Counted from the first letter of the stretch, positions 1-64,000 are shown. The stretch: 64,000 bases of DNA from Torpedo marmorata (GCA_977017645.1 OZ360246.1:14446001-14510000); one strand, 5' to 3'. The notes: generated by a model not told the origin, from the letters alone. A program made the numbers and translations.

Positions 1-17
1 GAAGCGCAAAGCAGCTC

Positions 18-638
18 ATGGAGAAGTCCCACAGAGAAAAGACAGACGTGTTCCTTAACCTGCTAAACCTGAGGAACATCCCTCGCGACACCACACTGGG
101 CTCACTGGCGCAACGGTTAATGTCAAGGCAGACCAGAACGACTCTGCCGGTAGCAAGGAGGCTTCTGGAACCTCAACTAAAAGACCCGCAAGAAGTCAAG
201 GCCCAGCTGCTGAACAGGAGGCTTATGCAAAAGAAATGGTACGATAGAACAAGTCGACCGCTCGAGCCATTGGCAGAAGGGCAAGTCATAAGAATGCAGA
301 CTCCACAGGGCTACGACCACACGGGGATAGTCGAAAGGAGCTGCCAGGAACCCAGATCATACCTAGTTCGTTCAGAGGGGAGGGTGTACAGAAGGAACAG
401 ACGGAACATCCTCCCAGTAAGGGAGCCACCCCCATCTCAGGCCAACCCAACAGAGACTGTATACCAGGATTTGGAACGCGAACCTGAGATCGGCGGGACT
501 CCCCCAGAAACCAACAAGAAGACAATAGACAATACACACTCTCAGGACGAGGCTCCCCAAGCCTCCACTTCCACAGAGGGCTACTACCGAACACGCTTTG
601 GGCGCATCTGTAAACCCAACCCGAAATATCAGGACTGA
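18..638 (+). mobile_element. 3' end of Ty3/Gypsy pol (integrase C-terminal region)
   Basis: ORF with LLNLRNIP..SLAQRLMSRQTRTTLP..PRSYLV..YRRNRR..YRTRFGR..KP, typical of the Gypsy integrase C-terminus; followed by a PPT and LTR. Confidence 0.85.
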
Positions 639-723
639 ACTGGGTTGGCTGTTTGATCAATGTCTGCAAATGTTTAAAATTGGTTTGAACTGTAATATGT
701 AAGGGGCCGCTCAAGAAAAGGGA

Positions 724-972
724 TGTAGACAGCCGCTCCCATCGGCTGCTCTGCACCCGCTGCAATCGCGTTGCAGCCACCGTACTCGCAACAGCGCATT
801 GCGCATGCGCGAGCTCGGTGAGGGCGGGTTAGTTTAAAATCGAGTACTTGCAGAGAGCAGAGGCCCACCTGCTGGGCTCTCTCTCTCTCTCTCTATGGCT
901 ATGTTCAGTAAACTGTTTGGTTAACATCACCTGCCGACTCGTCTCGTTACTCAGCACGTACAAGAACAAACA
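724..972 (+). mobile_element. 3' LTR of the Gypsy element
   Basis: PPT AAGAAAAGGGA (713-723) immediately followed by TGT; ends ...ACA, directly abutting a MITE end (973-1006). Confidence 0.7.
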
Positions 973-1006
973 GGGACCATAGCCAAAATAAAGTTGAGAA
1001 TGGCTG
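973..1006 (-). mobile_element. Terminal fragment of a hAT MITE (family of 36292-36476) interrupted by the Gypsy element
   Basis: gggaccatagccaaaataaagttgagaatggctg is a near reverse complement of the start of the 36292 MITE. Confidence 0.6.
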
Positions 1007-1220
1007 GTCTAGACAATTCTTAAATGCTGTCTACGACTCTGCTTCTACCACTCTCTCAGGCTGCGTGTTCCTAAATGGAAAAGGTCTCCTTCATATCCCC
1101 TCTAAAATTCTTACCCTAAATCTGTGTCCTCCAGTTTTATCTACGTCTGATATGGGGAAATGTTTCCTGCAGTCTACTCTATCTAAACCCTCATAATTTT
1201 ATATACCTCAGTCATGATAA

Positions 1221-1435
1221 AGGTAAAAAGGTAAAGGTTCCATTATTGTCACGTAATACTACATTTAGAATGTAACATACATGAAATTCTTTAATTTCTG
1301 TCTACCGTAAGGCAGACAGAGGGTCGTTATTTTGTCCAGCGCCCCTCACAGAAACCTACAGCACCTGGTGTTCCTTGGCGGTCTCCCCTCCAAGTACTGA
1401 CCAGTCCTGTGCCTGCTTAGCTTCCGAGATCAGAC
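1221..1435 (-). mobile_element. 5S rRNA-derived SINE (SINE3-type), 5'-truncated
   Basis: Reverse complement of 1352-1435 reads GTCTGATCTCGGAAGCTAAGCAGG..GGTCAGTACTTGGAGGGGAGACCGCC..GGTGCTGTAGGTTT (3' two-thirds of 5S rRNA), followed by a LINE-like tail ending TGACAATAA; sits inside a CR1 remnant. Confidence 0.85.
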
Positions 1436-3689
1436 AACCCAGTCCCTCTGAACCTCCTCCACTCGATGAAAAGCAGACTAGCCTCTCCTCATAAATGAAA
1501 CGCCAGCCCAGGCAACATCCTGGTGATCCTCCTCTGCACCTTATTCAACACTATCAGATCCTTCCTATTGTGTGGTGACCAAAACCGCACCCAGTACTCC
1601 AGTTTTACAATGATCTGTTAGATCCACTCACAAGGGTCAATATGTCCTCGGTTTAACACTTCATCATCACACCACAGCTCCCTCACTACCGCACCAATGC
1701 CAACTCTCCCTTTGAAGGTGGAAGAGATTAGATTTTTCTCAACATTTGTATCTTCTCTGTAACTTTTGTGAAAGTAGATAAAGCACGAGGTATTTGTTGT
1801 TTAAATAATGGATCAGGGGCTTCAGAAAAGGTTAATGCTCAAGGTGCAGAATCCCTTTGAGGCTGACATTCCAAGGATTTTGCAAATTCATTTTCAATCA
1901 TTGTCTGCAGTCACCCATTAAATGGTCCTGTCATGTTTGCAATAAAGTGTTGGCACTGGTGAAATGCAACAAAAATTTTAACAAACTGGGTTGGTAGGAG
2001 GAGGGGGGGGGATATTGGGGAGAAGTTTTGAGAGAAGCCCAAGAATCAGAGTCTTGCTCTACTTATCTTGTTCTGTGATCTCATTCCTGGAATTCAGCAG
2101 CTGGTGGCTGAAGGGGTCTTTTAGACCATTCCTTATCTGGTTCAATCAACCAAATAGTTGATCTTAGTCAGGAGTTTCACCCTCCAAGGCCTGGCGCACA
2201 AAACACATAGGCAAAGGCCCGAAGTTCTGCTTCCTTTGCCTCACTAATGACTGTTTTGCACTGTGAGCTGGGTCAGTTTATTCAGTCTGCATATGAAGAA
2301 AGGCTCTCGAGTCTGGACCCCCTCCCTCTTTACCTGTCAAAGGATCAGAAACAGCCTACTCAGCCCCTCTTCTATTATTCTGTGAGATCATGGCTGACCA
2401 GCAAGTCTTTTTTCTATTACAGGAGTCATTGCTCCTCTTAATGTCCATCTTGCGTTCCACCAAAGTTAAAAACATGCTAAAGGCTGCGATTGGCATTCCG
2501 GCCTGAAGTCGAAAGGCTGCTGGTTCAAGGTTCACTTGTATTCAAAATTTAACACGGATGGCCCTGACAGGACAATTCACTGTTGGAGATGGCCTATTTC
2601 AGATTAAATCTCAAACTAAAGCCCCACCTGCTGTTATGGATGGATTTAAAAATTACTGCCATACTATTTCCATTTTTCACTGAGGCCTGCTCTTGACAGT
2701 AACTTGTCCATGCAACACCACAGGAGATCAGCTAATATATTACACAGGTTCCTTTAAATTTTACCACCGCAATAATTTAGCATCCTCACATATGATGGAA
2801 TCTATTCCAATCCTTGTTGGCTTATTATTAAATTTATATCATACCATAAATGTCTCAGCCTGAATACCAAAGTGAACATACATTATAGGAGCGCATCCTA
2901 CAAGATTTAGGAAGGGGACATCTTCCAGTATGTCAAAGATTTACCAATGGACTGTGAATAAAGCAGCTGTTTGTTGGCAGCCACTACGCACCCTCTTCCA
3001 GCAAAACATCTGGGCTCATTTAGCTAAAGTAAATCCCCAAAAGCAATAGAAGTATGTGGAAAGAGAAATCTTTTTTCTCTAACCACCATCTATGATCAAG
3101 TTAAACTATGTAAACCCCACAATATGTTTGCACATTCAGATACTTGGCTCCATGACAGAGCGTTATTTGTTGTAAAATTATTTGCTGCTTGATTCGTGAT
3201 TTGCTGCACGAATGGGCCTCATGCCCTGGCTGCAGAGTGACATCTGATCTTGCTTCGTGCAGAGATTGAGCCTGTCTTTGGCCTTCAGCGTCAATGAGAC
3301 ATTCCTGCCTCTGAGTGAAACCCCGCTTCACTCTAACTGGTACAGTCACTAACTCTCCAAGATTGCCCTGGAATCACTAGAAATTGAAGATTAGACTCTG
3401 GGACATTAATGTAACCACAACCTGACAAAAGAATGACACCATTAACAAAAGAAAAATCATTATTTTTTTCTGAAAGTTTTTTTTTAAAGTTGTTGGTATA
3501 AGGTCATTGACTGAAATTGAAGAATCAACCAGACAGATAAAGAAAGGATGACTAGTTTTCTGGAAGCAATCCACACCAATACAAGCATGAAGCAATCAGA
3601 AGTCAGGGCTGGGATCTTACTTGAGGGATGGAGTGGTAGGCAGTAATTGGAGGCACTATGTCATGTGATAAGACTTCTTTGACTACGCT

Positions 3690-4003
3690 CAATTGAGTGG
3701 AGACATAGAACTGTGGCTCAGAATTCTGGCAGACATCCGTGGAACACTCCCGCCCACTCCCACCATTAATTTATGGGAGATATTTATGCGGCTGCAGAGG
3801 CTGCGGGAGCGCTGGAGGAAAATCCACGGACACTCAGTGACTCTGAAGGGTCTCTCTTTTGCTTCTCTTTCTCTCTTATTGTAAGGGGAACCAGGCAACA
3901 CTAATGGCGACTCTTTGTCTGCCTTGCGGCAGGCAGAAGGCAATTTCGTGTAATATTACATGTTCTGTGCTATTACATGACAATAAAGGAATCTTCAGTC
4001 TTG
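3690..4003 (+). mobile_element. Non-autonomous retroposon sharing its 3' tail with 18727-18869 and 26832-27365
   Basis: Shared GGACACTC.GTGACTCTG..CTCTCTTTTGCTTCTCTTTCTCT..TGTCTGCCTTGCGGCAGGCA..TGACAATAAA. Confidence 0.65.
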
Positions 4004-4742
4004 GATCTTAAATATTGACCAAGGCATTTGTGAGTGAGATGTTAAGCATGTCAAGTTGCCCCGTCGGCTCCTGAGAGGGAATTGGGTGGAGTTTGTTACA
4101 CCCCACGGACTATACGCTGCTCTGTTCATTCAAAGATAAAGTCTGCAGCTGTGACTCTGAGAAAGCCAGATGACAAAGAAGAAACTGGAGAAAATCCTCT
4201 ATTAAATTAATGGAACAGACATCCCCATCTGTGAAAACAGGTGCTGGATATTCACAGAACTTCCTGAATTCCCAAGTGTTTCACTAAAAGTTTGAGGGAA
4301 TCCTAAATTTGCTGCTGGTATTGTCAGATTCTGAAACGGAGGCATTCCATGAGTCACGTAGTGGATGTCCCATTTCACCGGGCAAAGACAAATGGTAAAT
4401 AAACACTGTAGTCGACTAAAACAATGTGGAACTATCAGGGGAATTCCTGCAGTCCCTGATACCTGATTCCTATGTCACGGTGCAGATGAACTTTCCCACA
4501 GATAGAGAATGATGCATCACTCCTGAACTTCACTGGTTGTTAAACAAGCGCACAGATTGAACTACTATTGAAATATATAGTCGACAGTACCCCAAATCTC
4601 CATAGTCTCCACCACTCCAATATGTCCAGCTCTACTGTTTATGCTGAATGCCTCGTTTTAGCTATCTATTATTTTTCCAGAGTGGAAGTTCTATATAAAT
4701 GCAGTGTTGAAGTGTTAAAGATTCACACATCAATGACTGTTT

Positions 4743-4940
4743 GGGTGGCACAGTTAGCGTAGCGTTTAGCGCAATGCTATTACAGCATCAGCGACCCGGG
4801 TTTGAATCCAGAGCTGTCTGTAAGGAGTTTGTACATTCTTCCCATGACCTGTGTGGGTTTTACCGAGTGCTCCGGTTTCCTCCCACCCTCCAGAAACATA
4901 CATGGTTGGTAGGTTAATTAGGTGTAATTTGGCGGCGGGG
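4743..4940 (+). mobile_element. tRNA-derived V-SINE (HE1-like)
   Basis: A-box/B-box-like head GGCACAGTTAGCGTAG..GGTTTGAATCC and V-domain GAGTTTGTACATTCT..GTGGGTTT..CTCCGGTTTCCTCCCA. Confidence 0.8.
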
Positions 4941-5486
4941 GTTTCAATGGATTCAAGAGATTTAGATAAATAGGAAAAACTTGTTATCTTAGCAGAAGAG
5001 TCAAGACTTAGAGCGCAAAGATTTCAGGTACTGGGGAAGTGGAACTTCCTGTCTGAAAGGGTAGTAGAAGAAAAACCTTCAGCACAGTTAATGAGTGTCT
5101 ATATTTGTACTTGAAGGTTGAATTAAGTTGAGAAGCTCTTTCTCAACTGGCACAGATATGATGGGTCAAATCGCCTTCTGCTTTGTAAATTTTCCATGCT
5201 TCGATGATTCTGTTGGTTGGAGATTGCTTCTATGGTTCCTAAAGTACTGATTGTAACTGCACCAAAGTGAATGGTTGGCCATAAAGCCATTTGGAAGAGC
5301 TTGAGCTCATGAGATGTCCGAGATAGATGCACGTTTTGCTTTCCCTTCATTGCATGATTTCTTTGCAGCGGTCAAGCTGATTGTGGTCACAGAGTCTCAA
5401 AGTGAACAGTTAGTTCAGATGTAAGGTCTTGACACGAAACATCAATTATCCCTTTGCCTCCACCGATGCTGCCTGACCAGCTGAGT

Positions 5487-5688
5487 AGTAAACACGAAAA
5501 TCTGTAGACACCGTAATAATGTAGTAAAAAACACAAAAGCTGGAGAACTCAGCAGGTCAAACAGTGTCTTTTATGTAGCAAAGGTAGAAATACATAACCG
5601 ACGTTTCGGGCTTGAGCCCTTCATCAAAGTATGAGAAAATGCCTGCCGGCATTTGACCTGCTGAGTTCTCCAGCTTTTGTGTTTTTTA
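5487..5688. mobile_element. Penelope pseudo-LTR mini-element (inverted arms, hammerhead-like motif) with 14-bp TSD
   Basis: Nearly identical to 40317-40457; CTGACCAGCTGAGT duplicated at 5473-5486 and 5689-5702. Confidence 0.75.
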
Positions 5689-8600
5689 CTGACCAGCTGA
5701 GTTCCCCCTGCAGTTTGGTTTTAGCTCCAGATTCCAGATTCTGCAGTTTTGAAATGAATGGTCAGTGTTCCAACTTACCACACACCCAATTCCTTCCCTT
5801 CCCATCTGCCAGATGTCCTCTGCTCTCACTTCTCATTTCCTGGTGGGGCTTGACTAACTCCGATGCGCAGTTCCCACGGTTACTGCCAGCCAACAACAGG
5901 AACAAGGCCACCGATTTGAAGGGCTGCGAATGAGGTATATCAGGGACAGAAGAAACAGCTTCCTGCAATAAACGCCCACATGCTCTTGTAACAGGGAAGG
6001 CCTTTATTGCAGGAAGTTATTCCTTCTGTCCCAGAATGTACCTTATTCACAGCCAACAGGCAAAGATTGATAGCTGGAGCATGCAATGTTTCCAGTGGGT
6101 GGAACCAGAGTTTTATTCAGTGGATTTCAGGTCACAGTGACTGACGATTTATCAGATTACCTGATTACCTATGTATGGATAGACTGATCAACACCCTGAC
6201 ATGATTGCAATGATCCAGTAATTGTATTGCGGCTGAGTTCCAGCTGAACTGATAGGTTGAATTCAACATCATGCACTCCTTCCACTTCACTGTCCCCAGA
6301 ATCAAGTGGATGAACTTGGCTGAACTTGGATGAAAGATAGCACTTGCATCTGAATTAGATGTTATAAATCTGCTTCACCTGCCAACGCTTTACGGAAATC
6401 CCACTGGAAGTCTGTAAGAAAGCAGACGGTACTGCTAGTTCTCAATCTCTTTCTCACGGAGGTCACAGTTTACTGAGGGAGAGGGGCATGCTAGTTAGTA
6501 TTAGGTGGGCGACACTCAACTTACCTGATGCACATCCATTAAATAATGCGATTTGCGCCAATTTTTGAATGGGGTTGGACAACCCATGTCTCAATTTGAT
6601 AATCCTGCATGAACAATCAAATTATGCTGAAATTTCAAGTAATCCATTTATGTTTCTACTTGTTCACTTTTGGGCAGTGGGCTCCACTGGAAGGGTTTGC
6701 ATTTATTATCCATCCCTAAGTGGTCATGAGAAGATGATGGTGTCGACTCACTGCAGATGTCTGTACATGGTGCGTGTACAATGTTGTTGCTAGATAATTC
6801 TCGGATAATGGTAAAGAACTGGTAATTTATTTTGAAGTCAGTCAATGTTAGGTAGGAGCAGTTGAGGTATTCCCATTCTCTGGTCTTCCATGGTGGTAGA
6901 GGTCAGAGTTAGAGAGGTCTTATGAGTAGTCTTAGGTCAGAAAATGCAATTGATGGTACATACCATACTTCCATGTGCCAGTGATGGAGGAAATGATTAT
7001 TTAGGTAGTGGATGGATGTCCTGAAAGCAGGCAGTTTTCACAAATCATTACCAAAACATTTGAGATACAAAATTTTTAAAAATGCTCTTATGGAACATAT
7101 GTGAACATAAATACCTGAATAAATAAATGGGTATAAAATGTATACAGAGAACTGAACTTGTTTACCAAGGACAATGATAGCAGGCTATCAGTTCACAGCA
7201 GGAGGCCACTGAAGAGATTTACTTTGGAAAATGACAAGGCAATCCTTTCTATTGATACTTTATCAAATAATGTAACATTCATTTCGAGTTAATTAAAACA
7301 ACAACCTTTTCACTTCTGCCTACAAAACAACAAATTAAAATAACAAACTGCTGGAGGAACTCAGCGGGTCAAAGAGCATCTGTGGGGTTAAAGAATTGTC
7401 AACATTTCAGGTAAAGACCCTGCAAGGGGAGTTGTGCCAGGTGCTCCTTTCATCTCATATACCAACAACGTGCTGATAGGTTAACTGGTCACGGTAAACC
7501 ACCCGTTAGTATAGGGAAGTGGCAAGGAATCAAAGGGAAGTTGATCAACATGTACAAGAGAGGGTAAGTTACAGGGCCACAGGAAAACAAAAGCGGAATG
7601 GGGCTGATGGGGGAACCAACATAAATTCAATGGGCAGAAGGGTTCATATTATGGAAGATAGAAAGATTCCTACTCTTCTTTTCTATTCATGAAAAATGAA
7701 CAATGAGGAGCTGGAGTGACTCGATGGGTCAGGCAGCATCCATGGAGAGAAAAGGTCAGGAAAGGTTTCCAGTTGGAACCTTTTGTTGAGACTAAAATAG
7801 GAAGGGGAGATAACAAGCTTAAAAAGGTGTGAGAGGCCAAGAGGCAGTAAGAAACTGGACAAATGAAAAAAGATGGGAGAGGTGGAGAGACAGGTAGGGG
7901 AGACCACGAGGGTGTTGAGAGGGGTGTTGGGGGGGTTGACAGAATAATGAGAATGGGAGCAGGTAAAGGGCAGATGGCAACAATGGAACCGTATTAAAGT
8001 GGGGGTTACCTAAAACTGGAAACCTTTCCTATTCAGGGACCTCTGCTGGAAGATGCCAGGATTGCATTCAACTTTCCTGCCTGGCCTCAAACATGAAGCA
8101 TAGCAACTATGGTCACACACTAACAGTGATGGACAATATTCCAGGTAATGCCTTCCACTCACAAGGGGTGAAGAGAGGAAATAAGACAGAAGACATGAAT
8201 TGAAAAAATAAATGCACAGAAGTATTTGTACATCAGCCGCTTATTCACAGAATCATTTGTTTATCAGATAGGTTAAGGGTCAGAATATCCACTTTTTGCA
8301 ACAGCGACAGCTTCAACCAATCATCTGCTGGGCATTGCCCAATCATAAGCTTTAAGCTCAACTGCTGGAAAACATCCTCCCTCCTACCTTGACCCTGTAT
8401 AAAAGTTTGACATTAGAATTTCCTGTTGTCTCTCCCCAGGGACACTTCAGACAACACAAGCAGCAATGCTAAATTCCAGGAATCTATCCAGTGAGGTCTC
8501 TGTCTAACAGGAAATGGTTGCAGAATTGCTGGAAGAATCGAGAAGTGTTGGAGGGAACAGAAACTTCAACCTCTCTTCTCCATCCCCAGTAGATTAGACT

Positions 8601-10894
8601 CGGACATAAAGATTTTAGAGTCTCCGGACTCTGGCAGTTATGACCATCGGGGGTTAAACACAAGCACAGCAAAGCTACCTGTTAATATACAGGATGGAAA
8701 TTCTACAGTGCCTGAAAAGCAGCGTTAAACCAGAGGTAGATGGAGTGGGGAATGGTGAGGTAAAAGCAGGACCTAACTGGAAGATGATGGACAGCTTGGA
8801 CTCCACAACAGCAGTTTAGATAAGGTCAGGCCCTCCCAACTCATGCAAAAGACTCTGGTCAGTGCAATTGGCTAGTCCAGCTTGCTGGCCTACTTGCTAA
8901 TGGTGTGGCGATTAAATTCAGAGATGATCAAGGGAACAGAACTGGAAATATTTTGACTAGGAGAGGCAAGACCATGCAGAGATTTGAAAAGAATGAGGAG
9001 GATTTTAAAAGCAAGCCAGATACCAGGCTAGGTGAGCAAACCCAGAGGTCATAAATAAAAGGTATTTCATGCAATTTGGAACAAACATAAATGGCAAGAT
9101 CGCACAAACAACAAATGCACCATTGAACAGAAACCAATTGAGCGCTGTTGGTCTGAGAATAAACATCAACTGAGGCAGACTTTACGCCAAAACTCAAAAA
9201 ACTGCAGATGCTGTTCTACTTTGCACTACCTGTTGTACTTAAGTATCGGTTGACTTGCCTCAATAACAAGTTTTTCACTATATGTGTGTACATGTGGCAA
9301 TGCCCAATTCAAATTGAAGTGCTCAAAATCTGAAAAACTGAAAGCGGAAATCTGAAATCTCGTGTTCTTCTTCAAATTGATCCTTTAAGTTCCCCTGAGA
9401 GACATCCTGATATCGCTGCACTCCCTCTGTACAGCACCAAGGGTGCCAAGCTGTGCCTTGTGTCCAAATGTGGTCCAGGTTGTTCTGATTTCTAAAATAT
9501 GTAATGAACTGCCAGGGGAAGCAGTACAGTTACAATGTTTAAAAACCATCTGGACAGGTACTTGGTGAGGAAAGGAGTCGAGGGATACAAGCCTAATGGA
9601 ATTAGACATCAAGGTTGTCATGGACGAGTTCAGCTGTAAGGTTAGTTTCTTTGCTATACAATTCTACGAGTCTATAACACTGGACACACAGATCAGGCAG
9701 CATCTGTGGAAAGAGAAACTATAACATTTCAGTTACGGGATCCTTCTGTTTCCCTTTCCACAGTTGCTGCTTGACCTGCTAAGTTTTCCCAGCATCTTCT
9801 GTTTTTCAGATTTCTAGCACCTGCAGTTTTTTTTTCCTTGCATCAAGTTGGCTGTATACAGATTCTTAATATGATCTCCGGAGTGGGATTTGAACACATA
9901 ACTTTCTGACTCTGGGTATAACAATTCTCCACGAGGCCCATAATTAAGTCAAGTGGTTTGATTTACTGGCAGCACCAGAGACACAGATGTGCCCCAGGAA
10001 TATTAACACAAGCTGACAATTACATTCAGCAACTGTGCTGGAAATGACTGAGTGGAGGAGGGAGAAGGAGGGAGTGGAACTCCCTCTGACAATGGCTGCC
10101 AGGTGCCCTTTGTTCTCCATGTCAAACAATTTGGAAACAGCCGAATTCAGGAAATAGGACTGGCACTGTTGGTCATAATGAAAGGGGCGTTCTCCTGAGG
10201 GTACAGATGCTCCAGGGCAGTGGCTTATTTGGCTGCAGGTCATTTCATTGTTCCCCAGTTAGCTCACCTGCTCATTAGTTCATGGCATTTTTATATGAAG
10301 TGTCAGGTTCAGATATAAAAGGAATGAAACTTCCCCAATGAGAAACAACAAAAATAATCACTGAACAATTTTCTTCTGATATAAATGTGTCTGCCTGTAT
10401 CTTTACCCTTGCTCAGAATAGGGCTTCATCAATTGGAGAGCCCCACAGATCCACAGACCGCTTTCACCCAGCTCTTTCCCCAAAGACCACATTTTATAAC
10501 CAGCATCATATTATTGCAGGAATTAAAGTAAATCCAGTCTCTAGAATATGTCAGCCTCATGGAATATAATAATTCAATTATGTCCAAATCTTTATGTATA
10601 ACATTGGAGAGAGTTCAGAAAATAATATCAAAGATGAGGGAATTTAGTTACTTGAAGAGAGTTAACAAGGCCATAAAAATCCTGATGGGTTTTGATCAAG
10701 AGAAGCTGTGTCCACTGGGAAGAGAGTCATAGATTTATTCAAATCTCAAAAAAAAGCAGATGACTGGGAATGATAATTCTTTTTCATACAGAAGGTTGAA
10801 ATAATTTTGAAAGCACTGCCTCAATTAGTGGTGGAAGCATAATCAATAATAACTTTCATTAAAAGAATTGGAAAAAGTAATTGAGAAGGTTACA

Positions 10895-11770
10895 GTCAAG
10901 TTCTCCCTGTGCCTGGTGCTGCACAGGATGGGTCTCTCCTCTTTGCTGTGGAACATTTATTCAGTTGAATCATTCATTTGATTGGACCTTGGCATACCAC
11001 CACTCCCTCGTAGAAAAGTTTCCAAGGAGAAATACCTTTGGCCAGAAGTCAATCAATGAATGGCCCAGAAGGAATGCCCTAGATGCTCTGCAGGAAAAGG
11101 AGATGGTAAATCCTGTCAGATGGTTCCTCAGTTTGCAGAATGCCTCATCACGAGAACTCATAAATCAATCCCAAGATCTTGCATGGCCGATGGCGAGAAG
11201 GGTCCTCCCTGTCAGATCCTTCACGTAGGCCAAAGATACAATTCAATTTGGGACCATCATCCACCTATTTCTGGAGTTTATGTTTGCCACTAGAAAGGAA
11301 TGTCGTGTTTCAGGTTCAGATTTATTCCAAGCCATAGCAGAACATGCTCTGTGGGCTGTTCCCAGGGACACGTACTGAGACCAACGCAGATGGTTTCTGG
11401 AAGACCAACAGCTTGAAGAAGGATTCACTTTGCTCTGCCCAAAACTATTTGGTCTTCTGGCGTTAGGATACTTCCACGAGTGAATGCTATTGTCTGCCAA
11501 GCTTCAAGGTGTAGAGTATGTGCTGAAGGACGCACTGAAGCTTAGTGCAGCCAAGACAATGGCTCTGTAGAAAAAGACCTAGACTCCTGCTGCCACCAGA
11601 AACCTACGAGCTGGGCCCCATTTAACAGCTTCTCTAATGTTTCAATGATGCATGATTTGAAACATCACTGTAAGTGTATGTATTGAATTGCTTGGTGCAG
11701 TGAATGGCATGACCATGATTGTATTACTGTATCTTTTATGAATAACGCATATTTTTTTGAAAAGAAAATA
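10895..11770 (+). mobile_element. Degenerate Tx1/L1-clade LINE 3' ORF2 fragment (zf-RVT region)
   Basis: NASSRELINQSQDLAW..RRVLPVRSF resembles the Tx1 NASSPELTNKHQDLAWL.VRRALPVR motif; many frameshifts. Confidence 0.6.
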
Positions 11771-12497
11771 AAGAAAATTGCAAGTTGATATGGTAGCAGC
11801 AGGACAGTAGGGTATTTGAACAACTCTTCTAAAGAGCTCAGATTTACTCCATCCAGAAGTCCAAAGCACATCTTTATCATTTTGTGAAAACTCCTTGATA
11901 ATCCATTGAAAATTTAACTTTATTAATTTGAATCTAGTAGGAGGCCTTGTTCTAATCCCAAAGCTTCATCGAACGTAATATTTGACATTTAGGAATGCTA
12001 TGAATGGGAAAGGAGAGTTTGATGTCTGAATTCTCCCATCCCTCAGCAGCGCCAACAGAATAAATAGAATAGTATAACATGAACTGTCTCAAAATAACTG
12101 AGTGTGTTATTCTGTGAAGTTAGTGAATTCACTCAAGGTGCGTTGGAAAAATTGGATTCAAGAAGCAAGTTAACCCTGGATAAGCCTTTCCAAATCCATG
12201 AAACCACAACAATTCAACACAAATTTGACAGCAACTTCCTGCATTCTTACAAATTTAAAACTTTTAAAAAAAGGAATCCCAGTACCGTGAAGACTCAGTA
12301 GATCAAGAAACAGCTGCATCCAAAATACATTTCTCTTCAATTATGTCAGAATTTTTACGCAGATCAGTGAGGCCTGTGAACTCCTATGAGGCCTAGTTCA
12401 GGCCTTTGGGCTCAAATTGTTCATTCAACAGCAATGTTTCTTTCACCATTCCCAGACAAACGCTGGAAGGGACTCGTCCACTGAGTGGGAATTTTAT

Positions 12498-12700
12498 GTA
12501 AAACCTCTGGTATTCGGCACCTATGGGGATTGGTATATGCCAGAAAAGTGAATTTGCCATTTGCTTGAGATTGCGGGTTGCACGGATTGTCGAACTGACC
12601 GCTAGGTGGCGCAAATTTTAAACTTTCGTATTTTTGGCCTATTTATTTTCCACAATTTTTTTGCCGGTTGCTTGAATTCCAGATAACGGGGATTTTACTA
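12498..12700. mobile_element. Old Tc1/pogo-type MITE
   Basis: Degenerate terminal inverted repeats gtaaaacctctggtattcgg / ccagataacggggattttac flanked by TA. Confidence 0.4.
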
Positions 12701-14340
12701 TACTTGACAACAGAATTCTGGTGTAAATGAGTGAAACCATCCCTTCTCTTCCCAACTCTGCTGTCTTTTGATATGGCAGTGTCACTTATTAGTTAATTCA
12801 ATTAAAAATTAGTTTGTGATATTAATAAGATTGCTATTTAGTTCCATTTTCAAAGGAACATTTATCAGCAGCAAATGAGAATGTCAATCCCATCTACTGT
12901 TTGGCTCCTTGTCTGGGACTGGGTTTGGCAACAGGAATCAGTGTGGAAAAAATGTGAAGCAATTAGCCACTTGGCTGAACTCTTCATAAATCCATGAGCA
13001 TTAGGCATCCATCCTTGAAATGGTGGTGTTTTGGAAACAGGCACCTTGACCCCATCAGACAGCATTAAAGCTGGACTTTCTGCCATGCTCAGTGATACCG
13101 ATAACTGTCTTAACTTGCCTTGTCATTAAATTTGGGGTTTCAGTGCATTAAGCTTGTCCTTGCTGACCTACTCTGGCTGGCTACCAGCGAATGCATCAAA
13201 CTTAGAGTCCTCTTTAAATCCTCAACCCGCCCCTTTCCTCTGACTGTACTATCTTGTGCAAAGCCATCTCTCTTCCCCACTATTGAGATGTGTGCCTTGA
13301 GATGCTGGGATTGATTCTAAAACCTCCCTCTGCCCTCCACTTTCTCACCATCCTTCTTTCATCTCTAAATTCTGATCCTAATCACTCTATCGAATAAGGA
13401 TACATGCACAAACATGCAGTCATATCCCAGCGAGACAGAGAGAACCATGACTACACCCCCAGCTGCTACTCCTGTTTGTTTAGGACAGATCTTCACCACA
13501 AGTCCTAACTGGGCCATTTCAGGACTCAATAATAATTTCCACAACTGAAGCAATGTAGGAATGGAATTTGTTTTGAAGCACTTTGGTTATAATCTATAGC
13601 GGTTTTAGGAACAAAGAGAAGCTGAATCACTCAGCTTCCATGCAGTGTTTGAAATCACCCATTGACATGAATTATACCAGCACTGCGGTCCTCTCCACAG
13701 CTAGACAGTAAAGAAGGTTATCTGAGAGCACAACATGATGTAGATCAATTAGGAAAGAGGGCCAAGGAATGGCAGATGGAATTTAACAGGGACAAGTGCA
13801 AGGTGTTGATAAGTCATACCAGGGCAGGACTCGCATCGTGGGGCGAAGGCCCTGTACTGTGCCGTAATGTTCTATGTTCTAGTACATTGTAGGGCTCTGG
13901 AGACAGGTAGACATTGTGATGAAGGTGGCTTTTGGCACACTTGGCTTCATCAGTGTGGACAATGAGTACAAGAGTTGGAACATCATGTTACAACTGTTCT
14001 TCCAATTTAATGTCACACCTTCAGTGACTCACAGAATCAAAGAAATATACAGCACAGAAACAGATAATCTCATCCATCATGCATTTCTGTGTTAATCCTG
14101 TGTGCCTGCATCAGACCTGTACCCCTCTACTCCTTTCATATCCAAGTTCCTATCCAAATGCTTTTCAAATGTTCTGCCTCCACGACCTCTGGCAGCTCAT
14201 TCCAAATGTATTCACCACCCACTCGGTTAAAAATTTACCCCTCAAATCTCTCTTAAATTTCTCATTTTTTACCTTAAACCTATGCCCTCTAGTTCTAGAT
14301 TGCCATGTGTGGGAAAACAGATCATGACTATCCTGACTAG

Positions 14341-14560
14341 GGGTGGCACGGTTAGCGTAGCAGTTAGCACAATGCTATTACAGCACCAGCGACCCAGCGC
14401 TGTCTGTAAGGAGTTTTGTATGTTCTCCCCGTGTCCGTATGGGTTTCTACTGGATGCTTTGGTTTCCTCCCATACTCAAAAGACATCCAGGGTTAGTAGG
14501 TCAATTGATCACATGGGTGTATTTGGGATGGGCCTGTTACTGTGCTGTATCTCTAAATTT
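14341..14560 (+). mobile_element. tRNA-derived V-SINE (HE1-like)
   Basis: Same head and V-domain as the other copies. Confidence 0.8.
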
Positions 14561-14950
14561 TTAAAAATTGTAAAATCTATTCTCTGTGACCCTCATAATT
14601 TTGTTAACCTCTATTAGGTCACCCTAAGTCTTCTACTTTCCAGCCTATCTAATCTCTCCTTATAAATGAAGCCCTCTGTAGTGAGGTGACCAGAACCATG
14701 CACAATACTCTTGTAAGGTCTAACCAAGGTTTTGCACAACTGCAACACGATGTCCTAACTCGTACACTTCAGTCCTTGGACTACCACTGCACAAGATACC
14801 TCCATTCAATTTGCAAGGGCCACCCTGTCACTTTAATTTGGCACACCACTCTCTTTCGACATCGTTGTCTGGAGCCTCCCACATTGTTCAAATGAGATCC
14901 AAGATAAACTGAAGGAATGTCACTTCATCTTCCAACGAGGCATGTTACTA

Positions 14951-15156
14951 AAGTAAAACACGAAAATCTGTAGACACTGTGGTTGAAGTAAAAAACACAA
15001 ATGCTGGAGAAACTCAGCAGGTCAAACAGTGTCTTTTATGTAGCAAAGGTAGAAATACATAACCGACGTTTCGGGCTTGACTGCTACGCTAACCGTGCTA
15101 CATAAAAGACACTGTTTGACCTGCTGAGTTTCTCCAGCATTTGTGTTTTTTACTTT
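14951..15156. mobile_element. Penelope pseudo-LTR mini-element (palindromic) with 13-bp TSD
   Basis: Inverted arms match 40317-40457; AGGCATGTTACTA at 14938-14950 and 15157-15169. Confidence 0.75.
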
Positions 15157-15780
15157 AGGCATGTTACTATCCTTTGGGCTTATACTTAGTTTAATGATTT
15201 CAGTGAAAGTCCCTTTTTTCTCATAGATATGGTTGTATAATTGTTTCAATTTGTCTCCATGGTTTTATTCTAAATGCCAGTTTATAAAGTGTGGATGGAG
15301 GTTTGGAATCGGAACACCAATAACATGTTTAACAGGAAGGGACAAAGTGTAGCAGAGGGCAGTCAAGGTACAAGAGACCAGGCAGTGCACTTGGATGATC
15401 CAGCACAATGAATTGGAAAGCAGTTGCCTCAGCAAGAGCCCCTGATCCAGGCTGTTTGGCTGCACCATCCACGTGACTCCTGTCATTCAGCTGTCAGTGA
15501 GTCTGCAACAATACCAATCCCATCTTAAAGCCCCAATGTCTCCCATTTAGCAGCACTAATTCATCCTTCTGCTCTCCTGTCTCTGTTCCGAAAGACCCAT
15601 TCTGTTAGCTTCAGTTTTTATTGTTAAAATAACTGACCTATTGTATTTTCAGTGGGTGTGAATGACACTTACTGTGTGTTTGGAGGGAATCAGGCACCAG
15701 CTGAGCCAGCAATTCTATTAGGGGCATATCCCCTGCTTAGTTCTGGTTTTAAGCACAACAATTGCAAAGTTAGAACCAGC

Positions 15781-16020
15781 AATTTTTTTTTAGACATACA
15801 GCATGGTAACAGGCCCTTCCGCCCACGAGTCCGTGCCGCCCAATTACATCCAATTAACCTACAACCCCGGTACGTTTTGAAGGGTGGGTGGAAACCGAAG
15901 AACCCGGAGGAAACCCACGCAGACACAGGGAGAACGTACGTGATTTTAAATTTTCCTTACAGACAGCGCCGGATTCGAACCCGGGCGACTGGCGCTGTAA
16001 CAACATTGCGCTAACTGCTA
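15781..16020 (-). mobile_element. tRNA-derived V-SINE (HE1-like)
   Basis: Reverse complement of the V-SINE seen at 47025 and 57469. Confidence 0.8.
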
Positions 16021-16855
16021 ATTAGACAATGTCTACCACAAACTCAAGAAATCCCAAAGCAATTTATTGTCAATTAATTAGTTTTTTTGAAGTATAATGT
16101 GAAAATCAAGGCTGTCAATTTCAGTGAAACAAAATCCCAGAGCAATGTAATAAATAGTTGGATGGCCTATTTTTATTCAAATGTGAAGTATTAAGATTGG
16201 AGAGAATAGGTCCTTGTTGTATTTCAAAGGATTGCCAAGACACCCGAAGTGTATGGCCAAAGCAGACACTCCATAGAAGATCCCTGTGACAGCAGCTCTC
16301 AACTGAATACGAATGTTCAAACCCAGTGCCTTCCTTGTGATGTATTAGATAATGGAAGTAACAGAACTCCTGACTCACTCCAAAGCAAATGAGATAAAGA
16401 GTTAGTGAAATAGAATTATTTATTATGAAGACCCTTTTCACCAAAGCAAATAGTGGCACCCAGCCACAAAATAAGATATTCAGGCAGGTGACCAAAACCT
16501 TTCTTCAAGAGGTGGGTTTTAAAAGGCCTCTTTAAGAGATTGGTAGAGAGGTTTAGACAGAGAAGTTAGCGACCTTGGCAATGAAGGCATAGCCACCAAT
16601 TTCTGACCACTTAAATTCAGGGATTTGCAAGAGGACAAATTAGAGGGGCATGGATATCATGGAAACGAAAGAAATGGTTATCACAAATGCTAATTTGCTG
16701 TCACGGTGTGTTTAAACATTTATCTCCAGCACATTAAAGTATTATTCCTTAAACGGTAAAGTGCATTCAAACACAATGAACTTGAAGTAAAAGGTACTAC
16801 ATTTCACTAAATTAAAAGCTTGATTACATTCAATTTGCATAAAGTGTAAGATAGA

Positions 16856-17263
16856 AACCTACAGGGAACGCTGCCATTGGAGAGCAGCAGCAATCATCAA
16901 GGATCCACACCACCCAGTACACACTCTGTTTTCGCTGCTACCATCAGGAAAGAGGTATAGGTGCCACAAGACTCGCACCACCAGGTTCAGGAACAGCTGT
17001 TACCCCTCCACCATCAGACTCCTCAACAACAAACTCAATCAGGGACTCATTTAAGGACTTTCTTTGCACTATATTATTTTTTTATTCTCTCTGTATTGCA
17101 CAGTTAGTTTACATTTCCTTATTTGTGTACATGTGTACGATGTGTACAGTTTATTTTTGCACTACCAATAAGTGGTCATTCTGACTCGCCTGCAGGAAAA
17201 AGAATCTCAGGGTTGTATGTGATGTCATGTGTGTACTCTGACAATAAATCTGAAATCTGAAAA
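16856..17263 (+). mobile_element. Rex1/Babar-like LINE 3' end
   Basis: YRERC..AAAIIKDPHHP.H.LFSLLPSGKRYR..TTRFRNS coding remnant, 3' UTR ending TGACAATAAA(TCTGAAA)n. Confidence 0.8.
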
Positions 17264-17422
17264 GTCTTATTTTTGGATAGTATGGTTGTTCGCAGATCAC
17301 ACACTTATTTGCAGTTAAACCTCCCTTCCCTCCATCTATTATCACTGTCCAATGCTATGCATTTCATCCAGTGATAAGAAGCCACAGTGACAGCAACAAA
17401 GGAAGATATCAGACTACAAAAT

Positions 17423-17648
17423 AGGTTAGCACAACACTATTACAGCACCAGCGAACTGGGTTTGAATCCAGCGCTGTCTGTAAGGAGTTTGTACGTTTTC
17501 CCCGTGATCGCGTGGGTTTCCTCCGGGTGCTTCGGTTTTTTTCCCACCCTCCAAGTAAATACGGGGTTTGTAGGTTAATTGGGGTATTTGGGCGGCATGG
17601 GCTCGTGGGCCAGAAGGGCCTGTTACTGTGCTGTATGTCTAAGTTTAA
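17423..17648 (+). mobile_element. tRNA-derived V-SINE (HE1-like)
   Basis: V-domain and CR1-like tail GGGCCTGTTACTGTGCTGTATGTCT. Confidence 0.8.
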
Positions 17649-17869
17649 AAAAATAATAATATATGCCTTTCGTGAAGCTTCAAGTTTAGTTCTCACTGGA
17701 AGTGGCAATCCAATGCTGCCATCCTCCATTTTATCAGGGAGTACTGACAGAATGCAGAGATCATCATGTATAAACTCACCATACCCTCATCCCCAAACTG
17801 TCACCAACACTCTGGCCCTACCCTTGTATCACATACAGTTATAACATTAACCATTGGACTGGTCACCCA

Positions 17870-18390
17870 GATCTCAAGTGCCGTGATCAATTCAAAGCAC
17901 CACACTTTAGAAAGAATGTGAAGGCATTATCAGAGGATGCAGAAAAGTCTTATTGGAACAATTCCAAGGATAAGGGCTTTCAGTTGGATGGATGACACGG
18001 AGAAGATGGTCTCAGTTTACTTCAAGGTGGTAAGATGGAGAGGAAATTTGACAGTATTCAAATGATGAAGGGTCCAGACAGAATAAATAATGAGAAACAG
18101 TTGCTATTAGAGAAAGAGTCCAGAGCCAAAGGATACACATTTAAGGTGACTATAGAAAGATCAAAGATGACTTGAGGAAAATTTTTATGCAGTGAGTAAA
18201 TTCAGAACTCTGGAATGCGTTGTTGGAATAGGTGGTAGAAGATGAAACAGTCCTAGATTTTAAAAAGCAATTGAAAGGATCTTGAAAGAAAGAAGATTGC
18301 AGTGTTTGGGGAAAGAAAATGGTTCTCACAGATTGGTCTTATGAAATGCCAGCATTGATTACATGGCCCAAACAGTTTCCTCTAGCACTG
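17870..18390 (+). mobile_element. Degenerate CR1 LINE 3' fragment
   Basis: CR1 ORF2 C-terminal remnants (PHFRK.V.AL.R.Q.., NFFMQ.V..LWNAL). Confidence 0.55.
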
Positions 18391-18726
18391 CAACAATGTC
18401 TTTTTGGTTTTAGCCTAGAAGTAGCCAGCTTTGTTGAATTATGTCTCCAAGGTGATGGTTGGAACTTACTTCTAGGCTAAAACCAAAAAGACATTGTTGG
18501 AGAAGCTGCCTACATAGAGAGCTTATCTTGACCTGAAACGCTCCAAAGCATTTACGTTCAATGAAATAATTTTCAAATAATGAAGGGAAAAAATTAAAGG
18601 GCAAGCACTCAGCAAGCTCCCTTATAACAGTACAGATAACCTGCTTTAAATGACTTTAGCTGATGGGCAAATAATGGCCAAGGCAGCAAGAGGACTTTCT
18701 ATACTTCTTTGAAAGAATGTGAATCT

Positions 18727-18869
18727 TTCTCTGACTGTAAGGAATGTTAGAGGCGCTTAGGCAATTTCTGCCGGTGGCGAATCTGTCTGCCTTGCAGCAG
18801 GCAAAAAGAAATTTCATGGAATATGACACTGTCTTATTACTATGACAATAAATTGAATCTTGAATCTTG
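18727..18869 (+). mobile_element. 3' tail of the non-autonomous retroposon family of 26832-27365
   Basis: Near-identical to the reverse complement of 26832-26975; ends TGACAATAAATTGAATCTTGAATCTTG. Confidence 0.7.
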
Positions 18870-19307
18870 GATCTATTGCCTCCTTTTGAGAGAGCAAACG
18901 TGGCCTTGATTTAACATCTCAGCCGAACGACAATCCCCAGCTGTGCAGGGTTATCTCATTTTAATCTACAAAGGAGATCTAAATGGTGTCGAGCTCAGAA
19001 ATGTTGGTGTACACCAACAAGGAAAAGAGGCAGAGATTTTCAAGTTACAACTGAAGCTTTTAGAGAAACCTTGCTACGCGTTCTGAATTTGCTAATAGAA
19101 TAAATGCGAAAAATTTCAGGATGCACCAACTATCAACAGAACTCCAAAGGAGAACCATTATTATGAACGTAGTCTGGATCTACATTCAAGTGAGCTACTC
19201 TGGAATATTATGACTATTTTTGAATATACCATTGAGTATTAGAGCTGGGATGTCATTTTGCAGCTGTACAAAATATTGGTCAGGGTGTACACAGAGTATT
19301 GTGTATA

Positions 19308-20648
19308 CCGTATATTTCGGCGTATAAGTCGACCCTTGAAACCCTCAAAAATGTCTCAAAAAACGGGGGTCGACTTATACGCCAGATATACTTTTGAGAC
19401 CTTAAAATCAGCTCAAAATCGAGTTCACGCCGATTCGGCGTATAAGTCGACCCCTGAAAACACGATTCGGCGTATAAGTCGACCCCTGAAAACACGATTC
19501 GGCGTATAAGTCGACCCCTGAAAACACAATTCGCCGTATAGGTCAACCCTAGAAGCGCCTCCTCACCGCCGGCGCCGCCGCTCCCCGACACCTCCCCACC
19601 GCCGGGCGCCGCCATAAACCACCCAGACATTCTACAATTGTAGAGCCCGAGGTCCCCGCTCCTACCCGGGAGAACGAGCTCCCCGCTCCTGCTCGGGAGA
19701 AAGACGTCCCCGCACCTGCTCGGGAGAACGAGCTCCCCGCTACTACCCGGGAGAACGACGTCCCCGCTCCTGCCCGGGAGAACGAGCTCCCCGCTACTAC
19801 CTGGGAGAAAGACGTCCCCGCTCCTGCTCGGGAGAAAGACGTCCCCGCTCCTGCTCGGGAGAACAAGCTCCCCGCTCCTGCTCGGGAGAACGAGCTCCCC
19901 GCTCCTGCTCGGGAGAAAGACGTCCCCGCTCCTGCTCGGGAGAACGAGCTCCCCGCTCCTGCTCGGGAGAAAGACGTCCCCGCTCCTGCTCGGGAGAACG
20001 AGCTCCCCGCTCCTGCTCGGGAGAACGAGCTCCTGCTCGGGAGAAAGTCGTCCCCGCTCCTGCTCGGGAGAAAGACGTCCCCGCTCCAGCTCGGGAGAAC
20101 GAGCTCCCCGCTCCTGCTCGGGAGAAAGACGTCGCCGCTCCTGCTCGGGAGAACGAGCTCCCCGCTCCTGCTCGGGAGAACGAGCTCCCCGCTCCTGCTC
20201 GGGAGAACGAGCTCCCCGCTCCTGCTCGGGAGAATGAGCTCCCCGCTCCTGCTCGGGAGAATGAGCTCCCCGCTCCTGCTCGGGAGAACGAGCTCCCCGC
20301 TCCTACCTGGGAGAACGAGCTCCCCGCTCCTGCTCAGGAGAAAGACGTCGCCGCACCTGCATCTCCCCGGCCAGAAGCAAAGGTTTTTTTTACTTACCGG
20401 TACTTGCTTAATTTACAGCTTTGTTACTTGCCGATTGGGATGTTGTAACAAATTTTGGGTTGTTGCTGGGAGGCCCAGACAGCCTGAAATTGGGGGTCGA
20501 CTTATACGCCGGTCAATGCGCAACATCTCAGGCATCGCGATTTTTGGGGGTCGACTTATACGCCAGATATACCATAAAACCATTAAAATGAGGCTGAAAA
20601 AGGGGGGTCGACTTATCTGCCGGTCGACTTATACGCCGAAATATACGG
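19308..20648 (-). mobile_element. Non-autonomous pogo/Passer-type DNA transposon (ends match 47560-49480)
   Basis: TIR CCGTATATTTCGGCGTATAAGTCGAC at both ends, TA TSD, repeated subterminal CGTATAAGTCGAC motifs; interrupts a CR1 remnant (GAGTATTGTGTA|..|GTTCTGGTCGCCACAC). Confidence 0.9.
19650..20352. repeat. 27-bp GC-rich minisatellite (GAGCTCCCCGCTCCTGCTCGGGAGAAC and variants), about 26 copies
   Basis: Direct tandem repeat visible in the sequence. Confidence 0.95.
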
Positions 20649-20859
20649 TAGTTCTGGTCGCCACACTACATGAAAGATGGGGTGGCAATAGAAAGTGTGT
20701 GGAAATGATTCATGAGGATGTTGGTGACACAAAAGACTGCAAATGCTGCAATCTGGAGCAAAAGACAAACTGCTGGATGATCAGGCTGCATCTGTGAAGG
20801 TAAATGGACAGTCATCTTCTTGGGTCAAGACCCTTCATCTGGACTGTTTGCTTATTGGC

Positions 20860-21283
20860 AGGTTGTTGCCTGGAATGGAGAGTTTTACTTGTAAGGAGAG
20901 ATTGGATAGGCCAAGCTTATTCTCACTGGAACATGGGCAGCTGAGGGATGATCGTACAGAGGTTTATAAAATTATGAGGTGTAGAAAGTCAGAGTCTTTT
21001 TTCCAGGGCAGGAGAGTCAGCAACAAAAGAAGATCAGTTTTAAGATGAAAAGGGAAAATTTTAAAGGAGATCTGAGGGATAAGATGTTCACTGTGGATAT
21101 ATGGAATGAATGACCAGAGGAAGTGGTCCAGGCAGATACAATTATAGTTTTAAACGGCATTTGGACAAGCCCTTGGATATAAAAGGAATACAGGCAGGCA
21201 AATGGGATTAGGGTAGAGAGGCATCACAGTAGATAACGATGAGTTGGGCTGATTGACCCATTTCTGTGCTGTATAACTCTAAC
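20860..21283 (+). mobile_element. CR1 (HER1-like) LINE 3' end
   Basis: LPGMESF..KERLDR.SLFSLE..LRDD..EVYKIMR remnant and tail TTCTGTGCTGTATAACTCTAACT. Confidence 0.7.
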
Positions 21284-21360
21284 TGTAACTGGGTTGTTTG
21301 AAACAACATCCAGTGGTGAGTAACTACATGCCCTGTGTTTAGTTCTATTTTCCTTGAGAA

Positions 21361-21595
21361 TGTGGTAAACCACTGTGTATAGGTTGTGGGCTGGGTGATA
21401 TGTCTGGACATGTCCTCCGCTGACTGTTCCTGTGGCTCCTCCCACAGACCCCCTGAATAAAGGCGATTGTGCCACTACTCCTCCCCCAGTTCGGGACAGA
21501 TTACCAGCATGGATGTGACTCCATCCTTTTGCTAATAAAAGCCTTTCAGTTCAAGTACAACTTCTAGTCTTTTGAAGTTATTGATGGGCTCATCA
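21361..21595 (+). mobile_element. 5' LTR of a Ty3/Gypsy element
   Basis: TG...CA termini, TATA-like GAATAAAGG near 21455, AATAAA at 21534; gag ATG about 24 nt downstream. Confidence 0.7.
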
Positions 21596-21618
21596 ATTTT
21601 ATTAGCAAAATTTTAAGC

Positions 21619-22368
21619 ATGGAAAATGTCTTGAGACCCGACAAGCTGGACCTCGATCCGCAAACACCAGAGGCCGGCAATGCTTTCGAACTCTGGCTAG
21701 CCTGCTTTGAGTCGTTCCTGGAGAAAATCAAGGTGCACGAAGAAGCTTCAAAATGCAAAGTCCTCCTCTCTAGGGTCAGCCCACGGGTCTACTCGATGAT
21801 CCGAGACCTGCAGACCTACGAAGACGCGATAAACGCTCTTAAAAGACAATATATACGGCCAGTTAATACTGTATACGCGTGACACCGGTTAGCGACGCGG
21901 CAGCAGCGGCCCGGTGAGTCGAGCGCGGAGTTCGTCCAGGCCCTACAGACGCTCGTGCGGGCCTGCGATTGCCAGGGACTGACACCTGGAGAACACGCGG
22001 AGCTCCTGGTAAGAGATGCATTCATCACTGGAACCAGGTCGGTGTATGTGCGCCAGCGCCTGCTGGAACAAGCCGACCTCACCTTACGTTCGGCGATAGA
22101 GCTGGCCGATACGCTGGAAGCCGCGTTGCAGAACTCTGACGCTATCCGGGCGCACGATCTCCCGCCGGCTTCGTGGATCCCGCAGACCCCGCACTACACC
22201 AGTGAATCGACCACAGCTGCCGTCAGTCGCGAGTCCGAGAAGTGCTACTTCTGCAGACTCAAAAAGCACCCCCGGAAATGTTGCCCAGCCCGAGAAGCGA
22301 CCTGCACCAGCTGCGGGAAGAAAGGCCATTTCGCCAAGATCTGTAAGTCTAAACCGCGAGTGGGATAG
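21619..22368 (+). pseudogene. gag: Gypsy gag with two CCHC zinc knuckles, one internal stop
   Basis: CYFCRLKKHPRKCC and CTSCGKKGHFAKIC; in-frame TGA at 21880-21882. Confidence 0.85.
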
Positions 22369-22619
22369 AGCAGTGCCACATGCAAAGCATGCGGGTTGCC
22401 ATTGTTGCCGTCGCCATCATGCCCGATCGCTGCCACCATGTGTGAGACATGGGGCGGCCATCTTGTTCATCGTCACTTCCATCGCCGCCATCTTACATAC
22501 CCGCGGCCAACACGTGCGAGTCATGGGAGCGGTCATTTTGTTCGCCGCCATCGCGCCGACACGACCCACGGGTGCCGCCATCCCGGAACACCTGGCACTC
22601 CATCGCATCGGATCAAGAC

Positions 22620-25250
22620 AGCGACTCAACTTTGGCATCCGTTACCCTCGACCAAAGTGCACCCCACCAACTCGCGAGGTCTATGATGGACATTCTGGTG
22701 GAAGGACACAGGACAAGCTGCCTTTTCGACACGGGCAGCACGGAGAGCTTCATCCACCCAGACACGGTGCAGCGTTGCGGACTCACAACACAGCCGGTAA
22801 GCCAGAGGGTCGTCATGGCTTCTGGGTCCACACAACAGACATCCGGGGGGGTTGTGTAGTGACGCTAGTGGTGCAGGACACTGAATATCGGGACTTTACA
22901 CTATTGGTCATGCCCCGACTGTGTGCCCCTGTACTACTGGGGCTCGACTTCCAGAGCCACCTTCAAAGTGTGATGATGGAGTATGATGGGCCCCTCCCAC
23001 CAATCAATGTCGGTAACCATCAATTCCTCAAACATGGTAGACGTATCCCGCCACACCACATGCGCAGCCGCATCACAGACACTACTTGCGGCCTATCCAC
23101 CCTCAAGATCCATCCCCCAACGCTGTTCGCCAATCTGACCCCTGACTGTAAACCTGTGGCAACCAAAAGCAGGAGATACAGTGCAGGGGACAGGGCCTTC
23201 ATTAAGTCAGAGGTGCAGCGGTTGTTCAGGGAAGGGATCATTGAGGCGAGCACAAGTCCCTGGAGGGCCCAGGTGGTTGTCGTCAAGAACGGGGAGAAAA
23301 ATAGGATGGTGGTAGATTATAGTCAGACCGTCAATAGGTTCACGCAGCTCGACGTGTACCCTCTACCACGCATTGCGGATATGGTGAATCAGATAGCTCA
23401 GTACAAGCTATACTCCACTATAGACCTCAAATCTGCCTACCATCAGCTCCCCATCCTCTGGGAGGACCGCCCTTACACCACCTTCGAGGCGGACGGCAGG
23501 CTCTATCACTTCCTGCGCGTCCCCTTCGGGGTCACAAATGTGGTATCCGTCTTCCAGAGGGAGATGAACAGGATGGTGGACCAGTGCCAATTAAAGGCCA
23601 CGTTCCCATACCTGGACAATATTACTATCTGTGGTCACAACCGGCAGGACCATGATAACAATCTCCGGAAGTTCCTCCAGGCGGCCAAAATATTTAACCT
23701 CACTTATAACAAGGATAAGTGCGTGTTCGGAACCACCCGACTCGCTATCCTGGGGTGCGTTGTGGAGAACGGTGTCATCGGCCCCGACCCCAACTGCATG
23801 CTCCTCCTGCTGGAACTACCGCTCCCCCACATCCTCAGAGCCCTCAAAAGGTGCTCGGGCTTCTTCTCATATTATGTCCAATGGGTCCCTAATTATGCAG
23901 ACAAGGCCCACCCCCTAGTCAAGTCCACCACTTTTCCTCTCTCAGCTGAGGCACGCGCGGCCTTCAGCCTCATCAAAGAGGACATTGCCAAAGCAGCAAT
24001 GCACACAGTGGATGAGTCCACTCCCTTTCAAGTAGAGAGCGATGCGTCCGACTTCGCACTGGCTGCTACCCTCAACCAGGCGGGAAGACCGGTGGCGTTC
24101 TTCTCCCGTACCCTTCAAGGCCCAGAAATTCAGCACTGAGCGGTGGAGAAAGAGGCCCAAGCCATAGTGGAAGCTATCAGGCACTGGAGGCACTATCTTG
24201 CCGGAAAAAGGTTTACCCTGCTGACTGACCAGCGCTCAGTCGCATTTATGTTCAGCAATCAGCAGCGGGGCAAAATCAAAAACGATAAAATCCTGAGGTG
24301 GAGAATCAAACTCTCCACCTACAACTATGATATCATGTACCGGCCCGGGAAGTTCAACGAGTCCTCCGATGCCCTATCCCGGGGGACGTGCGCCAGCGCG
24401 CAGATCGACTGGTTATATGCCCTCCACTGCGACCTTTGCCACCCGGCTTTTCCACTTTGTGAAAGCTCGAAACCTGCCGTACTCCCTTGAAGAGGTCAGG
24501 ACGATGACCGGGAACTGCCAAGTCTGCCCGGAGTGCAAAACGCACTTCTACCGACCTGACAAGGCGCAGTTGATCAAAGCAACTCGCCCATTTGAGCGAC
24601 TGAGCGTCGACTTTAAGGGCCCCCTTCGCTCCACCGACCGCAATGTGTACTTTCTTAACATCATTGACGAGTACTCGCGGTTCCCTTTTGCCATTCCCTG
24701 CCCTAATACCATGACCACCTTGGTCATAAAAGCCCTACGCAAACTCTTCACATTGTTTGGATACCCCTGCTATATCCATAGTGACCGAGGGTACTCGTTT
24801 ATGAGCGACGAGCTGCGCCAATACCTGCTGGCCAGGGGTATCGTGACTAGCAGGACCACGAGCTATAACTCCCGGGGGAATGGACAAGTGGAGAGGGAGA
24901 ACGCCACGGTCTGGAAGGCCACACTCTTAGCCCTCAGGTCTAAGGGATTACCAGTCTCCCGCTGGCAGGAAGTCCTTCCCGAGGCACTCCACTCCATCCG
25001 CTCCCTGCTATGCACATCCACCAATGCCACCCCTCTTGAGAGACTCTTTTCCTTCCCCAGGAAGTCGATCACTGGGACTACCCTACCAGCATAGCTGACG
25101 TCCTCAGGGTCAGTGCTGCTCCGGAAACGTGAGGAGCAATAAATACGCCCCAATGGTCGAGAGGGTTCACCTACTACATGGGAACCCCCAGTACGCCTAT
25201 GTGGTTTTTCCTGATGGGCGGGAAGACATGGTCTCCATCCGGGACCTGGT
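22620..25250 (+). pseudogene. pol: Gypsy pol (PR-RT-RNaseH-IN), frameshifted, 3'-truncated, no 3' LTR
   Basis: LFDTGSTESF protease; RT SPWRAQVVVV..IDLKSAYHQ..PFG..YLDN; RNaseH ESDASDFAL; integrase SVDFKGP..HSDRG..NGQVEREN. Confidence 0.92.
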
Positions 25251-25751
25251 TGTAGATTAGAAGAAACAGCATGTAATAAAAGAAGTTCACAGTAAGCTAA
25301 ATTGAAAGAGTCAGACACGGGGAAAGCCAGGCCGTCAAACCACTAATGAACTTCAGAAGAATGAAGAACAGTACTGATAATTTATTAAATTATTATTCAT
25401 TCCAGAGCAATACAATATATATCTGTTAATTAGTAGCTCTTTCTCTCACAGTTCGTTTCCTTTCTTGGTCTTTATCAGCAGTTTCCTGCTTTTTACTTCA
25501 TATACATGTAAAACAGCTGCTCGACCAGTTTGTCCAGCAACAGTGGTGACAAAGAATTCAAGGGAAGCACTAAGATATTTGAGTCTCCACAAGAAGAGAA
25601 AGTTCCCTCCTCCCTAATGGCTGATGCAGTTGGGTCATTTAGCACCATGGTGAAGTGTCCAGAATGCTCCTGTGTTTTATTTGGTCAGAATCCCTTACTG
25701 TGTACAGTAACTGAGGCCTCTGAGGCTGTTTTCCTCTCCTATTTTTTTTCC

Positions 25752-26000
25752 AACTTTCGACGTACATCATGGTAACAGGCCATTTCAGCCCATGAGCCCG
25801 TGCCTCCCAATTACACCCAATTAACCTACAATCCCCGGTATGTTTCGAAAGGTGGGAGGAAACCGAGAAATCCGGAGGAAATCCACGCAGACACAGGGAA
25901 AACGTACAAACTCCGTACGGACAGCGCGGGATTTGAACCCTGCTCCCGATCGCTGGCGCTGTAACAGCGTTGCGCTAACTGCTACGCTAACCGTGACGCC
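25752..26000 (-). mobile_element. tRNA-derived V-SINE (HE1-like)
   Basis: Reverse complement of the V-SINE head and V-domain. Confidence 0.8.
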
Positions 26001-26279
26001 CAGAGTCAAAACATAGTAAAAGCATCTCAAATTATCCAAAGTAAAACATATTGGTCGGATAACGTGTAAAGGTAGCCACTTTTACTCTCAAGTCTTCACA
26101 ATTAAAAATGAGTGCCCACTTCCAAATACATCATACAACAGGCATTATTTCTGTATGAGGTTGAACAATCAAAACAAAACAAAGATAACGGCTGATTTTT
26201 TTTTTTAAACGTTGGAGCTGCTTTCCTGCACTAACCCCAATAACTTGATACCCTTAATATCTAAGATCTACCATAAAAG

Positions 26280-26645
26280 AGAAAGAATTTTATAAATTTA
26301 TAGAGGCATAGATAGGGTAAACGGTTAGTCTTTATCCTGGAATTTAAAAAAAGTCACATACTTGAGAACATGCATTTGAAGTGAGAGGGGGCAAATTTAA
26401 AGGAGATGTGCTGGACAAGTTTTTTATACACTTGTCTGGAAGGCACTGGCAGGGGTAGTGGTGGAAGCAGATACAATAGAAATGTTTAAAAGGCTTTTAG
26501 ATTAATATGAACAAATTAGTATGAACAATGGAAGAATACAGATCATGTGAAGGAAGAAGAAACTTAGTTTAATTTGGTATCATATTCGGCACAGACGTCG
26601 TGGGCCGAAGGACTTGCACCTGTGCGGTGCTGTTCTATGTTCTAC
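26280..26645 (+). mobile_element. CR1 LINE 3' fragment
   Basis: YKF.RGIDRV.. remnant and tail GTGGGCCGAAGG..CCTGTGCGGTGCTGTTCTATGTTCTA. Confidence 0.6.
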
Positions 26646-26831
26646 GAATGCTCCATGCCCTCTTTGTGACCCAAAAGCTAACAGCTCCAGAGTAGGATGA
26701 CATCAGGTGTCTGATATAGGCCAGTACTCCCATTCCTAGTTTGTTAAAGGTTGGTATTAGTCCTATTCAAGGTCTTCATCATACCAGGATTTGGGATCCA
26801 TCTCTTCTCTAAGTACATATAAAGGATTATA

Positions 26832-27365
26832 ATTCAAGATTCAAGATTCAATTTATTGTCATAGTAATAAGACAGTGTCATATTCCATGAAATTTCTTTT
26901 TGCCTGCTGCAAGGCAGACAGATTCGCCACTGGCAGAAATTACCTAAGCGCCTCTAACATTCCTTACAGTCAGAGAAAGAGAAGCAAAAGAGAGTCCCCC
27001 CAGAGTCACCGAGTGTCCATAGATTCGCCTCCAGCGCTTCCGCAGCCACACAGAGTCCAGTCCAAACCATCGGCAACCCGAGCTCCAGATCTGAACCTCC
27101 AACATGGTCAGGTCGCCCTCGGCACCCCCCTCGCATCCCGGTTCCGATACCTGGTACTCCTCCAGCCAGTTTGAGCCAGCCTCCAGCAGTCCGCAGCCCG
27201 GCGCGAGTCCCCCGACAGCAGTCTCCAGCAGCCAACAGCCTCCGCGGGTTCCTCGCCTCGAGTCGCGAGCGTGCTGTATCTCCGCTCCCACGCTCCCTGC
27301 GCGTCCGCACCAGCGGCAGCGCTGCCGCTACAGCGGCTCCGGCAGCGCCGCCATTACGCAAGTCC
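26832..27365 (-). mobile_element. Non-autonomous retroposon with GC/CpG-rich head and Rex1-like tail
   Basis: Minus strand begins near AATGGCGGCG and ends TGACAATAAA(TTGAATC)n; tail shared with 3690-4003 and 18727-18869. Confidence 0.7.
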
Positions 27366-27419
27366 ACATGATTTCTTGGAATAGTAAGGTTTCAAATATA
27401 ATCTACATTTCACAGCTTA

Positions 27420-28430
27420 TTCATTGATGTAACAACCAGAAAACAGTCAGAATAAATGGGATAATTTCAGGTTGACAAACTGCAACCAGTTTGGTGCCAG
27501 AGGGATCCGTGCCAGGTCTCAGCAGTTTCCAATCGGTATTAATGACTTACTGAAGGATATGAGTGCATGCAGCCAAGTGTGCTAGCAATATAAAGATAGG
27601 TAGAAAAGCAAGTTGTGATGAGCATGAAAAGGGGCATTAGCAGATTAAGCAAGTATGCTAAGTTTTGGTGGATGAAATACAGTTTAAATGTAAGGTTATC
27701 CACTTTGGTAAGAAAATTAAGAAAGCAGAATAAGGATTAAGTGAAAAAAGTCTCCAAAACATTGCTGTACAGATTAATCTGGATGCCCTTGTTCACAAAA
27801 TACAGACTGTTAGCATGCAACTGCAGCAAGTAATTAGAAAATAAATAATGAAGCCTTTCTTCCTCATAAAATGTCCCACAACGTCTGCAGGTTTTGATAA
27901 AGATAGGCCCACCATGGCTTCTAGTGCATCTCGTTGGATAGAGCCCGCACTTAAGCAATAAGACGTGATCACTTGGTGCCCCTTCCAGTTCGTCTCTTAT
28001 TTAATCCAGGATTTTGAAAAAGAATCTCCTTGGATTTCACTAATGCCGGAACCCTGGCACGCAAGGTCCGCCCATTTCTGGAATTCCCCAAAATAGTTGA
28101 AAAAATGGCGGGATCGCATTTGGTGTACCTTATACAATTTTCTTCTCTTGATTAAATATGAGATATATTTGTATTGGAGACAATTCAGAAAAAGGGTCAC
28201 TCGGTTGATTGCTGGAATGAAAGAGTTTTCTTTCAAGGAAAAGTTGATCGGGTGAGGCTGCACTCATTGCAGAGTGCAGAAGAATGAAAGGCAATCTTAA
28301 TGAAACTTTAAGATTCTGAGGTGGTTTGACAAAATGGATGCTGAAAGGATGTCTTCCCTTGTGAGAGAATCTAATATGAGCACGGCTTCAGAACAACGGG
28401 CCACCCATTTGAGATGGAGATGAGAAAGAT
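27420..28430 (+). mobile_element. Degenerate CR1 RT remnants
   Basis: GVP.GSV.G..F.I.INDL..AK.A...KIG and LETIQKRVTRLIAGMK..SFKEKL motifs with frameshifts. Confidence 0.55.
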
Positions 28431-29263
28431 GCTTTATCATTACTTTGCTGTCCACCCATTAACTGACAACTTCACTCCGTCCAGCTCTCATCTTCCCAGA
28501 GCATTCACTGGCAGCTTTTCCTTACCTCCAGCCCCCGATAAGATGATGAATTTAGCACATGTCGATTAACCAGATTGTTGGATGTCATATGGAGCAAATT
28601 ACTAACAACTGATGAGCGACTGTGGAGTTAAATTTGTCAGCTCGTTATGTGCCCTAATTTAGAAATCCTTCCTGAAATGAAAGGAATTAATGTAAATACC
28701 AGATGATCCACTGGAATTGGAATGTTAGATAGTCAATGGGGACATTTCCTTGCCAAAACATTAAAAACCTGATGAAAGAACGACAGACCTCTCTCAACTG
28801 TTTCCCGCAGTTATCTTGTCCCTTTGAGAACTGAAAGAAAAGGCGATATTCCTCTTGTCTTTTGGTCATTCCCCATTCCCTTTGCCTCATCATTAGCAGG
28901 CGCCTGGTTCTAGAATTCCTTCTGAAACCTATTTGGCTCTTCACTTTTCTAAAGAAACTACTTAAAGCTACCTTCAAAACCATGATGTTAGTTTCCTTTT
29001 CCAATATTGCCCTTTTTGCCTCATTGTCACCTTTTGTCTCATTGTGCTTTTGAGACATGCATTGGGACATTTTCCTGGATTAATGATGGAAGTACAAGCG
29101 TTAACTATTTTCAGGAATTTTGGAACTATAAAAGGTATTACAATGATAAAAACAATTCAGTTTGGATTCCTTGGCCCTGGATTCTCCTCCTATTGGTGGG
29201 AGATTCAACTCCCACCAATGCCCCTGAGCGTAAAGCCCTCCAAAAGTGATGTCACAGTTTGAG

Positions 29264-29752
29264 ATGGACACAGCCCAGGACATTACAGGCAAAGCCCTCC
29301 CCACTATTGAGTACATCTACAGGGAACGCTGCCGTTGGAGGGCAGCAGCAATCATCAAAAACCCACACCACCCAGCACACGCTCTGTTCTCGCTGCTGCC
29401 ATCAGGAAAGAGGTATAGGTGCCACAAGACTCGCACCACCAGGTTCAGGAACAGTTGCTACCCCTCCACCATCAGACTCCTCAACGACAAACTCAATCAG
29501 AGACTCATTTAAGGACTCTTACTTGTGCACTTTATTGATTTTCTTTTTGTTCTCTCTGTATTGCACAGTCAGTTTGTTTACATTCATTATCTGCTTACAG
29601 TTCTTTGTTTGTTTACATGTTTACGCTGTGTACAGTTTTTTTTTGCACTACCAATTAGTGGTAATTCTGCCGCACCCGCAGGAAAAAAGAATCTCAGGGT
29701 TGTATGTGATGTCATGTATGTACTCTGACAATAAATCTGAAATCTGAAATCT
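29264..29752 (+). mobile_element. Rex1/Babar-like LINE 3' end
   Basis: MDTAQDITGKALPTIEYIYRERC..HPAHALFSLLPSGKRYR..FRNSCYP; 3' UTR ends TGACAATAAA(TCTGAAA)n. Confidence 0.85.
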
Positions 29753-30959
29753 AGATACTGCTGATGATGACTTAAATGATTTAATAATCTGCTTGTTGAT
29801 TGAGGGATAAATAGCAGGTCAAAACAGGGATAGATCCTCTGCTTTTCTTCAAAATGATGTCACTGTATCACTTTCCACTCAACCTGGAAATCATCCTCAA
29901 CAGGACAGCACACCCTCTGTTCTGGACTGCAGTGTCCACTGAAGTTTTTGTCTGCAAACCCTGGAGTGGAACTTAGAGAGATGGAGATACACACTTCTGT
30001 GTAAGCAAAATTTCAAATATATGGTTTCCGAAATTTTTTATTCCTTTTATGGAAGTTCATTTCTCCCCAGATAAGGGAACATTTTAAGTATCTGATTGTC
30101 ATCATGCAGGAAAAAGAAGTGAAAGGTGAGTGAGATTCGCATGGACTTTTAAATTTGGCCAAGTGTCAGAAATTTTATAAATTCTCAGAGGAAATATTAA
30201 AAGGGCAAGATAAAAGAGCTCACTGCTGAAACCTCCTTCATTCAGAAAAGGAACACATTCCAAACACAGTCCCCCTGGTGCCATAAAGTGCTTCCCAGCA
30301 TCAAACCGTTTTTGGATTTACTTCTTAAAACAAACTTTCCCATTTCACAGCTCTGCAATGTTATTGAAACAAGACACTGTGTAGAGATTCCATTGATAAG
30401 AGGGAGAGGAAATTGAAGGCAAGGCTCATATTCTCCTGCTCCATTTGTGGACGCTGAATGCCCCCTCTTGGTTTAATTAAAGGGAAAGAACGAGTGAGTG
30501 AGATGTTGAGACACACAGAGAGGGAAGACCTCAGCATTAATCTCCAAATTGTAGCACAGAAACAGAGATCAGTGATTGCAGCAAGTCAGAAGCTAAAGAA
30601 AGAATCAGCATTTATCAAGCATCTTTTGCAACCTCTGGACATCATCCCTCGATACAGCCCATGAAGGTCTTCAGAAGTGCAAGCACTTGTAAATTCACAA
30701 AATCTTTCCATTCTGAAAGGCTAAATTCAGTTGAGCTTGAGTATTGGTCAGGGCAATAAGAAACTCCACTTCAAATTAACACCCCAGGATCTACTGAGGG
30801 AATACACAAGGATTTAACATTTCATTGGAAAAAACAGCATCTCTCAGAGTGCAACACTCTTCCTGCAATGCACTGGAACTGCTAGCCTGTCTCAAGTCCT
30901 TGGAGTAAGATTTCATTTTGAATCCTGCCAGAAAGAGTCTATGGAGGAGCAATTTCACA

Positions 30960-31565
30960 GTACAGGTCTGGATGATGAGGAAATCCAAAGATCCAGCATC
31001 GCAGTCAGAATTATTGTCTCCATGTGGGGTTCAAGGGTGGCCATGCCTGGACTGGTTACAGACTTCCAGAAGAAGGGCAGAGCTCACTGCCCGGTCTGTA
31101 TCAATGGTGATGTGCTGGAGATAGTAGACAGCCTTAAGGTCCAAGGTGAAACCATCTCCACTGACTTGTCCTGGTCCATCCACACGATGCAATGGCCAAA
31201 AAGAGCACACAGTACCTCTACTTCCTCAGGAGCCTGAGGAAATTTGGCATGTCACTTGCATCCTTTAACAACTTCTACAGGTGTACCATTGAAAGCATCC
31301 TGTCAGGGCATCGCTGTGTGGTACGGGAACTGCTCTACCCAAGATCACAAAAGACTGCAGATGGTTGTGAACACAACTCAAGCCATCAAACATATACCTT
31401 CCCCTCCATCAACTCCATCTATAACCCCCATTGCCTTGGTACAGCAGCCAACATATAAAAGACTCATCCCATCCTGGTCACAATCTCTTCACCCCTCTAC
31501 TGTCAATAAGAAGATTCGCGAGTGTAAGATCACGCATCGCCAGATTCAAGGATAGTTTCTTTCCT
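30960..31565 (+). mobile_element. Older Rex1/Babar-like LINE fragment
   Basis: KK..QYLYFLRSLRKFGMS..NFYRCTIESILS motif. Confidence 0.7.
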
Positions 31566-33300
31566 CCAGAATGAACCTCAGAATAGTAAAATTATACTGC
31601 CTTTGCTCGGTACCGTCTGCTCTCTCTCTGTAATCTGCACTCCTGCACTGTGTCTTACTCACTGTACGATGTATGAGAAATTCAACTGGTCTGCTCTCAA
31701 AACAAACTATCACAACATCTCGGTACATGCGGCATCAGCCTTGAACTTGAATAGACGGTGCCTGCCAAACAGTTCCTTGGCATGGGAGAACACTGCTGGA
31801 GAGGAGGGCTTGGGAGAAAACTGAAGACGTCATTGCAAAAAATATACAGGTATTCTGTGATTGAAAAGGCAGTACTGCACTGACTTTTTTTAAAGTTCAT
31901 TCAATGACTGGAAAGGACCATTTCCTATTGCCAATATTTTGAAAAGCACTTTGTGTGCTTCCAGCTTGATTTTATATTAATTAGATTCTAAATAGACATT
32001 AGCAAACAGCGTGTATTTTAAACTATTCCTTATGTCACTGTTCTGTTGCTTCAGGCACCTGAAGTGAGTAATCTTGGATCCATATCAAACAGTTACAGAT
32101 TCCCAGTCACAATATAGACTCGCGCAGAGTCCAGGGCAAGAGGGAACTTGATCCAAAACTCACTGAAAAGGTCTTTCAACTGGGGATTTGACTCAATTTA
32201 GTGTTGATATATGGCATATAAAATATCAGAAGAGAAATGAAAATGTAACAGGATTATGGGGTTTTATATTACTTAAACCACATAATGAGAACTAGGAAAT
32301 ATTTCCTGCTTGGTAACACTTATATAAATCCCTCTTTTGTTTTTAGAAATTCATGATTTCTCTCCTGGGCTAATTTCAATCAACTTTGTATTTACCTTAT
32401 GAGACATCACAAAGTCATGAAGGGGGCAATATTAATGCAAATACTTTATTCCTTTCTGAGGAAGTCAGGCAAAAGCGATCCAGATTTATATTCTCTAATT
32501 GGCCGAAGTTTTCATCTGGTTAGTGCTCTCCCAGATTACAAGATGGGGAATGTCTGAGCCACAAATGCCATCACGTTACTTGTGTTTATTATATGTTGCA
32601 GGACAGATTAGAAGCATTCCATGTGTACACTGCATGCAATGGTAAACCAAACTTCTATCATTTCGGTATGTAACTCACTTACACAAAAAAAAAGACACAG
32701 GACAAACATCAATAACATTAATCAGCCTGTAACTTAGCTTTGATGTTGTTACCACAAAGTTAAGTGCATGTGCTCACTTCAGAACTCACATGGATCTTAC
32801 AAGAAGGAACATGCCTTAACAAGCTAAAGAAGATCTGCTCAAGGGCAAAGTTACAGGGCACAGCAGTACTTGAGCAGCTGTCGTAGATTCCACCATTGAA
32901 GATAAGCAGTGAAAGTTCGGCAAAGAACCAGATGTTTGTGACTTGTGTTTTCTTGAAGGCAGGGCAACCACTCCTATCCTTACCTCACTTAGAAAGACAT
33001 GATGTCCACTGGATCTCCAAGCCATAAGGAGCCCACTTCCATCTTTGATTGCCACTCCACAAACATGCCCAAATCCACGCAACTACTTAATATTGTGGTG
33101 CCTAATCAGATCTGTTGTCTTCAAGGCTTGTGCCAGAGTGAGAGATAATGCTTTTCAGTTTATGTTTTTGCACAGCTTTGAAGATAACATGTGGTTGCTA
33201 TCCAGAACGGCACTGGAGATTCAGGATTTACAAATCACACAATGCGTGCACATTATGTGCATTTGTAAATCCACCCACCCCCACCCCCCAACCGCCCCTT

Positions 33301-34109
33301 TGTATTGGGAAGGGTCGTGGCTGTCACGTGACAGCACTACCCCCTACCTAATCGGAGGACACACCACCTGCCAATCAAGGTTTGGCCCAGCCCCAGCCAT
33401 TAGTGCACACCTTGCTGTTGGCCAATTTAAATTCCTTTGTACTTGGCTTTGGGCGATTGGCCTTTGTAATCAGCTTAACCTTCCTGGCACCGAGCCATTA
33501 GCCCCCTGCTAACGACCTGGGCTGGACCCCCCAGCCCTCCAGCACTATAAAGGTGCTACGTGTTCTTTATTCTCCCTCTTTGCCAGCTTGGGGCCACCCA
33601 CTTCACTCCAGGCCAAGAACCGTGGAAGGGCGCTGGAGAAATTGTTGGTAAGATGTGCACTGTTTAAAAGGGTTAGGAGTGTTTAATTAGTGTCCCTAAG
33701 TAGCATAGAGCCGTGCCTGCACTGAGTCAAGGGGTGGTGGGGCATCGTATTGATTTTTCCTTGGTTATTGTATGTACCCAGTTGGTTGTATGTGTGTGTG
33801 TATTTTGTTCCCACGCAATTTTCCCACGATCGCTATTAAAATGTTCGCGTTACATATTGCCGTCCCGACTTTTCCCACGATCGCTATTAAACTGTGCGCG
33901 TTGCTTATTGCCGTCCCGACTTTCCCCACAATCGCTAATAAATTGTGTGCGTTGTTCCCACGGCTGCTGTAAATTGTACGTGTGTGTGTTGCCACTGCTG
34001 CCATTTCCCCACGTTTTGCCTTCTGTAAATAAAATCCCTTACTACCAGAACTGTGTGTCTAGTGTCCTTGCCTTTGAGACCCACCAAACCTGTTTCCTCA
34101 CTCACAGCA
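33301..34109 (+). mobile_element. Solo LTR (809 bp) with 5-bp TSD
   Basis: TG...CA ends; CCCTT at 33296-33300 and 34110-34114; TATAAAA near 33546; AATAAA near 34028; internal ~50-bp tandem repeats. Confidence 0.85.
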
Positions 34110-35084
34110 CCCTTACAGGACCACAAAAATCTGACACGGTATCCAGAAGAGAAATACAACTTCTAGGCTTGCACATCATGATGCACGAGCCATTATGCTC
34201 GAGGAATTGGCTGCATAGGTCATAAGGTTATGCTCTGTCATTCAGTGTTCATATTTTTTTATTCATGGAATGTGAATGTCCGTGGCAATTCCAGCATTCA
34301 CGGTCCATCTCTAATTGCCCAGAACTGTGGCAGTTAACAGTAAACCACATTAGTAGACAAGAAAAAAAAAATCATTTAAAACAGATGAGGCAATTCTTTT
34401 CTCTCAGAGGGCTGTGAGATTTTAGAATACTCTCAAATGTAGGAGAGCAGTTTTTGAATATTTTTACAGCAGAGATAGGGAGTGAATTTTCACTATGGAT
34501 CGACAGTAATACACAGTTGAAGCTGCAGTCAGATCAACCATAACCTTATTAAATGGCAGTGGAGGCAAGAAAGCACGAATGGCCTACTTCTGTTCCTAAC
34601 TCACCTGTACATATCTGTGGGTCCAAAATCACATCCAGGCTAGACCAGGTAAGGGTAGCAGATTTCCTTCCTTGATGGACAATAATGACAGAGGAGTACA
34701 GAGGAGTACATTTATGGTTACCATTGTAGAACCTAGTTTTTAATTCCAGTTTTATTTAATTACTTCATAAATTCCCCAGCTACTCGTATCTCTAGATCAA
34801 TGGCCCAGAACTCCTGCAATGGCTGTTCCTCCATTAGTACCATTCCCAATAACAGAGTATTTCCAATTAAACAACATGATGCACAGAGAAATCTCAATAC
34901 CTGCACTCAAAGGTACAGCTGCTGTTATCCGTAATTTTCCTCAAAATCCCCCCAACAGCAATGAGAAGAATGGCCCCTTTAACCTCTTTCTGACTGAGGG
35001 GGCATACAGGACAAGCTAGCTGCCTGCTTTAAAGATGGCATCATTGTCACCAGCTGCAGAATGGCACCTCTAACAAGCAGTCTT

Positions 35085-35604
35085 CCCCAGTAATGCACCA
35101 GACCATCAGGATCAGGCCCCAATTAATGCACCAGACCATCAAGATCAGGCCCCAGTAATGCACCAGACCATCAGGATCAGGCCCCAGTTAATACACCAGA
35201 CCATCAGGATCAGGCCCCAGTAATGTACCAGACCATCAAGATCAGGCCCCAGTTAATGCACCAGACCATCAAGATCAGGCCCCAGTTAATGCACCAGACC
35301 ATCAGGATCAGGCCCCAGTAATGCACCAGACCATCAGGATCAGGCCCCAGTTAATGCACCAGACCATCAGGATCAGGCCCCAGTAATGTACCAGACCATC
35401 AAGATCAGGCCCCAGTTAATGCACCAGACCATCAAGATCAGGCCCCAGTAATGAACCAGACCATCAAGATCAGGCCCCAGTTAATGCATCAGACCATCAG
35501 GATCAGGCCCCAGTTAATGCACCAGACCATCAGGATCAGGCCCCAGTAATGTACCAGACCATCAAGATCAGGCCCCAGTAATGCTCCAGACCAGCAAGAT
35601 CAGG
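35085..35604. repeat. 32/33-bp minisatellite (CCCCAGT[T]AATGCACCAGACCATCARGATCAGG), about 16 copies
   Basis: Direct tandem array with no unique spacers. Confidence 0.95.
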
Positions 35605-36291
35605 AGTTGAGCTTGAACTCAATCTTGAAACTGTAATATGATTCATAAGGAAGCATGCAGCAAAGAGGAAGGGGATGGGCAACACATTTTATGTGTGGGC
35701 CCACTGCAGTCATTTTGCACCAGGGCCAAGGCATCATGCACAATAGAACAAAGTTTACTTTGCCACTTGCTCTGCCACTGGTTTCATGCACCAGACCCAA
35801 CCCCCCCACCCCCCCCTCAGATGGGTCTCCTTTAAGTCACACAGAAGTACCATAATCCTCACCCACCATGTGATAGCCAACTTTGGAATGAGTGATCTGC
35901 ACACATTCAGATCTCTCCGCATGTAAATGTATCATACACAGAGGATCCAGATCAAATTCAGTGCTCCTCGTAACCAATGCCAGAAGAGTAATTAGACTTT
36001 TGATTAAATGAATACTTGCAGTGCATCAAAAGGTTGTGTAATGAGAAAGAATTTCTTGTTCACAATGTCTGCCTCAACAGGCTGAACTGTTGCCAACTGA
36101 AACAAGCTGGGTGACAGCTAAATGAGCAGTTAGAGTACCGTTAATGAACTACTTCACAGACATAAAAAGCCAGGACTCAAACAGAGTAAAGTCAGTAGGG
36201 CAAAAAAAAAAAATCAGATTATTTCTTGGGGAAGTCATAGGTTTACTGTTTATCCTCTGCCATTGCCCAATGCTAGGTTCATGCTCGAGAG

Positions 36292-36476
36292 CAGCCATTC
36301 TCAACCATTTTTTGGCTATGGCCCCTTAGGACTCTGCTCCCTTCCCTGTAAAGTACTCAAGTTTAGTTGGTTTCTTCCGTACTTCTCTCCTACCAACTAC
36401 ATAAAAGACAAGTATTTTATGATATCAGTCCGTGGTCCCCCTTAAATATGCTGTGGCCCTCGGTTGAGAATGGCTG
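36292..36476. mobile_element. hAT MITE
   Basis: TIR CAGCCATTCTCAACC / GGTTGAGAATGGCTG; degenerate 8-bp TSD CTCGAGAG/CTATAGAG. Confidence 0.75.
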
Positions 36477-36712
36477 CTATAGAGTATAAATAGCATCAAA
36501 TATAGATGATCTGTCTCCCTAGAGAGGGGGCTGACTTCCCTTCATTTGACTCGACTACTTTTATTGTAATCTCAATGTTATCTCCTTGTGGGCAATGCCT
36601 CTCCAATAGTCCTTCAAGTGTGGTAGACCTCTCTTCATGGACTCACAATGCAGCCTGCTGGCATGTGGCTTAGTGAGGTCAAGGCCAAGGGTTGTGATGT
36701 TATAATCTACGG

Positions 36713-36900
36713 CAGTGGTTTTCAAACTGCCCCCCTAAACTCACATACCACCTTAAGTAATCCCTATGTCATAAGTGCTCTGTGATTAGTAAGGGATTGC
36801 TTAAGGTGGTATGTGAGTGGGAAGGGAAGGTTGAGAACCACTGGCATAGGGATTGCTCAAGGTGGAATGTGAGTTTAGGGGGGCAGTTTGAAAACCACTG
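36713..36900. mobile_element. hAT (Charlie-like) MITE, compound form
   Basis: TIR CAGTGGTTTTCAAAC / GTTTGAAAACCACTG; degenerate TSD ATCTACGG/AGCTATGG. Confidence 0.75.
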
Positions 36901-37313
36901 AGCTATGGTGATGCTCCTATACAGCAATGCTTCAGCACTGCACTGAACAGAGGTGTTAACTTCCAGATGAGCAATGCTGAGGTCAGTCCAACCCTTGAAT
37001 GATCCAGTCTGATTTATTCCTTCAAACAGTATCACTAAAACATTTTACCTCTTATTTGTGGAAGCCACAACAGTCACTACACTTCAAAGATAACCAAGAC
37101 TGCGAGGGTAATTTTTGTCTTTCTTGATATGCTGATTTATAGGACTAGGTGATACAATCCCTGACGTTTCAGTATTGGTTAGATCAGTGGTTTTCAAACT
37201 TTTTCTTTCCACTCACATACCACCTTAAGTAATCCCTATGCCATAGGTGCTCTGTGATTAGTAAGGGATTACTTAAGGTGGTAAGTGAGTGGGAAAAAAG
37301 GTTGAGAACCACT

Positions 37314-40300
37314 GCCCTATGCCGAGCCTGGACCCCGGCCGCCGTCTCACCGGAGCTCCCAACGCCACAGCCGCCCACTCCTACCCACGCCCTGGGCGCC
37401 AACACGAAGGTACTCCCAACGCTACGGCCACCCACCCCAGCCCAGACCCCGAGTCTCTACTCACCAGAGTTCCCGATGCCTCCACTGCCGACTCCTGGCA
37501 CAGACTGTTACCTGCTGGAACCTCCTACGCTGACTGCCACTGGAGTCCTCATCTCGCTACTAGATCCCACTTACCTAGCCCCCTCACTACTCCTTCCCAA
37601 TCCTCCTACACCTCCCCCTACTCCACCCCCATCTCCCCCTCTCTGCCCCCCTCTCCTCCCCAACCCTCAGACCTCATCCCTTCCCTTCCCTCCATCCCCC
37701 CCTCTCTCTGGCTACCCTCCCTACCCCCCTCTCCCACCCTCCTACCTCCCCACCTCCCCCCTCTGACCCCCCCTCTGACCCCCCCTCCCCCCACCAACAC
37801 CCCTCCTCCTCCCTCCAACCTCCCCCACCCTCCACCTCCCCCCTCTGACCTCCCCAACCCTCCCCAACCCTCCCCCTCCCCCAACACCCTCCACAACACT
37901 GATCCCCACTCTAACCCCTACTATCCCCTCCGACCTTCCCCTCTCTGAGACGGAGCGCTCGGTCCTCAGTAGAGGCCTCACCTTCGTCCCCCTCCGCCAA
38001 CACCTCAACGAGTTCCGCGCACGCCGTGATGCCGAACTCTTCTTCCGTCGCCTCCGCCTCCGGGCTCACTTCCATGACCATGACTCTCCATCCCCCACCT
38101 AAGACCCTTTCTCCCGCTTCAAGCCTCCTTCCTCTTCCTGGACACCTCGCCCTGGCCAGCTGCCCGCTCTGGACTTTTTTATTTCCAACTGCCGCCGAGA
38201 CATCAACCATCTCAAATCACCACCCCCCTCTTGTATTCCAACCTCACCTCCTCAGAATACTCTGCCCTCCACTCTCTCTGCAACAATCCCAACCTCACCA
38301 TCAAACCCGCAGACAAGGGCGGTGCGGTTGTGGCCAGTCGACAACTCTCAGACACCTCCTCCTACCAACCCCTCCCACAGGACCCCACCACTGCACATCA
38401 AGCCACTGTCTCCAACACCATCTCCGACCTCATCACCTACGGTCACCTCCCCTCCACGACCACCAACCTCATTCTCCCCCACCCCCGCACTGCCCGTTTC
38501 TACCTTCTACCCAAGATACACAAACCCAACCATCCGGGCAGACCCATTGTTTCTGCCTACTCCTGCCCCACCGAACTAGTTTCATCTTACCTTGACTCCA
38601 TCTTTTCTCCCCTGGTCCAATCCCTCCCCACCTACATCCGCGACATCTCACATGCCCTCCATCTCCTCAATGACTTCAGATTCCCTGAACCGGACCGCAT
38701 CATCTTCACCATGGATGTCCAATCCCTTTATACCTCTATCCCCCACACAGAAGGTCTGAAAGCACTTCGCTTCTTCCTGGACCAAAGACCCGACCAGTCA
38801 CCCTCTACCACCACCCTCCTCCGCCTGGCAGAACTTGTCCTCACTCTCAATAACTTCTCCTTCAACTCATCCCACTTCCTCCAAATCAAAGGAGTAGCCA
38901 TGGGTACCCGCATGGGTCCCAGCTACGCCTGCTTGTTTGTGGGCTTTGTGGAGCAATCCATGCTGCAAGCCTACACAGGCAAGACCCCTCATCTCTTCCT
39001 CCGTTATATCAACGACTACATCGGGGCTGCCTCATGCACCTGCAATGAGCTTGTCAACTTCATCCACTTCGCATCCAACTTCATTCCACCACGATCTCAA
39101 ACTCACCTGGTCCATCTCCGATAATACTCTCCCGTTCCTGGATCTCTCTGTCTCCATCTCAGGAGACAAGCTTTCCACCGACATTTACTACAAACCCTCC
39201 AACTCACACAACTATCTGGACTACACTTCCTCACACCCTGTCCCCTGCAAGGATTCCATCCCCTTCTCTCAATTTCTCCGTCTCTGCCGCATCTGTTCCC
39301 AAGATGAGGTGTTCCAGTCCAGATCTTCTGAAATGTCTGCCTTTTCCACAAACGTGGCTTCCCCTCCACCACCATCAACTCAGCCCTCATCCGCATCTCC
39401 TCCATTTCCTGCTCATCTGCCCTGGCCCCCTCTGCCCCCAGACGCAACAAACATAGAATCCCCCTCATCCTCACCTACCACCCCACCAGCCTCCGCATCC
39501 AACATATTATCCGCCGGAATATCCGGCACTAACTACATGATCCCACCACCAGACACATTTTTCCTTCTCCTCCCCTCTCGGCCTTCCGTAGGGACCGCTC
39601 CCTCCGCGATTCCCTCGTGCACTCATCCCTCCCCACCCATCGCACCCCCGGCACCTTCCCCTGCGCCCGCAGGAGGTGCAACACCTGCGCCCACACCTCC
39701 CCCCTCACCACGGTCCAGGGCCCCAAACAGGCCTTCCAAGTGAAACTACACTTCACTTGTACATCCAGAGAACTTATTTACTGCATCTGGTGCTCCCTTT
39801 GTGGCTTTCTCTACATCGGAGAGACCGGTCGTAGATTAGGAGATCGCTTTGCTGAGCACCTCCTCTCCGTCCGCAACAACAGCGACCTCCCAGAAGCCAA
39901 CCATTTCAATTCCGGGTCACACTCCCACACTCACATGTCTGTCCATGGCCTTATGTACTATCCCACCCAGACTACTCGCAAATTGGAGGAACAACATCTC
40001 ATTTTCCGTCTGGGCACTCTCCAGCCAGATGGCATTAACATTGACTTTTCTTCTTTCCACTAAACCTGCTTGTCGTTTCCTTCCCCTCCCCCCTCACCTG
40101 TCCTTATTGTTTTTCTCCACCCACCCAGCCATCCATCCTCCCCCTCTTTGCTGCTGTCCCCTCCCTCCTTTCTCCACCTATCATCTCCTGCCTTTGCCAC
40201 CCCCCTTCCCCCCTCACTCTTTTGTTCGGACGCCTGTCAGCATTTTCTCATACTTTGATGAAGGGCTCAAGCCCGAAACGTCGGTTATATATTTCTACCT

Positions 40301-40457
40301 TTGCTACATAAAAGAGTAAACACGAAAATCTGTAGACACCGTGGTTGAAGTAAAAAACACAAAAGCTGGCGAACTCAGCAGGTCAAACAGTGTCTTTTAT
40401 GTAGCAAAGGTAGAAATACATAACCGACGTTTCAGGCTTGAGCCCTTCATCAAAGTA
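37314..40457 (+). mobile_element. Penelope-like retroelement (RT + GIY-YIG endonuclease), frameshifted, with inverted 3' pseudo-LTR
   Basis: IKPADKGGAVV, FYLLPKIHK..GRPIVS, MDVQSLYTSIP, GVAMGTRMGP, RYINDY; GIY-YIG LIYCIWC..C..LYIGETGRRL..RFAEH. Confidence 0.92.
40249..40292 (+). ncRNA. Minimal hammerhead-ribozyme-like motif in the Penelope pLTR (C3U variant)
   Basis: TTGATGA-A-GGGC-TCAA-GCCC-GAAAC-GTCG-GTTA; antisense copies near 5590-5632, 40415-40458 and 58375-58416. Confidence 0.5.
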
Positions 40458-43400
40458 TTGGGTCTAGACTAGACCCAATTATTACTGAAATATTTTGCTT
40501 GAGAAAAATTGTCATTGGCCCATTTCCTTTGGAGTTATGAAACCGTGCACATAACGAGTCAATTAGGTACGATTAAAACAGTGGTTTTCAAACTTTTTCT
40601 TTCCACTCACATACCACCTTAAGCAATCCCTTACTAATCAGAGCACCTATGGCATAGGGATTACTTAAGGTGGTATGTGAGTGGAAAGAAAAAGTTTGAA
40701 ACCACTGGGTTAGATTGATCCTCTCTCATAGAGTTAGTACAGTCAGTTGTCTCAATTACAATAATGGAGGATGACCACTGGGGAATATTATCCTGTATCG
40801 GACACATCTTCAGTTGTATTGCCTGGTATCATTGGGTGTTTCGGCCTTTTAAACACAAGACACCCTCTGCCAAGGCAGGCCCACCACAGGCTGATGAGAC
40901 CTGGGTGTGCGTCCTATATCCGTTTCTCCTAGTGGTCATTTGGAGCCCAGATAGGATCCCTCCTTTTCAGCCAGAGCCAGTGACTGCTCGTATGCATAGA
41001 TTTGGATATATTTAAGTTCGGAAGAACAAGATCAAATGTAATCCTGCCATTACTGCCTACTCATTTATTACCAAAGAAAGATTTTCACATTGAACTCAAC
41101 TGTGCCAGGCCAAGTGGCACAGACTCAACTAAAATCTCAAATACACCATCCAGAAAGTATTTTTGGCTTGCAAATCTATTTTTACAGATGCAGCGGAAAC
41201 AATCAAGTTTTGTTCATCGCTGCTGTGCAGAATCCAGAGACTCTTTCTTCTTAAAAGTATATATTTAAAAGTTATTCTTTCATAGTCAGAGCTGTAAAAC
41301 AAGCTGGACAGGTTTCTATTCTATTTCAAGATGAAATGTCAGTCAAAGGGAAGGAGTTCAGGGGTCAACATAAATGCACGATGAATAATATCATCATGTT
41401 CTCTTTATTATACGAGCACAACAGAATACCATAGCAGCCATGCTCCCCCAAACAACACTAACAACTGTTTTATAGATGTTCCTACGGCCACATTCATATT
41501 GTACGGTACGATAGAAATTGCCTCTGTCCAACTGAGTGATGAGCGTCTATAGCAGTGTGCCTGGAACATAAAAAAGGGTGTCGCAACAGATCAGAGCAAT
41601 GTAGGATGACGGGAATCTTTCGGATCCCTTGGATTATCTAAAGTTAAAATGGATGTTGGGAAGAGGAAGTTGAATCAAACCACCTTACAATACAGGAGGA
41701 TGCCAGACTTGCCAATTAGCCCCATTTAACTGCTCTTTTGCACATGTTCTCTTTTCAAATATAGATCAGGTTACATCAAATCTGCTCCAATGTCTTTTCA
41801 GGCAGTGCATTCCAGATCATAACATTTATTTTTCATCTTACCTCTTTTTGACAAATGTTTTTGTGCCCTTTGATTACCAACATTGCTGTTAGCAGAAACA
41901 ATTTGTTCTCAAAAATAGCACAGAACTCCTGTTAAATCATCTGTAACCTTCTCTGATTCAGAAATAACAATCACAGGAAATCTATATACTTGGTTCCCTA
42001 TCCCTGGTGCCATTCTACTAAAATCTGCCCTGTGCCCTCTCCAACTCTTTGAAATTTTAAAAAGAGTAGCGCACAGCACTTGACATAATTATGACCTAAT
42101 GGTTTAACTTAACTCACTTTTCCGCACAAATTCTTTTATTCAACAAATTATCAGTGGTGTTGTGGAATATCCCTGATCTCTCTACCACTGGCAGTCCTAC
42201 TTCAGCTATTTTGCCCCATGCTCTCAAACTCTCTTCATAAATCTCCCTGATTCTCCACCCCTCTCTCTCCTAGGTTTGTCCTTGAAACCTATCTCTCTCA
42301 TCATGCTTTTGATCGCCTTGTCCTAATACCTCCTTGTATTGCTCAGTTTCAAATTACATCCGAAAACATTTCTGTGAAGCACCCTGTGATGCAAGTTGAT
42401 GTTACATGGGGGCCTATTAGTAGGTCTTCTCTCTTCCAATAAATTCTTTGAAGTTGGGCATCTTTATGAGGAAGATCAACTGCATTGATCATGGGAGGGA
42501 CAGGAAGACGATAGGGAAAAACCTGCAGTCATCACACTCCCAGTGCTGTGAAGTCATTTTGACCAAACCCACTCCTGTTTCCACGTCCCATTAAGTTGGT
42601 AATTGCCACTGAATTCCTCAAAACAATTTGCCTTCCTTGTTGACAATCTTGAAGACTTAAAATATAAAATGAAAGGGATACTCATTAACTTCCTTCACCT
42701 GCAAGGTTTTCAAAGTCAAGATTGCAACCTACTGCTTGTTTTAGAAGGTAATGCAGCTTTAAGGAGGGCGGTGGTTTGAAATTCTGGGGTTTTTTGCTGA
42801 AATCATCAAAGTGCAGCTGGATATAACAAATTCCTCAGTTCCTTTTCAAACCACAACAAGCAGTCCCTGGGAGCTGATGGCTCTATTAGGATGATTGGAT
42901 CTGTTTCTCTCCACCTACACACACCCCTAATTTCATAGCTTTATTCAGAGTGAAGTAACAACATTCCTTGCTACTTGTCTCGCCCTTTAAAAATATTTCT
43001 TCCCTGGCTCATTTCTCCTGATCTAGTTCTGTTGCAAAGGGTTGTGTTTGCATTTCAATTATGGTTTTTAGACATAAGTACCGAGAATTTCTCGTCATCA
43101 ATTTGCATACTTATCCTCCAGAGTGGCCGTTCACACAGGAAGGACGTTTACACTAATTTCCTGCGTTGCGGTGATTTTGGAGGGTGGATGTCGTATTCAT
43201 TAGCCCATTGTTGCGGACCGCCTGCAATTTATTTTAGACTGCAGGAAGTCCGCAAAATTGTCTAGAGCTGCTGCAGGAAAAATGTCAGGATGGAAATTAG
43301 TTACTAATTTCCGTCACGACCTTTTTGCACAGCCAGCGTTGCGGGAATTTTACGAGAATTTCCCGTTACACAGTGGCTGTGTAAAAGTCATAATTGATTC

Positions 43401-43486
43401 TCACTCATTTTTATTGGTTCAAGTAAGAGGCATTGTCTAAAATGCATTTGCTACATGTGCATCAATGATCACAGATTCTACTACTG

Positions 43487-44080
43487 GTCATCGAAAACCT
43501 TGGCAAACTTCTACAGATGTGTACATTTCTGTAGATTTCTACAAAAAGTATGCTGACCAGCTGCATCACGGCCTGGAACCTCTGAGCGGAAAGCCCTGCA
43601 AAAGGCAGTGGACACAGCCCAGTACATCACAGGCAAAACTCTCCCCACCATCAAGAAAATCTACATGGAATACTGCTGTCGGAGAGCAGCAGCAGCAATC
43701 ATCAAGGATCCACACCACCCAGGATTTGCTCTGTTCTCACCACTCCCATCAGGAAAGAGGTATAGGTGCCACAAGACTTGTACCACCAGGTTCAGGAACA
43801 GTTGCTACACCACCACCATCAGAGTCCGAAACAACAAACTCAATCAGAGACTCATTTAAGGACTCTTACTTTGCATATTATTTATGACTGAATTTTTTTT
43901 TTCGGTATTGCATGGTCAGTTTGTTTATATTTCTCTCTTTTGTATACATTTTTTTTCTTGAGTACCGTTTTTTGCACTACTGATAAATAGAAATTCTGCC
44001 TGGCCTGCAGGAAAATGAATCTCAGGGTTGTATGTGATGTCATGTATGTACCCTGACAATAAATCTGAACTTTGAACTTT
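43487..44080 (+). mobile_element. Rex1/Babar-like LINE 3' end
   Basis: KTLANFYRC..DTAQYITGKTLPTI..PSGKRYRCHKT; tail TGACAATAAATCTGAACTTTGAACTTT. Confidence 0.8.
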
Positions 44081-44704
44081 GGTCAGACAGCCCATGTACC
44101 CAAATCTACCTCTTTTTCAACAGCACTAACATGGACCTAGAAACAAGAGCACTTGCCCATTCAGTATTTCCTAGCTGATAAGCATCTCAAATCATTTTAT
44201 GCACATTAGTTACATACTCCTTGCCTAATGGTTTTGGCCATCTCGTGCAAGGTGATAAACATCAGAGAAAGGGTGGAACACTCCACTGTCTCAAGGCTTC
44301 TGTCCTAGCAGTCGGGAAGTTCAGGATGCTGGCATTATTGTCTCTGATAGAGGTTACATAGGCTTTTTCACCACTCGGTTTTTGGGGCTTTGAGCTGCTT
44401 TTGGTGAGAAACAAGTAGGACAGAAATTGGTGAATTGGCAAGAGGTAGTTGGTTGGGGAAGGGCCAAATGGGAACTGCCTCGCAGCATTTGGGGTCACAG
44501 ATGCATGAGAGTGTTGAGCTCAGGAGAGGAATCAGCCAAAGGTTAAGTTGGTGAGAATGGGCTGGTGGGTTGGAGAAGCAATCAGGTGTCCCGCACAACA
44601 TCAGCAGTGCGTTGGGGTGGAGGATGCATAGGATGGGAGAAAACAACAAAAAGTTTCTTTAAAGAAGGACCTGCCTGGGTGTAGATTCAACACCTCAGGC
44701 CACA

Positions 44705-46935
44705 GCCAAAGACCTCACAAAATATAGCCGCTGACGAGCCTTCTTTGTGATTGCATCAACGTGGAGGCTCCAGGACAGGGCCTCAGAGGTGCTGACACCC
44801 AGGAATTTGTAGTTCTTGACCCTCTCCACGACTGAGCCCTCGATGAGGACTGGGTCGTGTTCCCCTGACTTCCTCCTGAAGTCCACAATCATCTCCTTGG
44901 TTTTGCTGACGTTGAGCACAAGGTTGTTGTCGTTACACCATTCAACGAGCTGATCTATCTCCCTCCTGTACGCTTCCTCATTGCCGTTTGTGATTCTGCC
45001 GACAACTGTGGTGTCATTGGCAAACTTGTAGATGGCATTGGAATTGTGCCTGGCCACACAGTCATGGGTGTATAAGGAGTAGAGCAGTGGGCTAAGCATG
45101 CATCCTTGGCATGCGCCTGTGTTGATAATCAGTCAGGAGGAGACGTTTCCAATTCGTACTGACTGTGATCTTCCGATGAGAAAGTCAAGGATCCAGTTGC
45201 AGAGGGGGGTACAGAGGCCTAGAGTTTGTAGCTTCTTGACCAGCACTGAGGGAATAATGGTATTGAAGGCCGAGCTGTAGTCGATGAAGAGCAGCCGTAA
45301 GTATGAATTGCTGTTTTCGAGGTGATCCAGAGCTGAGTGGAGAGCCAGCGATATTGCATCTGCTGTGGAGCGATTGTGACGATAGGCGAATTGCAGTGGG
45401 TCCAGATCTTTGCTTAGGTACGTGTTAATTCTGGCCATGACCAGCCTCTCAAAGCATTTCATCACAGTAGAAGTTAATGCTACTGGGTGGTAGTCGTTGA
45501 GGCAGCTCACACTACTCTTGGGTACTGGGATGATTGATGCCCTTTTGAAGCAAGTGGGAACCTCTGACTGCCGCAATGAGAGGTTGAGAATGTCCGTGAA
45601 CACTCCGGCTAGTTGGTTGGCGCAGATTTTCAGTACCTTGCCAGGTACACCGTCAGGGCCTGATGTCTTGCAAGGGTTCACCCTCTTGAATGATGTTCTG
45701 ACGTCGTCCTCAGAGACAGATATCACAGGCAGGGATTCTAGTAGGCACTGTTTGGTTCTTCTTCTCAAAGCGGGCATAGAAGGTGTTCAGCTCATCGGGT
45801 AGTGAAGCATCACAGCCGTCTATAGTGTTCGCCCACGCTTTGTAAGCTTCCTCCGGAATTGCCACTTTGCTTCAGAGATGGCCTTTCGCAGGTCGTGCCT
45901 GGACTTCTTGTAAAGATCCCGATCACCGGCCTTTAACGCCCTTGTTCTCGCCCTCAGCAGGTTGCGAATTCTTTGATTCATCCAGGGCTTCTAGTTGGGG
46001 AACACCTGGTACCTGTATTTGCGCGTGGACACACACTCATCCACGCAGGTCTTGATGAAGTCCGTGACACCTGTTGCATATTCATTCAGGTCTATGGATG
46101 AGTTCTTGAATATATTCCAATTCACCGATTCAAAGCAGTCCTGCAGATGCTCCTCCGAAACACTCGACCATACTTTCGCCATCCTCACCACTGGTGCTGT
46201 GGTCTTCAGTCTCTGCTTGTACGCCGGGAGTAGAAGTACAGCCAGGTGATCAGACTTGCCGAAGTGCGGTCATGGTATGGCTCGGTATGCGTTCTTCATG
46301 GTGGTGTAGCAGTGGTCGAGTGTGTTGGTTCCCCTGGTCTCGCATGTGATGTGTTGGTGGTAGTTTGTCAGTGACTTCTTCAGGTTGGCCTGATTGAAGT
46401 CTCCCATGATGATCGGGAAGGCATCAGGATGTGCTGTCTCATGGCTGTTTATCACAGTGCTCAATCCCTCCAGTGCCAGCCTGACGTTAGACTGGGGCGG
46501 AATGTATACTGTGACCAGGATGATGGCGGTGAATGCCCTCGGCAGATAGAATGGGCGACATTTGATCGCCAGATGTTCCAGGTCAGGGGAGCAGGACTGG
46601 GACACGACCATCACGTCTGTGCACCACGATGAATTGATGATGGCACAAATGCCGCCTCCCCTGGTTTTTGCAGACGCCGGTGTTCGGTCAGCGCGATGGA
46701 GGGTGTAGCCCTTGGGCTGCAGTGCCGTGTCCGGAATGTCCGCGTTTAGCCATGTTTCTGTAAAGCACATCACGCAGCACTCCCTGATGACTCTCTGATG
46801 TTGAAGTCTGGCTTGGAGTTCACCAAGTTTGTTCTCCAAGGTTTGTACGTTGGCCAGGAGGATGGTAGGGAGCGGAAGTTTCAGGTCCCAGCGTCTCAGC
46901 TTGACCTGCAGCCCCCCTCTGCGTCCACGGACAAG
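44705..46935 (-). mobile_element. Rex1/Babar-like LINE, APE endonuclease plus RT, frameshifted and truncated
   Basis: APE: LANVQTLENK, CFTETWL, GDFNQ, TLDHCY; RT: [46 protein letters not shown]. Confidence 0.9.
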
Positions 46936-47024
46936 GAAAGGAGGACAGAAGTTGGCAGATGATACCAAAATTGGCAGTGTGGCTGAAGAAAATTCTTGGC
47001 TGCTGGAAAATATCAAATGTCATA

Positions 47025-47272
47025 GGGCGCCACGGTTAGCGTAGCAACGCTATAACAGTGCTAGCGATCGGGACCGGGGTTCAAATCCGGCGCTGTCTGT
47101 AAGAAGTTTGTACGTTCTCCTCGTGTCTGCATGGGCTTCCTCCAGGTGCTCCGGTTTCGTCCCACCGTTCAAAAAACGTACTGGGGGTGTAGGTCAATTG
47201 GCTGTATTTGGGTGGCATGGGCTCGTGGGCCGAAAGGGCCTGTTACCATGTTGTAAACCATTTAAAATTTGA
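47025..47272 (+). mobile_element. tRNA-derived V-SINE (HE1-like)
   Basis: Head, V-domain and CR1-like tail. Confidence 0.8.
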
Positions 47273-47559
47273 ATGGTTAGCTGTGCATTGATAATTCTGC
47301 TGCATCTTATGATGGCAAATGCTTGAAGTCTGATAATAGGCAGGATAAGCAATCCACTATGAATGATGCTTCCGTTTAACCCCAATGCAGTCAACAGCAG
47401 TAGATGGGAGCTGGATGATGGTAGACCCACCCCTACTGTCAGAGGCTGATTTCAAATATTCCTGACCCTTTTTTTTTCCAACTGTGTAAACTCCTCCTTC
47501 CAATGCAAATTCCCAGCTCCATCTGTCCTTGTTTTTGACTTCACAACCAATTCTGATTA

Positions 47560-49480
47560 CCATATATTTCGACGTATAAGTCGACCGGCAGATAAGTCGA
47601 CCCACCTTTTTCAGCCTCATTTTAATGGTTTTATGATATATCCGGCGTATAAGTCGATCCCCAAAAATTGCGATGCCTGAGATGTTGCGCATTGACCGGC
47701 GTATAAGTCAACCCTCAAAAATCGCGATGATTGAGCAGTTGGGCGTTGACCGGCGTATAGGTCGACCCCCAAAAATCGCGATGATTGAGCTGCTGGGCGT
47801 TGACCGGCGTATAAGTCGACCCACAACGATCGCGCTGATTGAGCTGCTGGGCGTTGGCTGGCGGTGATTGTTATCATGGAGGGTCAATTGAAACGACGAA
47901 AGTATGAGGCGAGTTTTAAATTGAAAGTTATAGAAATGGCCAAGAAAACCAACAACTGTGCTGCTGCAAGAAAATTTGATATATACGAGAAGTTGGTAAG
48001 AGATTGGAGGAAGAAAGAAGATACTTTAAGAAAAATACCAAAAAGGCAATGTTCGATGAGAAGAGGAATCACTCGTTGGCCAGAGTTGGAAAATCACGTC
48101 GCAACATGGGTACGTGAACAGAGGCAAGATTGCTACATAGTCACCCGAAATAAAATAAGAACATTTGCACTGAACTGGGCAAAGTCGCACCCAGAACTCA
48201 GTAATGATTTTGAAGCTACAGTAGGCTGGTGCAACCGTTTTATGAACAGGAAAAATTTGGTATTACGACAAAAAACTAAAATTGCTCAGAAACTACCAAA
48301 AGATCTTGATCATAAAGTTGTAAGTTTTCACCAGTTTATATTACATAACCGGCAGAAACACAAGTTTGCATTGGCAAATATTGGAAACATGGACAAAACC
48401 CCCATGAATTTTGACATGATAGGCAATAGAACAGTGGAATGGAAAGGTGTGAAAACTGTGCAAACGAGGAGTACAAGACATGAAAGGACCAGGTTTACTG
48501 TGGTGTTATCGTGCATGGCTGACGGGACAAAGTTACGACCCATGGTAATCTTCAAACGCAAATTTAAACCTAAAATAAAATTCCCTGCAGGTATTTTTGT
48601 ACATTTTTATGAAAAAGGATGGATGGATGAAAATGGTGTAAAACTATGGATAGACAATGTGTGGAACAGGCGGCCAGGCGGTTTACGCAAGGAACGGAGT
48701 TTGCTGGTCTGGGATATGTTTCGTAGCCACTTAACTGAGAAGACTAAAAGTACATTAGCACAACATAATACTTACATGGCGGTTATCCCGGGTGGTTTGA
48801 CGTCTATATTGCAACCTCTCGATGTCTGCTTGAACAAGCCATTCAAAGACCACGTGCGTGAAGAGTGGAATACATGGATGACGAGTGCAGAAAAATCATT
48901 TACAAAAGACGGGGCAATGCGTGCTGCATCGCTTGATGTGCTGTGTGACTTCGTGCTCAAGGCATGGGACAAAGTGAAAGTAGAGACTGTAATAAAATCG
49001 TTTAAAAAGTGCGGTATCTCTTGTGCAATTGATGGTACGGAAGATGATTTATTGTGGGACACTGACGACGAAGCTGAAGACGCCTCATCAGATACAGACT
49101 GGGACCCATACAATGACTGTTTAAACAGTGAGACCCCGGATGTGCTTGCCGAGGTCTTTGCCTCAGACTATGATAGCGAAAGTGATTTTGAAGGGTTCTA
49201 AATGTCTTGTTGTTTTCAATAAAAATGTCAATGAAAATTTGTTGCAGTCGGGTTTTTTTTTGGTTTTTCAGGGGTCGACTTATACGCCGAATCATGTTTT
49301 CAGGGGTCGACTTATACGCCGAATCGTGTTTCAGGGGTCGACTTATACGCCGAATCGGCATGAACTCGATTTTGAGCTGATTTTAAGGTCTCAAAAGTAT
49401 ATCCGGTGTATAAGTCGACCCCCATTTTTTGAGACATTTTTGAGGGTTTCAAGGGTCGACTTATATGCCGAAATATACGG
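47560..49480 (+). mobile_element. pogo-superfamily (Passer/POGK-like) DNA transposon, full length
   Basis: TIRs CC[A/G]TATATTTCG..GTATAAGTCGAC, TA TSD at 47558-47559 and 49481-49482, subterminal repeats. Confidence 0.92.
47876..49201 (+). CDS. pogo-type DD35D transposase (Brinker-like DBD, CENP-B HTH, DDE_1 domain, acidic tail), 441 aa from first ATG
   Basis: RRKYEASFKLKVI; WCNRFMNR; GNMD, LLVWD, LQPLD with 35 residues between the last two Asp. Confidence 0.9.
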   Translation: MEGQLKRRKYEASFKLKVIEMAKKTNNCAAARKFDIYEKLVRDWRKKEDTLRKIPKRQCSMRRGITRWPELENHVATWVREQRQDCYIVTRNKIRTFALNWAKSHPELSNDFEATVGWCNRFMNRKNLVLRQKTKIAQKLPKDLDHKVVSFHQFILHNRQKHKFALANIGNMDKTPMNFDMIGNRTVEWKGVKTVQTRSTRHERTRFTVVLSCMADGTKLRPMVIFKRKFKPKIKFPAGIFVHFYEKGWMDENGVKLWIDNVWNRRPGGLRKERSLLVWDMFRSHLTEKTKSTLAQHNTYMAVIPGGLTSILQPLDVCLNKPFKDHVREEWNTWMTSAEKSFTKDGAMRAASLDVLCDFVLKAWDKVKVETVIKSFKKCGISCAIDGTEDDLLWDTDDEAEDASSDTDWDPYNDCLNSETPDVLAEVFASDYDSESDFEGF

Positions 49481-50258
49481 TAATTTCTCAAATTACCTTC
49501 CCTTGGAAAAAAATACTGGTTTTAATCTCTCATCTGCTACCCTGTTCATTGTAATCCTGTGAATGAACAGTGAAAGGAGCTGAACAGATGTGGAATGTTA
49601 CATAGAAGCTTTGAGATGTTGGGAAAGGAAGACTTTACTTTGTATTACAACTTTCATGGCATGTGGGCCCTAATAGCCTTACAGACTATGCAGTATATTT
49701 TTGCCGTTGTAATATAGGAAACTTAGTGGCCAGCTCATGCACAACAGGATCCCATGAATATTAACGTGGAAATACCTGGTAATCTATTTATGGTATCACT
49801 GGCTGATGGACAAATACTGTCTGGGAAAATTCACTTTCTATTCTTACTCCCACCTGAGAGGGTCCTTGATTTAACACCCAAGAGCAATCATCTCCGACAA
49901 TTCACCTCTGCCCCCAACCTTCTGAGCAGTGGCGGATCAACCATTAGGCTGACTAGGCTGAAGCCTAGGGGCCCGGAGGGTAAAGGGGCCCGAGCCGCCT
50001 GATTTTTCAGTACTTTTGTATATATTATTTTCATTACAAATACTATTTTGTTATCTAAATTAGGGTCCAAACATATAAACATTTAGAAGTAAACAAGTAA
50101 TGCGTTTAGGGACTTACTTCGTACTGCAGGCTGCAGCCACGACTCCCCGTGAAATTGTGTTTACCATCTCCATGATGACGTTATTACGTCATCACCCGTC
50201 GCACGTCACGACGAGTTGGCGCTAGCAATGAAAAAGTGAGTCTGAGGTCTGCCTCCTG

Positions 50259-50608
50259 TCCTGCAGCTCCGAGCCGCCGCCGTGGCCGAGCGTTACCCCC
50301 AAACCCCAAAATGCGCCCGCTGACGCAACCACGGCGTGGTCTCTCTCGGTGCTCAAGGATCACAAGCGCATGTGTGATCGCCGAGAGGCAGCGGGTCATG
50401 GCTGCACAGGTGGCTCTCCGGCGGCAGCAAGCGCAAGAAGAGAATGAGGCCAGGGAGGTGCAGTATATGTACGCCGGAGCAGGGGCTGCTGAAGCCAGCC
50501 TAGCCATGGCGGCAGCTGCCGCGGCCGCCAACGGCATAATCCCGGCATTGAGGGCCGGCTCGACGCCCTACGAAATTTTTGGAGCCGACTACCAGAAGCA
50601 GAAGGAAG
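50259..50608 (+). pseudogene. Captured DM-domain exon fragment of a DMRTA-subfamily gene (DMRTA1/DMRTA2-like), disrupted
   Basis: [31 protein letters not shown][deletion][40 protein letters not shown]; ends at the splice donor AAG|GTAAGT (50609). Confidence 0.9.
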
Positions 50609-51012
50609 GTAAGTCAGCAACTGCCATAATCATTTGAAGGCTATTCACCTGCTAATACAGTTTGTGGGAAAGCTGCTTTCTTATCTCTGATTAATTGTTT
50701 AGGTTCTTGTTCATGATTTCTCAGCTTGTTTGGTTTGAATTCGTTTATTACACTATTTCCGACACCGTTCACAATTACTACACAAAGGTTGCAGTAAGGA
50801 AATCAATGCTGTAATCCAATTTGGATTCTGCAGTTGCAACTTTTTAAACTTTCTATTGTTGGTTAAACATTTCCAATCTTAACTCTGAAATCAACTAATC
50901 AACCAGCATTCTATGTTACTAGTATCGCTCCACTATCTGCCCTCCTCCCGCGTCTGCATCTGGGGCCACGGCGGGTTTCCGCGGTCTCCCACCTGGCCTG
51001 AGCAGCACGGCG

Positions 51013-51256
51013 ACCTCTCCCTGCCCAGCGGGACGGGGGACGGGCCCACCTCTCCCTGCCCAGCAGGACGGGGGCTGGCGACCTCTCCCTGCCCAGCGGG
51101 ACGGGGGACGGGCCCACCTGTCCCTGCCCAGCGGGACGGGGGACGGGCCCAACTCTCCCTGCCCAGCGGGACGGTGGACGGGCCCACCTCTCCCTACCCA
51201 GCAGGACGGGGACCAGCGACCTCTCCCTGCCCAGCGGGATGGGGGACGGGCCCACC
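51013..51256. repeat. 33-35-bp GC-rich tandem repeat inside the hAT element, about 7 copies
   Basis: ACCTCTCCCTGCCCAGCGGGACGGGGGACGGGCCC and variants. Confidence 0.9.
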
Positions 51257-51617
51257 GCTTTAACATTTCGTTGAAATTGGCAGGGTCATAAAAAAAGGTT
51301 GCACATTAAATTAACTGTTGGATTTATATAATGTTAAACTAAATCAGTGATTTCTCTTCAAATAATACAACCAAAGGTGATAGCGATTGTTTGAACTTTA
51401 ATATGTCTACGTTTTTAATCATCGTTGTGCGGTGATTTTGTATAATCAAGTTTTATTAATAAATGAAAGCCGACTTCGTTCCTTCGCTGCAGGGATATTT
51501 GGTCTGTTATTATTTGTGCGACAGTTGTAGAAAACGTGTAATGTATAAATTGTTTTGAACGAAATCTCAGCAAACCGAAAGGGAGAAGCCGAAATTGCGT
51601 TTGTAAATTGAGTTGTA

Positions 51618-51790
51618 AAATCACAATGCTGGAGGAACTCAGCAGGTCTCGCAGCGTCCGTAGGAGGTGAAGATGTATTACTGACGTTTCGGGCCTGAGC
51701 CCTTCTTCAAGGTATCTTTACCTCCTGTGGACGCTACGAGACCGGCTGAGTTCCTCCAGCATTTCTGTGTTTTACCACAGTCACAGCGTC
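51618..51790. mobile_element. Penelope pLTR-like palindromic fragment of another subfamily inside the hAT element
   Basis: TGCTGGAGGAACTCAGC..GACGTTTCGGGCCTGAGCCCTTCTTCAAG..GCTGAGTTCCTCCAGCA. Confidence 0.6.
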
Positions 51791-53499
51791 GGACGAAGGG
51801 TGGGGCAAGGTCAGGGGAAGGGGGGGGGGTGCTTACTAAAGCTCAGCCTAGGGCCCAGGTGGTAGTTAATCCGCCACTGCTTCTGAGTGATGAGCTGTAA
51901 TACCAATCAAGGCCACAGATTAAACTTTTGAACCCTCTGATGTCAACCTCCAAGCAGCTGGACTTTAATGAATCATTTTTCAGCACCTTTGGTTGAGGCA
52001 ATAACACCAGCACTGTTACCCCACAGGCTCCCACCACTGTAGAGAATTGGAATTTCAGGTTGTCTTTCCTGTGGAGTATCATGTGGAAGAAGCCCTTCCT
52101 CCCTGCTCTCCTTTCATTCCTTGCACAGATGCCAGAATACGCCATACAAGAGTTCTCAAGGTCAGTACATTTTAAATGTAAAATGAAAACAAAGCTATTT
52201 AGTCTTAACATTCTGAAGCAGATTAATTTAGTTTGCATTAATCTGCCTGAAAAAAGTCATTAAACCTTACAAAAAAAAATGTTTCTATAATTCCCTCATA
52301 AAACCTGAGATATTTTGGCATCATTTATTGGGTAAAATCTAAACCTAGCACAGAAATCTTGAGTAGTGATTGCAATAGTTTGAATTAATTTTCACTCCAA
52401 GCACACGTGTGTGCACGTTTTGTATGTGTGCGCGCCCGTGCGTGTGCACGTGTTAAGAAGTTACCATGGATGGCATTATGCTAAGCTACACAGGTCGATA
52501 ACAGATCCCTGAGTCTGCTACTTTAATAAAAATTAGCTTAAATGTTTTGGCACATTTACCATTTTTTAAAATATATTTTCAGAATGTGGGCATTGCTAAC
52601 AAGGCTCATGATTATTTCTGATCCCGGGTTCATTGAAGAAAATAATGACAGGTCAAAGCCAGGACAGTTCCTTCAATGAAAGTGGGAGGAGCAGGTCCAT
52701 TGCGATGCAGTTGCATTAAGAGAGAAGGGGTATTTAGGTTTGCCAACTCTGGAGTTGACCTAATTTTTCCAATTACCCCAAATTACTAATTCATGGAATT
52801 AGTTGCTCAACACATGTCAGTGCATTGCATTCCCAGTCAATTGGAGAGGGAAAAGCCTCCTCATTATAAATTGGAAGCTGCATCTACAGAAACATTGAAA
52901 TCTCCAATATTACAATTGGTCCAACAAGATAAAGCCTCCCCATCTCTGCATACCTCTGCCAATTTCAGCCACTGTTTTCTCTCTAGATCTCTCCTGTCAT
53001 CCTGTATATGCATCAAAACTTCCAGCTTCCACCATTCCATGCAGTGTTCTTCCTTCAATCTGTATGAAACAATTCCTTGTTAAGTTCTTTACTTGATCTG
53101 TTACTGATTACTTCACATTTATCTCCCTTATGCTTCATTCATTCCCTGGAAACATCTATCCGTTTGTATTTCTTCACACCACTAGGCTTCTGTCAGGAGA
53201 AAAACAGCCCACTCTCCCAAAAACCTCTGGTAGCTCACTCCCCAGATTCCAGCAGCAGCCCTACAAATATTTCCTGCTCCTTAACTGCATCAATATCCTT
53301 TGTGGTTTCAAGCAAATAAAATAAAACAACAGCATGCAGCAGACTCCAGTTCTCTAAACGCTGGATGGACATTTACACTCCTGATCCAACAGTATCCCAG
53401 AAGGAATCGTGAAGATGATCAATTGGACCTCCAGATAAAGATAGGAGGCCTAGTTCAAACTGTCGGCATAATATCCAGGTGTGAGTAGCACTATGTGAA

Positions 53500-54625
53500 A
53501 GATCTCAAATTCAGTAATTTGGTTAGCCTCAATTTGAACGAGGCTTTCCCCCGGCTCAATTCGGACTTCATTTCTTCAGGAGATCTTTCCTACAGAGCTT
53601 CCAGCATTGTTGGCTCCCAGCCATGCACAGACTACTTCTACCTCCTGCTCAGAATTCACAAGCAAGACTGTTCTGACAGACCAATTGATTCAGCCTTGTG
53701 GTTCCACCAAACATTTCTTCTTACTTTGACTTCATCCTTTAATCCAGTCCATTCTTGCTTACAACTGCAATATTTCAGATGCCTTCTTCCACTTCAACAG
53801 TTTCCAATTTCCTGGTCCAATAGATGTACAATCCCATATTAGGACACTCTGAGGGCCCTCTGCTTCTTTCTTGATCAGAGACCAAACCAGTTCCCCTCCA
53901 TCAACTCACTCGTTTATCTGGCTGAATTTATTCTTACATTGAACAACTTGTACTTCAACTACACTACTTTCTCCAGATCAAATGTTCAACTGTGAGAACT
54001 CATGTAACCCTAAGCTACGCCTGTCTTGTAGGATACGCAGAACAGCTTTTCATTCAATTCTGCTCGGACCTCTTGACTTCCAGTATGTCAATGACTGAAC
54101 ACCGCTTCCTGCATTCAAGGAGAACTCAAAAATGTCATTACGTACACCATCAATCTTCTCCCTGCTCTCACTTTCATGCGATCCATATCGAACTTCTCTC
54201 TTCCCTTTCTGGGTCTCTCTGTCACCATCTCAGGAATAGGCTATAAAAAAACATATATTATGTACCTACAGATTTCCACAGCTATCTCAACTACTCTTTG
54301 CACAACCATGCCTCCTGTAAGGACTCCATTCCATTTTCCTAGTCATTTTGACTCCTTCAAATTTACTCCATCTATGAGACTTTTCATACTGGTGCCTCTG
54401 AGAAGTTTTCTTCACTCCTGAACCATGGCTTCCCCTCCAACATAATGAACAGAGCCATTGACCACATCTCATCTATTTCACGCTTCTGTTCTCCCCTCTC
54501 ATCCTTTACAGATAGAGTTCTCCTGAATCCCAACTTCCATCTCACTGGCCTCTGCATTCAACGGATTATCCTTCGCAATATCTGCCAATTTCGCCTCCCG
54601 ATCTTTCCCACCTCCCTCCTATTAG
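53500..54625 (+). mobile_element. Highly degenerate Penelope-like RT remnant
   Basis: FYLLLRIHK..RPI.S, LSYACLVG.AEQ and SLPFLGLSVTISG match the intact copy at 38-39 kb. Confidence 0.7.
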
Positions 54626-56213
54626 CCTATGTGGTTTTCCATTCGGGACACGTTGAGGACATTTTTTTTTCCCAGAGGATAATGAATCTTTAGAATTATC
54701 TACCCAACATGGCTGCAAACACTCAATCAATTGAGTATATTCAAGTCAGAGATCAATAGACGTTTGGATAATAGAGGAATCAAAGGATATGGGGATAATT
54801 AAGGAAAGTTGCAGGAAGTAAAAGATCAGCTATGGTGATGACTAGCCTGCTCTTGTCTCTGTTTCCTGTGTTATTATATAAGAAAACATAATTTTTAAAA
54901 GCAAGTTTTGTACCAGTATTTTGCAGGCAGCAGTTCTGAAAATTATGTTATAATTCTTGGAGATTCTTGGTCAGTGTTAGAAAGCTGACAATCCCTCTGT
55001 AGGTTGAGAAAAATTTTAACCTGGAGTGAGATCCAATCATTTTCACTTAAGGTATCACTTACTCATTGCTTGTTTCAAACAAACACAGCTACCTGGGCAT
55101 GTGTTTTGTTTCACACCATTAGACCATAAATCTTCCTTGCTGTTCACTCACATGTTGACACCATGTTACAGATATATCAGAATGAAGAAGGCCCTCGGCC
55201 CATTTAGTCCCAGCCTTCTGCCATCTCCCATTGCAGCATCTCCCTGCATTTAAGAGAGTCCAAACATCTTCTCCAGCAACTCATCCCAGCTGTCCTGCTG
55301 ACAATTTAGTAAATGTTGAGACAGATTTATCGAGTCTGCTCTTCTTACATCAAACATCATTTTATGTTATTTGCAAGAATCTCTTATAATAATGTGTTCA
55401 ATGCAACTCAATTCAAAACCCCTCTAACAGTAGTTTGCCTTGATGCTTCTAGGCTCACTCAGTATCCTTACTCAAGGGAACAGTGACTGATCTCTGCGTA
55501 AAGGAACTACTTCTCGCTACCATTCAAAACTCATTATTAGCAGCTTTGATCTGTTGTTCATGTAAGCCATTCCACAGCTAAAAGTAATGTTCTGAGTTTA
55601 CTTATAAGGGTTATGTTAGGGAGCCCAGTTCTCTCGGTTTCTAATGCAATGGGAATCAAACAACGCAAGCATTTTGCATTCCACACATTCTTGCTTCAAT
55701 CTACTCAACATTCTGATCCTGCACAACAGCTGTATCGCTGTAGATTACAAGAAATGCAACATCTGCCATTTCTCTCAACTAGCTCTCCTCCCACTAAGAG
55801 ACAAACAGGCCCATGAAAGTATTTTCCCTTCACAATTATTAATACATTGCTGTCATCGTTAGCATTCGACTGTTGATTGCCTCTTGCGGACTTTGCTGTC
55901 ATCGTATTTGAAAGAATGCGAGCTTTCAGGCAGGTTTGACCATCCAGAATATTCCAATGAACAAAAAAAAATGGGCGAGATTCACGCAGTAGCAAAAGGT
56001 TCAACCAAAGGAGAAGGAGAGGTGAAGGGCTGCCCTGCCTCTCAGATTCCAAGTGCAGTTGTGTAGTTCGCAGTGGCCTAGATCGAGACTGTCCTATACT
56101 CCAGCCACCTCCAAACCAGGCTTTCCTGAAGGCCATCCGCACAAATCCAACTGGCCATGGTAAGAATGAGAGTGTCTTGAAAGATTGTCCATTTTCTCCT
56201 GGATGGATTCAAA

Positions 56214-56792
56214 TGCCAGCTACAAATTTGGCGATGACACCATAGTCATCGGCAGAATCACAAACGGTAGTGAGGAATGAGATGGATCAGATCAGCTAGT
56301 TGAGTGGTGTCACAACAACAACCTTGCACTCAACGTTAGCAAAGCTAAGGAACTGATTGTGGACTTCAGGAAGGGGAAATCAGGAGAAGACGAACCAGTT
56401 CTCATAGAGGGGTCAGCCATGGAAAGGGTTAAGAACATCAAATTCCTGGGTGTCCACATCTCTGAAGATCAATCCTGGGGCCTCCATGTTGATGCAATCA
56501 CAAAGAAGGCTCGCCAGCAGCTATACTTCATGAGGAGTTTGAGGAGATTTGGTTTGTCACCAAATACTCCTGCAAATTTCTTCAGGTGTACCATGGAGAG
56601 CAATCTGACTGACTGCATCACTCTCTGGTATGGAGGTGCCAATACACAGGACAGGAAAAGACTACAGAGTTGTAAACTCTGCAATCGCATCAGTCTCCAC
56701 TCCATTAAGGACATCTACAAGAGGTGGTGCTTAAGAAAGCAGCCTCTATACTCAAGGACCCTCACCATCCAGTTGAGTGGTGTCACAACAGC
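56214..56792 (+). mobile_element. Rex1/Babar-like LINE RT C-terminal fragment
   Basis: YKFGDDT..LNVSK.KELIVDFRK..KFLGVHISED..KKARQQLYF; matches 44705-45040. Confidence 0.85.
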
Positions 56793-57468
56793 CAGTGTTG
56801 TCCACGTGTTCACAACTGTACGCATCTTTGTCAGAAACTACATACTTACACGAGTCCATCAATATTTACAAAAAATTAAATTGTTCTGCTGTATCCATCT
56901 GCTAACAAAGTCCTTGCTAGTATCAATCAAGTGCTTTTTATCAATTGTTTATTTCACTTCTCTTACTCATTGTAAGCAATTTCATGTATTACAGATCTCC
57001 CTTTTACTGTCTGCCTGATTGTCCATGGACATATTGGTAACTGCCTTTATATATCTTTTAAAGGGGCAGCATACAGATAATGGTCTCCCTATCAGATGGG
57101 TGATTCTATGTAGCTGTAGATCAAAGTGTTACCCTCAATTTGTGGTGAAACACAAAAGACTGTGGATGTTGTTTTTGTACTACTCTCAATTTGTGCCCAT
57201 TCTCTTGAGAGATCATCAACCTGAAAGTTTTTAGATACTACTGGACCTGCAGGCTATATCCATTTCTGTTCTAATCTGTGCTTTTCATTTATATGTGGAT
57301 GTGTCTCTCCTTGTATACATTTTACTATGTGCATATATGCATATTGATGTCTGTCTTTTTGTGTGTGTGCGTGTGCCAGAGAGAGATTATTGGTGTCTGC
57401 ATGTATCTAGTTATCTGTGTATTTGTTAGAGTCTTGATTTTAATGTCTTAATATCTTTAGAGTCTTGA

Positions 57469-57705
57469 TGGGGTGGCACAGTTAGCGTAGCAGTTAGCGC
57501 AATGGTGTTACAGCGTCAGCGATCGGGACCGGGGTTCGAATCCCGCGCTCTGTTTTCCCCATGTCTGCGTGGGTTTTCCCCTGGGGGTCCAGTTTCCTCC
57601 CATCCTTCAAAATGTACTGGGGGTGTAGGCCAATTGGGTGTAATTGGGCGGCACAGGCTCGTGGGATGAAAGGGCCTGTTACCGTGCTGTATGTCTAAAT
57701 TTAAA
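57469..57705 (+). mobile_element. tRNA-derived V-SINE (HE1-like)
   Basis: GGGGTGGCACAGTTAGCGTAG..GGTTCGAATCCC..tail TATGTCTAAATTTAAA. Confidence 0.8.
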
Positions 57706-57899
57706 TGTACTGAATGTGTACTAGTACTCCAGTATAGACTTGGGGACAGTTTTGCAGAATATCTGTGGTCTGCAATGGTCATCCTGAGCTGCAGGTCACA
57801 TGCCATGTTTGTGTTGGTGCCTGAGTGCATCAATATATTAGTGTCCATGTGCATGACAATCGAATCAACCCACCTACCCAAGAACACACATACGGGTAT

Positions 57900-58172
57900 C
57901 TTTACATGTGTGAGCATATTAGTACTGTATCATGTTTGTGTGCATTTGTGTGTCTGTGTGTGTATATCTGTGTAGGTGTCTGTTGTACATATTGTTCTGT
58001 CTGCATGCATGTGCATTTGGAATTATTGCTTGTTGTGTCTGCGTATTAATGTTTCTCTGCATATGTTCTGGGATGTATATGTGTTTGTGCACATATCTAT
58101 TTCTGTGTGTCTGTCTGCACATGAGCATCTGTGTGTGCATTAGTGTTTGCGACCTGCAGCGTGTATATGCAT
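57900..58172. repeat. Degenerate (TG)n-rich low-complexity tract
   Basis: Base composition. Confidence 0.7.
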
Positions 58173-58271
58173 CTGCAGGGTATTCAGAGTTTAACTAGCA
58201 TTGGCAGGCTGCTCGATTTCTTGTGATGAATGAACACTGTATGACGAACAAAACTGAGTAAATAAAACAAG

Positions 58272-58418
58272 AAGTAAACACGAAAATCTGTAGACACCGT
58301 GGATGAAGTAAAAAACACAAATGCTGGAGAACTCAGCAGGTCAAACAGTGTCTTTTATGTAGCAAAGGTAGAAATACATAACCGACGTTTCGGGCTTGAG
58401 CCCTTCATCAAAGTATCA
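58272..58418 (-). mobile_element. Penelope pLTR mini-element with 12-bp TSD
   Basis: Near-identical to 40317-40457; AAATAAAACAAG at 58260-58271 and 58419-58430. Confidence 0.75.
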
Positions 58419-59109
58419 AAATAAAACAAGGCCTTTCGCTGATTAAAATTCTTTTGTTTTTTTTTCAATTGGGAAAGACAGATGTAGCCTGTGGAAAACT
58501 GTACTTCAGAGCACACTGTTAAAGGCATGCAGGATACTCAGTTGTACAGTGAGAGATAAGCAGTCCATTAAAGAATCTGAAATTGCGATGGAGTACAGGC
58601 TAGTTCTCTTGCACTTCACTGACATCCTGTCAAACTGGGAGTCCGACTTTGAAAGGCACCAGGTGAGTTAGTATTAATAACCTACACTGTGCATTGATTA
58701 CCAACCCATAATGGACTGGAACTATTAAATTAAGGAGCTAATCGAGGAGTTGAAGGCATTCTTGAAATGGAAACAATACAGCCTACAAGGACCTAAAGGC
58801 TGGTCCAACCAAACAAAAACTGAGCTGGGTGGAAAGAGCATTGGAGGTCCCCTCAAGCACTGACAGCCATGCACAAATTCTACAGGGCTCAAGACTGCAA
58901 TGACCCAAACACCCAAGAACTCAATCACTTTGCAGAGTCAAGAATGGAGGAGAGCTTATCAAGAACAGAAAGGAAGTCAGCAACCACTGGAAGAAGCACT
59001 TCCAAGAACTAGTTCTTCAAAGAGGACTCTGGCTTTGACATGCAATTCTTACTTCATTCCACAGTATACAATCTACCACAATTTCTGCATTCATGCAGAA
59101 AAGCCTGTT

Positions 59110-59320
59110 TGCATTTACCCTATCTATACCTCTCATAATTTTGTGTACCTCTATCAAATCTCACCTCATTCTCCAATGCTCCAGGGAATAAAGTCGTAAC
59201 CTACTCAACCTTTCCTCATAACTCAGCTCTTCAAGTCCCAGCAACATCCTTGCAAATCTTCGCTGCACTCCTTCAATACTATTGATATCCTTCCTGTAGG
59301 TAGGTGACCAAAATTTCAAA
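59110..59320 (-). mobile_element. CR1 LINE fragment
   Basis: FWSPTYRKDINSIEGVQRRFARMLLGLEELSYEERLSRLRLYSLE. Confidence 0.8.
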
Positions 59321-59878
59321 TTATACGTATCAGATGGACAAATCAAATTAAAAAGGGTGGAATATGAATTTATGGAATGCTTTTTTCAGATCTATATATT
59401 GAGGAAACAACATGGAAGAAAAGCTATTTTGGATCTAGTTCTGTACAATAGAAAAAAGTTGGTTGATGATTTGTTGTCAAAGTGCCCTGAATGAAAGTAC
59501 TGTATTCATAATATGATAACATTTTGCACGGAGTTTGAAAGTGATGCAGTTCAATGCAAAACTATAGTCTTAAATCTAAACCAAGAGAACTATGAAGGCA
59601 TGAGAGGATAATTGGGTGTGGTTGATTGGGGGGGGGGGGAGTTGGGTGTGATTTATTGGCATAGCGAGCAAGAAAAGGTTAAAGAAATAATGCGCGAATC
59701 ACAAAAAAAATAGTCAGTCACTAAAAACTAAAAGAAACGGTAATTTATCTGTGGCTGACGAGAGCAGATTGAATTACATTTAAAAGATAGGCTTCTTATG
59801 TTGCCAGAAATTGCAGAAGGCCTAACAATTGTGACAATGTTAGAACTCAGCAGAGGAGGACTAAGGAATGGATAGAGT

Positions 59879-60586
59879 CAGTGGCGGATTAACTACCACC
59901 CGGGCCCAAGGCTGAGCTTTAGTAAGGCCTCCCCTGACCTTGCCCCCCTGCCCCACGGCCCCCACCCTTCGTTGAATAGAATAAAGTGAAATTGTTCCAT
60001 TTATTATCCTTTGGGCGTGATGCCCTCACATATTCTAAATTTATCCGCCGAGTATGTGCTGGGAATACACCAGTTGGTGTTTGGTTGGAGGAGGGGAGGA
60101 AAAACTTCATTAAAATCAAACAAAACTTTACCTTACAGAAGCCGTCTGCTAGCCCCGAATAATTTTAAAAGTCTGTTAGTTACAAAAGGATAAATAAAAT
60201 CAATTCTAAAAAAACAGTCTCGATACAAAGTAACACAGGAGAAGGGAGAGTCTTTTTTAAAAAAGTAAACCTCCCGTGAGCGACACTCCATGAGCCAAGC
60301 TCTGCTGCAGGAGGCAGACCTCAGACACGCGCACGCATACAAATGCGAGCATTGATTGACAGGTAGCATTGGGACTGGCGGAGCCCGAATTGATAGATAG
60401 GACCGAGACCCCGCTGCTGATTGACAGGTGAACGCTGTACTTCCGCGAACCTTGATTGGCGGTGGACCCAGGACTAACGCGAGCCCATATTGACAAGTGG
60501 TTACATTGGTGTACCAGTGGTTGTGACCCTTACCTTCCGGGCCCCTCGGCTTCAGCCTACTCAGCCTAATGGTTAATCTGCCACTG
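59879..60586 (-). mobile_element. Second copy of the CAGTGGCGGAT hAT family, with a different interior
   Basis: Both ends match 49927-51879 in reverse orientation; TSD GATAGAGT/GATAGAGC (7/8). Confidence 0.88.
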
Positions 60587-61557
60587 GATAGAGCCCATCG
60601 AGCTGGTGCAGCAGCTGTCAGCGAGCTTCAGTGTGCCCTTCTGCACAGAGTCCTGCACGAGTCTGCAGCATTTGGTTTCAGACAATCCCCTGCACTGAAA
60701 GACCATCAGGTTTCAAGAATAGCTAAGTGAAACTTTCACCTGCCCGATGGTCTTCCGGCAGCAGTCAATGTTTGTCCCAGTGCAATTTCCGGGAACAGCT
60801 GGAGAATGCGGAACTCTGTATTATGCAACTGCTCAGCATGAACCTCAACAAAGACCACTGCACATCTTTCCAGGAGTCCCTGTCCATCACACGCTCCAGA
60901 AGGAGATGTGCACCTCAGAATCCTCTAGGGCAGCATGAAGTGGAGCTGAGTCTGGACAACATTTCTATGAAAAGTAAATGGATTTATTAAGCTAATATTT
61001 TTCTGTTATGAAAAGCACCATTAGCGAGCAAACTCTATAGTGAGAAAAACACATTAAAATCTCGAGACCTTCAATCACCTTCAAAACAGGAGCTCAGTTG
61101 TGACTCACAATTGTGGCGCATGTTGTGTGTGTGTATTGATGACGCTGCAGCAATGACATGTACACAGCAAACAGTACAATTTGTCAATAATTGGGAAATT
61201 GCAAATATGAATCTAGTCCGTTGAATCCAGAAGCTTTCCTCATTTGTATGGTTCTATTTCACCATCTTCAGTTTAGCATTTTCACCAGCATCTGGAAGAT
61301 GTGAGAAATTTAAACCCCCTCTTTTCAAATTGCTGGTATGGACAGGACAGCATATCAAGAAAGTTCAGGCACGTGCTTTGGAGTTCCCTTTCTTAATGCT
61401 CTGCTTGAAGCGCTTTGCTCCCTGCAGCTATATAATTAACTTACAGGCAGGTCTCAACAACCGTGCCTTGAACTCATGCGTCCCACTGTCTTTCATTATC
61501 TCCATGAAACTGCTGTTCAAACAACCTTGCACCCTCTATTGTGCCGAAAGAATCATT

Positions 61558-61885
61558 AGCCCCTTTCACACTGCCAACCCTCCTAGGAAGCACCGTAAAC
61601 TTACCGGGCATGCTGCACTCGGGAGCCTTTCACCATGATTTACCTGGTTAATCGGCAATCTACAGCGGTGACAATGCGAGAGCAGGTTGTGCTTTCACAC
61701 CGCCAGAAGGCGATTAGTGAGTTAACTCGGCCGGGCTCTGACACTTGCCCACACCAAGTGTCAGAGCCCGGTTGAATTTAACTCGCCCTGCCCGGTTGGG
61801 ACGTTTCACACCGCGCGATTATCAGGTACGGACCCGGTAAATTACCCGGTTCAACCCACATGTAATCGGCAGTGTGAAAGGGGCT
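61558..61885. mobile_element. PIF/Harbinger-like MITE with internal palindrome
   Basis: TIR AGCCCCTTTCACACTGCC / GGCAGTGTGAAAGGGGCT in a TTA/TAA context. Confidence 0.7.
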
Positions 61886-63675
61886 AATTGACTCAAATTC
61901 AGAGCCGAGGATTGACATCCCTTCAGGCTGTTTCTCATGAGACATCTGTTCACAGAATTATATGGCACAGGGACCATTTGATCCACTGTGTCCATGCCAG
62001 CACTTTTGTCTGACTCATTACAGTTCCCTACTCTTTTCCCAAAATCCTGCAATTTGTTTTCCTTTTTTAAATAAATAAATGAAGAAACGTTGTCTTTCCA
62101 TTGATACTCAAAACCTATGAATAAGACCATATCCTCCAAGGTGTTCCCATCTGTTAGGATGAGGAAAGAAAGCTACTTGCTTTCCAACAGTCAGCACAAA
62201 ACCATTGCAAAACTAGTTCAGGAGCTCAATGTTTACTATTATAGCTTAAAATTAGCAGGTTTCAACCTTGCAGGAGCATTCAAGTTCAATATTAGAGATT
62301 CATTATTCTACAGCATATATATTCCAGATGAGGTTGCGATTAAAATGTGAACTCACCCTGGATTGGAATATTATTGTGAGCCTTATTAAACACCTAATTT
62401 AATTATCCTTTGCCTTATGATCAGTGGCTCTCACTATGGTGTGCTGTATGTCACCAGCCAGTTTGATTATGGTGTACCTTAGATTTGGACCTATTTAGTT
62501 ATATTAGTATAATACATGTCTCCTCCAAAGACTGCAGGAGCTTCAGACCTATCATTCTGAAAAGAACAAATGTAAAAGAAATTTCAACAGCTTTATTCCA
62601 ACATCCTGGATTAACACTGCCCATAGGAAACAGAGAGAGAATTAACATGCAACCCTCTGTTCAACATGAAAACAATAAACAAAATCTAAAATATAACAGA
62701 GGACAATCCATGGATTAATGGGAGGAGACCAAAATATGGAGCTGGGTGATCTAACCTTGTTATCAAACTATGGCATTCAGCGTGATGTCAAGAAGAGCAT
62801 CAGAGTAGTAGAAATCTACACTCAATGTTCAAAGAAATGTCTCATAAGGTCTTGTTAAGATAGGATATGAAGAGTTATGGAATCAAGATGGCTAAATAAA
62901 GTTAAGATACAGATCAGAATGATCTAAGAGAATGACAGAACAGTGGAGCATAATGACTTTCTCCCATCCTGTCATTTTATTATGTTCCCATGACTAGTGC
63001 TCACAATAAAAAGATTGCCAAGCTGATTAGCAGTCAAAGCCATGAAATATTATCCAACTCCTCTAGATTTCCTTCAGTTCAGTCTTCCCTTTGATTTAAA
63101 ATTCTGAAGCCTAGTCTTTTGCTAATTTTCCTTCCCCTTAGATTATCACACCCAGCAAGATAAAATTGTAACATCAAAAGTACAAATCCAACATGTGGAC
63201 CAAACAGGTATGTTAAAGATCTACTCACCATATTGACAACGAGGTCCCTGAAAGCCTTGTGGGCACTGGCATAGCTGTGATGTTCCCTCAATGCATTTAC
63301 CACCATTAAAACACACTCCAGTACTGCAAATGGCTGTAACAGAAAGATAGAAAGATTTACTTTAAGAAAACATTGCAAATACAACCACCCCTTGTTTCAA
63401 TTGCACAGCCTAGAATTGACCCAGGCAGCCTTTCTTTGCTCCCCATCCCTTCCTGCTACAACTGTTACACTTGGTTCCCAAGCTCATCAAGATGAAGGGT
63501 TCCAACTCGAAACATCGGCCATTTTTTTTCTCCCACTGATACTGCTCGACTCGCTGAGTTCCTCCACCAGATTGTTTTATGTTTCACTCCAGACTGCTTT
63601 GTTTCACCAGGACCTTTTCTTTTGTACCTTCCCACGTCTTGGGTTTCTGATCCTTCCCTTGAAGTCCCTCTTCTC

Positions 63676-63860
63676 AGAATCAGAATTCATTGTCATGAAC
63701 ATGTGTCACGAAATTTGTTGTTTTGCAACATTACAGGTGCAAAAATTGCTAGAAATTACATTTTTTTAAAATAAATAAATTAGTGCAAAAAGAAGAGAAA
63801 AAGTGAGATAGTGTCTGTGGTTCATTGTCCATTCAGAAATCTGATGGCAGAGAGGAAGCC
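63676..63860 (-). mobile_element. Rex1-like LINE 3' tail
   Basis: (CAGAAT)n-TCATTGTCATG tail and CATTCAGAAATCTGATGGC. Confidence 0.55.
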
Positions 63861-63913
63861 ACTGCTTGCCACTGTCATGATTCCTGTTGGTTTCCTTTCC
63901 TGTCCTATTCTTA

Positions 63914-64000
63914 AATTTAAAATTTAAATTTAAACATACAGCACGGTAACAGACCCTTTCGGCCCACGAGCCAGTGCCACCCAATTACACCCAATTAACC
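63914..64000 (-). mobile_element. 3' part of a V-SINE (runs off the window)
   Basis: ACATACAGCACGGTAACAGACCCTTTCGGCCCACGAG. Confidence 0.75.

What the first reader, a model, noticed from the sequence alone, without database searches (positions are those of the whole stretch)
49927..51879. hAT transposon carrying a captured DMRT (DM-domain) exon with its splice donor
Seen: an element bounded by CAGTGGCGGAT TIRs and a perfect 8-bp TSD (CTTCTGAG), with no transposase. Inside (50259-50608) is a clear DMRTA coding segment: [65 protein letters not shown]. It ends at AAG|GTAAGT and continues into AT-rich, intron-like DNA. The zinc-binding part is broken by TGA at 50321, a frameshift and loss of the CRW.DC.C.KC segment, while the helical tail stays open. 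Known: gene-fragment capture by TIR elements (Pack-MULE/Pack-TIR) is well described in plants and much less in vertebrates; DM-domain duplicates have repeatedly become sex determinants (medaka dmy, Xenopus dm-W, which has a hAT-derived exon). Inference: the donor site implies DNA-level rather than mRNA capture, and the family may have spread DMRT fragments across the genome as a source of exon shuffling or small RNAs.
Basis: partly seen in the sequence, partly recalled or inferred. Interest (0 to 1): 0.88.

Follow-up and report, generated by a model that had tools for sequence, protein, structure and literature searches.

The report
Transposon mass-copying a DMRTA1 exon
In what is likely a ray genome, a small cut-and-paste transposon holds the DNA-binding exon and intron start of the developmental gene DMRTA1 and sits at dozens of separate sites (an estimated 80); the copies look like they are decaying, but they show plant-style gene-fragment capture at a copy number far above the vertebrate cases I found described.

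Summary
Confirmed and extended. The 1,953-bp element has 15-bp TIRs and a perfect 8-bp TSD. Its cargo matches the genome's DMRTA1 (dmrt4) gene across exon 1 (first 40 codons missing) and into intron 1, so capture was from DNA. I recovered 60 copies; 23 of 35 with both ends have perfect TSDs. About 80 insertions are estimated, plus 31 matches to one degenerate copy spread with a duplicated block. The parent gene, a cargo-free sister MITE matching both junctions, and a transposase-coding hAT with the same ends were all found. An older form carries 1.03 kb of the gene; the window's form is a later chimera. The broken DM domain is copy-specific: the family majority is intact, but the DM part decays neutrally (N/S ratio 1.06) and 0 of 60 copies has an ATG-led DM frame. 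Sister families carry actin-like-7B, CRAL-TRIO and GPCR pieces (10 of 89 sampled elements hold host coding DNA). The scan noted other Pack-hATs in this genome, but no look-alike of this one. It is a Pack-TIR, a known kind; copy number and preserved intermediates are the unusual part. No function is shown.

The parts
49919..49926 (+). 5' target-site duplication CTTCTGAG
   Evidence: row L001, 0 mismatches
49927..49941 (+). left TIR (15 bp, one mismatch to the family majority)
49927..49996 (+). left terminal 70 bp shared (90-93%) with transposase-coding elements L214, L215, L216
49997..50266 (+). left arm shared with the cargo-free MITE L150; 50172-50239 resembles the CpG-rich stretch upstream of the transposase ATG; ends in a pyrimidine-rich CAG just before the cargo
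   Evidence: promoter or acceptor activity is inferred only
50267..50608 (+). captured DMRTA1 exon 1 (poly-Ala, DM domain, tail), no ATG; broken in this copy by TGA at 50321 and +4, -21, -14 nt indels
50609..50929 (+). splice donor and first ~320 bp of DMRTA1 intron 1
   Evidence: element 347-1003 is 87% to the parent; family majority 96% over 692 columns
50938..51879 (+). right arm taken from a sister, DMRT-free subfamily: GC-rich ~35-bp minisatellite (51015-51256), AT-rich stretch, 50-bp-arm hairpin (51625-51763), right subterminal region
51865..51879 (-). right TIR
51880..51887 (+). 3' target-site duplication CTTCTGAG
59879..60586 (-). second member of the same TIR group in the window: 708-bp cargo-free MITE carrying both junction-flanking motifs; TSD with one mismatch
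   Evidence: same type as L186/L187

Best explanation
This is a non-autonomous hAT transposon that carries exon 1 and the start of intron 1 of DMRTA1, likely acquired by template switching during DNA repair, then amplified by a related hAT transposase to an estimated 80 sites, where it now appears to decay neutrally. Steps: (1) a ~760-bp MITE (L150 type) had its middle ~290 bp replaced by 1.03 kb of DMRTA1 (junctions shown; repair mechanism inferred from short microhomologies); (2) this 'type B' element transposed (shown by TSDs); (3) a copy swapped its right half for that of a sister DMRT-free element, giving 'type A', the window's form, which transposed further (chimeric structure shown; order inferred from closeness to the parent); (4) copies accumulated CpG decay, stops, frameshifts and nested insertions; one copy was later multiplied passively inside a large duplicated block near chromosome ends. 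The same TIR group also packed other host exons.
For: Parent: L003/L036 has no TIR, a full exon 1 with ATG, and a DMA+DMB exon 3.3 kb downstream; best hit Callorhinchus DMRTA1, 68%, against 41% for its DMRTA2. Family majority is 96% identical to it across the exon-intron boundary; type B copies extend 634 bp into the intron. TSDs: 23 perfect and 9 one-mismatch of 35. Acceptor MITE: shares element 1-341 and the last 135 bp; microhomology 6 of 7 nt at the 5' junction and 4 nt at the 3' junction. Transposase partner: L215+L222, 8,934 bp, perfect TSD, same ends, DUF4371 and hAT dimerisation domains; L322 likewise. Neutral decay: DM part 102 synonymous/305 non-synonymous against 106/300 expected, 21 stops against 17.6 (52 copies); star-like tree.
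Against: The repair mechanism is not observable: the locus where capture happened is unknown, and the microhomologies are short enough to be partly chance. The transposase copies found are all broken (two stops in L215), and they share only the ends and a short internal motif with the Pack element, so the actual mobiliser is inferred. The tail after the DM domain shows a ratio of 0.78 and 6 stops against 12 expected, a weak departure from neutrality, though shared mutations are counted repeatedly. The tree has little support, so 'B before A' rests mainly on structure. Only 60 of an estimated 80-110 loci were examined.
Confidence: 0.88

Rival explanations
1. One or a few copies have been co-opted: spliced into a host transcript through the TE-derived CAG and the captured donor, or read from the element's own promoter-like region, giving a DM-only protein (dm-W-like) or RNAs that tune dmrt4.
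For: The majority sequence keeps all eight zinc ligands. 10 of 60 copies hold all eight in one stop-free frame; 4 of 56 keep the whole captured frame open with no DM indel. The donor GTAAGT is kept in nearly all copies. Tan et al. report many Pack-TIRs transcribed as chimeras (PMC8277862, passages).
Against: 0 of 60 copies has a Met upstream of the ligands in frame. DM ratio 1.06. 32 of 60 copies share a 7-nt deletion and 22 of 60 a 4-nt insertion in the DM region, so transposition went on after the frame was lost. A few intact frames are expected at 2.5% divergence. The cassette would enter in phase 0 and leave in phase 1. No host gene was found among 15 of 70 window ORFs scanned. Sharks and rays are reported to use an old X-dosage system (PMC12318234, passages).
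Confidence: 0.08
2. Capture arose from two neighbouring insertions flanking the DMRTA1 segment that moved as one unit (end-bypass or neighbouring-insertion model), not from template switching.
For: Such a model is proposed for plant Pack-TYPE elements (PMC8903248; I saw only the section heading). The A form is a fusion of halves from two sister elements.
Against: The 50 kb around the parent holds no arm or TIR of the element. Both junctions fall inside one MITE type, not at element ends, and carry microhomology. No internal TIR or TSD relic sits at either junction.
Confidence: 0.07
3. The copies are processed pseudogenes or segmental duplicates of DMRTA1 that happen to lie in transposons.
For: 31 matches on chromosome ends and small contigs do behave as segmental duplicates: the same 5' flank and up to 99% identity over 10 kb.
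Against: Intron retained, exon 2 absent, no poly-A, identical junctions in all copies, and 52 distinct 5' 8-mers among 55 left ends.
Confidence: 0.01

Closest known systems
Animal Pack-TIRs, hAT class (Tan et al. 2021, PMC8277862; abstract, parts 1-2 of 10 and passages read), e.g. multicopy Pack-hAT-N8_XT of Xenopus tropicalis
   Same: Non-autonomous hAT ends around host DNA, distant parent, distinct TSDs, microhomology at breakpoints, GC-rich cargo.
   Different: They found 4 multicopy cases among 370 Pack-TIRs in 100 genomes, with 3-5 copies in the frog examples I read and a median cargo of 224 bp. Here: 60 copies recovered, ~80 estimated, 0.66-1.03 kb of cargo with a complete DNA-binding domain, and acceptor, transposase partner and secondary chimera all still present.
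Plant Pack-TYPE elements (Pack-MULE, Pack-hAT; Gisby and Catoni 2022, PMC8903248; abstract and section 8 read)
   Same: One TIR group with many different interiors, 5' exons and CpG-rich DNA as cargo, chimeras between elements, hAT clusters of high copy number.
   Different: Vertebrate host. Silencing cross-talk with the parent and contribution to genes are untested here.
Drosophila Ssk-FB4 (PMC8277862, passages)
   Same: TIR element that captured coding exons with intron DNA and transposed repeatedly.
   Different: Ssk-FB4 holds almost the whole gene, is translated and under selection; this element holds a start-less first exon that decays neutrally.
Xenopus dm-W (Hayashi et al. 2022, PMC9250109; abstract only)
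   Same: DM-domain DNA next to hAT-derived sequence.
   Different: dm-W is a single dmrt1-derived gene that gained an exon from non-coding hAT-10 DNA; it is not a mobile element carrying a DM exon. Here the parent is dmrt4 and no gene product is shown.

Membership tests
hAT superfamily | 8-bp TSD | tested here: met
   23 perfect, 9 one-mismatch of 35 copies with both ends; 27 perfect, 13 one-mismatch of 45 sister elements with both ends
hAT superfamily | short TIRs starting CAG | tested here: met
   15-bp TIR
hAT superfamily | partner element with the same ends encoding a transposase with the hAT dimerisation domain | tested here: met
   L215: PF05699 E 7e-11, over cut-off, plus PF14291; both ends and TSD; L322
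hAT-Tip100 subgroup | placement of the transposase in the Tip clade | not tested
   label recalled from the DUF4371 domain make-up; no tree was built
Pack-TIR | internal non-TE sequence with an identifiable parental locus | tested here: met
   DMRTA1 at G000:C2:256.478 Mb, 96% to the family majority
Pack-TIR | TE sequence on both sides; parent not flanked by the TE | tested here: met
multicopy Pack-TIR | repeated transposition shown by distinct TSDs | tested here: met
   52 distinct 5' 8-mers among 55 left ends
multicopy Pack-TIR (FoSTeST model) | no empty TE at the orthologous Pack sites in outgroups | not testable with these tools
   no relatives' genomes are held for G000
DMRTA1/dmrt4 (parent) | DM + DMA + DMB domains, closer to DMRTA1 than DMRTA2, tandem second DM gene | tested here: met
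   a separate DMRTA2-like gene on C22; second DM+DMA locus ~30 kb downstream fits the dmrt4-dmrt93B tandem of PMC6737965 (passages)
functional DM-domain duplicate (dm-W/dmy type) | translatable DM frame under purifying selection | tested here: not met
   0 of 60 with an upstream in-frame Met; ratio 1.06
functional DM-domain duplicate (dm-W/dmy type) | gonadal expression and sex linkage | not testable with these tools
   no sexed data and no run on record as RNA

The most novel reading that the evidence does not exclude
This ray lineage went through a plant-like Pack-hAT burst (thousands of elements, hundreds with host exons) that scattered about a hundred splice-ready DM-domain cassettes, and at least one was co-opted as a dm-W-like truncated DM protein or as a source of RNAs regulating dmrt4. 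The burst alone I put at about 0.8; the probability given is for the full reading including co-option.
Probability: 0.07. Interest if true: 0.92.

Novelty: new variant of a known kind. Interest (0 to 1): 0.63.

Why it matters
Multicopy Pack-TIRs were reported as very rare in vertebrates (4 of 370 in PMC8277862). Here one hAT group of roughly 3,300-4,500 elements has high-copy families carrying DMRTA1, actin-like-7B, CRAL-TRIO and GPCR coding pieces, which looks like plant Pack-TYPE behaviour in a vertebrate. The parent, the empty acceptor, the transposase partner, the first capture and a later chimera all survive, so capture mechanisms can be tested directly. About a hundred DM-box copies will also confuse DMRT gene counts, read mapping and sex-marker searches in this lineage. 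A co-opted copy would be a new route to DM-domain regulators, but nothing here shows one.

Tried and rejected
Pfam on the window's own fragments: no DM hit, pieces too short or broken. Retrocopy and plain segmental duplication: rejected for dispersed copies. DMRTA2 as parent: rejected. Left arm as a second captured gene: I first read its ATG and GTGAGT as another first exon; it matches the cargo-free MITE and the stretch upstream of the transposase, so it is TE DNA. ATG-led DM protein from an element: 0 of 60. Expression: one search listed no RNA holder (17 runs, none with half the words). In one search one run only guessed to be RNA gave two contigs that stop at about the donor and at the 5' junction and go on in other sequence; that fits the parent's own transcript but was not confirmed, and no listed contig of that run joins arm and cargo (table cut). 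None of this counts for or against expression. Parents of the actin-like and CRAL-TRIO cargo were not located among 20 loci each (L275 shows no TIR and was not followed up). Right ends of L214 and L216 were not found within about 15 kb. Scripts ended in errors (31 after printing the results cited). Literature searches listed no paper on a DMRT-carrying transposon or on Pack-hATs in cartilaginous fish; the library lacks most subscription journals, and I did not open supplements (the species list of PMC8277862 may bear on whether rays were surveyed; 'elephant shark' does not occur in its main text).

Full report
Observation. The element is as described: TSD CTTCTGAG on both sides, 15-bp TIRs, a DMRTA-type coding piece at 50267-50608 broken by TGA at 50321 and by +4, -21 and -14 nt indels, then a GT donor at 50609. 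The window lies in a 6.2-Gb genome. The host is likely a ray: the parent's best hit is Callorhinchus DMRTA1 and a sister cargo is 86% identical to Narcine actin-like 7B.

Parent. A search with the cargo gave 40 scored matches of 120 candidates. One of the 30 loci fetched, L003, has a full first exon with ATG and no TIR, and a DMA-domain exon 3.3 kb downstream. It has DM, DMA and DMB domains and is DMRTA1/dmrt4: 68% to Callorhinchus DMRTA1 against 41% to its DMRTA2, with a separate DMRTA2-like gene on C22. The majority sequence of the 30 loci is 96% identical to the parent over 692 columns, straight through the exon-intron boundary; the window copy is 87%. The capture starts 120 nt after the ATG, so it lacks promoter and start codon. 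Intron DNA present and exon 2 absent means capture from DNA, not mRNA.

Copy number. A 25-nt exon-intron pattern with up to one mismatch gave 98 matches: the parent, 66 ordinary copies, and 31 of one variant on chromosome ends and small contigs. I looked at 10 of those 31; all carry the left end. The four aligned in detail are one degenerate, truncated copy with the same 5' flank, inside a block up to 99% identical over 10 kb. Of 29 copies found independently through the left arm, 24 would pass the pattern, which gives about 80 ordinary copies, probably a low figure. After merging, 61 of 96 loci hold the fragment: the parent and 60 copies. Both ends were in reach for 35: 23 perfect TSDs, 9 with one mismatch, 1 with two, 2 with none.

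How it was built. A cargo-free MITE of about 760 bp (L150; 587 candidates and 30 loci for its interior; another sits in this window at 59879-60586) shares element positions 1-341 and the last 135 bp with the older form. In 12 of 48 copies typed, 'type B', the MITE's middle is replaced by 1.03 kb of DMRTA1: 395 bp of exon and 634 bp of intron. The junctions carry 6-of-7 and 4-nt microhomologies. The other 36, 'type A', including the window copy, follow type B to position 1011 and then switch to the right arm of a DMRT-free sister family. L121 joins a longer piece of the MITE to a point inside the DM domain, a further sign of switching between templates. No arm of the element lies within the 50 kb around the parent. 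I infer template switching during gap repair; the founder site is unknown, so gap filling and FoSTeST cannot be told apart.

Mobiliser. Of 30 loci from a DUF4371 search, three share an internal motif with the left arm and, once extended, the same left 70 bp. L215 is 8,934 bp with both ends and a perfect TSD and codes a transposase interrupted by two stops, with DUF4371 and hAT dimerisation domains. L322 is a 3,152-bp relative with a perfect TSD. No intact transposase copy was seen.

Is the cargo under selection? The majority differs from the parent at 4 of 351 coding positions and keeps all eight zinc ligands. For 52 copies (9 of 61 dropped: parent, four block copies, one duplicate, three interrupted or truncated), non-CpG divergence is 2.5% and CpG divergence 12%. 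The DM part shows 102 synonymous and 305 non-synonymous changes against 106 and 300 expected (ratio 1.06), and 21 stops against 17.6. The tail shows 0.78 and 6 stops against 12; shared changes are counted more than once, so this is weak. A 7-nt deletion is in 32 of 60 copies and a 4-nt insertion in 22 of 60, in all combinations, which points to spread after frame loss and to slippage or exchange between copies. Ten of 60 copies keep all eight ligands in a stop-free frame; none has an in-frame Met before them. The tree of 52 sequences is star-like with little support.

Wider family. The left 25-mer occurs exactly 1,428 times (control 0). Exact retention is 24 of 55 in this family and about a third in four others, so the group has roughly 3,300-4,500 members. 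Of the first 90 listed ends (C1 and C2 only) I compared 89: 2 carry DMRTA1, 6 an actin-like piece, 1 a CRAL-TRIO N-terminus and 1 a rhodopsin-family GPCR piece, so 10 of 89 hold recognisable host coding DNA. This is a floor: only representatives were scanned (147 of 284 frames; 215 of 238). The actin-like and CRAL-TRIO cargoes are multicopy families with TSDs (13 and 14 of 20 loci with both ends); their parents were not located. Earlier AI notes list other Pack-hATs in this genome (DNAH10, MASTL, ZNHIT3, RAPSN, FZD8, MROH1), which I did not check; none resembled this sequence.

Other organisms. Contigs from runs labelled organism A (1 listed) and organism B (3 listed) span the arm-to-DMRTA1 junction (table cut), so the capture is not an artefact of this assembly and is probably shared by more than one species.

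Comparison. This meets every Pack-TIR feature I could test. Tan et al. (PMC8277862) found 4 multicopy cases among 370, with 3-5 copies in the examples I read; plant Pack-hATs reach clusters of over a hundred (PMC8903248, section 8). dm-W (PMC9250109, abstract) is a different thing: a dmrt1 duplicate that gained a hAT-derived exon. Sex in sharks and rays is reported to depend on X dosage (PMC12318234, passages), which lowers the prior for a DM-based switch. Six searches listed no report of this element.

Verdict. Real, well supported, a high-copy variant of a known kind. The scale and the surviving intermediates would interest transposon specialists; the sex-determination angle is unsupported. 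Expression and sex linkage remain open. Interest 0.63.

Noticed in passing
G000:C2:256446544-256448300 (L035, L038): A second DM+DMA locus about 30 kb downstream of DMRTA1, same strand, with a frameshift and a stop in or just after the DM region; position fits dmrt93B (tandem with dmrt4 in PMC6737965), here apparently broken.
   Followed up: partly
G000:C22:158141557 (L034, L043): A DMRT3-like DM+DMA gene besides the one on C2; may be a retained paralogue.
   Followed up: no
L117-L120, L228-L233 (C31, C41, C52, C53, C81, C82 and small contigs): One degenerate DMRTA1-Pack copy, cut just after the donor and fused to an expanded minisatellite, is spread in a large duplicated block, several within 100 kb of contig ends (31 pattern matches).
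   Followed up: partly
L116/L264-L283: Sister family of ~2.1 kb carrying most of an actin-like-7B coding sequence in antisense; 6 of 89 sampled ends, so likely more abundant than the DMRT family.
   Followed up: partly
L061/L284-L303: Sister family carrying an ATG-led CRAL-TRIO N-terminal exon followed by a donor-like GT (TTPA-like label recalled; PDB hits weak); several C45 copies share one TSD, so they are segmental duplicates.
   Followed up: partly
L358:876-1442 (-): 2,194-bp element with perfect TSD carrying the first transmembrane helices of a rhodopsin-family GPCR (adenosine-receptor-like by recall).
   Followed up: no
window 47843-49470: pogo/Tc5-type element with an open 452-residue frame (BrkDBD, HTH_Tnp_Tc5, DDE_1) and 32-bp subterminal repeats, ending about 450 bp before the Pack element.
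   Followed up: no
window 21800-25100: Gypsy-type retroelement remnant (RT, RNase H, integrase).
   Followed up: no
window 51625-51763: Hairpin with 50-bp arms inside the right arm, made of an abundant short repeat that also occurs in the parent region.
   Followed up: no
L160, L165: Right ends of this TIR group sit about 1.3 kb upstream of transposases of another DUF4371 family, with the same flanking sequence in both loci; possibly a composite element.
   Followed up: no
L024, L315: Rearranged elements: L024 has an inverted left half; L315 is bounded by two left ends 790 bp apart.
   Followed up: no
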